Origin: an uncultured Candidatus Poseidoniales archaeon | Lineage (GTDB): Archaea; Thermoplasmatota; Poseidoniia; Poseidoniales; CAYMED01 | DNA length: 64,000 nt | Assembly: GCA_964389655.1 (NCBI GenBank) | Contig: CAYMED010000011.1 | Coordinates: 1 to 64,000, forward strand | Direction of reading: 5' to 3' | Shown: in pieces, positions 1 through 64,000 of the stretch | Numbering within the stretch: position 1 is the first letter of the stretch | How the letters are laid out: each line of letters opens with the position of its first letter | Notes under the pieces: generated by a model | Seen by the model: the letters and a program-made list of their open reading frames with translations, nothing else | Databases searched by the model: none | What the model was told of the DNA's origin: nothing | Program-made: the position numbers and the translations under genes

Positions 1-350
1 GGTGGAGGTGCGGGTGCACCCAGCGGATCAGGCCCGGGTGGTGGAGCAGGTCCGCCCAGGGGGTCTAATCCCGGCGGCGGGGGTGCTATTCCAGGGGGTG
101 CGGGTGGTGCTGGGGGGGGTGCCATCCCGGGAGGCCCGGGTGGTGGCGGTGGTCCTGCGCCAAGGGGTGGTGGGGGTGCTGCGCCAGGTGGGGGAGGTGC
201 TGCACCAGGAGGAGGAGGGGGTGCTGCACCGGGTGGGGGAGGTGCTGCACCAGGAGGTGGGGGAGGTGCTGCACCAAGAGGTGGTGGCCCACCAGGTGGT
301 GGGGGCGGAGCGGCTCCGAGAGGGGGCAGAGGGAAGTTCGCATCATTCAT
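1..350 (-). CDS. Polyproline-rich protein, N-terminal part only (runs off the left edge; absent from the ORF track)
   Basis: Reverse frame from ATG at 350 reads MNDANFPLPPLGAAPPPPPGGPPPLGAAPPPPPGAAPPPPG...GPDPLGAPAPP with no stop before position 1; third codon positions vary while Pro/Gly/Ala are kept. Confidence 0.8.
   Translation of the reverse strand, partial: MNDANFPLPPLGAAPPPPPGGPPPLGAAPPPPPGAAPPPPGAAPPPPPGAAPPPPGAAPPPPLGAGPPPPPGPPGMAPPPAPPAPPGIAPPPPGLDPLGGPAPPPGPDPLGAPAPP
170..290. repeat. Imperfect coding tandem repeat (18-21 nt units, GGTGCTGCACC core) encoding GAAPPPP(P)
   Basis: Repeated ggtgctgc(a/g)cc-(ggn)n units visible on the + strand. Confidence 0.8.
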
Positions 351-493
351 ATTCTAACACCAAGCAATCTCGTGAGGACTTGGTATTCGTATAACCGTTG
401 AGGCATCTTGCGAACTTTTCTACTTGGCTTTCAGCGATCTATATCGAGGCTTTGACACGATTTCTTCTTCAATGGCAGGCCCTCGGGCGGCTT

Positions 494-1360
494 GTGTCTG
501 AAACTGATAATACCCGCCCCCCCGTTCTTTTTGTCGTTGGCACAGCAGGTGCCGGTAAGAGCAGCCTTGTGCGCAGTCTGCAGAGATGGGCAAGATACTC
601 GGGAACCGATGTCCTTGCAGTGAACCTTGACCCCGGCGCGGAACGAGTCCATTATGACCCAGAATTTGATGTTCGGGATTTGATTGTCCTTTCTGAAGTC
701 ATGAATGAGTATGATTTGGGGCCGAATGGTGCACAAATCCTTGCAGCTGACCTAGTTGCCGCAAATGCGGACGCCATATCTGAGCCGCTTGACTCTCTCT
801 CCGGTGACTTGATCGTTATTGACACTCCTGGGCAAGTGGAACTGTTTGCATTTCGAGAAGCATCACTCCATCTTGTTGAAGTTCTCGGATCTGAACGTGC
901 AGCAATGTGCTACCTCTTTGACCCAATGCTCTCTCAGAGTCCCTCTGGTTTTGTGAGTCAAATGTTGCTCTCGGCCGTGGTCCATTTTCGTTTGGGCCTT
1001 CCAACTGCGAATTTTTTGTCCAAATCTGATTTGCTGGACGAAGATGTTCTCGAGCGTATTCTCGAATGGTCGCAGCGCCTTGAAGTACTTGAGGACGCCT
1101 TGTACCAAGAATCCACTAATTCTGCTTATCTTGGCAGGACAGGCTCAGCGCGAGTTGAATTTGCAATCACCATGTTGCGCACACTTCAGCAATCGGATAA
1201 CGCTCCGGGTTTGAAGGCCCTTTCCTCTGAAGAAGAAGATGGTTTGGCCGATATCATGTCTTTCATGCAGGATGTTTTTGTCGGTGGGGCTGATACACGG
1301 GATGGTTTTGCAGAAGACCTCGTTCACGAGCGGGATGACTGGGATGGGAAGATGTACTAG
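494..1360 (+). CDS. GPN-loop GTPase (ATP_bind_1 family)
   Basis: Walker A GTAGAGKS, NLDPG, signature GPNG, DTPGQVELF, SKSD; start moved from 398 to in-frame GTG 494. Confidence 0.92.
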   Translation: MSETDNTRPPVLFVVGTAGAGKSSLVRSLQRWARYSGTDVLAVNLDPGAERVHYDPEFDVRDLIVLSEVMNEYDLGPNGAQILAADLVAANADAISEPLDSLSGDLIVIDTPGQVELFAFREASLHLVEVLGSERAAMCYLFDPMLSQSPSGFVSQMLLSAVVHFRLGLPTANFLSKSDLLDEDVLERILEWSQRLEVLEDALYQESTNSAYLGRTGSARVEFAITMLRTLQQSDNAPGLKALSSEEEDGLADIMSFMQDVFVGGADTRDGFAEDLVHERDDWDGKMY

Positions 1361-1413
1361 TTCGCCCTTCCTGTCCGCTTTTCCTAAGTGCTGTACGCGT
1401 GCAGGCTCACCTC

Positions 1414-2364
1414 ATGGCAAGCCACTTGCTCTCGATCGCCGACCTTGCAGATCAATTTCCCGCAATCATCGGGTGGGCAATTGCGCTAAAAAATGACCCC
1501 GATGGGCTCGACTTTCGTCCCTTAGAGGGCCTAACAATCGGTTCGATCTATGAGAAGCCATCAACGAGAACACGAGTCTCTTTTGAGGTTGGAATCCAGC
1601 AACTTGGTGGAATGCCCCTTACATTGCTGAAACAGGATATCCAACTTGGTTCATCTGAAACTATCTCAGATACTGCAAAGGTTCTCAGTCGCTATCTCGG
1701 TGCGATCACTTATCGCTGTTTTAGTCACAGTGATGCCACTGAATTGGCTGCGTCCAGTGAGGTCCCTGTGATTAATGCGCTTTCAGATCTTCACCACCCC
1801 TGCCAAGCCGCAGCTGATTTTATGACCATTCAGGAGGAGTTTTCGTCTTCCAAGGTTAACCTTGCATGGGTTGGTGATGGAAACAATGTTCTGCATGACT
1901 TTATCCTTGGCGCGGCAATTCTTGGCCACAACTTGACGTGGGCCACACCCCCTGGTCTAGAGCCCGAAGAGAGTGTGGTTGAGCGGGCGAAATCGTTGGC
2001 CGAAGTATCGGGCTCAAAATTGCTAGCCAGTAATGACCCTGTCGAGGCAGTGCGTGATTCTGACGTGATTTATACCGATGTATTTTTGTCGATGGGTGAG
2101 GAAAAAGAAGCAGGTAAATTGTCCAAATTTGATGGTTTTCAGGTAAATGAGGAGTTGTGTTCGCACGCGAAAGAGGAACACATCTTCCTTCACTGCCTCC
2201 CAGCCCACCGCGGTGAGGAGGTGACTGATCACGTCATAGATGGGGCACATTCGCGCGTATTTGATCAAGCCGAGAATCGGCTCCATGCCCAGAAATCGAT
2301 ACTAACGTGGTTGGTCGATGAAATGGCTTGGGAGACCTATTCTGAGATCGCAGGTCTCATATGA
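1414..2364 (+). CDS. argF: Ornithine carbamoyltransferase
   Basis: KPSTRTR carbamoyl-phosphate motif, HPCQ, GDGNNV, TDVFLSMG, FLHCLP, QAENRLH. Confidence 0.96.
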   Translation: MASHLLSIADLADQFPAIIGWAIALKNDPDGLDFRPLEGLTIGSIYEKPSTRTRVSFEVGIQQLGGMPLTLLKQDIQLGSSETISDTAKVLSRYLGAITYRCFSHSDATELAASSEVPVINALSDLHHPCQAAADFMTIQEEFSSSKVNLAWVGDGNNVLHDFILGAAILGHNLTWATPPGLEPEESVVERAKSLAEVSGSKLLASNDPVEAVRDSDVIYTDVFLSMGEEKEAGKLSKFDGFQVNEELCSHAKEEHIFLHCLPAHRGEEVTDHVIDGAHSRVFDQAENRLHAQKSILTWLVDEMAWETYSEIAGLI

Positions 2365-2368
2365 CGCG

Positions 2369-3238
2369 CTACACCGCCCACCAAGCACTAATCCCGAATC
2401 CAAGAAGTCCTAGTGAGAGTGCTGCTTTGAGCTGCCTTTGCGCTGTGCGATCATTCCCTCTAATCAGGTGTGGCTTGAGTGTGATTAGGAGAAACAGGGT
2501 GGGTGTCTGTGCAAGTATGGTCCAAGTTGGCAGGAATTCCATACCATATCCGAATATTGTCAATCCAAGGCCCATGAGCGAAATGAGTGCCACAACATGG
2601 CGCGCAGAATCAAGACCAATTTGCTGTGGTAGCGTATTTCGGTCGCCATCCCCTAGGTGATCTTCGCAATCTTTAGTAATCTCTCGAGCAAGATTTACGA
2701 GCATTGCACATGCTGCAATCCACCATATTCGAATTGAACCTAGTTCTCCCAGTGCAGCACCTCCATAGAGTGCAGAAAGTCCGATTAATGCACTGATGGC
2801 CACATTTCCGGACAAGCCTCTAGCCTTGAGCCGTGGCCCTAGTTCATAGGCCATAATTGTCGTTCCTGCGGCAATCCAAATTGGCAGAGTCAACCAAGGA
2901 TTCTGCAAATTTCTGGCATGCGCATAGGATATCCCGAATCCCAAACATAGGACTGAGGTGATGATCCAAATTACGGCAACCTGATTTGCACGTGCTGAGT
3001 CAATTCTCCCACTAGGCAGTGGTCGAGTTGGGTGATTGATTTTATCCCCCTCGAAGTCCATAATGTCATTCAACACATTTGCAGCTGCCATGAATGAAAA
3101 AACGGCGGTGGCGTGAACTAATAATACGGTCATTTGAGGAGAGGAAAGTGAACCTGTTGTCGCCCATCCGCATATGACTACTGTTAGCAAACCAACGAGG
3201 CAGTTGGCAGGGCGCACGAGTTCCACGATCGCGCGCAT
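2369..3238 (-). CDS. Digeranylgeranylglyceryl phosphate synthase (UbiA prenyltransferase family)
   Basis: LVRPANC start, NDIMDFEGDKINHPTRPLPSGRI and AREITKDCED..GD Asp-rich motifs, several TM helices. Confidence 0.88.
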   Translation of the reverse strand: MRAIVELVRPANCLVGLLTVVICGWATTGSLSSPQMTVLLVHATAVFSFMAAANVLNDIMDFEGDKINHPTRPLPSGRIDSARANQVAVIWIITSVLCLGFGISYAHARNLQNPWLTLPIWIAAGTTIMAYELGPRLKARGLSGNVAISALIGLSALYGGAALGELGSIRIWWIAACAMLVNLAREITKDCEDHLGDGDRNTLPQQIGLDSARHVVALISLMGLGLTIFGYGMEFLPTWTILAQTPTLFLLITLKPHLIRGNDRTAQRQLKAALSLGLLGFGISAWWAV

Positions 3239-3260
3239 GGTTGACCCAATCGCCTCTCTT

Positions 3261-3554
3261 TCATCTTGCTGTCGCTTCTAGAAGTGGTTCTACTTTCACC
3301 GGATTTTGGCTTAATTCCCATAGGCAAACGGAGTATCTTCCAACTCTCCAATTTCCACGAACTTCTCCTACTTTGCGGAAATGTTTGTCCTTTGAGAGAA
3401 CATTTGTAATTTGACTCATAGTTGCTCCCCATCGAAATCTCTCATTGATCGCATCAAATATTTCAACCGTGTTTGCTCTTTGTTGGTTTGTGAGTAGTTC
3501 TCGAATCGCAGTACGTATGCGTATTGTGCTCAAAATTGCACCTCCATCGAACAA
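3261..3554 (-). CDS. Small basic winged-helix-like protein (DUF3860-like); true start probably TTG near 3533
   Basis: ANTVEIFDAINERFRWGATMSQITNVLSKDKHF...VCLW pattern resembles the DUF3860 family as I recall it from MGII genomes. Confidence 0.7.
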   Translation of the reverse strand: MFDGGAILSTIRIRTAIRELLTNQQRANTVEIFDAINERFRWGATMSQITNVLSKDKHFRKVGEVRGNWRVGRYSVCLWELSQNPVKVEPLLEATAR

Positions 3555-3909
3555 CTCATCCTTCCAGCATGGTGTGGTATTCTTGGCAACTTTCTTGCCT
3601 TTAGAGTTGGTAGAAGTGCAGTCCCCTTCTTGTAATCACATATGCGAATATTCAGTCTATTTATGTCCTTTTTTGGTGTCTCACAATCTGTTGCATCACA
3701 TAATTCCCATTTTTTGGGATCTCGTTTCTCGTTCAAGTGCATCATCTCCACCCCTGCCTGATTCTACATACATGAAGAATTGAGGCCGACCCGGTAATCT
3801 GAAAGTGAACGGAGAATGTGGTGCACCTCTCCATTCACTTTCTGAATGTGAAATTATTCTCGCTTAGATCGGCCCTTTCATAAGTCCCTTCTAGGACGAC
3901 GGATTGCTC

Positions 3910-3984
3910 GCTCGTGTGGTGTAGCCAGGTCCATCATGACGGACTCTCGATCCGTCGACCCGGGTTCGAATCCCGGCACGAGCA
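3910..3984 (+). tRNA. tRNA-Glu (anticodon CTC)
   Basis: Acceptor stem GCTCGTG/CACGAGC plus A, anticodon arm ACGGA-CTCTCGA-TCCGT, T-arm CCGGG-TTCGAAT-CCCGG; no encoded CCA; TATA-like TTTCATAA about 30 nt upstream. Confidence 0.97.
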
Positions 3985-4012
3985 GTTGGGGATCATTGCT
4001 TGAAATTCGTTA

Positions 4013-6073
4013 CTAAGCACCACTGTTGTTGCGGCTACGTCGATTGACAAATGCAGCACCAATGAGTGCCGATGTAGTTACAAATACGCCGAATCCAGGC
4101 AATCTTCCACCTTCCTCTGCTTTGCTTTCGTCATTAACCGCGGTTGCTTGATTGGAATTTGTTGTCTGATTCGTTGTTCCAGAATCGGTTGCAGATTCAT
4201 CATCTACAGATTGGTCCTCCGATGTTGCATCTGTGAAGACTTTTTCTTCCTCATCAATGGTGATCAGGTCTGATCCAAATTCAGGATCATGGAGGACTTC
4301 TTCTGCTACTGGGTAATTGAATCCACCAAGAAGGCGGACCCCTCGGAAATTGCTATTGTCAGATTGAGGGAGGTCTTCTTTCGTGACATCTCGGCGGCCA
4401 TGGACTTGATAGACGACTTCGAAATCCATCTTTTCGCCTTCATGTTTTATGGTGGCATTGTTTACCCACCGCAACCGGCCAACATCTGCTCCATTGTCCT
4501 CAAAGTGGAGGGAACCACCACGAATGGCGGTTTCCTTTTTCACGGCATCTGCTTTCAATTCACCGCGGTCTGCGCAATCAGTAGTGACTCGATCATAGGT
4601 GTCATCTTTTTCCTCAACCAGTCTTTCTTTGCGTGTCATCTCCGTTTTTGGCTTCGCTGGTGTGGCATTGCCGTCGTCTTTGCTAGAGTTGTTTTCAGAT
4701 TCAGTCACCGAACCAGCTCGAGCAGCCGTGTCTTCCGTCTTTTCAGAATCGCTATTTGTAGAATCTGTTCCATCCTCGCGATCTGCGGACGAATCTCCTT
4801 TTTCATCAGATGTAGCATTTTTTGCGGGGGTTTCACGTGGTGGAGGCTTGAGTTCTTCCTTTTTCTTTTCTTCTTCTTTTTCATACTCAGTCGGAGTCGA
4901 TTTAACGCGCTCTCCTGCACTTCCGAGTTCTGTAATCTTTCCCGTCTCGCAGACATTAAGGCGTCCTTTTTCGTCCACTTCCGGGCCAATTGCTGACTTG
5001 ACAGCGTCTCGCCTTGAATCACCAACCATGGCTTTTGGTTTTGCATCTTCCGCAAATTGAGTTTTCATCCAATCCCCTGTTCTTTCATCCATTCTAGTTG
5101 CTGATGCAGTTTCTGTTACTGTGAATAATCGACTATCGTTTTGGTTTGTGGTGTCGTTGATATGGACACCATCCCATCCTTTGATCCGAATGTCGTATTT
5201 CCATGTGGTGTTGAGGACGTGGCCTTTGACATCCGATGATGCAATTTTTGTGCTATCTTTGACCTTGATGTTGTCATTAGCATCCCTTTCAGTGCCTACG
5301 CGAAAGTGGGGGACACTTTCGATGTCGATTGTTTCTTCCTTCGTTGTTCCGTAAAATACAATTTCGACCGCATCTAATTTTGCAGTGCTATTTCGCATTG
5401 AATTGTTGCGAACGCCCTCATATGGGATATTTTCTGCAACAAGTGTGAAGGACAGGCTTCTTTCTCGTGAGTCAACATCCTCTCTGGCTGCAGTTTCGCT
5501 TTTCCAATCCTTCAAATTCCAAGTAGCCTTGTTTAGATCCACATACTTGTAGACTGCTTCATGCGTGAGACTTTTGTCATTCATAATTTCGGAAACGGTA
5601 CCTGCCTTCCCTTCGGATTGAATGCCGAACATTCCGTCTCGATCTCCATCAGCATATTCGATAATGCCGGCAATATTCATCCAAAATACATTCTCGACTG
5701 GGATACCCACGCGGTCCATGAACTTGTTATCTTTATCATAGACGTCCGCCACACCCAAGTAGCGCTTTTGCATTGAGACAAGTTCGACTGCTCCTGATTT
5801 CGACTCACTTCCCCATCGCACGGCAAAATTTGCATCCCCTACCTCGATTTTTACCCTAGGGGCGTCGGCCTTTTCCCGCTCAACTTTGACCTCTTGCTTG
5901 CGATAATCGATTTTTTCATGTCCAACTGCATCTTTTCTCTCTTGTTCATCTGTGGCCGATGTCTGGGCATTGGCGACTCCAATTGATGTGCTGAGAAGCA
6001 TTAGGATGGTCAAAAGAAGTGCTTTTGCAGGGCCCGAACCTCTTCGGGGAGTTGAAACTTCTGATCGTGTCAT
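4013..6073 (-). CDS. Secreted cell-surface protein with C-terminal PGF-CTERM sorting signal
   Basis: Signal peptide (ALLLTILMLLSTSIGVANA), charged low-complexity insert, Thr/Asn/Ser linker, then LPGF-hydrophobic helix-RRSR. Confidence 0.8.
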   Translation of the reverse strand: MTRSEVSTPRRGSGPAKALLLTILMLLSTSIGVANAQTSATDEQERKDAVGHEKIDYRKQEVKVEREKADAPRVKIEVGDANFAVRWGSESKSGAVELVSMQKRYLGVADVYDKDNKFMDRVGIPVENVFWMNIAGIIEYADGDRDGMFGIQSEGKAGTVSEIMNDKSLTHEAVYKYVDLNKATWNLKDWKSETAAREDVDSRERSLSFTLVAENIPYEGVRNNSMRNSTAKLDAVEIVFYGTTKEETIDIESVPHFRVGTERDANDNIKVKDSTKIASSDVKGHVLNTTWKYDIRIKGWDGVHINDTTNQNDSRLFTVTETASATRMDERTGDWMKTQFAEDAKPKAMVGDSRRDAVKSAIGPEVDEKGRLNVCETGKITELGSAGERVKSTPTEYEKEEEKKKEELKPPPRETPAKNATSDEKGDSSADREDGTDSTNSDSEKTEDTAARAGSVTESENNSSKDDGNATPAKPKTEMTRKERLVEEKDDTYDRVTTDCADRGELKADAVKKETAIRGGSLHFEDNGADVGRLRWVNNATIKHEGEKMDFEVVYQVHGRRDVTKEDLPQSDNSNFRGVRLLGGFNYPVAEEVLHDPEFGSDLITIDEEEKVFTDATSEDQSVDDESATDSGTTNQTTNSNQATAVNDESKAEEGGRLPGFGVFVTTSALIGAAFVNRRSRNNSGA

Positions 6074-6148
6074 GCCATGTGATCTGATTATGTGATATAT
6101 GATTCATCCGCATGAAAATGCCGTTTTTTTGAGCCTTGTATTGCTGGG

Positions 6149-8704
6149 CTAGTCTCGCCGGTTGATGGCAATCGCAAGCGCACATGTGGCGCCAGAAATT
6201 AGGACCATTGCAGCAGCAATTAGGCCGATTATGGTTGGATCTTCCGCCCAAGGCAGGCCCTCTGCGTTTGCTGAAAGGTTGGCAGTTGTTGGACCATGGT
6301 CTTCAATTTGAGTCGGTGGGGTTTGATTTGTAGTGGTACTTTCATCCAGCAGTTCCATCGTCTTTTCAAGGCTTGAAATCTGGCTCTTCGCATTTGCAAG
6401 TTCTGCAGTCAGGTTTGTGATTTGACTTTGAAGTGTCTCTATCGTTGATTGGTCTGATGGATCGGTAGAATTCAGTTGGTCCTGTGCATTGAAGATCTGC
6501 GCCTCAAGCGATTCCCTCAGGCTTTCAGCAGTCTCAAGCTGCCCTTGCAGGCTCTCCATCGAGGGATCAGTAGCGGGTATTGGCTTTGCTGGGTCGGCAT
6601 AGTATTCAGTGTACAAGTCAATTGGGCCTTGGTGTTGGAAAGCCAGTGACTGATTGAGTGAATGGAAGAAGGCACCATCGCCTGTTGTCCAAATTGGCGT
6701 CAAGTGCGTATCTAGGTCTGGATATTTTCCTTCCCACCATTGCTTGAATTCAGCGAGAGTCATGCCATCGGATGAGGCAAACGTTGCATACATCTCTTCA
6801 AGGTCAAATTGCATTGCATTAGTCAATTTTTCATCGATTTCAGCCCATGTTTGCTCTCCTTTCTCTACGCCTTTGAATGTCACATCAATTGCAGCAGTAA
6901 ACCCAGGGCCCTGAATAATCTCCAAATCATCGCCTTTGAGGGTTTCCATCAATCCGGGATGCCCGTAAATGGGCAAGCCACCAACCACTGTGAGGGCGAC
7001 GTGCTGGTCTATGGCTTCGATGAGGTTTCGATATGGGTCGTTATGAATGGTGTCAAGTACCAATATGTCTGCGGCTAAACCCGGCTGGATGCGGCCAATA
7101 TTTGCCGACCATCCCATTTCGTCAACGGGATTGACAGTGACCATCTTGGCTAATTCCCAATCAGAAAAGAGGCCCTGCAACTTGTTTTTGTTCCACCAAT
7201 CTGCCGTTTTGAGTTCATGGAGCGGACTTTTTGTTCCTGAGGGGGACCAATCGGGGGCTAAACTAATTTTGACTCCGGCAGCATACGCAAGATCCACGCG
7301 CGCCGTTTCCCCATAAAGCAGGAGATTTGAAGTTGGAGACCAAACAAGTGAGGCGCCAACATCAGCCATGTCTGCAAAATGCTCTTCTCTTAGTGGGACT
7401 CCGTGTATGATCATCAGTTCCCCAACTAAGAGGCCATTGTCGGTAAGGATTTCAAATTCCTTGAGCGATTTCTCATCGACACCTTCACAGAGATGAAGGA
7501 ACCACGCATCAAGCCCCCCTGAGTTGTTCCCCGATTTGATATGGTTACCCGAATAATCATGCTTGATTTCAGTCACTTTAGTGTGCATTTGGTCCCGGCC
7601 AAAGTTCCAATGTTCTATATTTCTTGCAAGAATATCCGCATACCCGGGATTATCGTGAGTTGGCCCACCTTGTATTGAGGTTGTGCCTCCTGCGATCGAT
7701 TTCATTTCGACATATTTGAGCGATTCCAGTTCTAGGTCCCAGTAACTGCCCGAAGCAATCAGCGTCTTTGGACCCGAAATCAAATCCCCATATGTTGGAT
7801 TATCCCCCCACTGATAGCGATTGGTATAGAATGCACCCTGCCTATGGTCAAGGTTGTAGTCCCAAATTGGATTCATGTTGTAGTGAATGTGATTGTGTGT
7901 GTCGATTAGCCCTGGATAAATAGTGCCCTTCGTGTCGATAATAGGTATACCAGATAGGTTAACCCAAGACGGCTTTTCATTGCTGTCCCAAACTGCTTTG
8001 ATTTCGCCATCATCGATGAGCACGTAACCCTCCTCATATACGCGTTCTTCCGAGATCATCGTAACAGTCCGGCCGTGTAGTGCATATGCCCCGGAGTGAC
8101 TGGTTTCTGAAATTGTATAGCACCTCCCGATGCGGGTTGAATTTAGGGCCCATGTGCTTCCATACTCAGCCCCTGGAGTGGGGTCTGAACTTGTTGACCA
8201 CAATCCCTCAACGCCTCTAGTGTATACCTCTCCCCAAAAAAGGTCTTTTTCTCCAAATGATTTTTCATCGATGAGGACACCTTCTGGGTTGAATATTCTA
8301 GCAGCACCCCCTTTGTGGTAGTCGAAGATAATCCCTGTTCGATTCCGAAAGAACACCTTGTAACCACCGGCAGGTAGCCATGTTCCATCTCCAATCGAAC
8401 ACGCGGGTGAGGCGCCACTAGAACCGCCATCAAGAATCCATCCTGAAATGTCGATTCCATTTGCGGTCGGGTTGTAAAGCTCAATGAACTGGTCAGATTC
8501 GGACGACCATTCACCATCTCCATTCCAGTCCACTGCACCGTGGCAATTTGTGCATGATTCAGTCGTCTCCATCTGACTAGGACTAACTAGGATTTCATTG
8601 ATCACAACAGAATCTGGCCATTCAGCTTGAATATTTGGAAGGGGGAGGCTCATTCCGCACAGGAGAATGAATGAGAGCAGCGCCATGCGCGTGCTAGTCC
8701 CCAC
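6149..8704 (-). CDS. Membrane-anchored amidohydrolase-superfamily enzyme with N-terminal lamin-tail domain
   Basis: Signal peptide; VVINEIL...DQFIELYNPT...DISGW (LTD); PGLIDTHNH, HLCEG, IIHG, APDW, GRIQPGLAADILVLD (amidohydrolase); coiled coil; C-terminal TM plus RR. ORF start 8791 overlaps the divergent gene, so GTG 8704 or ATG 8686 is more likely. Confidence 0.85.
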   Translation of the reverse strand: MGTSTRMALLSFILLCGMSLPLPNIQAEWPDSVVINEILVSPSQMETTESCTNCHGAVDWNGDGEWSSESDQFIELYNPTANGIDISGWILDGGSSGASPACSIGDGTWLPAGGYKVFFRNRTGIIFDYHKGGAARIFNPEGVLIDEKSFGEKDLFWGEVYTRGVEGLWSTSSDPTPGAEYGSTWALNSTRIGRCYTISETSHSGAYALHGRTVTMISEERVYEEGYVLIDDGEIKAVWDSNEKPSWVNLSGIPIIDTKGTIYPGLIDTHNHIHYNMNPIWDYNLDHRQGAFYTNRYQWGDNPTYGDLISGPKTLIASGSYWDLELESLKYVEMKSIAGGTTSIQGGPTHDNPGYADILARNIEHWNFGRDQMHTKVTEIKHDYSGNHIKSGNNSGGLDAWFLHLCEGVDEKSLKEFEILTDNGLLVGELMIIHGVPLREEHFADMADVGASLVWSPTSNLLLYGETARVDLAYAAGVKISLAPDWSPSGTKSPLHELKTADWWNKNKLQGLFSDWELAKMVTVNPVDEMGWSANIGRIQPGLAADILVLDTIHNDPYRNLIEAIDQHVALTVVGGLPIYGHPGLMETLKGDDLEIIQGPGFTAAIDVTFKGVEKGEQTWAEIDEKLTNAMQFDLEEMYATFASSDGMTLAEFKQWWEGKYPDLDTHLTPIWTTGDGAFFHSLNQSLAFQHQGPIDLYTEYYADPAKPIPATDPSMESLQGQLETAESLRESLEAQIFNAQDQLNSTDPSDQSTIETLQSQITNLTAELANAKSQISSLEKTMELLDESTTTNQTPPTQIEDHGPTTANLSANAEGLPWAEDPTIIGLIAAAMVLISGATCALAIAINRRD

Positions 8705-8794
8705 ATGACTTCGTCTTCTGTGCACTTCATAGGGGTTGAGGTCTTCGGCCACACTAGGGGTCCCTTGATAGGGGAAAGGTCTAGCGCCCATTCA

Positions 8795-10381
8795 GTGCAC
8801 CGAATCAGCAGTATGCTGGGCCTTCTTCTAATCGCGACTCCCTTGATTGGGTGTTTTGGGTCAGACGATGCCGATTCGGGGATGAGCCCCACTGATCTAG
8901 AAATTTCAGCGAGCGTTGTCGGATCTGGCATCTGGGAGGCCGTTGATTTTCATGCCATGCGCGATTTGGCAGTTTATATCCCCTATTTTGTGATTGATCC
9001 TGGATCAAACCGATCTCAAAACGGGACGGTTCTAGACCTCCGGTCTGGAGATGAAGTTTCAGTTACGTGGCTATTGCCTCCGAGAAATCCCGACGTATTT
9101 GTCTTCATAGGTGAGTATGGGCGCACGAATTGGCCAGCAAGGGAGTCACACAATTCTTGGGTGGATTGGCTTTCAGACCGATCGAATCAAAGCGCCGTGG
9201 AAGCAGTGCCTAATGGTGATGAACATGGGCAATGGAGGTGGCTAAATGCGAGTACAAATGATGGAGGGGATGTGGCCGTCAAGCACTTAGAAGCGACCCG
9301 CCCGCAACGTGCAGATCTCACGATGGATGAAGGTGTTGATGCCAGTGCGGGATGGGTGGATGGAAGGAGCGTCTATGAATGGGTCGATTTCATCACCGAT
9401 GAAACACCAGATCCTCTCGATTTGGCTGATGGGGCAGAAGGATATCTAGACCGCTGGGTTGGGAATGGGAATCCGGCTTATGAAGATGCCATTACGTACT
9501 TTGAAGGTGTGCTAAAGGGGTATGGATTGAGGACGGAGGTCCACCGCTTCCAAACAGGAACTCTATGGGCTGTCAACATATGTGGGTACAAGGATGGTAC
9601 CTCGTTTCCGAATGAGTGGCTCGTTTTTGGAGGGCACTTTGACATTGCTCCATATGCAACGCCAACTTCTCTCCTACCCGGCCTTGAACAAACCGGCTAT
9701 GGTACTCGAACTGGTGCTTATGACAACACTGCCGGATCCGCAATGGTACTCACAACAGCTGGGGCATTAGCAGATTTTGATTCAAGGCGGACAATGGTTT
9801 TCTGCCTATGGTCATCCGAAGAAGAAGGGTTGTGGGGGTCTACATCTTTTGCCAATGACCTCCCTTCAGGAGTAACTGTCTCGAACTACCTTAATTTGGA
9901 CATGGCGGGAATCAATTACCCGGGAAATTATGCTCTTTCAGTTTACCTTGGACCAGATGGCACCGGTGAGGTAATTGATCAACCGGTCATGTATCACTTA
10001 GCCGAGTGGATCGGATCTGATGCCCTCAATCTTGCGCATGAGATTGATGCAGGCCGTGCAGAATGGAATTCTGGGGGAGAAGAGCCCCTTTGGAACAACG
10101 AATACGATGGTGTCGTAGCGATCTATGAATCTCCAACGGCTAGAAGTGATCATGAGGGTTTCCAGAACATTGGGGTGGCAACATTAGGATGGAATGGCGT
10201 CGTTGATGGTTATCCTTGTTACCACAAGACCTGTGATCGGCTTTCAAAAGTTGAGGAGTACATGGTTACTGATGATCGAACTGGTGAGGCGAACCTCGTC
10301 CATTCATGGGATATTGTAACTTGGTGGGCGGTGTTCGCATTTTTGCATATGGATCAGGTACCCGTCCCAAATCAATTATGA
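8795..10381 (+). CDS. M28 family Zn metallopeptidase, lipoprotein-like
   Basis: Lipobox-like TPLIGC; GGHFD, GAYDNTAG, SSEEEGLWGS, NLDM, RSDH, CYH. Confidence 0.9.
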   Translation: MHRISSMLGLLLIATPLIGCFGSDDADSGMSPTDLEISASVVGSGIWEAVDFHAMRDLAVYIPYFVIDPGSNRSQNGTVLDLRSGDEVSVTWLLPPRNPDVFVFIGEYGRTNWPARESHNSWVDWLSDRSNQSAVEAVPNGDEHGQWRWLNASTNDGGDVAVKHLEATRPQRADLTMDEGVDASAGWVDGRSVYEWVDFITDETPDPLDLADGAEGYLDRWVGNGNPAYEDAITYFEGVLKGYGLRTEVHRFQTGTLWAVNICGYKDGTSFPNEWLVFGGHFDIAPYATPTSLLPGLEQTGYGTRTGAYDNTAGSAMVLTTAGALADFDSRRTMVFCLWSSEEEGLWGSTSFANDLPSGVTVSNYLNLDMAGINYPGNYALSVYLGPDGTGEVIDQPVMYHLAEWIGSDALNLAHEIDAGRAEWNSGGEEPLWNNEYDGVVAIYESPTARSDHEGFQNIGVATLGWNGVVDGYPCYHKTCDRLSKVEEYMVTDDRTGEANLVHSWDIVTWWAVFAFLHMDQVPVPNQL

Positions 10382-10801
10382 GTCATTGCGACTAAGAACA
10401 CGTTCTAATCGATCAAGCCGGCTCCCTTCTATCCCCTCATTCACTTCCGAGCGCACCATCGTCTCAGCAGCCCGTAGTTCTGTATCGCCCAAATTCATTA
10501 CTTGAGCAAGTGTTTGTAATAGGGCGATTTCATCGTCAGATACACGTTCATCATGCAGTGCTGCAATGAGTGCTGCCCGGTATATTTCTCCTTCTTCAAC
10601 TTCAGAGGGTGGTGCATCATCATCCTGGCTGTGTGTTCGTATACGTAGGTGTGCCCCTGCACGTTCATCTTCAGTAAGTCCTAGTGTCTGTGCCAGAATG
10701 AGGAGTATTCCAACTTCATCTTCCGATATCACACCGTCTTCAGTGGCCATTTGAAGGGTCTTGTCGTACAAGTGAATTGCCCGTATCTTGCTGAGTCCCA
10801 T
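10376..10801 (-). CDS. TerB/DjlA-like helical protein
   Basis: Two repeats: ATEDGVISEDE..LAQTLGL and ALHDERVSDDE..LAQVMNL. Confidence 0.7.
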   Translation of the reverse strand: MGLSKIRAIHLYDKTLQMATEDGVISEDEVGILLILAQTLGLTEDERAGAHLRIRTHSQDDDAPPSEVEEGEIYRAALIAALHDERVSDDEIALLQTLAQVMNLGDTELRAAETMVRSEVNEGIEGSRLDRLERVLSRNDS

Positions 10802-10883
10802 GGTGGATCGAGAACAATCAGTGGCATAACACCTCGCCTAGATGTTGAAGCATCGACCGCATTGCGGATAGGTCAAGAGTGAT

Positions 10884-11078
10884 TCAAGACTCGATTTTCT
10901 TGACATTAATCGCATTAGGACCTTTTGGTCCTTCGCCGACTTCAAACTCTACTGTATCTCCATCTTCAATTGTTCCTTCAATTTGGGATTTATGTACAAA
11001 GAGGTCTGACCCTTCTTCTTGCTCAATAAATCCGTAACCCTTCGTTCGGTTAAACCACTTCACGGTGCCCTGTGCCAT
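10884..11078 (-). CDS. cspA: Cold-shock domain protein
   Basis: GTVKWFN..KGYGFI (RNP1), DLFVH (RNP2), GPKGPNAINV. Confidence 0.95.
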   Translation of the reverse strand: MAQGTVKWFNRTKGYGFIEQEEGSDLFVHKSQIEGTIEDGDTVEFEVGEGPKGPNAINVKKIES

Positions 11079-11170
11079 AAATCCGACCGCCCGGCATCTA
11101 CTACTTCATCCTACTCGTCGAAATTGATCTATATTGCTGCAATGGTAAATGGGAATAAATGGGCTTTTTG

Positions 11171-14100
11171 CTAAAATTCATGCCTTCGGGTCCGCAATAA
11201 TGCCGTAATTACGAGAATTCCGATGAGCAGTGCACCGACTTGAACAATTGGGTTTCCAATCAGGGCCTTCAACCCCCCCGCGCGGGCAGATGAAGGAGGT
11301 GTTTTTTGATCTTCACCGGTGCCGTTAGCCTCTGATTTTGCCTCAGAACTCATGTGTTCATCAATGGGGATGCTGAAAGAATGCGGTCCACTTTGGTTTG
11401 AGTTGCCCGAGGCATCATTGCTTATGATCCAAAGATTCCATCCACTGCCAAATGTGCAGGGGGTGAGTGCTTTGTCTTGCACCCACGTGACTTCATGGGT
11501 TTTGTTTAATGCGACATCTGATGCGTTGTAGCCCACCACATTTTGCAACTTTTTAGCATCTAGGCACCTGATTTCTATGTATTCGGTTGTCGGTTCAGAT
11601 GTATACCATGAAATCCTTAATTCAGAGCTAGAATGCACGTTTACATTTACATTGAGTATTTCTGCAGGTTCCGTGTCGATCTCATCCAATGTTGTAAGGA
11701 ACAGATCGGTGAAGAGCGTCTGATTTCCATCCAAGACACGGATGCGCACCCAATAGTCCCTACCGGGCTCTAATCCGGTGAGTGTGGTCGCATGGCCGAT
11801 CGCCATCGGCGTCTGGGTGTAGAAATTGTCCCAATCGTTAGGTTCCTGGCCGGCGAAGACCGCAGCGACGCTGGCGTTTGCCTCCACCGTTGTCGACCAT
11901 ATGATGATCGCTGACGTCGCAGTGACTTCCCCCACGATAGCACCGTAGACCTGTTGGGCAACCTCGGGTAACTCGATTCCCGTTAGCACAGCATATTCTT
12001 GTGCAGCGACGTCATAGCCATTTAGCATTGCAAATTGGTCACCATCTAGGACTAAATCAAGGATATTTGGGTCGTAATCATTACCATCAACGGTACTTGG
12101 GTCAGCACCCCCCCCCAACCGCCACGTGGTGGCGTCAGCATCAACATCGCGCCACTTCCCTGTGCCAAAACCATCTTGGCTTCCTACAACGATGACGAAT
12201 CTATAGTTGGGGATGTCGTTACCGATGACATTCTTGCTGACGGTGATTGTGACTGTCTTGGTTGAGACATCGCCACTGACTTCGATGCCTCTAGCACTGG
12301 TTTCGCCAGATGAGGCATCGACAGTCTTGACCGCCCCGGGCTCACCAGTTGCGGAAACCGCAACCTCCCATGCCCAATCTGGGTGGATCACGGCATTCGC
12401 ACCCTCCAGCATGTCTGTCTTTCCCCACATGTAGTCTCCTTGATCAACATAGATTTGCACAATTTGGTGGCTAAAGCCATTCGAAAGTCCCCAATAATCA
12501 GTCATCTCATCGAAAGAAACTTCAAATCGAGCATTCCAAGCACTTTGACTAATTTTCACGTGTGTAATATCGAATAAGCCTTCGCCTGGTGCAAAGTCAC
12601 TCGCAGTTGGATATACAATGTTTCCATTGCCATTCTCATCGCCAATGGTTTCATTCATGTCAAGCAGTGTTATCCACTGTTCTAGATCTGGCATCACCAT
12701 TTCAGCCGGGGCGGGAGGAGCAATTTCCACATCCACGCCATCACCGTAGGCATACGAATTTCGCCAACTCGAGGTGACTTTAACTCGGGTTGAATAGCGT
12801 GGTGCGAGACCGATCTCGGACCATGGGATTTGAAATTCAAATACCTCATTCGCTGCACACCCCCCCATTATCGATTGCCCTTCAGGCTTCCAAGCCTCAT
12901 CCGTCCCGATTTTCCCTTTTGCACTGAAAAGGTCGTACATCGATCGGCCATCGCTTCGCAATTGCTCGAAACTAAACGATACCATGTGTTTTGCAGGGAA
13001 TCCTAGGATTGTATTCCCATAATATGTTCGATAATTTGTTTCAACCTCGTTGAAGTTAATGGCATTCGGCTGCATGAAGTAAATTGACAAGTCGGGTAAC
13101 CCTCCCATGTCCACCTTTTCCCAATCATCAGGCATACTTCCCAAGTCAACCCGTACATAGACGTTCGAGGCATCATATCCAAGATGGAAGGATTCTATAT
13201 CGAGTAACTCCTCATCGCTACCCGCATCATACATTGCAGCGCCATCCCATTCTCCAGGTAATGCAATCCCATCAATCATCGGTTCGATAATACCCTCATA
13301 GGGCACATCTGGCAATGCGGGGTTGGTCCATAAGTCCTGCAGGTAGGGCGGTAAATCTAGGCTGATAGCTCGGTATATGTTTGAAAGATGAACCTTGAAC
13401 AGGACGTCCCACAATTCATCATATCCGCTATTTTGGTCAAGACCATACCACCAATACCAATCACTACCTTCTGCGATGTACAGGCTTTCCCATGCGTCGT
13501 TAAGCCCTGGATCTGTCGGGTTATCGGCTTCAAAGGCAACAAGGGCTTGACGCGCCTCTACTGTTCGTTGCCACGCAAGGCTCTCCTCGGCTTCACCCGC
13601 CCAAGTCGAAAGCGTCCCGTCAATCCATGATCCGGTGCCAATGACATCAATTTCGGGCAATGTGATATTTTTCTTGAGAAATTCACTTGGTGTTGTTGTT
13701 ACAACCGTCGGATGTGTGCTAAGCCTCCTGAACCATTCTTCGGTGAAAGGGCGTCCATTGTCCTGATGCTGGAATTCGGACATAAACATCCAATTCTCCC
13801 CATCCAACGCAACAGTTAGCAGGTGGTCGCTCGGATCTTTGCCTTCGTCAAGCAATTGTTGACGGATATTGTCGCAATAGGCAAGGAAATCTGAGACGGC
13901 ACCTTCAGGGGTCATCGTACCATATTGGAAGGCGATTCGGTCGCTAATGACTCGGTCACGGAAGACGCTTGCGACGTCACCCACCATCCAAGGTGTTGCT
14001 AGGTTTGATGCAACCGATACATCGATTGTATTGCCATTCATGTCCGTAGACTCTTCGAGATTCAGTTCGTCTGTCACCATCCATTCGATGCCAACATCGG

Positions 14101-15694
14101 CCACCGGCTGAACCATTGTGGGAGATACAGATTGTTCACTGGGCCACATTCCCACAGGACGGAACCCCAACTCCTCCTCAAACAAATCCATCCCAGTTTG
14201 CAAATGTGTCGTGACATCTTCTGGCCATGATTCTTTGTTGACCCGAATGCCATCTTCAAAGGTCCATCCATCCATCATCAATAGCGGCATGATTGGATGG
14301 TAGTACGGCGTGGTGGTCAATTCAACTTGCCCACTTGCAGCCAATTCAGAGTACATCGGCAATATGTTGGACATGTGTGTTTCTTGTGCATCTAGGACGT
14401 AGGTCAAATTCTCCAATGAATACTGCCCATTTTGCATGAACAAATCGATTAGACCTTGATCTCGATGACTGGAATTGTAGTCCCCCAGCACATAGGATGG
14501 ACTGAATTGATAGAGATACCACAACACTTGCAAATCAAGGAAATCTTGCGGTTCGAGTAGTGTGTCATCCATGATGGTTGCAGGTTTCAAATTGTGCATC
14601 GTCATGTCATGTAATTCTGAATATCGTTGGCTTGACGGGAAGGTCCAGCCTACTCTTGGATCATCTGAGGTGACATTGTAAATCCATCCAGAGTTCCAAA
14701 ATGATTGAAATTGCGTGGTATGTAGTTCAAGCGCTGTAGCGTTTGGGTAGCCTTCCGCATTCCATGAACGACGAGCGACGTCAGTGTGCACATCAAGAAC
14801 ACCATTTTCAGAGTAATCAAGCAACTGCTCGATGAAAGATGGAACCAAATTGTATGTAATTTTCGTATCGGTACCTGACAAAATCCCAGGACTATCGACA
14901 TATTCGGTCATGGCATGAACTCGAACCCATGGCATCTCGACCATGCCGGTCAACTTGTTCTTGTAGTAGGGTTGGTGTTGGTGGAACACAATGGCCAAAT
15001 TGAGGGCATCATCGACTTTGTCAACAGGTGAGTCAGAAGTTTCAATTTGGACATCAGAACTGGATTGAGGTGTTGATCGATTTTCAATTTGGTACCAATG
15101 TGTGAATGTTTCAGCCCCATTGGACGTGGCTGAATTTTCCTGTGGAAAAGCGGTCCAAACATTGCCTGCATCTTCCCATTGTGCCCAAGCGACGAGACCC
15201 AGATTCTCAGGGTCGCCAATTGCACTCCAAGGTATTCCAATCTCGGTATTTGGATTGCCAGCGTGACCGATCCACGTTTCTGCTGAAACGGAGTTTTCAA
15301 CCCATCCGCTCCCATCGTGGCTTTGTAAAGAGGAATAAGTTGAATCTTCAAGAACGAATGCATGGTCAGCCGCAAAGGGCAATGTTTGTGCTAAATTCCA
15401 ATCTTTGGAAAGTGGACTGCCACCATCGCTCGTATTCAGGTAAACAAACATGTCTGCCCCCTCAGTCGGACTTGCCCAATCTGTTCCAGACCATCCCAAG
15501 AATAGATGAGTGTCGTTCCAAGTCATTCGGAATGTGACCGCATTTGGGTCGGTGATTTGCAACGAATCTTGAGGCCAGTCAGAGATGTCTCCATCCAATA
15601 CAATTGTATCCGGTGTGGCTGCAAAAACGAGCATGGCTTGAGCTGAAAGGAAGAGTGCTACGACAACGAAGAGTGAGAGATTTCGCAGCACCAC
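11171..15694 (-). CDS. apu: Membrane-anchored GH57 amylopullulanase with DOMON-like/glucodextranase-C and FN3-like domains
   Basis: Signal peptide; FHQHQP, MPWVRVHA, TTPYYHPIMPLL, WPSE (nucleophile), ALDGENW (acid/base), AEGSDWYWW; GDENGNG..YPT and NGFSHQ in the DOMON-like domain; C-terminal TM plus RRH. Confidence 0.92.
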   Translation of the reverse strand: MVLRNLSLFVVVALFLSAQAMLVFAATPDTIVLDGDISDWPQDSLQITDPNAVTFRMTWNDTHLFLGWSGTDWASPTEGADMFVYLNTSDGGSPLSKDWNLAQTLPFAADHAFVLEDSTYSSLQSHDGSGWVENSVSAETWIGHAGNPNTEIGIPWSAIGDPENLGLVAWAQWEDAGNVWTAFPQENSATSNGAETFTHWYQIENRSTPQSSSDVQIETSDSPVDKVDDALNLAIVFHQHQPYYKNKLTGMVEMPWVRVHAMTEYVDSPGILSGTDTKITYNLVPSFIEQLLDYSENGVLDVHTDVARRSWNAEGYPNATALELHTTQFQSFWNSGWIYNVTSDDPRVGWTFPSSQRYSELHDMTMHNLKPATIMDDTLLEPQDFLDLQVLWYLYQFSPSYVLGDYNSSHRDQGLIDLFMQNGQYSLENLTYVLDAQETHMSNILPMYSELAASGQVELTTTPYYHPIMPLLMMDGWTFEDGIRVNKESWPEDVTTHLQTGMDLFEEELGFRPVGMWPSEQSVSPTMVQPVADVGIEWMVTDELNLEESTDMNGNTIDVSVASNLATPWMVGDVASVFRDRVISDRIAFQYGTMTPEGAVSDFLAYCDNIRQQLLDEGKDPSDHLLTVALDGENWMFMSEFQHQDNGRPFTEEWFRRLSTHPTVVTTTPSEFLKKNITLPEIDVIGTGSWIDGTLSTWAGEAEESLAWQRTVEARQALVAFEADNPTDPGLNDAWESLYIAEGSDWYWWYGLDQNSGYDELWDVLFKVHLSNIYRAISLDLPPYLQDLWTNPALPDVPYEGIIEPMIDGIALPGEWDGAAMYDAGSDEELLDIESFHLGYDASNVYVRVDLGSMPDDWEKVDMGGLPDLSIYFMQPNAINFNEVETNYRTYYGNTILGFPAKHMVSFSFEQLRSDGRSMYDLFSAKGKIGTDEAWKPEGQSIMGGCAANEVFEFQIPWSEIGLAPRYSTRVKVTSSWRNSYAYGDGVDVEIAPPAPAEMVMPDLEQWITLLDMNETIGDENGNGNIVYPTASDFAPGEGLFDITHVKISQSAWNARFEVSFDEMTDYWGLSNGFSHQIVQIYVDQGDYMWGKTDMLEGANAVIHPDWAWEVAVSATGEPGAVKTVDASSGETSARGIEVSGDVSTKTVTITVSKNVIGNDIPNYRFVIVVGSQDGFGTGKWRDVDADATTWRLGGGADPSTVDGNDYDPNILDLVLDGDQFAMLNGYDVAAQEYAVLTGIELPEVAQQVYGAIVGEVTATSAIIIWSTTVEANASVAAVFAGQEPNDWDNFYTQTPMAIGHATTLTGLEPGRDYWVRIRVLDGNQTLFTDLFLTTLDEIDTEPAEILNVNVNVHSSSELRISWYTSEPTTEYIEIRCLDAKKLQNVVGYNASDVALNKTHEVTWVQDKALTPCTFGSGWNLWIISNDASGNSNQSGPHSFSIPIDEHMSSEAKSEANGTGEDQKTPPSSARAGGLKALIGNPIVQVGALLIGILVITALLRTRRHEF

Positions 15695-15750
15695 TAAATG
15701 CCACAATCAATGGGAATAAAGGTTTAGCGTGTGAGTTTCATGGGGCTAAT

Positions 15751-17094
15751 GTGGGCGTGGATCAGAGAGAAGTGGGCATACTCTGCCACCTTACGTCTTT
15801 GCCCAACAAGAATGGATTTCATGGCAGATTAGGTGATGATGCCTTTTCTTTTGTTGATTCTCTCGTTGATGTAGGCGCAACGGTTTGGCAGATGCTTCCT
15901 ATAACGCCTCCCGATTCGAGTGGATCGCCCTATGCATCCAGTTCTGCCTTTGCTGCATACCCTTCACTTTCAGATCCAGCCTCTGAAACGAAAATACCCA
16001 TTGGATATCGAGATTCTTGGATCAATAAAAATCGCCACTGGGCCTATGACTGGGCCATTTTTAGCCTTTTGAAAATTAAGTACGACGGTGCCCCTTGGAC
16101 TGAGTGGCCAAGCGAGATTCGGAACCGGGACCCATCCCATCTCCAAACCCTTTTTACTCAGAAAAAATCTGAACTAGAGGAGATCATATCAGATCAAGTT
16201 CGATTTCAGCTTGACTGGGACCAATTGCGTGATTATGCTAGGGGGCGAGGCCTCCGACTTTTTGGTGACTTGCCGATATTTGTAGCCCATGATTCGGCAG
16301 ATGTGTGGGCTAATCGTCACCTCTTCAAGTTACGTCCAGATGGCTTCCCGTCCGTTATCACTGGTGTACCCCCTGATGCATTCAGTCTCGCGGGTCAAAA
16401 ATGGGGCACGGTGCACCACAATTGGTTAACGCAATCAGCAGATGGTTTTGCTTGGTGGCGCCACCGCATCAAGCGTCTTTTGGAATTTTTTGACCTTGTC
16501 CGGATTGACCATTTTCGAGCTTTTGACGCGTCTTGGGAGATACCCTATGACTCCCCTGATGCTCAAACAGGGGTTTGGGAAATCGGGCCTAGGGATTCAC
16601 TATTGAGTGCCCTTATTGCTGCTGCTGGAGGTCCTCAACATCTAGTGGCAGAAGATCTTGGAATCATTCCTCCTTCTGTCATTCAACTGCGCCGTCGCCA
16701 TTCTCTTTTGGGTTTGGCAGTATTGCAATTTGGATTTGAAGGGGGCTTAGAGGATAACCCGCATTCACCGTCCAATATTGGGGACGACGTTGTTGTTTAT
16801 ACAGGAACTCACGATAATGACACTACGACGGGTTGGGGGGATCAACTGACTCTGGAACAAAGGAAAAACCTGTCATTCGAGATGGTGGATGGTGAGAGTG
16901 TAACATCCTGCCTCATTCGCCTAGCATTGTCTTCTCCCTCGCCTTTAGCGATTATTCCCTTGCAAGATATATTTGGATATGGAAGTGAGGCGCGAATGAA
17001 TACCCCTGGAACTGTTCATGGAAACTGGAGTTGGCAAGCAACGCCTAGCGATATGGCATCCCTTAGTGAATATCGCCTGAGACGCGCATATTGA
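15751..17094 (+). CDS. malQ: 4-alpha-glucanotransferase (amylomaltase, GH77)
   Basis: GILCHLTSLP, WQMLP, GDLPIFVAHDSADVW, GVPPDAFS..GQKWG, RIDHFR, AEDLG, YTGTHDNDT, RMNTPG; start moved from 15604 to GTG near 15751. Confidence 0.95.
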   Translation: MGVDQREVGILCHLTSLPNKNGFHGRLGDDAFSFVDSLVDVGATVWQMLPITPPDSSGSPYASSSAFAAYPSLSDPASETKIPIGYRDSWINKNRHWAYDWAIFSLLKIKYDGAPWTEWPSEIRNRDPSHLQTLFTQKKSELEEIISDQVRFQLDWDQLRDYARGRGLRLFGDLPIFVAHDSADVWANRHLFKLRPDGFPSVITGVPPDAFSLAGQKWGTVHHNWLTQSADGFAWWRHRIKRLLEFFDLVRIDHFRAFDASWEIPYDSPDAQTGVWEIGPRDSLLSALIAAAGGPQHLVAEDLGIIPPSVIQLRRRHSLLGLAVLQFGFEGGLEDNPHSPSNIGDDVVVYTGTHDNDTTTGWGDQLTLEQRKNLSFEMVDGESVTSCLIRLALSSPSPLAIIPLQDIFGYGSEARMNTPGTVHGNWSWQATPSDMASLSEYRLRRAY

Positions 17095-17121
17095 AGGACT
17101 CCATCCGTCGGCGTTGATCGA

Positions 17122-18747
17122 ATGTCGGGAAAGACCGTAGCCTACCTCTCGGCAGAAATTGGCTTTGAGAGCGGGCTCCGAACTTATTCAGGGGGCCTTG
17201 GTATCTTGGCAGGAGATCACATCAAATCGGCTGCGGATGCAGGAATCAATCTCGTTGGGTGTACACTGCTGTACCGCGAGGGATATGGGCGGCAGCACAT
17301 TGATGCGGGTGGGAATCAGACCGAGACCTACGACGAGATCGACCCACATAAATTCCTGTGTGATACGGGTGTCGAAGTCGCACTTCCACTCGATGGAATG
17401 ACGCTGCATTCTAAAGTTTGGATCTATCGAATCAAGGGATTGCCGACCTATTTTCTCGACACGCGTCACCCAAGCAACTCACCAGAACATAACTCATTGG
17501 GAAATCGCCTCTACGGTGGCGACGATGCAACGCGAATTCGTCAAGAATACCTACTAGGCGTCGGCGGCATTCGTGCTTTACAGGTTTTGGGTCACGAAAT
17601 CACAGGATTGCACCTCAATGAGGGGCATTGCACCTTCGCAATGCTCGAAATGCTACACCAAGGTTGGACGCGGGAACAACTCCAACAGCGCTGTCTGTTC
17701 ACAACACATACACCCGTTCCTGCCGGGCATGACCGATTCCCATGGGAAAAGGTTGTAACCGTTCTAGGTGACTTGCTCCCTGCCGATGCGAGTCGTCTAG
17801 TCAATGACGAGGATTCTTGTTCGATGAGTCATCTCGCTGTTGCGTTAGCCGGCCAAGTCAATGCGGTCTCCGATCTAAATGCCCATGTCGCAAGTCGAAT
17901 GTTCGAGGGAACGCACATCCACCCAATTACCAATGGCGTCCATCACGAGACGTGGACCAGCCCTCCACTGGCCAAACTCTACGATCTTCACCTCAAAGGC
18001 TGGAGAGATGATCCTACTGTGTTGGCCCATTCTGAAGGAATACCTGATGCAGAATTGATGGAAGCGAGGCAAGAGGCTCGTTCCGTATTGCGGGGTCTCG
18101 TTCGAGCATCAACAGGGGTTGAATTCTCTGAAGATCGATTGACCATTGGCTTTGCAAGGAGGTTTGCGACATACAAACGAGCGAACCTAGTTTTCAGCGA
18201 CCTTGAGCGGCTGCGGGCAGTCGGAGGCGGGAAGATTCAATTTGTCTTCGCCGGCAAGGCGCATCCACGTGATGAAGGTGGAAAGAAGCTCATTCGGGAT
18301 ATTTTCGAGGGGGCGGCAGAAATTGTAGATGATATTCCGGTCGCCTTCTTGGAAGATTATTCGATGGATACAGGACTGACGGTGACCAGTGGCGTCGATA
18401 TTTGGCTGAACAATCCGATTCGGCCCATGGAAGCCAGTGGCACCAGTGGGATGAAGGCGGCCATGAATGGAGTGCCCAATTGCAGCATTCTCGATGGTTG
18501 GTGGCCAGAGGCCTGTGAGCACGGCGTTAACGGATGGGGCATTGGCGAGGGTGAAGAGGAGCGCGATGACGAGCGCGATGCAAAGGCTGTCTACGACATA
18601 TTGGAGGATGAGGTCCTGCCCGCATGGAACGATGGTGCCGAATATTGGAATGATTTGATGCGCGCATCAATTGCAACGAGTGCTCGCTTTACGGGTTCCC
18701 GTATGATTCACGAGTATAAGCGATTCTACGATGCATTTGACAGCTAA
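17122..18747 (+). CDS. glgP: Alpha-glucan (glycogen/maltodextrin) phosphorylase, compact type
   Basis: YSGGLGILAGD, HLNEGH, FTTHTPVPAGHD, ITNGVH, FARRFATYKR, GKAHP, EASGTSGMK (PLP lysine). Confidence 0.95.
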   Translation: MSGKTVAYLSAEIGFESGLRTYSGGLGILAGDHIKSAADAGINLVGCTLLYREGYGRQHIDAGGNQTETYDEIDPHKFLCDTGVEVALPLDGMTLHSKVWIYRIKGLPTYFLDTRHPSNSPEHNSLGNRLYGGDDATRIRQEYLLGVGGIRALQVLGHEITGLHLNEGHCTFAMLEMLHQGWTREQLQQRCLFTTHTPVPAGHDRFPWEKVVTVLGDLLPADASRLVNDEDSCSMSHLAVALAGQVNAVSDLNAHVASRMFEGTHIHPITNGVHHETWTSPPLAKLYDLHLKGWRDDPTVLAHSEGIPDAELMEARQEARSVLRGLVRASTGVEFSEDRLTIGFARRFATYKRANLVFSDLERLRAVGGGKIQFVFAGKAHPRDEGGKKLIRDIFEGAAEIVDDIPVAFLEDYSMDTGLTVTSGVDIWLNNPIRPMEASGTSGMKAAMNGVPNCSILDGWWPEACEHGVNGWGIGEGEEERDDERDAKAVYDILEDEVLPAWNDGAEYWNDLMRASIATSARFTGSRMIHEYKRFYDAFDS

Positions 18748-21700
18748 TCATTTTCGCCTTGCTATTGCAGCTGCAATGAGAAGCATTGCCACAGTTGCAA
18801 GCATTAGGAATAAACCCAGTCGTAATTGGGATAGCCCCCCTCCATTTTCTTGACTGACCAAATTGCATTGGCAACCATCTGCATTTCCATCATCATCTGA
18901 AAGCCCAACAATTTTTCCATTAGTTCCATCAGGACAGGTACAACTTTGCCCAAGAAGGTCTTGCATTGGATCGACAATTGGATCACTTGTATTTTCAGAT
19001 TGGCCTGTCGCATCTGAAGTCAGTGTCGTGTTTGTCTCAGTTTGGTTTGTAGTAACTTGGGATGTTGTATTATCTGAACTCGAATTTTCTGGACTGACGA
19101 CGACCGTTGGCAAACCTATTTTATTTTGAATGCTAAGATGTTCAGATGTGCAGGGGTTATAGTGGTCCTGGCCACAATGCTTTGTGGCAGCCTCGATTAT
19201 CCCCTCTACCAATGTTTCATTCGGGGTTAGCGAGGATGCAGTGAGACTCCAAGAAAATATCTGGCTTCCTAGGCCATCAACTTCTTGGACCCATACATAT
19301 GCGCCCATTGGCCCTGTGATGTGTGGTGATGAAGTTGACAATTTGAGCCCTGAATCGAATACAGGCGCAGCACAGGAATTGGTGAGGTTTGCTAGCAATA
19401 GAATTGTTTCGCCAGCATCCCAAACCGAATCTCGATTTGAGTTACTGTGGCTATAGTCCCACTGCAGATCCTCAATGTGCAGGCATTTCTCGGTTCCGGG
19501 TAGGTTTGGGTCGTGCCATGGTGGGTATATGATTCCTAAACCGGGCGTTCGTATACTGGAACCACATAATTCTGTTCCATTTGTTCCTGAAACAAGTTGT
19601 ATGAATGCGAGACATTTGAGGCCAAGTTCAGCCTCTTCAAGGAATTTCATTTTGGGTGCATGATCATCACCGTCGGATAGGTATGTATAGATTCCATTGA
19701 CGGTATTGGTGGAGTTCGAGCCGCTAAGTATCGAATTGATCGTAAGAAGCCTAGTTAATTCCTGCCATTCTGGAAAAGTCATGTTCGAGAAATTACACAA
19801 TAGTGCATCCCGTATCGGCATCATGTATGATGCAAGGCGCGCATATTCATTCAAGTTCGCATCAGTGATCTCACTGGACGACCAACTAATTGTATCGCCT
19901 TCTTGAAATGGGCTTACTTGAGGGTGCTTTGCGGTCCCGTTTGCATCAAGAACTTCGTTCCACCCATATTGAATAATTCCTTCATCCACATTGTGACAAG
20001 CGGTATTTGGCGAGGGGGTTCGCTCATATTCGGTGCTGTTGCTTTCAGTATCATTACCACTCGTATCATTGCCAGTCTCGTTGTTTTCCCGAGAGTATGC
20101 GCTTGCCGAAAATACAGCAATTCCGTGGCCAGGTAGGCTAACAGCCCCCGACTTTAGGTTGGCACCACCGAGGTGATCAGTATGGTTTGCAACACTCCAG
20201 TCCCCTGTGAGTTTTGAAGGGTCGAGGTTGAAGTTATACGCACTATTACCTCGGTTCATGAGGATAATTACTGAATCATTATTCGTCTCACGGGCAAATG
20301 CAATTGCGTCTGTGCTATTGTGCAATGATGTATAGTTCCCTCTCCGAAGTGGTTCTAGGTTGGTACGTAATTGCCCAAATTCACCCAAGGTTATCCGGAG
20401 ATCCATTTCCTGATGGCTCCAATTCGACATGTGCCTCCACATATGGCGATTATCTGGATCAGCCCCCCCATACTCACCATATTCATCCCCCATCCAAATC
20501 ATCGGAGCACCTGGCGTGAACATCAGCCAAGCAAATGCCTGACGGGCTGCAAGGTAAGGTACTTCAGATCCTGGCTGGCCGGGAAGTCCTTGCTCAAACC
20601 ACTGATTATTTTCATCATTTGTCCCAGGATCAGCGCGAGATGTAAATCGAGGCACATCATGGCTGCCGATAAAGGGAACCATCGTACTTCCACTAAGGTA
20701 TTGATCTTGGCTGCGGGCGGTCCAGTAATCTAGGTGGATATAATCCATGCTTCCCTCAACGAATACGTTGTCAACAACTGCGTGGTAAAGGACAAAATCA
20801 GCCTGCCCGTCCAATCCCCCGTCCCCAAGATATTGGTTAATTGTCCCATATTCGTCAGCATTGTCACCAAGTGAGTGGCCAGCCCACCCCATTGCAGTTT
20901 CACCTTTTAGGAATAAATCGACACCTCCAGTTTCAAAACGCCTCTCAGCTTGCGTCGCAAAATTCCGCATTGCTAGGTCATCAACATGCTTGACAGCATC
21001 AATTCTTGCTCCATCAAGGTTGAACCTTTCAACCCACCATAACGCATCATCTATGAACTGCTCACTCGCTTCCCGGTTCTTCCAATTGACGTCAGGCAAA
21101 TAGGGTCTGAATTGACAATCGAGACGGTAGGTGGTCCAATCACAACTTTCAGTACCACAAATACAGCCGCTATTGAACCACTCGGGGTGATCAGATACAT
21201 ACGTGTGGTCCTCATGAACGTGATTAAGGACAAAGTCTCCCATTACGCGTATCCCTCTAGCGTGCGCAACTTCAACTAGTGCCTGTAATTCTTCGCTCGT
21301 CCCCAAACGGGAATCAACTTCACGTGGCTTAATCGGCCAATATCCATGGTATGAACTGACCTGATGCTGATCATCAGCAGCCAATCCACTACGATTTGCA
21401 GCACTATTGAATGGGGTCAGCCAAATAGCCTTCACACCTAAATCATCAAAATAGCCCATGTCGATCATCTGAATCACTCCCTCAAAATCCCCACCAAGCC
21501 ATTCTGCTCCATCAGCAATATTGGGTTGAGGTGGGGGGTCATTTGATTGATTTCCATTGACAAATCGATCAGTCATAATCATGTAAATTAGAGCATCATC
21601 CCAACGGAAACCTGCTTCGCGGCCCGTCCAAAAGGGGATGATTAAATCTTCCGCGCTTTCGCCATCATTGTCGACCCCAGTGACATGGATTCTGTGTTTT

Positions 21701-22287
21701 CCATCAGGCAGCATGCTGAGATTCAAATCCCAAGCCTCCGAGGTCATATTGTATGTAGTAACGTTGGGATAGTACCCCTCAAGAAACTGTGGCCCTCCCG
21801 ATAGAAGTGAGACCCCATCTGACCCAGCATGCAACAATATTCGGCTGGGAAGCCCGGTGGTAGAATCAAGTTCGACGGTGAATGTAGACCGCGTATGGTT
21901 TTGCACACGAAGAAGTGAGTTCTCAATCCCCTCACAGTATCCCCGTTCGGGATTTTTCGGGTCAAATCGGTAATCATTCGCCCCGATTACGAATTTGTAG
22001 CAATAAATGCCTGGCAGTAGATCAAGGCTCGTTGACCAAAGACCACTTGCCGAATCGAATGCTAAATTCGAGTGTGTTGACCAATCCCACTCGCCAATGA
22101 GGCTTACATTCGATGGCTGCTGCTCTCCTTGTGATGGCCCCCAACTAAAATTCGTCATTGAATCTCGAACCCTGAGGGGTGCTGAAACCCCTCTGGCATC
22201 GTCTTCAGTTGCATCAACCATTGGCATCGATGAACAGGCTAAAAGAAGAATCACGAGGAAAAGAGACAGGCGCCTAGCATCAGACAT
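18748..22287 (-). CDS. Membrane-anchored GH13 alpha-amylase family enzyme with N-terminal CBM48-like domain
   Basis: Signal peptide; L.PGIYCYKFVI (CBM48-like); DRFVNG, GGDFEG, YHGYW, DFVLNH, RIDAVKH, KGE, SHDVPR, DPDNR; C-terminal TM plus RRK. Confidence 0.92.
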   Translation of the reverse strand: MSDARRLSLFLVILLLACSSMPMVDATEDDARGVSAPLRVRDSMTNFSWGPSQGEQQPSNVSLIGEWDWSTHSNLAFDSASGLWSTSLDLLPGIYCYKFVIGANDYRFDPKNPERGYCEGIENSLLRVQNHTRSTFTVELDSTTGLPSRILLHAGSDGVSLLSGGPQFLEGYYPNVTTYNMTSEAWDLNLSMLPDGKHRIHVTGVDNDGESAEDLIIPFWTGREAGFRWDDALIYMIMTDRFVNGNQSNDPPPQPNIADGAEWLGGDFEGVIQMIDMGYFDDLGVKAIWLTPFNSAANRSGLAADDQHQVSSYHGYWPIKPREVDSRLGTSEELQALVEVAHARGIRVMGDFVLNHVHEDHTYVSDHPEWFNSGCICGTESCDWTTYRLDCQFRPYLPDVNWKNREASEQFIDDALWWVERFNLDGARIDAVKHVDDLAMRNFATQAERRFETGGVDLFLKGETAMGWAGHSLGDNADEYGTINQYLGDGGLDGQADFVLYHAVVDNVFVEGSMDYIHLDYWTARSQDQYLSGSTMVPFIGSHDVPRFTSRADPGTNDENNQWFEQGLPGQPGSEVPYLAARQAFAWLMFTPGAPMIWMGDEYGEYGGADPDNRHMWRHMSNWSHQEMDLRITLGEFGQLRTNLEPLRRGNYTSLHNSTDAIAFARETNNDSVIILMNRGNSAYNFNLDPSKLTGDWSVANHTDHLGGANLKSGAVSLPGHGIAVFSASAYSRENNETGNDTSGNDTESNSTEYERTPSPNTACHNVDEGIIQYGWNEVLDANGTAKHPQVSPFQEGDTISWSSSEITDANLNEYARLASYMMPIRDALLCNFSNMTFPEWQELTRLLTINSILSGSNSTNTVNGIYTYLSDGDDHAPKMKFLEEAELGLKCLAFIQLVSGTNGTELCGSSIRTPGLGIIYPPWHDPNLPGTEKCLHIEDLQWDYSHSNSNRDSVWDAGETILLLANLTNSCAAPVFDSGLKLSTSSPHITGPMGAYVWVQEVDGLGSQIFSWSLTASSLTPNETLVEGIIEAATKHCGQDHYNPCTSEHLSIQNKIGLPTVVVSPENSSSDNTTSQVTTNQTETNTTLTSDATGQSENTSDPIVDPMQDLLGQSCTCPDGTNGKIVGLSDDDGNADGCQCNLVSQENGGGLSQLRLGLFLMLATVAMLLIAAAIARRK

Positions 22288-23344
22288 CGAATATCCTTGC
22301 TGAAGGAAGACCTATTTCTATGTGAAGGTGTTTATCGTCATTTTGGCTGAAATTGGCGTCGAGGTGATCCAATTGCTGAGACCGCGCAAGGATTCTGTGC
22401 CCCATTGCATCTAGATGCCAAATGTTTTCGCCGCCTAGGTGTTCAACACCAATGATTGTGCAGCGAATACCTCCATGTTCTGAGAATACTACGTCTTCTG
22501 GACGAATTCCGTATATGCATACCCCTTCCTTTTTAGAGAGGGATTTTGGTATGGCAAATGATAATTCACCCGCCACGAACCGCCCTTCCAAGACTTCGCC
22601 CCTTATGAGGTTCATCGGAGGAGTTCCTAGAAATGATGCAACAAAGGAATTGGAGGGATTTTGATACGCCTCCAAAGGTGTGGAATGCTGCTGCAAAACT
22701 CCTCCGTCCATCACTGCGATCCGATCCGCGAGAGTCATTGCCTCGATTTGGTCATGTGTTACATAAACTGTGGTGGTGCCTAACTCTTCGTGGAGGCGTC
22801 GCAATTCAACGCGCATTCTAGTGCGCAATTTCGCATCAAGATTGGAGAGTGGTTCGTCCATTAAGAGTACTCTCGGACGCCGTACGAGTGCACGCCCTAG
22901 CGCCACACGTTGCCTCTGCCCACCAGATATGTCTCGTGGTTTTTTGTCAAGTATATCTTGAAGGTCAAGAAGTTCAGCGGTCTCTGAAACTCTCTCCCCA
23001 ATTTCCGCCTTTGCCAAACGATTTTCTCCCTTATCCATGCGTAGCCCGAAGGATAGATTGTCATGCACATTCATGTGGGGGTACAGGGCGTATGATTGGA
23101 ACACCATCCCAAGCCCTCGTGCGCCTGGTGGGAGGTGATTGATGACAGTGTCATCGATCAATATTTCACCATCAGTCACTTCTTCGAGGCCAGCTAGCAT
23201 GCGCAATGTTGTCGATTTCCCGCATCCAGATGGACCCACAAGAACAAGGAATTCCTTGTCATTGACTTCTAAATTAAGAGAGTCGACTGCGAGGGTTCCG
23301 TCTTCGTATCTCTTGCTTACTCCGTTAAAGCGTACTTTTACCAA
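22280..23344 (-). CDS. malK: Sugar ABC transporter ATP-binding subunit
   Basis: GPSGCGKST, VFQSYALYPHM, ISGGQRQR, DEPLSNLD, YVTHDQ, FLGTPPMN; TTG start at 23344 preceded by SD-like GGGGTGA. Confidence 0.93.
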   Translation of the reverse strand: MVKVRFNGVSKRYEDGTLAVDSLNLEVNDKEFLVLVGPSGCGKSTTLRMLAGLEEVTDGEILIDDTVINHLPPGARGLGMVFQSYALYPHMNVHDNLSFGLRMDKGENRLAKAEIGERVSETAELLDLQDILDKKPRDISGGQRQRVALGRALVRRPRVLLMDEPLSNLDAKLRTRMRVELRRLHEELGTTTVYVTHDQIEAMTLADRIAVMDGGVLQQHSTPLEAYQNPSNSFVASFLGTPPMNLIRGEVLEGRFVAGELSFAIPKSLSKKEGVCIYGIRPEDVVFSEHGGIRCTIIGVEHLGGENIWHLDAMGHRILARSQQLDHLDANFSQNDDKHLHIEIGLPSARIFDV

Positions 23345-23348
23345 AACA

Positions 23349-24593
23349 TCACCCCTTGACTCCACCGGCACTGAGCCCCTCAATGAGGAATCGCTGGAAA
23401 ATGATGAAAAGGGCCACAACTGGCAGGCTTACCAGCAGGGATGCTGCCGCAAAATCACCCCAAGACTGCCCAGTTGCTGAAATCATTGACGCCAAGCCCA
23501 CGGGGAGGGTTGTCATCTCATTTGAGGTATTGAATGTCAGTGCAAGAAGAAATTCATTCCACGCGGCGAGAAAGCTGAACAGCGCCGTAACTGCAATAGC
23601 GGGGACTGATAGGGGCAGGACGATCTTCGCGAAAATTTGTGTTTGTGAGCATCCATCGAGAAGGGCTGCCTCTTCCAATTCTCTAGGCACTGTATCGAAG
23701 AACCCCTTCAGCATCCATACACATAGTGGCAATGCAGTTACTGAGTAGGCCAATATCAATCCGTACCAAGTGTTGAGCAATCCTAGACTCTTCATGACAA
23801 GAAAATATGGAACTAGAATGATGACCCCTGGAAACATCTGTACTAACAGGAAGGCGAACATGCCTGATTCTCGCCCACGAAACTTCCAGCGGCTAAATGC
23901 ATAGCCTGCAGGTATGGCTAGGAGTAGGCCAAGAATTGTAGTGCCAATCGCAACAATTGCGGAATTTCGGAGCCATAGCCAAAAAGACTCTCCCCGCAAG
24001 ATGTACGCGAAGTGTTCAACAGTAACGGCATCTAGAAATTTACCACCTAACGCATTCCCGGGTGAAATGGCGGTGTCAATAACCCATAATATTGGGAAGA
24101 CTGACAACATAACTGCGTGAAGTAATAGTACATGGGTTCCAACTGCGAGCCACCTTGGCCTTAATACACCATTTCTCACTAAGCCCTCAGCTGCCATCTT
24201 TGGCGTCATTGCCAGGTCAGTCCACTCGGAGACGCGCGGGTTTGACAACCACAACAGACTAAGAAACGCGGGGACAATTAGCCACGAGAAAGTCCAGATG
24301 TCGACAAAACTGCGGTAACTTGCAGCAAAGTGTAACATGGCAATTAGTAAGACAAGCCCAGAACTAAGGAGAGACAAGTCTCGTCGCGTATTGGAAGTGC
24401 CATCAGGCAATGATACGATCAGGAGAGTGAGGGATGCAACCCCAAGTATCGATAAATACATGCTAATTTGATCATCGCGCACAATGTCGAGGCATGTTGC
24501 CATCATCTGCACGGTTAGGGCAATAGGCAATAGCACACGCAGGGTGGTAACTTCAAGAGGCACATACCATTGTAAAGCAAGGTCGTCCTTCAC
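23349..24593 (-). CDS. malG: Maltose/maltodextrin ABC permease MalG with an extra N-terminal membrane region
   Basis: LKGFFDTVPRELEEAALLDGC (EAA loop), AWNEF, LSAGGVKG end; GTG start overlaps the malF stop (GTGA). Confidence 0.9.
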   Translation of the reverse strand: MKDDLALQWYVPLEVTTLRVLLPIALTVQMMATCLDIVRDDQISMYLSILGVASLTLLIVSLPDGTSNTRRDLSLLSSGLVLLIAMLHFAASYRSFVDIWTFSWLIVPAFLSLLWLSNPRVSEWTDLAMTPKMAAEGLVRNGVLRPRWLAVGTHVLLLHAVMLSVFPILWVIDTAISPGNALGGKFLDAVTVEHFAYILRGESFWLWLRNSAIVAIGTTILGLLLAIPAGYAFSRWKFRGRESGMFAFLLVQMFPGVIILVPYFLVMKSLGLLNTWYGLILAYSVTALPLCVWMLKGFFDTVPRELEEAALLDGCSQTQIFAKIVLPLSVPAIAVTALFSFLAAWNEFLLALTFNTSNEMTTLPVGLASMISATGQSWGDFAAASLLVSLPVVALFIIFQRFLIEGLSAGGVKG

Positions 24594-26110
24594 GACACCG
24601 CCTCCATCGCAGATGTTTTCCGCATGTAGATCCACGAGAATGAAAGAAGCATCATGAAAATCACAACTGACCAAGCCGCTGCAATACCATAAGCACCTTC
24701 TCGGAAGGCAACATCATACACATATGTAATCAGAATATCAGTTGAACCCGGCTCCCCAAACCAGAGGTTTGGCCCACCATCTGTCAAAAGGTAAATGACA
24801 TTGAACATGTTAAATGTCCAGATAAATCCAAGCAGGGACAAGGGCACGATAGCCGATTTAAGATGGGGTAGCGTAAGGTGCCGAAAGCGACTCCAAGATC
24901 CGATGCCATCTACGCGAGCTGCTTCGTGCATGTCTGTAGGGATTGATTGTAGCGCACCAGATAGCGACATCATCATGAATGGCACGCCGAGCCAAATGTT
25001 GACCATTATAACTACTGTCCGAGCCCCTGACGGGTTGGATAGGAAGTCGATATTTGTTCCTAATATATCGTTCAAAATCCCGTCAGGCTGTAGCATTCCT
25101 TTCCAAATGAGTACGGATATGTAAGATGGTACTGCCCAGGGAAGGAGTAGAGCTGTTCGATATGCGACTCGACCACGGATATTTGGTTGGTTTAGAATGA
25201 GAGCCAAAACAAGTCCAAGGCCCACGTGGAATGCAACATTGACAACTGTCCAAATAAGTGTGAAAGTAGTTACTCGAAGAAAACCAGATGCCGTAAATAC
25301 CTCGATATAATTGGCGAGGCCGACAAATGATTCGTCGCCCAAGTGCGTCCGATCGGCATCTGTGAAGCCTAACCACATTCCATAAATGACTGGGTAAAAT
25401 GTTAGGATAGTCAAGGCGAGCAGGGCTGGAGCAATGTATAGGTGTGCAGAGCGAGAGGATGTGCGCCCATCTTTTGCATCCAGCCACCGGAAAGTAGCTA
25501 GAAGCGCAATGAGGGAGAGGCCGATGCTCCCGATTGCAAAGAGAACTGGTGACGTGTTTGGTGGAGGTGGGGCATCATCAACTGCTGAAGATATTGCATT
25601 TATAGAATTCAATTCGAGTTCGGCAATCTTGTCTGTGAATGTCCTACTTGCATTTGCTCCATGATCTAGGACCCCGACCCTTACTTCTTTTCCACTTGGC
25701 ATTCCAGTGAGTTCCATTCGTATGGCTGCAGATTGAGCGCCCACGATTTCTGCCAATGCAGATCCGTTCTGATTGCGTCGTATGGGTTCCCAAATGCCTC
25801 CTTCGACCGATATCCACCCATCATCATACCACGTTCCTGGATCAGGCTGTGTTGAAGCGGTAGTGTTTGCAATTCTGGCAAAGATGATTGAATGCAACTC
25901 CCAAGTGGTGGTGTTGTTCGCATTTGGCATGCCAATCCAAATTTCCAAGTCACGTTCCTCATTGACAACCTCAAGATAAATTTCAATCTGTAACTTTCTG
26001 TATCCTGATTCAGAGCCATCTACCGCAAATTCAAGATCGCCTTTAGCTGCTGAAATCATGGCCAATTGTGGAATCATCAGAATTAGCAGAAGGAAGGATT
26101 TAGACATCAT
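24590..26110 (-). CDS. malF: Maltose/maltodextrin ABC permease MalF with N-terminal ectodomain
   Basis: FVGLANY, LLPWAVPSY, VNIWLGVPFMM, EAARVDG, FNMFNVIYLL, GSTDILITY. Confidence 0.9.
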   Translation of the reverse strand: MMSKSFLLLILMIPQLAMISAAKGDLEFAVDGSESGYRKLQIEIYLEVVNEERDLEIWIGMPNANNTTTWELHSIIFARIANTTASTQPDPGTWYDDGWISVEGGIWEPIRRNQNGSALAEIVGAQSAAIRMELTGMPSGKEVRVGVLDHGANASRTFTDKIAELELNSINAISSAVDDAPPPPNTSPVLFAIGSIGLSLIALLATFRWLDAKDGRTSSRSAHLYIAPALLALTILTFYPVIYGMWLGFTDADRTHLGDESFVGLANYIEVFTASGFLRVTTFTLIWTVVNVAFHVGLGLVLALILNQPNIRGRVAYRTALLLPWAVPSYISVLIWKGMLQPDGILNDILGTNIDFLSNPSGARTVVIMVNIWLGVPFMMMSLSGALQSIPTDMHEAARVDGIGSWSRFRHLTLPHLKSAIVPLSLLGFIWTFNMFNVIYLLTDGGPNLWFGEPGSTDILITYVYDVAFREGAYGIAAAWSVVIFMMLLSFSWIYMRKTSAMEAVS

Positions 26111-26114
26111 GCCA

Positions 26115-27443
26115 CTATTCCTCCAGCTTGCTGATCAATTCTTCCTGTGCTGCTTGTAGAGCAAAATTTGGGTCCATTGCTATTTCAGTGCTATACACGT
26201 TGTCGAATGCAGTTGATAATGGCCCATATACAAGCGACATGGCCCGATTAGTTGGTGCAGGTGTACCAAGCTGTAATTGTTCTATGAATCCGCTGAGGAC
26301 TGGGTTCGATGTGATTCTTTGATCATCATACAATACTCTAGCAGTAGGCAACGTATATGTTTCAATGGCATAATTCCTTTGATTATTCACTGATGTTAGG
26401 TGGAGTGCCAATTCAACCGCTGATTCCTTGTATTGGCTTCGTTTGGAGACAGACCAGCCTTTGAATGTTACAAGAGGTGACATGCGCTCACCTGTTGAAG
26501 AGACATAGGGGAGCAAGGTTTGGCTGACATTTAGCCGCCCAACCGTTTCATAAGTTGCCCAATTCCATGGGCCATCGATAATCATAGCAGCCTCACTATT
26601 GAGAAAATGCGTTTTCATATTCTCTCTCTGGGTACCATTATGCATGAGTAGGTGCTTCTGCTCAAGGTCGAACAAGTATTCCAGAGATTCCGCTGAGCCA
26701 CTTGAATTGAGAGAGGGTGATCCATATTCGTCAAAGAGACGGCCCCCGAATCCGGATTGAAAGGGGAACCACCAATATGGGACTTTGACAGGTAGAGACA
26801 GGCCTGCTTGAGATACCTTAGATCCCTCGGGTCCTTGCTCATATGCCGTTAGGTTCTTTGCGATTTCAAGCATCTCTTCAATCGTCCAATTGTCATGCGG
26901 CCTTGCCGCCCCTTTCGGAAAAAGGGCGTCATTCCACAGTAAAGAAAGACAATCCTGGCTTGCAGGGAGCCCTAACAATTCAGACCCGTATTTCATCGCA
27001 TGCAATGCGCGTTCATCGAACAGGCTTCTGTCCATTGGGGTGAGGTGTGCTCGCAGGTCCTCCAAAAGGGGGAATCCATCAACTCGGACTTCTCCAATCT
27101 CCCCTAGTTGGTCAGAGGAAAGGCGGATAAGGTCTGGTGCCTCACCCCCTTGGGCAGCCACCATGAATTGTGTGTGCGCATTCGAATATGGAACTCGAGT
27201 AATAACAACACTAACATGTTCGTTCATCCTTTCAAATTCAGCGATACTACGTATGAATACATCTTCTTCTTTGCTATCTGCAGAAAAAGTATGCCAAATT
27301 ATGAGTTCACCTTGGGTTTCTAATTGTATCAGTTGGGTCGATGAATTACCCCCTGCAGCGGGGGGATGAGTTGATTGGTCTGTTGAAGTCAAGCACCCTG
27401 CTGCAAATAACATTGCGATAAGCAAGCACAAAGCACTACGCAC
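26115..27443 (-). CDS. malE: Maltodextrin-binding lipoprotein (extracellular solute-binding protein family 1)
   Basis: Lipobox-like FAAGC; IIWH, GEAPDL, AMIIDGPW; first gene of the malEFGK-amylase run. Confidence 0.85.
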   Translation of the reverse strand: MRSALCLLIAMLFAAGCLTSTDQSTHPPAAGGNSSTQLIQLETQGELIIWHTFSADSKEEDVFIRSIAEFERMNEHVSVVITRVPYSNAHTQFMVAAQGGEAPDLIRLSSDQLGEIGEVRVDGFPLLEDLRAHLTPMDRSLFDERALHAMKYGSELLGLPASQDCLSLLWNDALFPKGAARPHDNWTIEEMLEIAKNLTAYEQGPEGSKVSQAGLSLPVKVPYWWFPFQSGFGGRLFDEYGSPSLNSSGSAESLEYLFDLEQKHLLMHNGTQRENMKTHFLNSEAAMIIDGPWNWATYETVGRLNVSQTLLPYVSSTGERMSPLVTFKGWSVSKRSQYKESAVELALHLTSVNNQRNYAIETYTLPTARVLYDDQRITSNPVLSGFIEQLQLGTPAPTNRAMSLVYGPLSTAFDNVYSTEIAMDPNFALQAAQEELISKLEE

Positions 27444-27483
27444 GAGACTTGCACTTAGCGTCAGGTAATAGTTTATGTCAACT

Positions 27484-28482
27484 TTAATTCACTTCATTAC
27501 TCAGAACCCGCAGGTCTTCAATAAATGCCTCTTGATCAAAATCCGAGGTGTATATTGTGGTCCAAGCAACGCGTTTTCGTCCTTCCTGATCGAGAATGAA
27601 TGCAAGTGTGGAATGGCCAATATCATAGTCATAATTTTCAGCGGATGAACTATTCATTTCTGGATTTTTCAGTAGGGATGTGTTAGATCCTTCAGCCACC
27701 CACGCAATATGGTTCGCATCTTCTGAAATGATGAATTCGTCCGGATTTTTGCTGCTTTTCATCCAGTGGCTAAAAGTTCCCATGTCATGCCACATGTAGA
27801 GGTCCCACGTGGTGTTTTGCGAGCCATTAATGCTTGAAACACTTCCATTTTCTCCTTCGTTAAAGGACATGTTTTGCTCTTCAAAAACTTGTCTTGTCAG
27901 ATTAATCGCAGTGCTGGCATTTTGTATCCCTCTCTGCATGGATTTCGTGGTGTTGTCAGGGTAGATTACAGAGACCTGATGATGCTCAACGAGTTTTTCA
28001 TCCAAATGCCCACTTTCAACTACGATGCCGAATTGTGCCCACACATCTGAGATTAGTGCGTGATTTGTGTGTGTTAAATGAGGCCAGGTATATCCCATGT
28101 CCTCTGTCCAATTTGCAAGATGTTCTACTGTGTCTCTTGCCGGGTCAATCGAGATGGAGATGATGGCTACCTTGTCTTTCATATCGCCGAGAAGGTTTTG
28201 GACTGTGAATAGATTTGCTTCAGTCATGAGGCAAATATCAGGGCAGGAAGTGTAGGTGAAAGTTATGATGACGATTTTCCCTCGATAATCCGTTAGGGAT
28301 TTAATATTACCATGTTGGTCGAAAAGCATGAAATTTTCCTCTGCATGGCCTATGGGGAATGGCAATCCGTTGAAATATGGCTCTTCGGATGTTACCTCTC
28401 CCCCTTCTTTCTCGCTTCCGATACATCCGGGGAGCACACAGAGGGTGGCCAATAGAATTGCAGTTGCAGTCCTATCCTTCAT
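27484..28482 (-). CDS. SCO1/SenC copper chaperone, lipoprotein-like, with an inserted domain
   Basis: VLPGC lipobox; FTYTSCPDIC (CxxxC), ISIDPARDT, YDIGHS..FILDQEG (His ligand). Confidence 0.9.
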   Translation of the reverse strand: MKDRTATAILLATLCVLPGCIGSEKEGGEVTSEEPYFNGLPFPIGHAEENFMLFDQHGNIKSLTDYRGKIVIITFTYTSCPDICLMTEANLFTVQNLLGDMKDKVAIISISIDPARDTVEHLANWTEDMGYTWPHLTHTNHALISDVWAQFGIVVESGHLDEKLVEHHQVSVIYPDNTTKSMQRGIQNASTAINLTRQVFEEQNMSFNEGENGSVSSINGSQNTTWDLYMWHDMGTFSHWMKSSKNPDEFIISEDANHIAWVAEGSNTSLLKNPEMNSSSAENYDYDIGHSTLAFILDQEGRKRVAWTTIYTSDFDQEAFIEDLRVLSNEVN

Positions 28483-28538
28483 AGATCTTACAGTCCCACC
28501 TATGCATCTCGTCAAATGAGGAGTGTATAGCCACTTCG

Positions 28539-29348
28539 TTACTTTGTCTCGTTGATCAACTCATAAATGTCTGCCAATACAAGTTCGGGGACCCATGCTG
28601 TGTCACCCCACCAAACGCGTTGATTCAGATTCTTGTCTAGAATAATTGTGGCAGTAGTGTGTTCAACCCAATAGTCAAGGGGGTGGTGCCGTGCCCCAGT
28701 AGAGCGCCCCTCTGTAGGGGTTCCATTTTGTGTATCAATACCACATCCATCTGAGTCGACTTTCTCATTTTCAGGTGTCTCGGGGCAAAGATCGAAACCA
28801 TCAACGATTCCATCTCGGTCCGTATCCGTGTCATAATTGGTGATTCCAACGTCGAAGTTCCTCCATACTGATTCAATTGGCTCAAGGCCCGTGCCAGTGA
28901 GATGTGGCCAGCTCAGATTTCGCACCTTTGAGTACTCAGAGAGCACATCCGTGCTGTCGGTGTATGGATCAACGGTGATACTTATGATTCCTAATTGATC
29001 ATGTAAATCTCGATCGATATTGGCATCCACATATCGGAGATTTGCTGATACCACGGGGCAGATGTCAATGCATCTTGTGAAAATGAAGGCTACAAGGACC
29101 ACTTTCCCGTTCATCTCGCTCATGTTAAATGTCGAATTATCAGTATTGATAAGTTCAAATGAAGGTACGGGGAGAGGTGGCACAATCCTGCACGTGACAT
29201 TTTTTGTTATGTCGTCACAGACTGGCTTCGATGCGACTCCAGTGACTATAGTTTCAATATGGCCAGGTGAATTGAGACAGCCTGCCCCCGTTGAAGTGAG
29301 AAGCAGTGCTAGGAAGATGGCAAACGCCCGGTCCACATCTTCAGTCAT
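28539..29348 (-). CDS. SCO1/SenC copper chaperone paralogue with an inserted TSP3-like Ca-binding repeat
   Basis: GAGC lipobox; FIFTRCIDIC, ITVDPYTD, YWVEHTTATIILD; insert DTDRDGIVDGFDLCPETP..VDSDGC. Confidence 0.88.
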   Translation of the reverse strand: MTEDVDRAFAIFLALLLTSTGAGCLNSPGHIETIVTGVASKPVCDDITKNVTCRIVPPLPVPSFELINTDNSTFNMSEMNGKVVLVAFIFTRCIDICPVVSANLRYVDANIDRDLHDQLGIISITVDPYTDSTDVLSEYSKVRNLSWPHLTGTGLEPIESVWRNFDVGITNYDTDTDRDGIVDGFDLCPETPENEKVDSDGCGIDTQNGTPTEGRSTGARHHPLDYWVEHTTATIILDKNLNQRVWWGDTAWVPELVLADIYELINETK

Positions 29349-29417
29349 TTGGTTACCGATTATAGTTCTACGTTTTCCTGATTTGAAAGCATGTGGGTAT
29401 CTCATATTGCGGTGATG

Positions 29418-32400
29418 CTAAGTTCCCCTCCGTTTCCATGGCGCGGAAATTCCGGGTGTGCGATACCAATACTCTCCCTCATATGTGAGCCATTCATACC
29501 CATCAGATGAGATTGTGCCTGCAAGTGTGGTGGGTGGTGCTGGAATCCCAAAATGTGATTTGTCCACCGAGAATGATTCATGTACCAACCCCCCAAACTG
29601 ATTTTCGTATTTCGAACGCATTCGTTCCAGACGAAGTGCTTGATGGGCGCCAATCATGCGCATCATGAGGGCTCGCTCGTATTCGGATGAAATTTCAGAT
29701 AGTTCGTGCTCGGAAGTCGCTTGCCCTAAGCGCTCTTCAAAGCGGCGGGTACGGGATTCTCTCGTGATCATACTTAGGGCAAACCAAGCCGCCAATGGTG
29801 CACCAGCCAATATACCTAGGATGTCCCATGCTCCAAGCCCCAAAGAGGTACCGGGTACAACCATCTCGAAGGTCTGTATTGGAGCAGAATCGCTGCGCAG
29901 AGGATTCGTGCCCTCTCGTAACTCAACGGTGTCAGGATACCCATCACCATCGTCATCGGTATCTGCGTTATCGCCGATTCCATCACCATCGAAATCCGAC
30001 CACTCACGTGGGTCATCTGGGAACGAATCATCCTCATCTACGACCCCATCGTTGTCATGATCGCCTGGGAAGGGATCAGGATTGGTCCCATTCGCTTCAT
30101 CGCCCAATCCATCACCATCAAGATCACTCCATTGCGTTGGATCGAAGGGGAAGTGGTCCTCATCGGATTGGGTGTCAGATGTATCGAGAGGGTTGGGCCA
30201 ACCGTCTGCATCCCAATCCTCATGCGTTCCTCGACCATCATTCGGCACGGGGTCGATTAGATCAGGAATCCCGTCGCCATCAGTATCTGGACAAGCGATC
30301 ATTTCGATGCTTGAATCTCCTGCAGCAGTCGCACAGTCATCGTTGAGATCAGACCAACCATCCCCGTCCTCATCGGGACATGCCCAGCGGTCGAGGTGTG
30401 AGGTGCCAGCAGAAGATGGACAATCGTCACTGGCATCCTCGACACCATCACCATCGCCATCTCGACATCCAAGATGTGGTACAAGCAATCCATCAGCCAC
30501 TCGCCAAGAGCTTTCTCCGTACTCGTCAGGACAAGAATCGGGTTCATGACCACTTGAGCGATCACCGAACCCATCACCATCGCTGTCATCCCATTGGGTC
30601 GGGTCATTCGGATGACTGTCAGCGCTCCCGAGAGGACTCGCTAGTGCCTGACCATCGGGATTCGACCAACCATCACCATCCAGATCGATACATCCTGAAC
30701 GATCGTTGGTACTGTTTCCGAACATGCTTGGACAATCATCGTCACCTTGGTCTGAGTAAGTATCTCCATCCAGATCCGACCATCTCGAGGCATCGCCATC
30801 ATCGATATCCGATTGACTCGACCAACCATCGCCATCAATATCCACACAACCTAGCACATCGGCTGTCGAATTACCCCAGATCATCGGACATCGATCAGCA
30901 TCACTTCCATCTGGAGCATCACCATACCCATCACCATCATGATCGGAATGTTGTGTTGGGTCAGCACGGTGTGAATCACCTTCATCCGACCATCCATCAC
31001 CATCGATATCCCTGCATCCCCAGAGGTCTTGTGTGGATGTTCCACTCTCATCTGGACAATCATCGAATGGTTCGATAGGGGATAGTCCTCGAGTGAGGAG
31101 GACTTGGTCCTCATAGCCATCGTTATCAGAATCCCAGGGTGAAGGATCTGGACGATATGCGACAGGTACCCATTGTCCGATACCACGAGGAGAGCGAGTG
31201 ACGTTCAGAGAAGGATCATCCCAATTATCTCCACGTCCATCCTCATCGATATCTGACCACTGGCTGGACTGTTGCAGAAATGAGTCATAGAGGTCTGATT
31301 GACCGTCACCATCGAGATCGGGGCAACCGAACCGATCTCTCCACGAATCGCCCCAATACCCTGTGCATCCATCAGGCAGCCTTCCTTGGGAGCGGTCTCC
31401 AAATCCGTCATTATCCTGATCGCTGATCTGCGTTGGGTCATTCGGAATTTCATCGTTTGGTTCGCTGACCCAATCACCATCCTGATCAAACTCCCCAAAG
31501 AATACCTGATTGGTCTGCTGCTCATTGGCAACTGCCAAGTCGAGTGCACCATCCGCATTGATATCTCCCATCTTCAACACCCATGTGTCAAGGATGTCAG
31601 GACTGGTCCAGGCGATCTTACTGAAATTCCCACCTTGATTCATCCGAATGTGGTTGCTGGACTGATAATTGCCCTCGACCATATCGAGGTCGCCATCGTT
31701 ATCCACATCCCATAATCCTATACTGACCGTATCGAGGCTATTGGTAGTCTGCCATGATGGGGCAGTGGGGAAATTACCGTTTCCTGGATTGAGGTACAAT
31801 TGATTCGCTTGATTCTCATTTGCGACAACGATGTCAACATCTCCGTCACCATCCACATCTCCAACATCGCAACCCTGCGCATTCATTGAGGAAGCACTGG
31901 CCCAACCTGCACTGGTGCTCAAGGCCGTACCTGTGTTGAAGAAGATTTGATCGACATCACCATAATTGGCAACGAACATATCTAATGCACCATCGCCGTC
32001 GAAATCTGCCAGTTCAGCACAATTGGAATATCTGCTATCAGCACTACTCCAAGAAGCAACATCTGACGTCTGACACTGTGAACTACCCCCTGAACACTCT
32101 ACCAGATATATTCGGTTTTCACCATGGTTCACCACTACTAAGTCGGCTCGCTCGTCTCCATTGACATCTCCTGCAACCAATTCAATGCTATCATCAGATT
32201 CTTGGGAGACCCAAGAAGCAGAACTACTCACGGAATTTTCTCCCCGAGTCCAGCCATGATTCTGACCATTGTAGTTTCCAATGATCACATCCAATTTTCC
32301 ATCAGTATCAAAATCATACCACAATATTCCTCCAGAGTTGGTGCCTGCTGCGTGTTCTGTAAACCAATGTGGGGAGTAGGATTGAGTCGCATTATCAAAT

Positions 32401-33977
32401 TCGTACACTTTGCTTGCTGAATATTTGTTTCCAATTAGTAGATCCAGATCGCCATCTCCATCCATATCTCCTAGGTCCATCGAATATGTGTAGTCAGCTG
32501 CACCATCATTCCAGGATGCAATGGATTGTAGCATCTGTCCACCATTGATGAAAACCAGTGGGCCATCATTGCCGTCAGCCGTTGCAAAATCAATGTCGCC
32601 ATCGCCATCAATATCTACAAATGCCGAATCAGAGGAATCGCCGATTCCTAGGGTCGACCACTCTGGTGGGCCATATCCATCCTTGTTGGTAGTTTCGAAA
32701 ATACGGATGTTGTCCTGGCTGTTGGAATTAGATTCAAGCAAGTCCAGATCGCCATCACTATCGATATCTGCCAATCGGACGTCCATGGTGTCCACTGATT
32801 CGGAACTCTGCCAGTCAGCTGTACTGGATAAGATGCCAGCGTTGTTCCTGAATAATTGATTCACTCCACCGCGATTGCCAACAATCAGGTCCATGTCCCC
32901 ATCTGCATCTATATCGCCTACGGCCACAGAACTGGTGGATTGATCAGTAGGACTCTGCCAAGATGCCGAAGAAGCGAAGACCGTTCCAGAATTGAGGTGA
33001 ACAGAGACCCTGCCATCGGAAACCGCTTCAATCAGATCAAGGTCACCATCTCCATCGATATCTGCCAATTTGACATCCATCACACTTCCACTATTCCCCG
33101 TATACCCACCTTGCCACGAAGGTGAAGTGCCAAACGAGGTTCCAGAATTTTCGAACACCACCACCCCTACAGTCAACACCCCAGCGATGAGATCGAGATC
33201 ATTGTCCCCATCGATATCTCCCCAATCAAGACTGGTGTATCGAGATACTGGTTTTGAACCACCATATAGATGGGACCAGAATGGATTTTTGGAGAGATTA
33301 CCTCCTTGATTCTCAAAGATCTGGATTGGCCCCTCAAAATTGGCTACTGCAAGATCAGCGTCTCCATCAGAGTCATAATCACCCCAAGCGATATCAATTG
33401 AAACCAATGAATCTGAGCTGCTCCACGAGGGGGCAGAGTCGAATCCAGCGCCTTGGTTCATATAGACTTCATTCTTTGCTCCATTATTCCCTATTGCCAA
33501 GTCCATGTCTCCATCCTTATCGACATCTGCCCAATCTATCGCTATCGCCGCAGAACCTTGGGGAATTACCTTGACAGGACCCGAATTGAACGGAGCTGGA
33601 GGGGGATCCGATACACAATTTGCAGTAGGAACAAGACAGGATAACCCTCTACGGGAAGGGCCTGGAGGAAGGGCTGGGTCCATGATGTGATCATCATCTG
33701 AGTTGATGACTCCATCGCCATCCCAATCGCTTGATGAAACCGAGTAAGGCCGCTGTGGCTCCCACCAATCGCCAGATTGCAGATGGTATCCTCCTGTGCT
33801 GTTGCCCATTTTTGCAAGGCGGCCGCTGGTTTGCGCAAGAGGAGATATGGCCTCTTCGGAAGCGGTTGATTCATCCCCTCCCAGCATCATTTCGGCAAAG
33901 ACCGCAATGAACAGCATCGAAAAGAGAAGTGCGGTGCAAGCAGTCCTCATTACAGGCAGGGAAGGGGGTATGTCCAT
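29418..33977 (-). CDS. Giant surface protein: FG-GAP/VCBS repeats, TSP3 repeats, TM and cytoplasmic tail
   Basis: Many [WL][GA]DxDxDGDxDL FG-GAP units; many DxDGDGxxD / D.CP / DPTQW TSP3 units; TM LGAWDILGILAGAPLAAWFALSMI. Confidence 0.9.
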   Translation of the reverse strand: MDIPPSLPVMRTACTALLFSMLFIAVFAEMMLGGDESTASEEAISPLAQTSGRLAKMGNSTGGYHLQSGDWWEPQRPYSVSSSDWDGDGVINSDDDHIMDPALPPGPSRRGLSCLVPTANCVSDPPPAPFNSGPVKVIPQGSAAIAIDWADVDKDGDMDLAIGNNGAKNEVYMNQGAGFDSAPSWSSSDSLVSIDIAWGDYDSDGDADLAVANFEGPIQIFENQGGNLSKNPFWSHLYGGSKPVSRYTSLDWGDIDGDNDLDLIAGVLTVGVVVFENSGTSFGTSPSWQGGYTGNSGSVMDVKLADIDGDGDLDLIEAVSDGRVSVHLNSGTVFASSASWQSPTDQSTSSVAVGDIDADGDMDLIVGNRGGVNQLFRNNAGILSSTADWQSSESVDTMDVRLADIDSDGDLDLLESNSNSQDNIRIFETTNKDGYGPPEWSTLGIGDSSDSAFVDIDGDGDIDFATADGNDGPLVFINGGQMLQSIASWNDGAADYTYSMDLGDMDGDGDLDLLIGNKYSASKVYEFDNATQSYSPHWFTEHAAGTNSGGILWYDFDTDGKLDVIIGNYNGQNHGWTRGENSVSSSASWVSQESDDSIELVAGDVNGDERADLVVVNHGENRIYLVECSGGSSQCQTSDVASWSSADSRYSNCAELADFDGDGALDMFVANYGDVDQIFFNTGTALSTSAGWASASSMNAQGCDVGDVDGDGDVDIVVANENQANQLYLNPGNGNFPTAPSWQTTNSLDTVSIGLWDVDNDGDLDMVEGNYQSSNHIRMNQGGNFSKIAWTSPDILDTWVLKMGDINADGALDLAVANEQQTNQVFFGEFDQDGDWVSEPNDEIPNDPTQISDQDNDGFGDRSQGRLPDGCTGYWGDSWRDRFGCPDLDGDGQSDLYDSFLQQSSQWSDIDEDGRGDNWDDPSLNVTRSPRGIGQWVPVAYRPDPSPWDSDNDGYEDQVLLTRGLSPIEPFDDCPDESGTSTQDLWGCRDIDGDGWSDEGDSHRADPTQHSDHDGDGYGDAPDGSDADRCPMIWGNSTADVLGCVDIDGDGWSSQSDIDDGDASRWSDLDGDTYSDQGDDDCPSMFGNSTNDRSGCIDLDGDGWSNPDGQALASPLGSADSHPNDPTQWDDSDGDGFGDRSSGHEPDSCPDEYGESSWRVADGLLVPHLGCRDGDGDGVEDASDDCPSSAGTSHLDRWACPDEDGDGWSDLNDDCATAAGDSSIEMIACPDTDGDGIPDLIDPVPNDGRGTHEDWDADGWPNPLDTSDTQSDEDHFPFDPTQWSDLDGDGLGDEANGTNPDPFPGDHDNDGVVDEDDSFPDDPREWSDFDGDGIGDNADTDDDGDGYPDTVELREGTNPLRSDSAPIQTFEMVVPGTSLGLGAWDILGILAGAPLAAWFALSMITRESRTRRFEERLGQATSEHELSEISSEYERALMMRMIGAHQALRLERMRSKYENQFGGLVHESFSVDKSHFGIPAPPTTLAGTISSDGYEWLTYEGEYWYRTPGISAPWKRRGT

Positions 33978-34013
33978 AACGGCTTCGCGCCGTGTTTTCC
34001 GCGTAAAGATGGG

Positions 34014-35804
34014 TTATTGGGGTGTGATGAGAATGTTCTCTTCCTTCACAGTGATAATTGGTATTTCAAGAGATGATTGAGTTGGAAGAACGTGAATTGA
34101 ACACACATTCCCACAGGCAGGAGCAAGGTAATCCTCACCCGTGTCAGTCATCATGAAACGAAGGCCGTGCCCAGCGGGAAGAATCGCATCTATCGCCTGA
34201 AATTCCATCATCATGGTGATCTCTTGTCCAGGGACCACAGTTTGGGGTTCATAGCCCCCGGCATGATATCTAACATCCATTGTTGCATGTCCTAAACGGA
34301 CCCCTGTCGTCGAATCCTGCACCTCAACAAATACTTGGCCACCATCAAACGTTGGTACGACAGGAAGGTGCAGCGCCACTAAACCTGCGATATGTGTATC
34401 CGAATTTTGGTTCAACGCGGGGCATTCGAGTGTGATGCTTTGTCCACCGCCAATGATCGAGACGCCGCCACCAACAAAAACCCCGGAATCGCTGCATTCT
34501 CCCATGTTGGGATAGAGGGTGCTTACGCTTCTAGAGGGCCATGTTTCTTCGATTCGCCATTGTCCATCATTGCGCTGTATTTGCGCATGAAGGTCGGGCT
34601 TTGGGCCGATTCCCTTGAGATAATATTCAAACCATTCGAACAGATCTTGTGCCCAATCCCATCGAGTCATGTTGTGGATTGCTTCACCTCCATAACCACT
34701 GCTTTGCCCATCGTGTTTTTCCCACTGGTCTGGGTAATTGTGCTCCCACTGGCCAAATATGCCCCGCACATCGAATCCTGCGCCGATATAATCATAATAC
34801 CAATTGTGCCCAATCGGGCCACCAAATACTTGATGAGGATCTACATTCCAATCCTGCAAACCCTGCACCCAATATACAGAGCCATTCCAATTCGCAAATG
34901 CCTTGTCAACGTGGCTGCGTTCGTCGTAGTAATGCTCCATATAAGGATCTAATTCACCCATGCCATATGTTATGGGGCCTGCAAATAATCCTTCAGCAAT
35001 ATCTGGGCACACGTTGTCGAGATCATCTTCATTGTAATCGACTGTGCTCGAAAAATAATTCATGTGCATGACCTGTGACCTCGCTTCTGCGCTCCCATTT
35101 TTGTAGAGTAGGGGGTGTAGTGCCGTGGTGCCAGATATTGGTACGATGGTCTTCAGATATCTGCTTCCCATCGCTGCGGCTTCCCATTGGGTCGCGCCTT
35201 CGTAGGATTTTCCATAAAGACCCACATGACCATTGCTCCAAGCTTGGCTACCTAACCATTCGACAGCATGATGAATTCCCAATCCTTCACCCGCCCCCCG
35301 GTAGTCGAAGCACCCACTAGAAAGTTCAGTTCCGAAAACAGATACCTGAGCGAATGCATAGCCATGCGGGATAAAATTCTCAAAAATAAACTCGCCACGC
35401 CCCGCGCCAACGACCCCAGTGTGCCCCGATTCCGAACCTGGCTGTCCAAAAGAAAAGTAAGGGCTCACAACAGCAATCACAGGGACTTTCTCGCCCTGCT
35501 CTGTATTGTTTGGCAGCCAATATGAGAGGTGGACTTCAGATTCAGGAGGCCCAGTCTCCCACACGGTACTTGTGTCAACACCAACATAAGCATCTTGAAC
35601 TTCTAAAGCGTGGTATGGCCCCTGGTTTAGGACGTATGAAAACGTGTGGTTCATATTCCATTCAAGGGCATGCCGATCCCAAATATCAGGATAGGTAATC
35701 TCCTCTTCTTTCCTACTTCCCCCACCGTCTCCAAAACAACCACCCAAGGATATGGAGAAAAGGAGCAGAGCAACCGTTGCTGCCTTGCTCTTGTCCTTGG
35801 GCAT
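34014..35804 (-). CDS. CocE/NonD family serine hydrolase (peptidase S15-like), lipoprotein-like
   Basis: SLGGC lipobox; SPY, WSNGHVGLYGKSYEG nucleophile elbow, QGLQDWNV, GQWEH. Confidence 0.9.
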   Translation of the reverse strand: MPKDKSKAATVALLLFSISLGGCFGDGGGSRKEEEITYPDIWDRHALEWNMNHTFSYVLNQGPYHALEVQDAYVGVDTSTVWETGPPESEVHLSYWLPNNTEQGEKVPVIAVVSPYFSFGQPGSESGHTGVVGAGRGEFIFENFIPHGYAFAQVSVFGTELSSGCFDYRGAGEGLGIHHAVEWLGSQAWSNGHVGLYGKSYEGATQWEAAAMGSRYLKTIVPISGTTALHPLLYKNGSAEARSQVMHMNYFSSTVDYNEDDLDNVCPDIAEGLFAGPITYGMGELDPYMEHYYDERSHVDKAFANWNGSVYWVQGLQDWNVDPHQVFGGPIGHNWYYDYIGAGFDVRGIFGQWEHNYPDQWEKHDGQSSGYGGEAIHNMTRWDWAQDLFEWFEYYLKGIGPKPDLHAQIQRNDGQWRIEETWPSRSVSTLYPNMGECSDSGVFVGGGVSIIGGGQSITLECPALNQNSDTHIAGLVALHLPVVPTFDGGQVFVEVQDSTTGVRLGHATMDVRYHAGGYEPQTVVPGQEITMMMEFQAIDAILPAGHGLRFMMTDTGEDYLAPACGNVCSIHVLPTQSSLEIPIITVKEENILITPQ

Positions 35805-35878
35805 TTGCTATTGCGAGGACATACATGCCATCAAGTTGACGTGGCAAGTGCTTTGATCTGTATTACCATCCGGTCCAC

Positions 35879-37504
35879 GTGAGCGAGGACGATTCAGGTG
35901 TTAAGACACCCACGCGCGAACAGTTGGGCATCCCTCGGCATGGCGAATCAGATGTACTTGGAACGCGTGTAGATATTAATGCACCAATCTCTGAATTGGA
36001 GGTGAACTTAGAGGATCTGCTCCGAGATGAGGCTGCAGCATTTTCCTTCAATCAAGGGCCAGGGAAGCTATTGGTCCGTCTCATCCCCATACCGCTCATT
36101 CTCCTTGGCATAGTGTATCAATTACGCCCAACGGATTTTGCCATCCAAATAGGGCCTGGTGGTTTATCCATCCTCATAGTTGTAATGCTAATTGGCCAAA
36201 TGGTTTGGCAAATACCCCTCAGAAGGCGGACTATGGGTCTTTTATCAACCCTGGCGGCCTATGAATTACAGGCACTAATTGGGACGAGGCAGGGCCGCCC
36301 CATGAGTTCACTTGAAGGCCATTCGGAATTACTTGATACACTCAATTCATTGGTCGGCCAAGCGCGTAACCGGCAGGTGATGGGCCTTTTGGCAGTCTTC
36401 TTCTACCTCGTCACCCTAATTGGTTCCGTTTCGATCACCAATCCATATGGGTATCGAGACTTGGCAACAGCAGACGTCTTCGAATGGGACCGCTTCACCC
36501 TTGCACTTTCCGCTGGGATGGGGGCCGGATTAACCTTGATACTATGGGGTAATGTGATGATGTCTCGCCCATCCGAGCCGTTAATTTCAGATGATTTGGG
36601 GTTGCTTGAGATTTTTGTTCCTACGGGCCACCCAATGCTTCTTGAACACCCTATTGTCGAAGTTGTTCGTTCTGTTCTTGACCCCATTTTGCTCACGCAC
36701 TTTGATGACTGGTGTGATGAGGTGCGAGCAATGGTGCTTGATGGGCACAACCCCTATGAAGAGATGGAACGACTATTTTTGCTTCATCTACTCTACAGGC
36801 GCAATGCCATAAACAACGAGGTTCTTGCTGATGAACTCAGTGAAAGTTTTTCAGACGTCAACTCGATCCTTGGACACCCTAGGTTCCCTAAGCCGGTCCT
36901 TGCCGGAATCCTTGAGCGAGCAGAGAAACTTGTTCCGGCGTTATTCAGCCTGATTGATCGTTTGATGCACGATGTGTCCCATTCATTGCCACAGTTACGC
37001 TCAAGACCCGTTCTGATGGATGCAGAAATCGATCGCGTCATTACAGGAGAGCGTGCGAATCTCCTCATCCTTCTCGCAGATAGCAGGCCTATAGATCAGC
37101 GCCTTAGGATTGACATTAATGCACCACACATGTCTCCCGAGAATCTTGGATTGAATGTATTATTTACTGCCGAGAAATCCCTTGAATGGCCCGATGAAGA
37201 TGCCCTTGACATTGCTAGCAAAACTGATGTTGACCTTGCAGGTTTAGTTGCTCATATTCTAGAACGATCGAAGATAGCTTGGTATGACCTCATTCCAGAG
37301 GTAAAGGGGGCAACCCGTGTTACTGTCTCCGTAGTCGATGAGGGGGGGGACGCCCTTGGTGGACGTGTCATGCGGATACTTTATCGCAAGGATATCGGGG
37401 CTGCGCTTAAATCCCAAGCAGGAAAAATGGGCGTTCTAGCAGGTGCAGCCACACCCCTCATGAAAGCAGTCCCTGGACTTCGCGCAGGGTTAGGCCTTCC
37501 ATGA
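35879..37504 (+). CDS. Hypothetical membrane protein (about 4 TM helices plus a large soluble domain)
   Basis: 541-aa ORF filling the gap between neighbours; hydrophobic helices in the N-terminal half; no motif recognised. Confidence 0.75.
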   Translation: MSEDDSGVKTPTREQLGIPRHGESDVLGTRVDINAPISELEVNLEDLLRDEAAAFSFNQGPGKLLVRLIPIPLILLGIVYQLRPTDFAIQIGPGGLSILIVVMLIGQMVWQIPLRRRTMGLLSTLAAYELQALIGTRQGRPMSSLEGHSELLDTLNSLVGQARNRQVMGLLAVFFYLVTLIGSVSITNPYGYRDLATADVFEWDRFTLALSAGMGAGLTLILWGNVMMSRPSEPLISDDLGLLEIFVPTGHPMLLEHPIVEVVRSVLDPILLTHFDDWCDEVRAMVLDGHNPYEEMERLFLLHLLYRRNAINNEVLADELSESFSDVNSILGHPRFPKPVLAGILERAEKLVPALFSLIDRLMHDVSHSLPQLRSRPVLMDAEIDRVITGERANLLILLADSRPIDQRLRIDINAPHMSPENLGLNVLFTAEKSLEWPDEDALDIASKTDVDLAGLVAHILERSKIAWYDLIPEVKGATRVTVSVVDEGGDALGGRVMRILYRKDIGAALKSQAGKMGVLAGAATPLMKAVPGLRAGLGLP

Positions 37505-37603
37505 TCTTGTGATCCGACCCCTGATTTTGCAGCAAGATGAAGCAACTGAGCCCAACTTGCTGCCATGTTTTCTCTTGATGCGGGATCCGTATTTGGAGGA
37601 TAC

Positions 37604-38161
37604 TCATTCTTTACCGTAGATTTCATGTTCAAGTTCATCTAGCAAATGTAGAATGTCTGGATAGCCGGACATTTCAATGGTCCTCTTCGCTGACCTGAAA
37701 AACTCGTTTGGCTCACTTAGGCGCCCCTCCAATGCATAATTCGCTGCTTGTAAAGCCATGTCTAATCTATCGCAGGCACGGATAAATCGTGCTTCGGGAG
37801 ATGTACCTGCCTCCATCTCCTCTAATCGTGCCACCCAGTGCGAGACATCGCTGGCGATTGGCTCAAGCATTGCTGAAAGGGCACACGCTTCTTCTTCCGC
37901 CTTTTTTTTTCGGTCCGGCACCTCATCAGGGACGCGGTCTCCTGTACGCACTTCGGCGAGGTCATGGATGATTGCCATTTCGAGAATTTTGACTCGGTTT
38001 AGTTTAGGTGGAGATAGGATTGCCGCTAGGAGTCCGACACCCCACGAATGTGCAGCCACAGATTCGGGGTTATCGACGCCCCTTAGCACCCAACCAGTTC
38101 GCGCTAGATCCTTGAGTTTCTGAAATTCAAGAAGCGCCCCTAGGTGCCCAGTTGGCCTCAT
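37604..38161 (-). CDS. HD-domain hydrolase (HDDC2/YfbR-like 5'-deoxynucleotidase)
   Basis: LKDLARTGW, PESVAAHS, AIIHDLAEVRTGD, EARFIRACDRLDM..QA; start set at ATG 38161. Confidence 0.9.
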   Translation of the reverse strand: MRPTGHLGALLEFQKLKDLARTGWVLRGVDNPESVAAHSWGVGLLAAILSPPKLNRVKILEMAIIHDLAEVRTGDRVPDEVPDRKKKAEEEACALSAMLEPIASDVSHWVARLEEMEAGTSPEARFIRACDRLDMALQAANYALEGRLSEPNEFFRSAKRTIEMSGYPDILHLLDELEHEIYGKE

Positions 38162-38241
38162 ATCCTTGCCCGGTTTCTTTCGTGTTTTGAACTTCTTTGT
38201 TCCGCAGGTCTCATCAGCATAACCCGTCACGCCACAAGCAC

Positions 38242-38314
38242 AGCCCCGTAGTGTAGTGGTCCATCATCTCGGACTTTGGATCCGGGGACGGCGGTTCAAA
38301 TCCGCCCGGGGCTA
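38242..38314 (+). tRNA. tRNA-Gln (anticodon TTG)
   Basis: Acceptor stem AGCCCCG/CGGGGCT plus A, anticodon arm TCGGA-CTTTGGA-TCCGG, T-arm GGCGG-TTCAAAT-CCGCC; no encoded CCA. Confidence 0.96.
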
Positions 38315-38365
38315 CTTGAACGCCTATCGGTCAAGATCAAATTTGGGTATCGTCCGCTCACTTTG

Positions 38366-41300
38366 ATGCTGCACCGCACATCGCGCCTAGAAACGGTTCT
38401 TGTGCTTCTTATTGCGGTCATTTTACTCCCCATCCCTGTACACAGTTTCTCCCACCAGCATGAGGTGGCGGATGTGATTGATGAGGAGGGCAATGACGTA
38501 ACCTCTACTGTATTTTCCTATGCAATTAGCCACCCTCGTTTGGATGCGGGGGTAGATCCCTGGGAGGCAGGACGAATGGATCGACCCTCCGAGAGTTGGT
38601 TTGGTGACATGCGATCTGAAATTGAGGTTCTAGCACTTTTATCGCATGCGGAAGAAGTTGATGCGTGGCTTACCGCCTCGGGTTATTCACCACTACAAAA
38701 GGGACCCAAAAAAGGACAGCATCTCGTTCCTTTTGATATGCCGTCACATTCACCAGATGACCTTCAACATCGGAGGTTGTTTATCCCCCCCTACCTTGTC
38801 CCGAAGATTGCAGCATTGGGCGGCCTTGTGTCGATTTTTGAACCACCTGACCCTCAGCCTTTCAGGGCACATGATGCGCATTTAGATCCCACAAGTGTGC
38901 GGAGTGGTGAATTGCACGGGGCCACTCAAGCATGGGCTTCAAATATCTCGGGCGAGGGGGTTAAAGTTGCAGTAGCAGACAGCGGCATTGATTTCGCCCA
39001 CCCTGATTTGGATGGTACTCAAGCTCGCGTCTCAGACGCGAATTCTCCTTGGGATGGTTGGCCCATTGCATTTGATGGCGCCAGCATGAATACCTGGATA
39101 GTCGACGGGGATGCTTATCCCTCAAATTCACATTCCTGGTATTCTGATACTTCATCCACAGATAATGATGCAGATGGTGACGGTGAGTTAGACCATAGCG
39201 GCATCACATTGCCTTCACAAATTTCCCTTTCCGGGACATACCACCTTGGGAGCCACCCCGATCCGCGTCTTCGATCAATTCTTGGGGGGAATGTCGATGT
39301 CGTCGTAGTTGACGATGCACAATCCGGCCAGTACGAAACTGTGTATGTGGACACAGACAGAGATGGGTCAATTGCGGATGAACATCCCATGAGGAAGGGT
39401 TCTGAGGCTGGGGGCCGAGATCTTGACGGCGATGGTCTTTTGGACAGGTCTGCGGGGATGATTTACTGGATCTCAGATGGATCGTCCTCATTGCCGTATG
39501 GGAAAACATACTCATCCCGCTATGGTCATGCTGACCGAATACCCGGCTCAGGTGAGCTTGTAATGTTCATGATCAATGATCCCACCGGCGCTGGTGGAAA
39601 TCATGGTACTCTTTGTGCGTCTGCCGTATCAGCCCAGGGGGTTGTCGATGGGGGTTCAGTTAGGGGAATGGCGCCCAATGCGTCCCTCATTGCAATCGCA
39701 AATCTCTACACAGGTGGCGCACCAATGTTCGACATGTGGAGATTTGTTGGCGAAGGCTATGATGGCCTCCCTGATACAGGCGATGAAGCACAGATAGGTT
39801 CATTCTCATTTGGATTCTCTTCGGTCGTCGAAGCAGGGTCAGATGCTAGTTCCTTGTATCTAGATCATTTGGCCAGAACTTGGACGCCGAATGCGACTTA
39901 CGCTGTTGCAATTGGAAATGGTGGACATGGATATGGTACCACTGCCTCCCCCGGAGGGGCACATTCTGTTATCTCAGTGGGCGCCTTTTCATCCCGAGTT
40001 TCCGAACCAGGAGGGGGGACGTGGGGGCAGTCTGCCAGTTGGTCGAATCGTGGCCCCAATTCAGTTGGGAGGATTGATCCTGATTTGGTCGCAGTAGGTT
40101 GGTCAGCCACCGGTGACGAGACACTAAATGAGGGCTCAGACGGAGATGACGCAACAACCTCTTGGTCAGGAACTAGTCTTGCAACACCAGTTGTTGCGGG
40201 TTTGCTTGCATTAGTTGCAGAAGCCTATGAGTTAGAACATGGGTACTGGCCTTCCGGTTCTGAACTACGGGACATTGTCATGTCTACGGCTGACGATACG
40301 TACCACGACCCACTCGTTCAAGGAGCAGGTTGGATGAATGCCAGCCGCGCGGTTGCGGCTGCAAAATCGGACCCCGGTGCTTGGTGGACTTCCCCCTCTG
40401 CGTGGATGCCAGGTACGAACGGGGGAGCGCACAGGGATGCAAATTTGAATCGCCTTTTACCTAATGAAACATCCACGCTATCCCTAGACCTGCATAACCC
40501 TGGAGTGGCGGCGCTATCATTTAATTTTTCAAGTCAAGTTCTGAACCCAATGTCCCATCATGAATGGACGTGGGATAGTTCCTCGAATTTAGGGTGGGAT
40601 GGCTATCAAAATAGCAGGCCAGACCTGTTGATCCCCTTGCGAATATCAGGGGATGCCGCCAACACTCTGTTTCCCTCTACCTCCACGATGGTTCGTGCGC
40701 GTGTGGCCATGGACCCCCTTGGTTTTGATGGAAATCGAAACTTAGAATCTGAGAATCGAGTCTATCTCAAATTACAAGTGTGGCATGATAGCGACGGAGA
40801 TGGCGTTTGGTGGTCAGACAGCAATGGGGATGGGTTGGTGGGCTCAGGAGAACTGGAATCGAGTTCGGAATATTCGACACTGACTTCCGCGGACCAAGTT
40901 TCCCCTCAGAATGAAGTTCGCGCATCGGGAGAATGGCTCCAGGAGGGCGAGGGATTGCTATTGGCAATATGGAGGGAAGAAGTCAGAACATCCCACATTG
41001 ACCCATTGCCGATAAAAATTGATGTGACTTCATTCGGGTTGGTTCCAGATCCTTGGCTTTCATTGCCTTCTAACGTAAGCATTGCAGCGAATCAGACGCT
41101 GAGTGTTCAAATGAATCTCACAGTACCTCCCAATCAGCTTCCAGGAATCACCCAGCATGGCATCAATATATTGGATTCAAATGGTCACCAATGGAGTTTG
41201 CCGATAGTAGCATCAGTGGCTTCTGATGGGCTCTCTGAGTTGCGTGCTTTGCCACTTGACGGGAATGTGAGCAATCAAAGCATATATTCGGAAACATGGC

Positions 41301-44300
41301 TCCAAGGCGCCCAACATTGGGGCTGGCGCGCTGAATCGGGCGATTGGCGATTTATCACATTTGATTGGCCACAACCACGTTCAGAACGAGGGGCATTGAT
41401 TGCAACTGTTGATTGGATCGACAATGATTTTGCTGATGTGGACTTGCACTGGCTCGATCAGACGTCACACCCCTATGCAAGTCATGATCCCACGGGGTAT
41501 GGGGCAAATGTGCTAAGTTATAGGACTGGTTCTGAGAACGCACACAAGGGATATGCGATTTGGGACCAATCGACCTTCACAGGAACTTCCTCTGAGCGCC
41601 TTGTAGTGCCTGACACCCCCGGGTTGAAACAACTCATTTTGCATTCAACAACACATGGTGCCCCCACGCCTGATTCGGCACTTAACATTAGTTTGGCGCA
41701 AATCGCTATACTTGACGGCCCTCTTCAGCGTATAATTTCGGATTGGCGGACAGAGGGTTGGAATCAAACACTTCAGATTGGCTCAACGGGGCAGTTGGGG
41801 CTTGCCAATATAGATGCCATTGGGTGGTCAAAGCCCGAACTATTACTCAATGCAAGTGTTAGTCAAGATGTGGCTACGGATCAATCAAGCGCCTCACTGA
41901 CCCACCCATTTACAGTGTCATCCGCTGAACGGGTGATTGTGAATTTGAATGCCGCTGACCAGCGCGCAGACGTGGACTTGTTACTCTACAGGGACAAAGA
42001 CGGAGACGGGGTCATCGATTGGGGGTCTGAACAAGTGAAGGTGTCAGGGAATCAAGGGCCAATTGAGTCCATTGAGGTTGAGCAGCCACCTGATGGATTG
42101 TGGTGGGCAGTTGTCCATGGCTATAGTGTCCCAATGGGGGTAACTACAGTGCGTCTATCGGTCGAGATTTTGGCAGGGTCGAATATCTCATTATCGCCAC
42201 TTGAGGAGCGTAATGCATCATTCATAGCCCAACAATGGCCTCATGGTTCTGCTAGTTTGGGTGGCGGGGTGCCAGATAGGGTATGGTCAATTGATCTCGA
42301 GGCAAATCGACCCGCATCAGCAGGTTCATGGCGCGCTGACTTGATTCTTGAATTAGATGACGGCACAAAAGTTCGAATCCCTTATCGCGTTGACCTTCAA
42401 GATGGAGAGCCTGCATTATATATTCACGGTCCGCCTTCTGGTTCTGCGATAAACAAGACGCAGCCAATCAGCATTGAGATGGTAGATTATGGATCGGGCT
42501 TTCTCCTTTCAGACTTGCATCTTGGGATTGCTTTACCATGGGATTCAGCCAATGCCTCAGCTATAGGCCTACAAGCAAATGGCACGAAGCACAATTTAAC
42601 TGAGGCGTGGAAAAATATGTCGAGCACCCTGCCACATATCCGCAATACCTCTATTGGGCTACTGTCTACAGTTGTACTTCAGCGCGCTTGGATAAATGCT
42701 TCAGTACATCCACTTGACGGGAAACATGTTGTCAATGCATCCCTCACCGACATAGGGCATCACTCGAATTACTCAGAACTATCTTATGTCCTCGATCAAA
42801 TTAGTCCTGAGATCAGTATAGTTTCGCCAATGGCTAATTTAACGCTAAATGCCACTATGGTCGACGTGCAGGTGACTACTAATGAACAAGCCTCTGTTCA
42901 AATTGGTGGGAAAAACGCATCGAGTTTGAGTGATTATTCCTACTGGGTTACGGGCCTTTCGATAGAGGAGGGGGTAAATGAGGTGGATATTTTCGCCATA
43001 GATAATGCGGGAAATTCAAACACCACTTTATTGACGATTAATCGAGATACAAAACCTCCCTCATTGGAAATCGTGGGCCTCCCGGGCACTTGGTCATCAA
43101 ATACAAATTGGTCCCTTGAAGTGCTGCATGACTCTGATGTCATCTCAACTTCTGCCTGGCTTGTTAATCTAAGTGGCGCCTCCACCCTTCTCGCAATGAC
43201 GCCTTATTCTTCGAACAGGTCTCTCATCGACCCATTTATAGTTGGAGAAGGCTTGTATGAGGTCATTGTTACTGCCGTTGATAGGGCTGGAAATCAAGAA
43301 ACAGTCCACGCAAACCTTTCCATAGATTTCACACAACCAGTCCTTGTTTGGCTTGAGCCATCCTCTGAGCAACTCGCACACCACAGCATTACAATTGGCT
43401 GGGATTTATCGGAAGATGCATATGGCATTTTGACCCTAGACGGAATGGTTATCACATCAGGAATTATTCACTCCGGCGAGTTGTTGTTTGACTGGACGCT
43501 GGGGTCAACTGGCGACCATGAATTGTGCATTGAACTCGCTGATTTGGCAAACAATACCGCTCTGACGTGTCGAATGATGCACCTTTCCGAATCAATTTAC
43601 AACGTTTCGATCGATGCACCGTGGAGAAATCAAATCGTCCTTGACTCAGCAGTTTCATTCGGTTTGCGATCAGGTCCAAGTATGGGGTGGACGATTGAAT
43701 CCGCCGAAAGAAATATGATTCTCGAGGGTAAGAATTCTAATGCCTCCATTTTACTCCCTTTAGCAGTTGGTACAAATTGCTTTGATGTCCGAATTGGGCA
43801 TATTGATCGAGATTGGGTCGATCTCATTTGCTTGGAGCGCACTGCAGGGGACCTTGCTTTGAATTTGAGCGCACCAGTATTGGCTCAGCCGTCAAATTTT
43901 GACGAGGCGGACATATTGGTTTCTCTTGAGTGGCCAACCACTTCCATCCCATTGAATACTCGACTGATTATTATCTCAGAAAGATGGGAAGAGGAATTTG
44001 AAATTAAGGCAGAGTTATCTGAAAATGGCCTCACCAAATCTCATATTATATTCAGCGTTCCTTTGGCAGATGACTCAGGAGATCACATTCTCCGCGCCGT
44101 CTTCACTGACAACCTAGGACGGAGCGTCGAGAGCTCTCTCATCTACAACCTTGACCATTCACCTCCCGATCTTGTGTTGAATGTAAATCCGACATCTGAT
44201 CAGGCAGTATATCTCGAATGCAATCTCTCAGATTCGATATCGGCCAGCCTAGTACTCCTAGTAGACGGCACTGTCCATCAAGTCTTTGACCCAATCCTCT

Positions 44301-44656
44301 GCCCAATTCATATTGGGGCGGACAGGCCATCGAACGCCTTTGTAGCCCTAGAGGGCATGGATTCAGTGGGCAACAGCCACCGCATAGAGATCCCTTTGCC
44401 CGACCCCCTTTACCCTGCCGAAGATGTCGATCGTTCTTTGGCCAAATCATCACTTCCTGCGCCAAATGGTACTTGGGTAGGGGTCGGAATTCTACTCTTT
44501 GCAACGATTGTGATTGGAATCTTTTTCGCGCGAAAACGCGGATCAAAAAATTCTGAATGGTCCGCCTTTTCCAATACGGACAAACACCCTGTGAATTCGA
44601 ATTCAGCACCACCCTCGGTGGACATTGATTGGCTCGAGGATCATTTCCGAGATTAG
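38366..44656 (+). CDS. Very large membrane-anchored S8 subtilase with PPC and Ig-like domains
   Basis: Triad VAVADSGID, NHGTLCAS, WSGTSLATP; oxyanion AIGNGG; long insert between Asp and His; DxAGN Ig-like repeats; C-terminal TM plus RKR. ORF start 38276 lies inside the tRNA, so ATG 38366 is used. Confidence 0.92.
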   Translation: MLHRTSRLETVLVLLIAVILLPIPVHSFSHQHEVADVIDEEGNDVTSTVFSYAISHPRLDAGVDPWEAGRMDRPSESWFGDMRSEIEVLALLSHAEEVDAWLTASGYSPLQKGPKKGQHLVPFDMPSHSPDDLQHRRLFIPPYLVPKIAALGGLVSIFEPPDPQPFRAHDAHLDPTSVRSGELHGATQAWASNISGEGVKVAVADSGIDFAHPDLDGTQARVSDANSPWDGWPIAFDGASMNTWIVDGDAYPSNSHSWYSDTSSTDNDADGDGELDHSGITLPSQISLSGTYHLGSHPDPRLRSILGGNVDVVVVDDAQSGQYETVYVDTDRDGSIADEHPMRKGSEAGGRDLDGDGLLDRSAGMIYWISDGSSSLPYGKTYSSRYGHADRIPGSGELVMFMINDPTGAGGNHGTLCASAVSAQGVVDGGSVRGMAPNASLIAIANLYTGGAPMFDMWRFVGEGYDGLPDTGDEAQIGSFSFGFSSVVEAGSDASSLYLDHLARTWTPNATYAVAIGNGGHGYGTTASPGGAHSVISVGAFSSRVSEPGGGTWGQSASWSNRGPNSVGRIDPDLVAVGWSATGDETLNEGSDGDDATTSWSGTSLATPVVAGLLALVAEAYELEHGYWPSGSELRDIVMSTADDTYHDPLVQGAGWMNASRAVAAAKSDPGAWWTSPSAWMPGTNGGAHRDANLNRLLPNETSTLSLDLHNPGVAALSFNFSSQVLNPMSHHEWTWDSSSNLGWDGYQNSRPDLLIPLRISGDAANTLFPSTSTMVRARVAMDPLGFDGNRNLESENRVYLKLQVWHDSDGDGVWWSDSNGDGLVGSGELESSSEYSTLTSADQVSPQNEVRASGEWLQEGEGLLLAIWREEVRTSHIDPLPIKIDVTSFGLVPDPWLSLPSNVSIAANQTLSVQMNLTVPPNQLPGITQHGINILDSNGHQWSLPIVASVASDGLSELRALPLDGNVSNQSIYSETWLQGAQHWGWRAESGDWRFITFDWPQPRSERGALIATVDWIDNDFADVDLHWLDQTSHPYASHDPTGYGANVLSYRTGSENAHKGYAIWDQSTFTGTSSERLVVPDTPGLKQLILHSTTHGAPTPDSALNISLAQIAILDGPLQRIISDWRTEGWNQTLQIGSTGQLGLANIDAIGWSKPELLLNASVSQDVATDQSSASLTHPFTVSSAERVIVNLNAADQRADVDLLLYRDKDGDGVIDWGSEQVKVSGNQGPIESIEVEQPPDGLWWAVVHGYSVPMGVTTVRLSVEILAGSNISLSPLEERNASFIAQQWPHGSASLGGGVPDRVWSIDLEANRPASAGSWRADLILELDDGTKVRIPYRVDLQDGEPALYIHGPPSGSAINKTQPISIEMVDYGSGFLLSDLHLGIALPWDSANASAIGLQANGTKHNLTEAWKNMSSTLPHIRNTSIGLLSTVVLQRAWINASVHPLDGKHVVNASLTDIGHHSNYSELSYVLDQISPEISIVSPMANLTLNATMVDVQVTTNEQASVQIGGKNASSLSDYSYWVTGLSIEEGVNEVDIFAIDNAGNSNTTLLTINRDTKPPSLEIVGLPGTWSSNTNWSLEVLHDSDVISTSAWLVNLSGASTLLAMTPYSSNRSLIDPFIVGEGLYEVIVTAVDRAGNQETVHANLSIDFTQPVLVWLEPSSEQLAHHSITIGWDLSEDAYGILTLDGMVITSGIIHSGELLFDWTLGSTGDHELCIELADLANNTALTCRMMHLSESIYNVSIDAPWRNQIVLDSAVSFGLRSGPSMGWTIESAERNMILEGKNSNASILLPLAVGTNCFDVRIGHIDRDWVDLICLERTAGDLALNLSAPVLAQPSNFDEADILVSLEWPTTSIPLNTRLIIISERWEEEFEIKAELSENGLTKSHIIFSVPLADDSGDHILRAVFTDNLGRSVESSLIYNLDHSPPDLVLNVNPTSDQAVYLECNLSDSISASLVLLVDGTVHQVFDPILCPIHIGADRPSNAFVALEGMDSVGNSHRIEIPLPDPLYPAEDVDRSLAKSSLPAPNGTWVGVGILLFATIVIGIFFARKRGSKNSEWSAFSNTDKHPVNSNSAPPSVDIDWLEDHFRD

Positions 44657-44716
44657 CCCAAAAGTAGAGTCATTTGCAAGCAGGTTTGAAAGAAGTCCAT
44701 AACCTCGACGCATCTA

Positions 44717-47700
44717 ATGGTACGCAATACCCGCTACCATGCGACCTATATTTGCACGATATTGTTGCTTGCCTCAACACTCCCTACCCTTTATTTCACT
44801 GAACTCGTTAATGCGGCTGACCGAGATGGAGACGGAACTGTAGATAGTAACGATGCTTGCCCTTGGGCAGCAGGTTTGGCTGGCGCCCCTGATTCTGGGT
44901 GCCCTGATGAGGATGGGGATGGGTTTTCAGATCGCTCCGAAGAAGTGGGTTATGATTTTTCAGAGGAGGGCGTTTATGCAACGCACGCAGTAAATGTTAC
45001 CGTTGCAGCCATTGCGTTTTCAGATGACGGCGAGTATTACTACGTCGGTGACGGCCAGCGCAGGATTGGCGCCTACAATGGTTTAGGAAACCCAGTACGA
45101 TCCCTATCGCAAGTCCCTTCTCCAATTCGGGCCATTGATGTCAGCCCATCAGGTGATTATCTCGCTGTCGCCCAAGGCAGTGGGAAGATATCCTCTGTTC
45201 CAACAAGCGGAGGCGGCACCTTGCAAACATCCACACCATTATCTGGTGCTGATGTGATGGATATTGTCTATGCACCGAATGAAACTACCCAATGGATGAT
45301 AAGCAGCCTAGGGGAATTGGTTGCTTGGAATGGAAGCTCACTGCAGGAATTCGCCTCTATTCAGTTATCGGGCCAGGGCGTCTCTATCGATGTGAGCCCT
45401 GATGGGAACTTGATTGCAGCAACAACGGAATCACAAATATACCTACTAAACTCATCAGACTTATCGACCATCAGAACAATTTCAATTAGTTCGGGGTCCT
45501 TCGTAGAGGCAAGAATTTCCCCTGATGGTGCACATGTCCTCAGCGCAGATGATGCCCAAAAAGCACGAGTACATGAAATGAGAAATGGCACCTTGGAGAT
45601 GGTTAGAAACCTCACTATTGAGACAGTTAACGGCCTATCTTGGTCCCCTGGAGGATCTACTTTTCTAGCAGGTGGAAAGGCCTCTAGCGGATCGCCATCT
45701 GCAGTGGTGGAAGTAATTAATTTCACCAGTAATACTTCCGTGGAATTGCTAGGCGCTTCTTGGAATTCAGGGACCATTTCAGCGGTAGATTGGTCTCCAA
45801 CAGGCGCCCATCTATCAATGGGCGTCATAAATGGGACCGTTTATCTTGCTGTGGAGTCACGCGGCTGGACCGAAGTCTCTGGACCCGAAAGCCTGCGTAC
45901 AATTCTCACAACAATCTCTGCAAATTGGACAAAGCATGCCCGCCCTACTGAATGGGCTACCCGATCAGAGAGCGAAGTCACTCAGCGATTGTGTGAAGGG
46001 AATCAGGGCGTGGGCTTGCTTCTAGACCGACCAGATGATAGTTATGCCACCCCGGCATCTAATTTTTCGCAGACCGGGTGGATAAACTGTCATGCATCAA
46101 GCACATCCCTCGTGATGGTCCCAATTGCGATTGCCCCCACTATCTTAGCAGTCAAGAATTCCAGTAAAACGAAAACTTGCATTGAATTGATGGGGGGAGT
46201 GACTTTGGGGCAAATGCGATATATCATATCTTCAGAAACATACAGCCAACTCATCTCAGCGAATGGCCACATGCCTGCACTCGAATTGAGTCAACCAGCG
46301 AATGAACTTTCTGTTGCCCCTTACTATGATGGGGATTCCACGGTTGAGTGGGATGACCTCAATAACTCGCTGAGTTGTGGTAGTGCAAATGACATCATCC
46401 TCTATACCCCCTCTGATGCTGGTATTGTTGAAGATGTTCTTGAAGAGCAGCATCTGTGTGGTAAATGCAACACATCTCGCTCATGGAATGGGGATTTCTG
46501 GCAGCGGAAACAATCAGATATCGCATCTAAGGTCACATCAAAGAAGCATTTGGCCATAGGCACTCCAGATCAATTGTTCAATAAATCAAATCTCTATGTA
46601 GTCCCAATCATCGACAACCTCACACACGGTTCAGTCGATGCAAGTGCAGCTGGTCAAATTGGTGTAATACCAACCAATGCTACGATCTCTAGTGGCGCTT
46701 ATCCTGCCTCGTCTTTCGTGAATCTTGTTATGACTGAAGAAGCCGCAAAGACACAACTCAATTTCATTATCCAATCTCTCAAGAAAAGCACGCAAAATTC
46801 ACTTGACGACCTTGCAGGCATCAATTCCCTCGGCGAAGGTTTGCGGCTATCCGCACACGACCACATCCCTCAGAATTTACAACACCTTCTTCCGGACATC
46901 GATCGAGATGGGATCTGGGATGGGCGGGATATATGTGCTGGAACTGTGCTGGGCAAAATAGTAAATGCGGATGGATGTGCAGATTATCAACTAGATTCTG
47001 ACTCTGATGGGTTTAATGATGAAATAGATGGGTGCAAAGAAATTGCGGGGAATGCGACGATACCCCCTACTGAAGGGTGTCCTGATTCTGACGGGGATGG
47101 CACTGCTGATTATGATGGGTCATTTTCACAAATTGATGAATTTCCTGACGACCCCACTCAATGGTCTGATCAAGACAATGATGGATTCGGTGATAACTGG
47201 GCGACCCCATCTTGGAATGCCACGCGCAGCCATCAAGGTCTTGGTGAATGGGTTGCCAACGCAACTCAAGAAGATGCTTGCCCAACTACATTTGGTATCT
47301 CTCATGAGGACCGATTTGGGTGTGTAGATACAGATGGGGATGGGTGGTCTGATGAAGATGCAGATTGGCCACCTCATCCAGCAGGTATTGCCGACGCATT
47401 GCCAAATGAATCTACGCAATGGTGGGATTGTGATGGTGACGGATTTGGCGATAATTGGGATATTTCTTCCAAAAATAGCTCGCGTGCGGGCCTAGCATGC
47501 GCTTATCCACCTTCGAACCCTCAACCTCTAGGGCAATGGCTGTTTTCAGTTGAGCTGGCCGATGCATTCCCCACTTATGCTGCAATCACAAATGATTCTG
47601 ACTTGGACGGATTCGCAGATGACTGGTCGGCCTCCAAGACTGCAGGAAATAGCATTGGCCTTCACTTGGATAATTGCCCCCTCATTGCTGGGAAAAGCCA

Positions 47701-49549
47701 TAGAGATCGACATGGCTGCCCTGATTCGGATCTAGATGGCTATTCAAATCCTGATGGTGGATGGACATGGATCAATGGATCGGATAATTTCACCGATGAC
47801 CCTACACAGTGGTATGACTGTGATGGCGATGGATTTGGCGATAATTGGGACGATCCGTCTCTTAATTTAACGAGAAGTGGACGTTGGTGTACTGGCCACC
47901 CGTTACCCATGGGAGATTGGGTCGAAGATGCAAATAACTCCGACCGATGTCCCCTAAATTGGGGAAATTCCACGGGAGGGCACCTTGGTTGCCCGGACAC
48001 CGACGGGGATGGCCTCCCCGACCCGCTTTTGCCCGGAAACCCAGCGCCTGGGGAAGATGCATTTCCAGATGACCCTACGCGGGGCGGTGATTTAGATCAA
48101 GATGGATATGATGATGCGATTGATGATGATTGCGCAGGGGTGTGGGGGAATTCAACAAACGACCGTAAAGGTTGTCTAGACAGTGACGGAGATGGGTGGT
48201 CAGATGGGGATGTATCATACCCCTCACACCCGAAGGGGGATGCTGATGCATTCCCCCTTGAAGCAACACAGTGGAGGGATCATGACGGAGATGGGTGGGG
48301 TGATAATTATGCCAAGATTTTGTGGAATTTGTCAGGCGACAGAGGCGCGGGAATACATATTTCCGATGCAAAAAACCCAGATGCGTGTCCATTAGTCGCG
48401 GCCGATAACGGAAGCGTCGATGGATGCCCGCGTATCGACAGCGATGGGGATGGTATTTTCGATGACCTTGACGATTGTGACAATACTCCTTCAGGGAATC
48501 TATCCCAGATCAATAGCACAGGTTGTGCTAATTCAGAAATTGATAGTGATGGGGATGGGTGGATGGATGATATTGATCTATGCCCCCAAACCCCACTAAA
48601 TGAGTTACCCGCCAATCCCGACGGTTGCGTGGATTCTCAACTCAATTCCAACTCCACACAGGGAATCAATGGAACTGGCCTCAATGACTCCGACGGAGAC
48701 GGATATGGAGACAATTACACATGGACGCTCAATGCTTCAACAAGCCTACGCAATCAGAGCGGCGATGCATTCCCCACTGACCCCACCCAGTGGTCCGATA
48801 TCGATGGAGATGGTTATGGAGATAATGCGGATGGAAACTATCCTGATGCCTACCCCCTAGATGCAACGCGCTGGCAGGATGAGGGCGAGCCAAGTTTGCA
48901 GGAGATTTGCCTAAATATTGACCTTCGAATAGAATATGGGTTTGATGAGGCGATTTGTGCAGCATATGAGGTGAATGGCGGAGATAATTCGACAGACTCA
49001 ACCTCGAATACCACGGGCCAACCTGTAGCAAGTGACTCTGCAGGCCTCTCCGAGGGTACAATAATCGCCATTGGTGGGTCTTTAATTGGAATCCTTGTCT
49101 TAGCTATCGTCATCATGCTGCTTATCTCCATGCGTGGTGGCGGCTCCGATGATGAATGGGACTTAGATGAATTTGATGAAGATGAAGATGAATTCGCGCC
49201 GGGTAGCCGCCAGATAGTTGACAGGCAAGTTTCACCATCTCAACAGCAGAGTACGCGTCCGCGTAGCGGGCAAATGGCTCAAGGGCCCGCGCCAAATACA
49301 ATGGCCCCGGGACCAGCATACGGAGGGGGAGCATCACCCTATGGAGGTCCTGGACCTGTGCAAAATGACCCATACGGGGGCGCATATTCTGCGCCGGGCG
49401 GGGGATATGGCCCCGTAACTGACTGGCCCGACAGAAATTTGTATGGCGAGTGGGGAGATGACGGCTGGGAATATCTCGAATTCCCGGTTGGTTCCGACGT
49501 CTGGTATTATCGGGACCCGAATAGCGGTGAATGGCAACCATATGGCTAA
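44717..49549 (+). CDS. Giant surface protein: WD40-like propeller, PstS-like domain, TSP3 repeats, TM and cytoplasmic tail
   Basis: Signal peptide; repeated [FVW]SPxG blades; many DxDGDG/DPTQW/D.CP units; TM IIAIGGSLIGILVLAIVIMLLI; acidic and Pro/Gly/Tyr-rich tail. Confidence 0.9.
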   Translation: MVRNTRYHATYICTILLLASTLPTLYFTELVNAADRDGDGTVDSNDACPWAAGLAGAPDSGCPDEDGDGFSDRSEEVGYDFSEEGVYATHAVNVTVAAIAFSDDGEYYYVGDGQRRIGAYNGLGNPVRSLSQVPSPIRAIDVSPSGDYLAVAQGSGKISSVPTSGGGTLQTSTPLSGADVMDIVYAPNETTQWMISSLGELVAWNGSSLQEFASIQLSGQGVSIDVSPDGNLIAATTESQIYLLNSSDLSTIRTISISSGSFVEARISPDGAHVLSADDAQKARVHEMRNGTLEMVRNLTIETVNGLSWSPGGSTFLAGGKASSGSPSAVVEVINFTSNTSVELLGASWNSGTISAVDWSPTGAHLSMGVINGTVYLAVESRGWTEVSGPESLRTILTTISANWTKHARPTEWATRSESEVTQRLCEGNQGVGLLLDRPDDSYATPASNFSQTGWINCHASSTSLVMVPIAIAPTILAVKNSSKTKTCIELMGGVTLGQMRYIISSETYSQLISANGHMPALELSQPANELSVAPYYDGDSTVEWDDLNNSLSCGSANDIILYTPSDAGIVEDVLEEQHLCGKCNTSRSWNGDFWQRKQSDIASKVTSKKHLAIGTPDQLFNKSNLYVVPIIDNLTHGSVDASAAGQIGVIPTNATISSGAYPASSFVNLVMTEEAAKTQLNFIIQSLKKSTQNSLDDLAGINSLGEGLRLSAHDHIPQNLQHLLPDIDRDGIWDGRDICAGTVLGKIVNADGCADYQLDSDSDGFNDEIDGCKEIAGNATIPPTEGCPDSDGDGTADYDGSFSQIDEFPDDPTQWSDQDNDGFGDNWATPSWNATRSHQGLGEWVANATQEDACPTTFGISHEDRFGCVDTDGDGWSDEDADWPPHPAGIADALPNESTQWWDCDGDGFGDNWDISSKNSSRAGLACAYPPSNPQPLGQWLFSVELADAFPTYAAITNDSDLDGFADDWSASKTAGNSIGLHLDNCPLIAGKSHRDRHGCPDSDLDGYSNPDGGWTWINGSDNFTDDPTQWYDCDGDGFGDNWDDPSLNLTRSGRWCTGHPLPMGDWVEDANNSDRCPLNWGNSTGGHLGCPDTDGDGLPDPLLPGNPAPGEDAFPDDPTRGGDLDQDGYDDAIDDDCAGVWGNSTNDRKGCLDSDGDGWSDGDVSYPSHPKGDADAFPLEATQWRDHDGDGWGDNYAKILWNLSGDRGAGIHISDAKNPDACPLVAADNGSVDGCPRIDSDGDGIFDDLDDCDNTPSGNLSQINSTGCANSEIDSDGDGWMDDIDLCPQTPLNELPANPDGCVDSQLNSNSTQGINGTGLNDSDGDGYGDNYTWTLNASTSLRNQSGDAFPTDPTQWSDIDGDGYGDNADGNYPDAYPLDATRWQDEGEPSLQEICLNIDLRIEYGFDEAICAAYEVNGGDNSTDSTSNTTGQPVASDSAGLSEGTIIAIGGSLIGILVLAIVIMLLISMRGGGSDDEWDLDEFDEDEDEFAPGSRQIVDRQVSPSQQQSTRPRSGQMAQGPAPNTMAPGPAYGGGASPYGGPGPVQNDPYGGAYSAPGGGYGPVTDWPDRNLYGEWGDDGWEYLEFPVGSDVWYYRDPNSGEWQPYG

Positions 49550-49589
49550 CACCCGAATACCTATTTCCGGGCTTTGTTTGCCTCAGCCA

Positions 49590-50444
49590 ATGGAGATCAA
49601 ACATATCGGGGTCATAGGCGCAGGGCAGATGGGAAGTGGTATTGCACAAGTATCCGCTTGTGCTGGATATCAGGTGTCCATGATTGATGTTCAGCAGTCC
49701 TATGTAGATCGTGGTTTACAAACAATTAATGCATCACTTTCTAAGCTATCTGCTAAAAACCGCATAACCTCTGATGAAGCCTCCCAAGCCCAGAAATTAA
49801 TTTCAGTAGCCACTGACCTAAGAGCAGCGGAGAATGCCGACCTTGTGATTGAGGCAATACCTGAAGTTCCTGAACTAAAGTATTCGACATTTCAGCAACT
49901 AGACGAGATTTGTAAGTCCGAATCAATACTGGCTTCAAACACATCAAGCATAAGCATCGATTCAATTGCCAAGGCCACAAATCGGGCGGACCGGGTCATT
50001 GGAATGCATTTCATGAATCCAGTACCAATCATGAAGCTAGTCGAAATAATTGAGGGCTCCGAGACAAGCCCGTTCGTATCTATTGCGGTCATTAATGTTG
50101 CAGAAAAGATGGGAAAGACAGCCCTTTCATGTAAAGACTCTCCAGGTTTTGTATCCAATAGAATCCTGTGCCCGATGCTAAATGAGGCGATATTAACACT
50201 TCAGGAGGGTGTCGCAGAGGCAGAAGCGATTGATGGCATCATGAAATTGGGCATGAATCACCCGATTGGCCCTTTAGCTCTCGCCGACCTCATCGGGCTC
50301 GACACTGTTTTGCACATCATGAATGTCCTTCTCGATGGATTTGGGGATGAAAAATATACCCCAGCTCCTCTTTTGGTAAAGATGGTCGATCTAGGGAAAT
50401 TGGGTAGGAAATCAGGCCAGGGATTCTATACATATGGTGGCTAA
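49590..50444 (+). CDS. hbd: 3-hydroxybutyryl-CoA (3-hydroxyacyl-CoA) dehydrogenase
   Basis: GVIGAGQMGSGIA, VIEAIPE, ASNTSS, GMHFMNPVP, PGFVSNR, GPLALADLIGLD, GRKSGQGFY. Confidence 0.95.
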   Translation: MEIKHIGVIGAGQMGSGIAQVSACAGYQVSMIDVQQSYVDRGLQTINASLSKLSAKNRITSDEASQAQKLISVATDLRAAENADLVIEAIPEVPELKYSTFQQLDEICKSESILASNTSSISIDSIAKATNRADRVIGMHFMNPVPIMKLVEIIEGSETSPFVSIAVINVAEKMGKTALSCKDSPGFVSNRILCPMLNEAILTLQEGVAEAEAIDGIMKLGMNHPIGPLALADLIGLDTVLHIMNVLLDGFGDEKYTPAPLLVKMVDLGKLGRKSGQGFYTYGG

Positions 50445-50447
50445 GTT

Positions 50448-51086
50448 ATGGCGGGGATGGCTATCAAGGCCAAAGTGAAGCGAATATCATCCATTTTGGA
50501 TTCACTATATCCTAACCCACCAATCCCTCTAAGTCACTCGAGCCCCTATACGCTTCTTGTTGCTGTCATGCTTTCAGCACAAACAACGGATAAAAAGGTG
50601 AATCAAGTAACTCCAGATCTCTTTGCAATAGCCGATACGCCTGCAAAAATGGCCAAGTTAAGTGAATCCGAAATCCAGCAAATCATTCAAGAAATCGGCC
50701 TTGCCCCGACCAAGTCCCGCAATTTAAGGCGGATGGCTGAACAAATCCTCGAGAGAGGAGGGAGTGTTAATCCAGACTGGGATTTCTTGGAGTCATTGGC
50801 AGGAGTAGGGCACAAAACCGCCAGTGTCGTGATGGCTCAAGCATTTGGGGTCCCGGCATTTCCCGTGGATACACATATTCACCGATTAGCTACCCGTTGG
50901 GGTCTTTCAGATGGTTCAAATGTGACTAACACAGAAAAAAATTTGAAAGAGGTTTTCCCCAAGGGCTCTTGGAATCGAATCCACCTCCAGATCATCTTTT
51001 TCGGCAGAGAATATTGCCCAGCTAGGGGTCACGATTCAGAATCATGCCCCATTTGCTCATGGATCACTGCAGAGTCTTGTTCCTGA
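50448..51086 (+). CDS. nth: Endonuclease III
   Basis: LLVAVMLSAQTTD, HhH LAGVGHKTA, FPVDTH, GREYC and a C-terminal Cys cluster. Confidence 0.94.
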   Translation: MAGMAIKAKVKRISSILDSLYPNPPIPLSHSSPYTLLVAVMLSAQTTDKKVNQVTPDLFAIADTPAKMAKLSESEIQQIIQEIGLAPTKSRNLRRMAEQILERGGSVNPDWDFLESLAGVGHKTASVVMAQAFGVPAFPVDTHIHRLATRWGLSDGSNVTNTEKNLKEVFPKGSWNRIHLQIIFFGREYCPARGHDSESCPICSWITAESCS

Positions 51087-51226
51087 AGAGGCCCCCCTCG
51101 TCACCGGATGGGAACTCATCTGGGGGCCGCGATTCCTTTGAACAAAATGACCGGTTGGGATTTAGTGAGGCACCTTCCAATACCTCATCGGTGCTTCTAG
51201 AGCCAATGACTAGCGCATGGCGGGCC

Positions 51227-52849
51227 TTAATCCTCGCTCTCGCAAAACGGATAACCCCAAGAGTGTGGGGGATTGAGTGTTCGTTTGACGGACCTCGGGC
51301 TAATCCACCTCATTAAATTCAGAGGGCCCCCGGCTTTGTCGTTAGTGCCGCTAGCACGGCCCCCGCCAAATGGCTGTTGGGCAACAACAGCACCTGTTGG
51401 CTTATCGTTGATGTAGAAATTTCCAGCAGCAAAACGCAATGAATTAAACGCAGTTTGGATATGCTCCTCTGAATTGCTAAATATCGAGCCTGTTAGCGCA
51501 TATGGTGAAGCACCTTCGCATTCTCGAAGCACCTCCTCAAAGTTGTCGTCATCATAGATGAAAATCGTCAACACAGGGCCAAATATCTCCTCAACCATTG
51601 ATTCACTACGTGGATCAGTTGTCAAGATAACAGTCGGTTCGATGAACCAACCCTTTGATTCATCACACCCGCCCCCTGTAACGATTTGGCAACTCTTGCT
51701 TTGGGAGGCTCTTTCGATATAGCCATTGATCTTAATAAACGCCCTTTGATCAATTACTGCAGTCATGAAATTTGAAAAATCACTTGCATCTCCCATCTTT
51801 ATCGATTCAACTTCAGATATGAATTGAGCCCCCATTTGGTCCCATACGGACCTAGGGAGGTAGGCCCTACTTGCTGCTGAACATTTTTGCCCTTGGTATT
51901 CAAATGCACCACGCAATAGTGCTACGAGTAGCCCTTGCTGGTCACAATCGGGGTGGGCGACGATAAAATCCTTCCCGCCAGTCTCCCCTACAATTCGGGG
52001 ATAACTACTGAGGCGAGGGAGGGCCTCCGCGATTTGTTGCCACAATTTTCGAAAAGTGTTGGTTGAGCCAGTGAAATGGAGACCTGCGAAATTTGGGTTC
52101 TCGAGAGAAATACTGGTGATTAGGTCTCCCGGGCCCGGCAAAAAATTGATGACGCCAGGGGGCAAACCAGCCTCAACCATTAATTGCATCAAATACCAGT
52201 TTGAAAGGTAGGAATTGCGACTCGGCTTCCATATTGATGTGCACCCTACAAGTGCAGGGGCGCTGGGCAGGTTGGCAGCGATACTAGAAAAATTAAACGG
52301 GGTGATTGCAAGTATAAATCCCTCCAAGGGGCGTATCTCGCTAGTATTTTCGAATCCAGGGGGGCTTACTAAGGGCTGCAAGTATGAATGGAAGCCGCGT
52401 GCATAGTGCGAATTGAAACGCCAAAAGTCAATCAATTCACAAGCCGAATCTATTTCAGCTTGAAAGGCAGTCTTACTTTGATTTAACATCGTTGCAGCAT
52501 TGATTTTCATTCGCCATGAGCCAGCAAGTAAATCTGCGGCCTTCTCGAAAATCTCGCAGCGTGCATCTAGGCCAATTTCAATCCATTGATGCTGTGCGAG
52601 CACTGCAGACCTGCAAGAGGCCTCTATCTCCTCGCGTCCCGCTAGGTGTACATTTGCAATAACGTGCCCATGATCATGAGGGATGGTTTGCTGGCAAATA
52701 TCCCCAGTATAGATCTCTTCGCCATTGACTAGGCAAGGAATTTCAACAATTGAGCGAGATTGGACGTCTAATTCGGCTTGGAGAGTATTTCTCTCTTGAC
52801 TCCCTATTGCGTATTCAAGGATCGGTTCATTGAGGGGTTGGTCCTGCAT
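51227..52849 (-). CDS. pruA: L-glutamate gamma-semialdehyde (P5C) dehydrogenase
   Basis: AEIDSACELIDFWRFN, RPLEGF, PFNF, FTGST, GETGGK, FEYQGQKCSA, EEIFGP, NDKPTGAVV.QQPFGG.RASGTNDKAG. Confidence 0.95.
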   Translation of the reverse strand: MQDQPLNEPILEYAIGSQERNTLQAELDVQSRSIVEIPCLVNGEEIYTGDICQQTIPHDHGHVIANVHLAGREEIEASCRSAVLAQHQWIEIGLDARCEIFEKAADLLAGSWRMKINAATMLNQSKTAFQAEIDSACELIDFWRFNSHYARGFHSYLQPLVSPPGFENTSEIRPLEGFILAITPFNFSSIAANLPSAPALVGCTSIWKPSRNSYLSNWYLMQLMVEAGLPPGVINFLPGPGDLITSISLENPNFAGLHFTGSTNTFRKLWQQIAEALPRLSSYPRIVGETGGKDFIVAHPDCDQQGLLVALLRGAFEYQGQKCSAASRAYLPRSVWDQMGAQFISEVESIKMGDASDFSNFMTAVIDQRAFIKINGYIERASQSKSCQIVTGGGCDESKGWFIEPTVILTTDPRSESMVEEIFGPVLTIFIYDDDNFEEVLRECEGASPYALTGSIFSNSEEHIQTAFNSLRFAAGNFYINDKPTGAVVAQQPFGGGRASGTNDKAGGPLNLMRWISPRSVKRTLNPPHSWGYPFCESED

Positions 52850-52939
52850 GCTATCAGTCCCGCGACCCAAAGGAGGCTCATGTCGATTGCCCTTCCCCAA
52901 CTGAGCGCATGCAAGAGTGCGCATGTGCCAAAATTATCT

Positions 52940-55240
52940 TCAGCGCACTTTCGATCCCGTTGTGATCTCACCATCGAGCGTAACGAGTTTTACTTTCCCC
53001 TTCTCATCGTCGGCAGCGAGCATCATTCCCTCGGAAACTACTCCACGTAATTTTCTTGGAGCAAGGTTTGCAACAAATACGACTTGTTTTCCTTCCAATT
53101 CCTTGGACGAGTAATACTCTTTTAGGCCTGCGCAGATTGTACGCCCTGCTGCACCATCATCAATTCGGATGACATATAATTTGTCGGCATTAGGGTGATC
53201 TTCGGCAGAAGTAATTATGCCCGTTCTTAATTCAACTTTTACAAATGATTCGAAATCCAACCATGTGGTCCCTTCTGGTGCATCGGGCATGCCGGGAGCA
53301 CCTAGTGCACTACTTTTTTGCTCTTTCCTGCCACCTTTGAGAGGGGCAACTTGCCCCTCCTGAAGAGAGGTCATTTCCTGGCTTGCCAGCTTTTCTTCGT
53401 GTTTGATAATTTCCTCGAGATCGAGTCTTTTGAAAAGGGGAACCGGGCGCATATTAGTCCATGAGAGAGGTACTGCCCAGTCAATAGCGGAGTTCCAGTG
53501 CACCTTGCTGACATCACCTCCTAGGCCAAGCGAGTGCCACAATTTCTGTGAACTAAAGGGAATGAATGGTTGAGTTGCGATAGCAAGCAAACGAGCGATT
53601 TTCCAGCAAAATGCCAAAACCGACAAAGATTCTATTCGGTCCTCTGTAAATTTAGGGTCTGAAGAATCTTCGCCCAAGTATTTCCAAGGCGCGGCGTTTT
53701 GAAGAAGTTGATTTCCGTACTGCGCCACGAACATAATATTCCGAAGCCCTTCCTTGAATCGGTGCTGGTCTAAACTCTTCCCAATTTCGTGCCAAAGCGC
53801 CTCGCACTTTTCAATTTCAGCAGTGGGGGTGCGCCCGGCAAACTTCTCTAAAGGATTGTTATCTTGCCCCTCTGTGCTCATTCTGTGGGTGAGAGTCAGT
53901 ACCCGGTGGACAAAATTACCGTAACACCCGATCAATTCCGAATTAACCTTCTCGACAAAATCGGCCCAACTGAAATCTGTGTCGTGGTTTTCAGGCATGT
54001 TTATTCCAAGATAATAGCGTAATGTATCTGGGTCGAAACGCTCGAGAAAAGACGGTAGCCAAACAGCATGCTTCCGGCTCTTTGAAAATTGGCCGCCCGA
54101 CAACATCAGATATTCCATGGCCGGGACATTGTCAGCAAGGTGTAAATCACCGGGACCGGGTAGTTTAGCGGGCATCTTAGCATCTAGCCCATTTGCTGCG
54201 TGATTTAGCCCCATGATCAGAGCTGGCCAAATCACCGTATGGAATGGAATGTTGTCTTTCCCGAGAAAATACAAGTGTCGTGGTTTCGAACCATCCGCTG
54301 AAATTCGCCACCACCTCTCCCATAAATCATGGCTCTCAGTAAACCTCTGTGACCAAATTTTGGCGCATGTAAGGTATCCTTGCACTGCTTCAAACCAGAC
54401 GTAGACGCACTTTCCAGCCCACTCATCATCTGCAATTGGGATTGGAATTCCCCACTCGAGGTCTCGGGTGATGGCTCTGGGCCTCAACCCCATGTCTAAC
54501 CACTGTTTTGTCATGGCTCGAACATTTGTCTTCCATGATTGTTGTCGGCCCGCAGCATGTTCAACGAGCATTTCCTGAAACAGATCTAATCTGAAAAAGA
54601 GGTGCTCGGTCTCTCGGACCTCAATATCTGCTTTTGGATCCATCTTGGACCGCGGATTAAGAAGTTCATGCGCCTCATACGTTACCCCACACGAGTCGCA
54701 CTGATCCCCACGCGCTCCTTCTGAGGCACATTTTGGGCATTTACCCTCTACATATCGATCCGGTAGGAATCGCCCCTCACCATCGACTTTTGTTTCGTAA
54801 TATTGTAACATCGTTTCCCTCTTGAAAAGGCCTGCTTCGTGGAGTCTCAGGAAATTTTCTTGCACCATCTGCTTGTGCATATGGTCACTTGTTCGGTTAA
54901 ATAATGCGCCACCATATGTTTCCCCCCTCGGGTCTACATGTGGCTTCCATTGGCAGCCGAGGTCAAGCAGGGCCTTGGAATTAATTTCGTGATATTTATC
55001 CACCACGTCTTGGGGAGATATGCCCTGCATTTCGGCACTTACTGTAATTGGAGTGCCGTGTTCATCTGAGCCACTGACCATGAGCACGCGATTCCCCTTC
55101 GCTTTCTCGTACCGAAACTGAATGTCAGGGGGGAGGTAGCATCCTGCTACGTGGCCTAAATGCAGAGGTCCATTCGCGTATGGCCAAGCCACGCAGATCA
55201 AAACATGCTCGTCCACGGTTGCGGGTGTAGATTGCTGCAC
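52940..55240 (-). CDS. metG: Methionine--tRNA ligase with C-terminal tRNA-binding domain
   Basis: PYANGPLHLGH, GSDEHG, Zn knuckle CPKC/CDSC, YVWFEA, GKDNIPFH, FSKS, HPNADKL..NLAPRKLRG..SEGM. Confidence 0.97.
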   Translation of the reverse strand: MQQSTPATVDEHVLICVAWPYANGPLHLGHVAGCYLPPDIQFRYEKAKGNRVLMVSGSDEHGTPITVSAEMQGISPQDVVDKYHEINSKALLDLGCQWKPHVDPRGETYGGALFNRTSDHMHKQMVQENFLRLHEAGLFKRETMLQYYETKVDGEGRFLPDRYVEGKCPKCASEGARGDQCDSCGVTYEAHELLNPRSKMDPKADIEVRETEHLFFRLDLFQEMLVEHAAGRQQSWKTNVRAMTKQWLDMGLRPRAITRDLEWGIPIPIADDEWAGKCVYVWFEAVQGYLTCAKIWSQRFTESHDLWERWWRISADGSKPRHLYFLGKDNIPFHTVIWPALIMGLNHAANGLDAKMPAKLPGPGDLHLADNVPAMEYLMLSGGQFSKSRKHAVWLPSFLERFDPDTLRYYLGINMPENHDTDFSWADFVEKVNSELIGCYGNFVHRVLTLTHRMSTEGQDNNPLEKFAGRTPTAEIEKCEALWHEIGKSLDQHRFKEGLRNIMFVAQYGNQLLQNAAPWKYLGEDSSDPKFTEDRIESLSVLAFCWKIARLLAIATQPFIPFSSQKLWHSLGLGGDVSKVHWNSAIDWAVPLSWTNMRPVPLFKRLDLEEIIKHEEKLASQEMTSLQEGQVAPLKGGRKEQKSSALGAPGMPDAPEGTTWLDFESFVKVELRTGIITSAEDHPNADKLYVIRIDDGAAGRTICAGLKEYYSSKELEGKQVVFVANLAPRKLRGVVSEGMMLAADDEKGKVKLVTLDGEITTGSKVR

Positions 55241-55328
55241 ATAGCGTTGACCCTAGTGAAAGGTAAATCTCATCAACAACCTGCGTGGCAGTGGGTTTGC
55301 GGGCCGTGGGTCTAGAGGCTGATACACG

Positions 55329-56363
55329 TTGGATGTCACCCTTCTCACATTCTATGTTGGGCTCGCGATATCGATCTCATTTTTGTGTAGTATTCTGGAG
55401 GCGGTTCTGCTGTCAGTTTCGCTAAGTTATATTGCAATGATGGAGCAAGATGGGCGAAGAGTAGGGAGAATGTGGAGGCGGCTGAAGGATGATGTTGAAC
55501 GACCCCTTACCGCCATACTCACCCTGAATACGATAGCCCATACAGTAGGTGCCATCGGAGTAGGATCTGTCGTACAGGCCGAGTATGGGTCAACCGGGTT
55601 GGCGATTGCATCAGCACTTTTGACCGCTGCCGTTCTGTTGTTTTCAGAAATATTGCCGAAAACACTTGGCGCAACATTTTGGCGCCCTTTGGCAATACCT
55701 TCAGGATATCTTCTCAGGTGGATGATCGCCGCCATGTGGGTTGTAGTCGTACCCATAGAATGGCTCAGGAAAATGCTCCCGCGCCCAAAGGAAGAGGCAA
55801 CAGTAACGCGAGAAGAATTAGCCATCTTGGCAGAAATTTCGGGAGAGGAGGGTTCAATCGAGAGTGATGAACGAAACATCATCCGAAATCTCCTCACATT
55901 GAGCCAGAGGACTGTCGGAGAGGTGATGACCCCGAGAACTGTTCTTTCTACCGTAAATATCTCCGATACAGTGCAGGATGTTATGGATCGAAATGGCATG
56001 ATGCCACATAGCCGCATGCCAGTATATGGGGATTCGTTGGATGACCGGGTGGGGATTGTACTTCGACGTTCAATATTGCGTGAAGCGAGCGAAGACCATT
56101 TTGAGACAAAGATGTCTGACTTAATGCAACCAATTGAAACATGTGCCGATTCTGATGATTTAGATCAAGTCCTAGATGTGATGATTGCGGGAAGGCACCA
56201 CTTACTCGCCGTTGATGATGGATTTGGGGGGACTGCGGGGATCATCACACTAGAGGACATACTTGAAACACTATTGGGTGTGGAGATTGTGGACGAATCG
56301 GACCCCGTAATCGATATGCGCGTGCTTGCTGAAGAGAGGGCAGCGACAGATTCAGCACCTTGA
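55329..56363 (+). CDS. CNNM/DUF21 plus CBS-pair protein (CorC/hemolysin-like Mg/Co transport)
   Basis: SFLCSILEA, AILTLNTIAHT.GA, SEILPKT, VMTPR, HSRMPVY, GIITLEDILETLLG.EIVDE.D. Confidence 0.92.
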   Translation: MDVTLLTFYVGLAISISFLCSILEAVLLSVSLSYIAMMEQDGRRVGRMWRRLKDDVERPLTAILTLNTIAHTVGAIGVGSVVQAEYGSTGLAIASALLTAAVLLFSEILPKTLGATFWRPLAIPSGYLLRWMIAAMWVVVVPIEWLRKMLPRPKEEATVTREELAILAEISGEEGSIESDERNIIRNLLTLSQRTVGEVMTPRTVLSTVNISDTVQDVMDRNGMMPHSRMPVYGDSLDDRVGIVLRRSILREASEDHFETKMSDLMQPIETCADSDDLDQVLDVMIAGRHHLLAVDDGFGGTAGIITLEDILETLLGVEIVDESDPVIDMRVLAEERAATDSAP

Positions 56364-56368
56364 AAAAA

Positions 56369-57136
56369 TCATGCATCATCCTCGTCGCTTTCTTCAGTTT
56401 CATCCCCATCCTTCTTAGCAAACCTTTCTTCCGCCATAGTTCCCAAATTCTCTAGACGCGCCACCCACCCCTTTTCCTTTCCTGTTGGGACGTGCGCAAC
56501 ATGATATACTCCAAATATCATCTCCCAAAGCCCTTGACGCTGCTCGGAACGGAGAAGTCGAACAATGTAATCTGCAAGAACGTATAGGAAGCAGAATACT
56601 GCAGCAATTACCATGGATTTACCCTGGTCTGCAGCCATGAGGAGAAATATGAGTCCAAGTACAAAGATTGGTAGCGTCAAAACTGCCATGATGTGGTAAA
56701 GAAATAGTGGATTTTCCCCTTTGTGCGTCACTGTTTTAATGCGAGCGGTAAAATGCCCTACAGAACGTCCAAGCCAAATTGGGAGGATGAATAAATCAAT
56801 TGAGGCAAGGAGAATTCCGGATAACAGCGCTATTGTGGGATCACCCGTCGTTGCGACCATGAGAAAGAGAGCAGGGATGACAAGTCCCCAGGTGACTAGG
56901 AAATCGACGAGCCTCCCAGCCCTACGTGCCGCCATCCTAGCGAGTACGTAATCGCTAGGCATGCTACGTCCTGTTGCAGCACTTCGACCGCCCTTTTGAC
57001 GTCTCGAAGGACGTGCTTTTTGTGGCCTTCTAGAAGTGTCGGATGGTTTCTGACGCTTTCTCGGAGCAGGCTTTTTTGGGGAAGCAGTACCTTCTTTTTT
57101 CGACCCATCAGCTTCGACTTTGTCGAGTAGACCCAT
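56369..57136 (-). CDS. RDD family membrane protein with a basic disordered N-terminus
   Basis: ARRAGRLVDF, GRSVGH, RQGLWE motifs; about 4 TM helices. Confidence 0.7.
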   Translation of the reverse strand: MGLLDKVEADGSKKEGTASPKKPAPRKRQKPSDTSRRPQKARPSRRQKGGRSAATGRSMPSDYVLARMAARRAGRLVDFLVTWGLVIPALFLMVATTGDPTIALLSGILLASIDLFILPIWLGRSVGHFTARIKTVTHKGENPLFLYHIMAVLTLPIFVLGLIFLLMAADQGKSMVIAAVFCFLYVLADYIVRLLRSEQRQGLWEMIFGVYHVAHVPTGKEKGWVARLENLGTMAEERFAKKDGDETEESDEDDA

Positions 57137-57138
57137 AT

Positions 57139-58374
57139 TTATCCCTCCTTTCTAAATTGTTGCCCTACTTCTATGTATGTTGAAAAGTCGGCCGACTGGC
57201 TAAACTGCGTGATTGTGTCCTCGGGTAATTCAGACAAAAGACCATCGACGAGTGCAAAGAAATCACGGCGAACATCATTACTAGCCCCTTCGGGAGACCC
57301 CCCTACTTCTGAATATAGTAAGAAGTCGTCTGAAGAAATAAATTCCTCAATTCTTTCATCAGGGAGTTTTGTGAGTAAGTCGTCAACAATTGAGACAAAA
57401 TGAGCAAAATGGTCTGCAGGGGGCATATCCTTCCGTGCCGCTTTTGGTTTGGGGCGCTGGGTCGATTTTACTAAGTCCTCCATGGGTTTCTCCCCTGACA
57501 GTACCTCAAGAACTGCACGGCGTCTAGCGACAAGAGGCTTGAGTTGATTTCCAGCCTTCTCGATTTTGGCTGTCTGCCCCCTCTGTTTGGCTAAGCGATA
57601 ACGATCATGGAGGGGACGGATCTTTCTCTCAAGAGTTTCGATTTCACCGCGCAACTCTTCCTCCACTACAGGATCCAAGTGGGATGATGGCGCCTCATCC
57701 GTGCTATCCCCTCCGGTTGGGCTCTCACCAAGTTCTTGCGGGATTGTCTTAGATTCTGCCGCGCCAACTCCATCCTCGTCCGATGAATCTTGCATATCGG
57801 TCTCTTCTGGCCCTAGGTCTTCCGCATCATCTTCCCCGCCTAGCACAGTTTCAACCTCTTCAATCACTTCAGGGGTTCCTGAGGTGGCCCTTGTAGCCTT
57901 AATTTCGCGACCTCGTAGCACAATAAGCTCGCGATCGAGTTCTCGGCCAAAGCGAGATGAATATCTATCGAGAAGCGAACCGACTTCACCAGAGCCAAGG
58001 CGGTCAATTTGGCCATACATCTGTTTGAGAGGCTTTGAGCCTGTTCGCTCCCATAGGCTCGCATATCTTGTGTCGCGTGGTTTTGAGTCGCCCGAAGAGA
58101 TCACCTCTACCTCTACCTCCGCTTCTTCCTCACGATTCTTGCGTTTTGATCCTGTACGCCGAGCAATTTTGGGCAAGCCGAGATCCAAATCCTCAGGTGA
58201 TGGGGGTGGAGGGAGGCCCAATGCGGAAGGGGGGGGAGGGGGAGGGAGGTCTAAACCTGCAGGAGGAGGTGGTAAATCGCCCCCTTTCTTTGCACGCCGC
58301 CGCCCCAATGAATCGACTCCAACATGAATTGGACCCCCCATTGGTCTTGAATGTGTCCCGGAGGAGATACGCAT
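57139..58374 (-). CDS. Hypothetical protein: polyproline, acidic linker, coiled coil and duplicated C-terminal helical module
   Basis: LPPPPAGLDLPPPPPPSALGLPPPPSP; two repeats of VDxLLxxLPxxxIxxFxxSxDFxxYxEVG; abuts priS. Confidence 0.8.
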   Translation of the reverse strand: MRISSGTHSRPMGGPIHVGVDSLGRRRAKKGGDLPPPPAGLDLPPPPPPSALGLPPPPSPEDLDLGLPKIARRTGSKRKNREEEAEVEVEVISSGDSKPRDTRYASLWERTGSKPLKQMYGQIDRLGSGEVGSLLDRYSSRFGRELDRELIVLRGREIKATRATSGTPEVIEEVETVLGGEDDAEDLGPEETDMQDSSDEDGVGAAESKTIPQELGESPTGGDSTDEAPSSHLDPVVEEELRGEIETLERKIRPLHDRYRLAKQRGQTAKIEKAGNQLKPLVARRRAVLEVLSGEKPMEDLVKSTQRPKPKAARKDMPPADHFAHFVSIVDDLLTKLPDERIEEFISSDDFLLYSEVGGSPEGASNDVRRDFFALVDGLLSELPEDTITQFSQSADFSTYIEVGQQFRKEG

Positions 58375-59606
58375 CAGGGATTGGCTTCAGATAGCGGCAA
58401 TGCCCAGCGTTTTAAAACTAGAAATGCCGCTTCGGAAGTATTCGCTGCTATTTTCACGCCCTCGTGTATCGAAATTTCACGCTCTAACAGGCGAACTTTT
58501 GCTGATGGAACAATTCCGATCAGGTCCCATTCCTCATCATTGGAGATCGCTATTGCTTCTGAAAGTGGGTCAAATGGGTCGACACCATCTGGGTCCAATC
58601 GGCTGAGCGGCAATTCAGTTACACGGAAGCCGGCTTTGCCATTTATGCTCCCAACAGCACGGATCAGCCTCTTTGTATCTATTGTTACAACCTCGTCGAT
58701 TTCCCCCGCATCACCTCTAATGAGCATTGCACTCCCCTTGAGAAGGTCAAGAAAGGTATCCTCATGCCTGCTCGCTTGGTTCTTTGTCCCCCCCAATAAT
58801 TTGAGATTCCCTTGCTCAACGCGTTTTCGAATGCTTACAACTTTTAACCGTTCAGCAAGAGTTTCGACATGCTTGAATGGCCTCGGTTTTAACCCCGTTC
58901 CCGCTGAAGTTACAAGCATTTGGTCTAATTCCTTTTTTGCCTTGGAACCCCTAGACTCTGAGTATGTGCATAGAAGTTCGATCACCTGCCGCATTCCTTG
59001 GGAAACACGGTCTGCCCATCCTGGTCTTGCCAACGAATTGTGGCGCAAAGAGCGGTGCAAAATCACCTCCGGCTTGAGTTCTTGACCGCGGATATATTCC
59101 ACAACCTCCCGCCGTGATTTCTCATCCATCGTCAGCAATTCGGGATCTCTGACATGGATGTGGAAGCCACGGTGGCCAGAAAATGTAACTTGGACATGCT
59201 TTGCATCAAAACCCAATTCTGCACTCAGAAATGTATCCCATAGCCGCCAAGTCTCACGCTGAATGTGGGTGATCATGGATTCAAAATCAAGGTCGTCGAC
59301 CCCTTCTAGGTGATCTCCGTCAAGATCGAAAATAAGGTCTGCACCCAACCAAATTTTGTCATCCATCTTTCGTTCACTTGGCTTCTCATAGTAGGATGTG
59401 CTATGAAACAAGCCAGAGGGTGGACGGCGAATAAGTTCGGCACGCAAGTCTTCGATATCTCTGTACATCCGATGGCGGATGACGCCACGGCTGTCGAAGG
59501 GAAAAAGGCCCCATTCCCGAAGAGCAAGGCGCGGGGGAGGGGGTAGTGATGCTGTCCGATAATATTCGCCAACGAGGTAGGCAATCCGTGTCCGCCCACC
59601 AATCAT
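58374..59606 (-). CDS. priS: DNA primase small (catalytic) subunit
   Basis: REWG, RHR, ADLIFDLDGD, FSGHRGFHIHV, IDEVVTIDTKRLIR..GSINGK. Confidence 0.95.
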   Translation of the reverse strand: MIGGRTRIAYLVGEYYRTASLPPPPRLALREWGLFPFDSRGVIRHRMYRDIEDLRAELIRRPPSGLFHSTSYYEKPSERKMDDKIWLGADLIFDLDGDHLEGVDDLDFESMITHIQRETWRLWDTFLSAELGFDAKHVQVTFSGHRGFHIHVRDPELLTMDEKSRREVVEYIRGQELKPEVILHRSLRHNSLARPGWADRVSQGMRQVIELLCTYSESRGSKAKKELDQMLVTSAGTGLKPRPFKHVETLAERLKVVSIRKRVEQGNLKLLGGTKNQASRHEDTFLDLLKGSAMLIRGDAGEIDEVVTIDTKRLIRAVGSINGKAGFRVTELPLSRLDPDGVDPFDPLSEAIAISNDEEWDLIGIVPSAKVRLLEREISIHEGVKIAANTSEAAFLVLKRWALPLSEANP

Positions 59607-59624
59607 CCGGCAAATGTCCTCTGT

Positions 59625-59825
59625 TTACGGGTGATAAACGATAGGGTCTGGCTCAACACCATCTGTGGAGGGAGTCGCGCCAGTAATTAATTGGTAATGC
59701 TCCCAGCAATAATAGCGATCATCGACGACCATTGCTTGACCAAAAGTCAGACGGATCGAGCATTGATCACAGCGAACACCTATCTGCCCAGAATTGGGTT
59801 CAATACACATTGACTCACGGACCAT
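59625..59825 (-). CDS. Small zinc-finger protein (C-x2-C-x17-C-x2-H)
   Basis: RCDQCSIRLTFGQAMVVDDRYYCWEHY; co-oriented with and just upstream of priS; start set at ATG 59825. Confidence 0.65.
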   Translation of the reverse strand: MVRESMCIEPNSGQIGVRCDQCSIRLTFGQAMVVDDRYYCWEHYQLITGATPSTDGVEPDPIVYHP

Positions 59826-59906
59826 GTGCATCCGATGGCAACATGGTTCATGGAGTTGCGGGTCAAAGAACACAGTATTCATTTCATAGTGGCTCATCGT
59901 TAGGTT

Positions 59907-60380
59907 GTGGCGGCTCCAATTGACCCCTCTGGATTTGGATCAATCGACCCTGCGCCTTCCGCAAAACAAGGCAGCATTGAAGATCACCGCTCAGTTCTTT
60001 TGGATGCCGGCCTGCCCCTATTTACGCGATTTAGATCGTTATTTGCACTGAGGAATACAGGGGGTGTTGACGCAGTAGCTGCCTTGTGCGAGGCTTTCTC
60101 AGACAACTCTGCCCTTCTTCGCCATGAAGTTGCCTATGTACTGGGGCAAATGCAAGATTCATCTGCAATTGCTTGTCTCTCTAGTGTGCTAAGCAATCTT
60201 GACGAGCATGTAATGGTCCGCCATGAAGCTGCTGAGGCACTTGGTGCGATTGGGAACCCTTCTGTGAGGGGTTTGTTACAAAAGCACACAAAGGATCACT
60301 CTGTTGAGGTATCGGAATCCTGCTTGGTTGCTCTAGATCTACTTGATTGGCTCGAGTCAGATCGCCTGGAATACGCATAG
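59907..60380 (+). CDS. HEAT-repeat protein, half-length deoxyhypusine hydroxylase (DOHH)-like
   Basis: SIDPAP, PLFTRFRSLFALRN, SALLRHEVAYVLGQMQ, MVRHEAAEALGAIG, ESCLVALD, EYA all match motifs I recall from eukaryotic DOHH. Confidence 0.88.
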   Translation: MAAPIDPSGFGSIDPAPSAKQGSIEDHRSVLLDAGLPLFTRFRSLFALRNTGGVDAVAALCEAFSDNSALLRHEVAYVLGQMQDSSAIACLSSVLSNLDEHVMVRHEAAEALGAIGNPSVRGLLQKHTKDHSVEVSESCLVALDLLDWLESDRLEYA

Positions 60381-60386
60381 TCCCAA

Positions 60387-63194
60387 TCATTTCCGCGTCC
60401 ATAGCCAGTCATCAGTTGCCCATATTTTACGCAGTTCCTCGAATAAAATGACCGTTATTGCAACCCCTATCAATATAGGCCATCGATCCCAAGACAGCGG
60501 GATTGTTGACAAGAAATCGCCAATGGTGATCCCAACAAATGGGATCGGGATATTTGCCCCTTGGACTGTGATGAAAAGTAGAAAGCAACAGATGAGAAAT
60601 GAGATATTTATCGCTTTATTGGAAAAAAGGCCGAGACTCAGTATGCTTCTAGTGGTATTCCTGCAATTCATCACATTAAAGAGCTGAAATAGTATGAATA
60701 CTGCAAATGCTGCCGTCATGGCTTCACTAACATTTGCAGTGGCGAAGTCACCACCTGCAAAGACGTAGAAGACTGCTAGCGTACCAACTGTCATGACTGC
60801 GCCAAGATAGGAAATAAGTGCCATATCATTTGGCGTAGGGAGTCCTTCATTGCTAGGCCTCGGCGGCTCTTTCATGACTTCCCCATGGCGCTTTTCAACA
60901 CCTAGCGCCACGGCAGGGGGGCCATCCATTAGGATGTTGATCACCAATATTTGGGTTGCTGTGAGAGGGAGGGGCCACTGGAATACGAAAGTCGCCAAGA
61001 CAATAATCGCAACAGCAGCCACATTGGTGGATATCTGGTATCGAGCGAAATTACGAATATTGGTGTAAATTTTTCTTCCCTCTTCGACTGCTTGTACAAT
61101 ATTCGCGAAATTGTCATCCTGCAAGACCATGTCTGCTGCATCCCTCGCTACATCCGTTCCCGAAGTTCCCATTGCAATTCCAATATTTGCTCTGGCAAGG
61201 GCAGGGGCATCATTTACCCCGTCTCCAGTCATGGCCACTACATGGCCCATACCCTGTAATTGCTCAACGATCCGCATTTTCTGCTCAGGCGTAACCCGAC
61301 AGAACGCAGCAACATCTTCGATGACATCTACAAGTTCATCATCACCCATCTCTGCCAACTTAGCTCCAGTCAGGACAAGTTCATGTCCCTCGCGCATAAT
61401 TCCTACTTCCTGAGCAATTGCGCGTGCTGTTGCTTCTTGGTCACCTGTGATCATTTTTACCGAGATACCTGCTAGGTTGCACCTTTCCACTGCGTCAGCG
61501 GCCTCTTTACGTGGCGGGTCCATAATGCCTATTAGGCCTAGCAGAGTTAAGTTAGATTCAATCTCATCGACATTATCAAAATTTTCGCCGTCCTCAAGTG
61601 GGCGAGCGCAAATGCCCAAAACGCGCAGTGCATCTTTGGCAAAGCTTGTCTCAAGTTCGGATATCTTCTCACGTGCGCTTTTGTCAAATTCAGTAGTACT
61701 ACCGCCCATTCGCACATGTGATATTCGATCCATCATGAATGAAACCGCTCCCTTCGTAAACACCCAGTGGGTGTCATCAACAAGGTGAATTGTGGACATC
61801 CTTTTTCTGTCCGAATCGAAGAAAAGCTCATGCACTCGGGGACGTGCTTCACGCACGCGTTCAGGGGTTGCACCAATCCGCGCGGCAAAGACTGCTACTG
61901 CAATGTCAGTTGGGTCTCCAATCCCCTCCCATCCACTAGATCCGCGTCTGAGTGCTGCATCATTACACAAGCCAGTACAACGCACAAAATTTCGCAGGTC
62001 ATCATCTTCAAGTGCGAGTGCTCGCATTTGATCCCCATCAAATTCACCCTCGGATGTCTTGACCTTGCCATGTACCCCCTCTCCAACTACTTCCCAAGTT
62101 TCACCATCAAAGCATATGCGGCGAACAGTCATCTCATTCCTTGTAATTGTCCCCGTTTTGTCAGTACAAATGACAGTTGTTGAACCAAGTGTTTCAACTG
62201 CTTTCATCCGTCGAATAATTGCCTTATGCCGGGCCATATTACGCATACCTAAAGCAAGAGTGATGACAAGTATGATGGGCAATCCTTCAGGGACAATTGC
62301 AACAAATATGGCGATGGCGATCAGAAACTGGTCAAATGCGGCGCGACGCAGTTCATTCCCACGTGCTCCTTCAATCCAGGCGAATGTAAGTTCAAAAAGA
62401 ACCAATGCAACGGCAATCACAATTGCAATTGTGCCAAGGAATCGGCCAAGAGATTCCAACTTTATCTCCAAAGGAGTTTTGGGCGTTTTTGTTCCGCTAA
62501 CCCCACCGGCAATATGCCCCAATTCGGTTTCCATCCCTGTGTGAGCTACAACGGCAATACCCCGTCCAGCAACTACTGTGGAACCCATGTGACCCATGTT
62601 CACGCGATCATGTAAAAGCGCACCACCATCAACCACGTCCGCTCGTTTTTTGATGGGTTTCGACTCACCAGTAAGGGATGATTCGTCGATTCGTAGTTGA
62701 TAGGCCTCAAGAATTCTCACATCAGCAGGTACATTTTGGCCCGAACTAAGGTGAACAAGATCCCCTGGGACTAACTCGACTGTTGAGACGTTCAATTCCA
62801 CGCCATTTCTTGTAACCACGCAGTTGCTGACTGACATTTTCTTCAGAGCCTCCATTGCCTGCTCTGCTTGATTCTCTTGCCAATATCCGAAAAACGCGTT
62901 TCCCGTGAGGACGAGCCAGATGAAAATCGAATCTCCAAGTTCCCCGATTAGCACTGAAATTACACTTGCGGCCAGTAGTAAGTAGACCATAGGATCCTGA
63001 AATTGTGCGATAAATTTGAGCCAAGCGGGAGTTGGTTCTGGCTCATCCAATTGGTTTAGACCATACTCTTGACGCCTCTTTTCCACCTCGGGCGAAGAGA
63101 GGCCATCTTTGGTAGAACCAAGGGCATCAAGGCTGGCATCAGGGGGAAGGGCATAAACGCGTTTTTCCTCCTTTGGCAACTGTCCACCCACCAC
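60387..63194 (-). CDS. P2A-type cation-transporting ATPase (Ca2+/Mn2+, SPCA-like)
   Basis: DESSLTGES, VPEGLP, CTDKTGT, KGA, MDPPR, MITGD, MTGDGVNDAPAL, INILMDGPPA. Confidence 0.94.
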   Translation of the reverse strand: MVGGQLPKEEKRVYALPPDASLDALGSTKDGLSSPEVEKRRQEYGLNQLDEPEPTPAWLKFIAQFQDPMVYLLLAASVISVLIGELGDSIFIWLVLTGNAFFGYWQENQAEQAMEALKKMSVSNCVVTRNGVELNVSTVELVPGDLVHLSSGQNVPADVRILEAYQLRIDESSLTGESKPIKKRADVVDGGALLHDRVNMGHMGSTVVAGRGIAVVAHTGMETELGHIAGGVSGTKTPKTPLEIKLESLGRFLGTIAIVIAVALVLFELTFAWIEGARGNELRRAAFDQFLIAIAIFVAIVPEGLPIILVITLALGMRNMARHKAIIRRMKAVETLGSTTVICTDKTGTITRNEMTVRRICFDGETWEVVGEGVHGKVKTSEGEFDGDQMRALALEDDDLRNFVRCTGLCNDAALRRGSSGWEGIGDPTDIAVAVFAARIGATPERVREARPRVHELFFDSDRKRMSTIHLVDDTHWVFTKGAVSFMMDRISHVRMGGSTTEFDKSAREKISELETSFAKDALRVLGICARPLEDGENFDNVDEIESNLTLLGLIGIMDPPRKEAADAVERCNLAGISVKMITGDQEATARAIAQEVGIMREGHELVLTGAKLAEMGDDELVDVIEDVAAFCRVTPEQKMRIVEQLQGMGHVVAMTGDGVNDAPALARANIGIAMGTSGTDVARDAADMVLQDDNFANIVQAVEEGRKIYTNIRNFARYQISTNVAAVAIIVLATFVFQWPLPLTATQILVINILMDGPPAVALGVEKRHGEVMKEPPRPSNEGLPTPNDMALISYLGAVMTVGTLAVFYVFAGGDFATANVSEAMTAAFAVFILFQLFNVMNCRNTTRSILSLGLFSNKAINISFLICCFLLFITVQGANIPIPFVGITIGDFLSTIPLSWDRWPILIGVAITVILFEELRKIWATDDWLWTRK

Positions 63195-63285
63195 CGGCAG
63201 AGCCTATCAATATTTGAAGGGCTGCTCATCAAAAAATACTCATCTTTCATCAAAGGTATTGAAGTGTACATGCATACCGCGCCTC

Positions 63286-64000
63286 GTGAATGATAGCGTA
63301 GATGCCGTGGTCATCGACCCTGCGCCACGTGAATTAACCCCTAAAGTCTTCATTGTAGGGATTATTCTAGGAATTTTGATGACTGCAACAAATGCCTATC
63401 TTGGCCTTACTGCTGGCATGACTGTTTCGGCATCCATCCCTGCAGCCGTAATTTCCATGCTTGCGCTGCGGGGATTGCAACGTATTCCCGAAATTAATGT
63501 CGGAGGAAAGAGGCTATCTGTTGATGATGTAACTATCCTTGAAAACAACGCCGTACAAACAATGGCTTCAGCGGGTGAGAGTCTTGCAGCGGGAGTGATT
63601 TTCACAATCCCCGCCCTATTGGTCATGGGGATATGGGATAAGATCGAGTTACTTGACACATTCATAATCGCAATGCTTGGAGGCATACTAGGTACAATGT
63701 TTACAATATCTCTCCGCAAGATATTCATTGTTGAAGAGGCGCTTCCCTATCCAGAAGGGGTCGCGTGCAGTGATGTATTGATTGCAGGAGAGAAAGGGGG
63801 GAAAGGGTTACGCACAGTAGTGCATGCTTTGGGCATTGGTGCAATTTTCGGCTGGATGGTTAAGGGATTTCACCTAGTAAAGGAAAGAGTAGCAGGTGCT
63901 GTTGGTGCGGGGGACCTCCGTTTTTATGCTGGTGCTGACCTTAGCCTTGCCTTGGTATCCGTTGGAGCAATTGTCGGTTTGCGCATAGCTGGGTTTATTC
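63286..64000 (+). CDS. OPT family oligopeptide transporter, N-terminal part only (runs off the right edge; absent from the ORF track)
   Basis: Frame from GTG 63286 reads RELT..ATNAYLGLTAGMTVSASIPAAVISM..LENNAVQTMASAGESLAAGVIFTIPAL..LPYPEGVAC. Confidence 0.92.
   Translation, partial: MNDSVDAVVIDPAPRELTPKVFIVGIILGILMTATNAYLGLTAGMTVSASIPAAVISMLALRGLQRIPEINVGGKRLSVDDVTILENNAVQTMASAGESLAAGVIFTIPALLVMGIWDKIELLDTFIIAMLGGILGTMFTISLRKIFIVEEALPYPEGVACSDVLIAGEKGGKGLRTVVHALGIGAIFGWMVKGFHLVKERVAGAVGAGDLRFYAGADLSLALVSVGAIVGLRIAGFI

What the first reader, a model, noticed from the sequence alone, without database searches (positions are those of the whole stretch)
59907..60380. Half-size deoxyhypusine hydroxylase in an archaeon: candidate homodimeric, pre-duplication DOHH
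Seen: a 157-aa protein with two His-Glu motifs, H73-E74 and H106-E107, 33 residues apart. It is bounded by a divergent gene upstream and a convergent gene 6 bp downstream, so no second half is present. Established: eukaryotic DOHH is about 300 aa, made of two pseudo-symmetric HEAT-repeat halves, each with two HE motifs 33 residues apart (human H56/H89 and H207/H240), which together hold an O2-activating diiron centre that completes hypusine on eIF5A. Archaea have aIF5A and deoxyhypusine synthase, but DOHH homologues are generally reported as absent, and Euryarchaeota are thought to stop at deoxyhypusine. From recall, this protein mixes N-half features (RFR.LF, AF.D.SALL.HE, LGQMQD..AI, EALGAIG.P) with C-half features (S.DPAP, LLD...PLF, FALRN.GG, ESC.VALD, terminal YA). 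Inference: a homodimer rebuilds the four-HE diiron site, giving this aerobic archaeon a full hypusination pathway. It may represent the unduplicated ancestor of DOHH, or a eukaryote-derived half gene. The polyproline-rich proteins in this window offer a rationale.
Basis: partly seen in the sequence, partly recalled or inferred. Interest (0 to 1): 0.9.

Follow-up and report, generated by a model that had tools for sequence, protein, structure and literature searches.

The report
Half-size archaeal deoxyhypusine hydroxylase
This marine archaeon, like many oxygen-breathing relatives, carries a conserved gene for exactly one half of the eukaryotic two-iron enzyme that finishes the hypusine modification of translation factor 5A; papers say archaea lack this enzyme, and two copies probably pair up to do the job.

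Summary
Confirmed. 59907-60380 encodes an intact 157-aa protein matching each half of human DOHH (119 and 125 bits; model TM 0.89, rmsd 1.1 A), far above any other HEAT protein. Both His-Glu motifs are invariant. There is no second half in this genome or in about 120 relatives' loci. The gene occurs in 109 of 401 Thermoplasmatota genomes, in 11 families and three classes; 104 of the 109 also encode a heme-copper oxidase. The genome encodes DHS and aIF5A. A homodimer model passes (0.83 vs 0.01 control) with both His at the interface, possibly from memory of DOHH. Most relatives carry the gene beside mqnD, but this genome has no mqnA/D, and several mqnD genomes lack the gene, which argues against a menaquinone role. 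Trees place the archaeal halves outside both the eukaryotic N- and C-half clades; branching order and root are unresolved. Best reading: homodimeric diiron hydroxylase of deoxyhypusine-aIF5A (about 0.7); no activity is shown. I found no paper describing it; automated pipelines already label it DOHH-like. This scan found it before on other DNA (61 notes, at least 59 genomes).

The parts
59907..60380 (+). Half-size DOHH homologue, 157 aa, four PBS-type HEAT hairpins (8 helices)
59940..59957 (+). SIDPAP leader (res 12-17), equal to the inter-lobe linker before the eukaryotic C-half; D14-P17 conserved in both archaeal clades; lies in the predicted dimer interface
60123..60128 (+). His73-Glu74, equal to human H56-E57 / H207-E208
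   Evidence: PMC9117371
60144..60146 (+). Gly80, invariant; equal to human G214 (H207+7), a deoxyhypusine-binding residue
60222..60227 (+). His106-Glu107, equal to human H89-E90 / H240-E241
59625..59897 (-). Divergent small Cys/His (zinc-finger-like) gene; homology starts near residue 12-21, so the true start may be downstream of 59897; context only
58374..59606 (-). Archaeal primase small subunit priS; conserved neighbour in Poseidoniales; context only
60387..63194 (-). Convergent P-type cation ATPase that bounds the gene downstream; context only

Best explanation
The protein is a single-lobe deoxyhypusine hydroxylase. Two identical chains associate about a two-fold axis, as the two lobes of eukaryotic DOHH do. 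This brings H73/H106 and E74/E107 of each chain together into the four-HE non-heme diiron site. The dimer binds aIF5A carrying deoxyhypusine at Lys37 (made by the genome's DHS), activates O2 as a peroxo-diiron(III) species and hydroxylates the side chain to hypusine. It is accessory rather than essential, and is lost in some genera. Shown: homology, fold, conservation, stand-alone size, presence of DHS and aIF5A, co-occurrence with aerobic respiration. Modelled: the dimer. Inferred: iron binding, substrate and catalysis.
For: It matches both halves of human DOHH; AF2 model pLDDT 92.5, TM 0.89, rmsd 1.1 A to 4D4Z. H73, E74, G80, H106 and E107 are conserved at 98-100% in all four groups: 112 eukaryotic-type N-halves, 112 C-halves and 125 archaeal halves. 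These include the substrate-binding positions E57/E208, E90/E241 and G214 (PMC9117371). Homodimer ipSAE is 0.83 in 3 of 3 runs against a best control of 0.01; the mark was reached by 20 of 30 solved homodimers and 1 of 23 monomers; runs agree in at least 69% of contacts; pLDDT at least 88; the interface holds H73, H106 and residues 9-17 (may reflect memory of DOHH). DHS passes the NF002294 cut-off (354 vs 350) and aIF5A passes TIGR00037. 104 of 109 carriers have a heme-copper oxidase, against 5 carriers among 228 genomes without one; none in the large oxidase-free families f5, f16 and f19, or in f6, which has no oxidase match over the cut-off (kin are not independent). DOHH has a single known substrate (PMC8153317).
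Against: No biochemistry and no cultured host. It is never adjacent to dhs or aIF5A in any locus checked. In Poseidoniaceae/Thalassarchaeaceae it sits after mqnD, once fused to it. It was not found in several Poseidoniales genera or in the other sampled family of the same class (f4, 0/10), all of which keep aIF5A. No spermidine synthase was found in this 93%-complete genome, so deoxyhypusine would need homospermidine or an agmatine route. Early surveys found little or no hypusine in Thermoplasmatales, which are not these lineages (PMC5178350).
Confidence: 0.7

Rival explanations
1. Homodimeric diiron oxygenase acting on another substrate, for example a step or side reaction of futalosine-pathway menaquinone synthesis.
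For: mqnD lies directly upstream on the same strand in about 95 Poseidoniales loci, and one genome has an MqnD-half-DOHH fusion.
Against: The two are uncoupled in both directions. The gene is present with no MqnA/D found in this genome, its congener, 5/5 f29 genomes, G087 and G099. MqnA/D is present without the gene in G002, G004, G012, G016, G030 and G038, and in the four of these inspected the gene is missing from the syntenic spot. No mqnD was seen next to the gene outside Poseidoniales. The eIF5A-binding residues are invariant.
Confidence: 0.14
2. It binds iron and/or aIF5A but is not a stand-alone catalyst: it needs a different partner lobe, or acts as a chaperone or sensor.
For: Human DOHH lobes have diverged from each other. 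The dimer prediction could be template memory.
Against: No second lobe in the genome. All catalytic and substrate residues are kept. Both ends of the chain (leader and last helix) that form the interface are conserved.
Confidence: 0.1
3. Origin rival: a half gene taken from an already duplicated stem-eukaryotic DOHH (probably the C-lobe with its linker), rather than a survivor of the pre-duplication state.
For: Features lean C. Found only in Thermoplasmatota in these searches. The free trees pair the Poseidoniales-type clade with N-halves and the deep clade with C-halves (98/85). The gene tree disagrees with the EF-2 tree, so transfer has happened.
Against: Nesting with tested crown C-halves or N-halves is rejected (p-AU 0.0005 and 0.007). 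N+C monophyly is not rejected (p-AU 0.17 and 0.50). N-type residues are retained. Two deep archaeal clades span three classes.
Confidence: 0.3
4. Generic PBS-lyase/NblB-type HEAT scaffold, gene fragment or contaminant.
For: Pfam gives only HEAT_2/HEAT_PBS; NCBI names it 'HEAT repeat domain-containing protein'.
Against: NblB 31.8 bits against a cut-off of 300, CpcE 17 against 330. CpcE/F structure TM 0.62 against 0.89 for DOHH. Intact and syntenic in many genomes.
Confidence: 0.02

Closest known systems
Eukaryotic deoxyhypusine hydroxylase (human DOHH, PDB 4D4Z/4D50; yeast Lia1; Drosophila nero; EC 1.14.99.29)
   Same: 46-48% identity in the structural alignment, the same four-hairpin lobe (rmsd 1.1 A), two HE motifs 33 apart, G214 equivalent, SVDPAP segment
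   Different: One lobe instead of two in one chain, so two HE motifs per chain; the site must form between subunits; archaeal; dispensable in some genera; activity untested
PBS-lyase HEAT-repeat proteins (CpcE/F, NblB, MTH187, alphaRep)
   Same: HEAT_PBS repeat fold
   Different: Far lower scores (at most about 35 bits per stretch, TM at most 0.69); no DOHH leader; they lack the His-Glu pairs in the alignments shown
Crenarchaeal hypusination (Sulfolobus aIF5A is hypusinated by an unknown enzyme, PMC6105217)
   Same: Same end product proposed in an archaeon
   Different: That paper found no DOHH homologue in Sulfolobus, so this gene does not explain crenarchaeal hypusine

Membership tests
DOHH (EC 1.14.99.29) | HEAT-repeat lobe homologous to DOHH, closer than to any other HEAT family | tested here: met
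DOHH (EC 1.14.99.29) | Eight HEAT repeats as a two-lobed dyad with four HE motifs in one chain | tested here: not met
   One lobe and two HE motifs in the window and in every archaeal locus read
DOHH (EC 1.14.99.29) | Four HE motifs converge at the lobe-lobe interface | tested here: inconclusive
   The homodimer model passes with H73 and H106 in the interface, but without metal, His-His distances were not reported, and it may come from memory
DOHH (EC 1.14.99.29) | Deoxyhypusine-binding residues (E57/E208, E90/E241, G214) | tested here: met
   E74, E107 and G80 invariant
DOHH (EC 1.14.99.29) | Substrate and upstream enzyme (IF5A with the GKH lysine; DHS) in the same organism | tested here: met
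DOHH (EC 1.14.99.29) | Two Fe per active site, peroxo-diiron intermediate | not testable with these tools
   needs purified protein
DOHH (EC 1.14.99.29) | O2-dependent conversion of deoxyhypusine-IF5A to hypusine | not testable with these tools
   only indirect: co-occurrence with heme-copper oxidase
CpcE/NblB PBS lyases | Family HMM cut-off | tested here: not met
   31.8 of 300 and 17.2 of 330 bits
Futalosine-pathway accessory protein | Co-occurrence with mqnA/D | tested here: not met
   uncoupled both ways

The most novel reading that the evidence does not exclude
These proteins are living homodimeric forms of the pre-duplication DOHH. Eukaryotes got the enzyme from an aerobic Thermoplasmatota-like donor of the 33-residue-spacing type (shared by Poseidoniales, f29 and both eukaryotic lobes, against 32 in the deep clade), then duplicated and fused it before LECA. 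Marine Group II archaea make true hypusine.
Probability: 0.35. Interest if true: 0.87.

Novelty: new variant of a known kind. Interest (0 to 1): 0.72.

Why it matters
Papers from 2016, 2018 and 2021 state that no archaeal DOHH orthologue has been identified (PMC5178350, PMC6105217, PMC8153317). If active, this would be the first archaeal DOHH that I could find described, and it would mean an abundant ocean archaeal group completes hypusination. It makes the origin of an O2-dependent eukaryotic translation enzyme testable. A symmetric 17-kDa homodimer would also be a simpler model for the unusually stable peroxo-diiron chemistry of a human disease and drug-target enzyme. It does not solve the Sulfolobus hypusine question.

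Tried and rejected
The GTDB scan with the single sequence found nothing because its peptide patterns were too specific; the alignment scan worked. No relative was found in IMG/VR viral contigs or PLSDB plasmids. The menaquinone role was tested and is disfavoured. Apparent longer ORFs in high-GC relatives are upstream start artefacts with one lobe only. I could not search Asgard, TACK, Halobacteriota or bacteria genome by genome: plasmid records give handles without relatives, so absence there is not shown. The two 'bacterial' hits (Yoonia, Salinimicrobium labels) sit beside the same mqnD-like neighbour as the Poseidoniales loci, in 1.9-Mb genomes, and are probably mislabelled or misbinned. Branching order among N, C and the two archaeal clades is unstable: none of the three resolutions is rejected (p-AU 0.17/0.50 and 0.225). 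No outgroup root was attempted, because generic HEAT repeats are too distant. The promoter scan was uninformative. Park 2006 and Park and Wolff 2018 were not held. No complex with aIF5A or Fe was modelled (one job only).

Full report
Observation. Window 59907-60380 (+) is an open frame of 157 codons from a GTG, with an in-frame TAG six bases upstream of the start, so it cannot extend 5'. A P-type ATPase converges on it with a 6-bp gap. A small Cys/His gene and priS diverge upstream. H73-E74 and H106-E107 are 33 apart. The genome holds one copy only. GC3 is close to that of its neighbours, and a congeneric genome has the same arrangement, so this is not a stray eukaryotic fragment.

Identity. 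The best solved relative is human DOHH (E 1.2e-72; 119.5 and 125.2 bits on the two halves), while alphaRep HEAT proteins give at most about 35 bits per stretch. NblB and CpcE models score far below their cut-offs. The AF2 model (pLDDT 92.5) superposes on 4D4Z with TM 0.89 and rmsd 1.1 A; CpcE/F gives 0.62. Across 112 eukaryotic-type N-halves, 112 C-halves and 125 archaeal halves, H73, E74, G80, Q81, R105, H106, E107 and E110 are conserved at 97-100% in every group. Human DOHH uses its four HE motifs for iron, and E57, E90, E208, E241 and G214 for the deoxyhypusine chain (PMC9117371); all have counterparts here. The two-lobed comparison sequences are mostly unnamed; those with names are eukaryotic.

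Host and distribution. Genome G005, in the same order as the window's genome, matches the coordinates of a record titled Poseidonia sp., so the host is a Marine Group II archaeon (Poseidoniales), in a third family. The gene is in 29 of 41 relatives, at 384 matched places in GTDB species genomes and in 109 of 401 Thermoplasmatota genomes from 11 families. These lie in three classes. Every locus read has one lobe. Two clades exist. One joins Poseidoniales with family f29 and has 33-residue HE spacing like eukaryotes. A deeper, diverse clade from high-GC genomes has 32-residue spacing. 104 of the 109 carriers encode a heme-copper oxidase, only 5 of 228 oxidase-negative genomes are carriers, and those five belong to mostly oxidase-positive families (counted by hand from the two tables). 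This fits an O2-dependent enzyme, though kin are not independent. Several aerobic families lack the gene, and some Poseidoniales genera have lost it cleanly from the syntenic spot.

Pathway context. The genome has a DHS that passes its family cut-off with the EAxSWGK lysine motif, a second DHS-like gene beside agmatinase, and aIF5A with the SKPGKHG loop. The second gene resembles the homospermidine-making SpeY arrangement described for Poseidoniales (PMC10407285). No spermidine synthase was found (genome 93% complete), so the aminobutyl donor is probably homospermidine or an agmatine route (inference). The gene is never next to dhs or aIF5A in the loci examined.

The mqnD question. In most Poseidoniaceae and Thalassarchaeaceae the gene follows mqnD, once as a fusion. 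This genome offers a natural test: it keeps the gene but has no detectable MqnA/D or MqnC/E. The same holds for MqnA/D in its congener, five f29 genomes and two others, while six genomes have MqnA/D without the gene. The linkage therefore looks positional, not functional.

Dimer. Two copies gave ipSAE 0.83 in all three runs against a best control of 0.01. The mark was reached by 20 of 30 solved homodimers and 1 of 23 monomers; runs agree in at least 69% of contacts; pLDDT is at least 88. The interface is symmetric and includes H73, H106 and the SIDPAP leader. Because human DOHH is a solved pseudo-dimer, the pass may come from memory; it shows compatibility, not binding.

Origin. In three trees with different samples, the C-halves and the two archaeal clades each form one group. 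N-halves do so in two trees; in the largest, two N rows fell among the C-halves. Forcing the Poseidoniales-type clade to join a chosen pair of crown C-halves or N-halves is rejected (p-AU 0.0005, 0.007). This argues against a recent transfer from those eukaryotic lineages; other placements were not tested. The order among the four groups is unresolved: the free tree often pairs N with the Poseidoniales-type clade, but N+C monophyly (p-AU 0.17, 0.50) and the third arrangement (0.225) are not rejected. Diagnostic sites are mixed but lean C. An EF-2 tree puts f29 with f48 and f33, which carry deep-type genes, and not with Poseidoniales, so at least one transfer occurred within Thermoplasmatota. 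A pre-duplication origin is thus compatible and, in my estimate, somewhat more likely (about 0.55) than loss of a lobe from a stem-eukaryotic gene (about 0.3); the direction of transfer is not shown. Other archaeal phyla could not be searched genome by genome.

Comparison with what is known. It works like DOHH by every sequence and structure test, but fails the family's two-lobed, four-HE single-chain architecture, so it is a variant and not a plain member. Papers read here state that no archaeal DOHH is known. Searches of the paper library found no description of this family; subscription journals are mostly not covered. JGI and ESM Atlas automatic labels already call relatives 'deoxyhypusine monooxygenase', while NCBI says 'HEAT repeat domain-containing protein'. 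This scan has noted the same family before, in 61 notes from at least 59 genomes; those notes are not independent evidence.

Verdict. A real, conserved, probably homodimeric half-DOHH of aerobic Thermoplasmatota. Hydroxylation of deoxyhypusine-aIF5A is the best-supported function (0.7), and one co-expression experiment would decide it. New variant of a known kind; interest 0.72.

Noticed in passing
L020:1483-2865 (G014): Single 460-aa ORF fusing MqnD-type (PF02621) to the half-DOHH; in G388 (L230:1158-2498) the upstream 286-aa ORF and the half-DOHH abut in frame, stop then ATG.
   Followed up: partly
whole genome G000 and congener G001: No MqnA/D found in either genome, and no MqnC/E in G000, unlike most Poseidoniales; the quinone pathway of this aerobic family is unexplained (genomes 93% and 83% complete).
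   Followed up: partly
L027 (G000:C6:51106-54990): Second DHS-family gene next to agmatinase (SpeY-like homospermidine route); no spermidine synthase found in the genome.
   Followed up: partly
window 59625-59897: Small Cys/His zinc-finger-like gene tied to priS in about 98 Poseidoniales loci; only weak LIM / PP0621 hits; possible primase-associated factor.
   Followed up: no
L163-L192 (aIF5A loci): Five of six non-Poseidoniales genomes lacking the half-DOHH have Glu at +3 from the modified lysine (GKHGE), while all 19 carriers checked have Ser, Ala or Gly; may be lineage history only.
   Followed up: partly
L198 (G270:C122): Half-DOHH copy with two in-frame stops: pseudogene or assembly error.
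   Followed up: no
L065, L075: Records titled Salinimicrobium and Yoonia carry the Poseidoniales-type mqnD/half-DOHH locus in 1.9-Mb genomes: probably mislabelled or misbinned MAGs.
   Followed up: partly
window 57139-58374: 411-aa acidic protein with polyproline runs and no Pfam hit; a similar proline-rich gene recurs beside priS in relatives.
   Followed up: no
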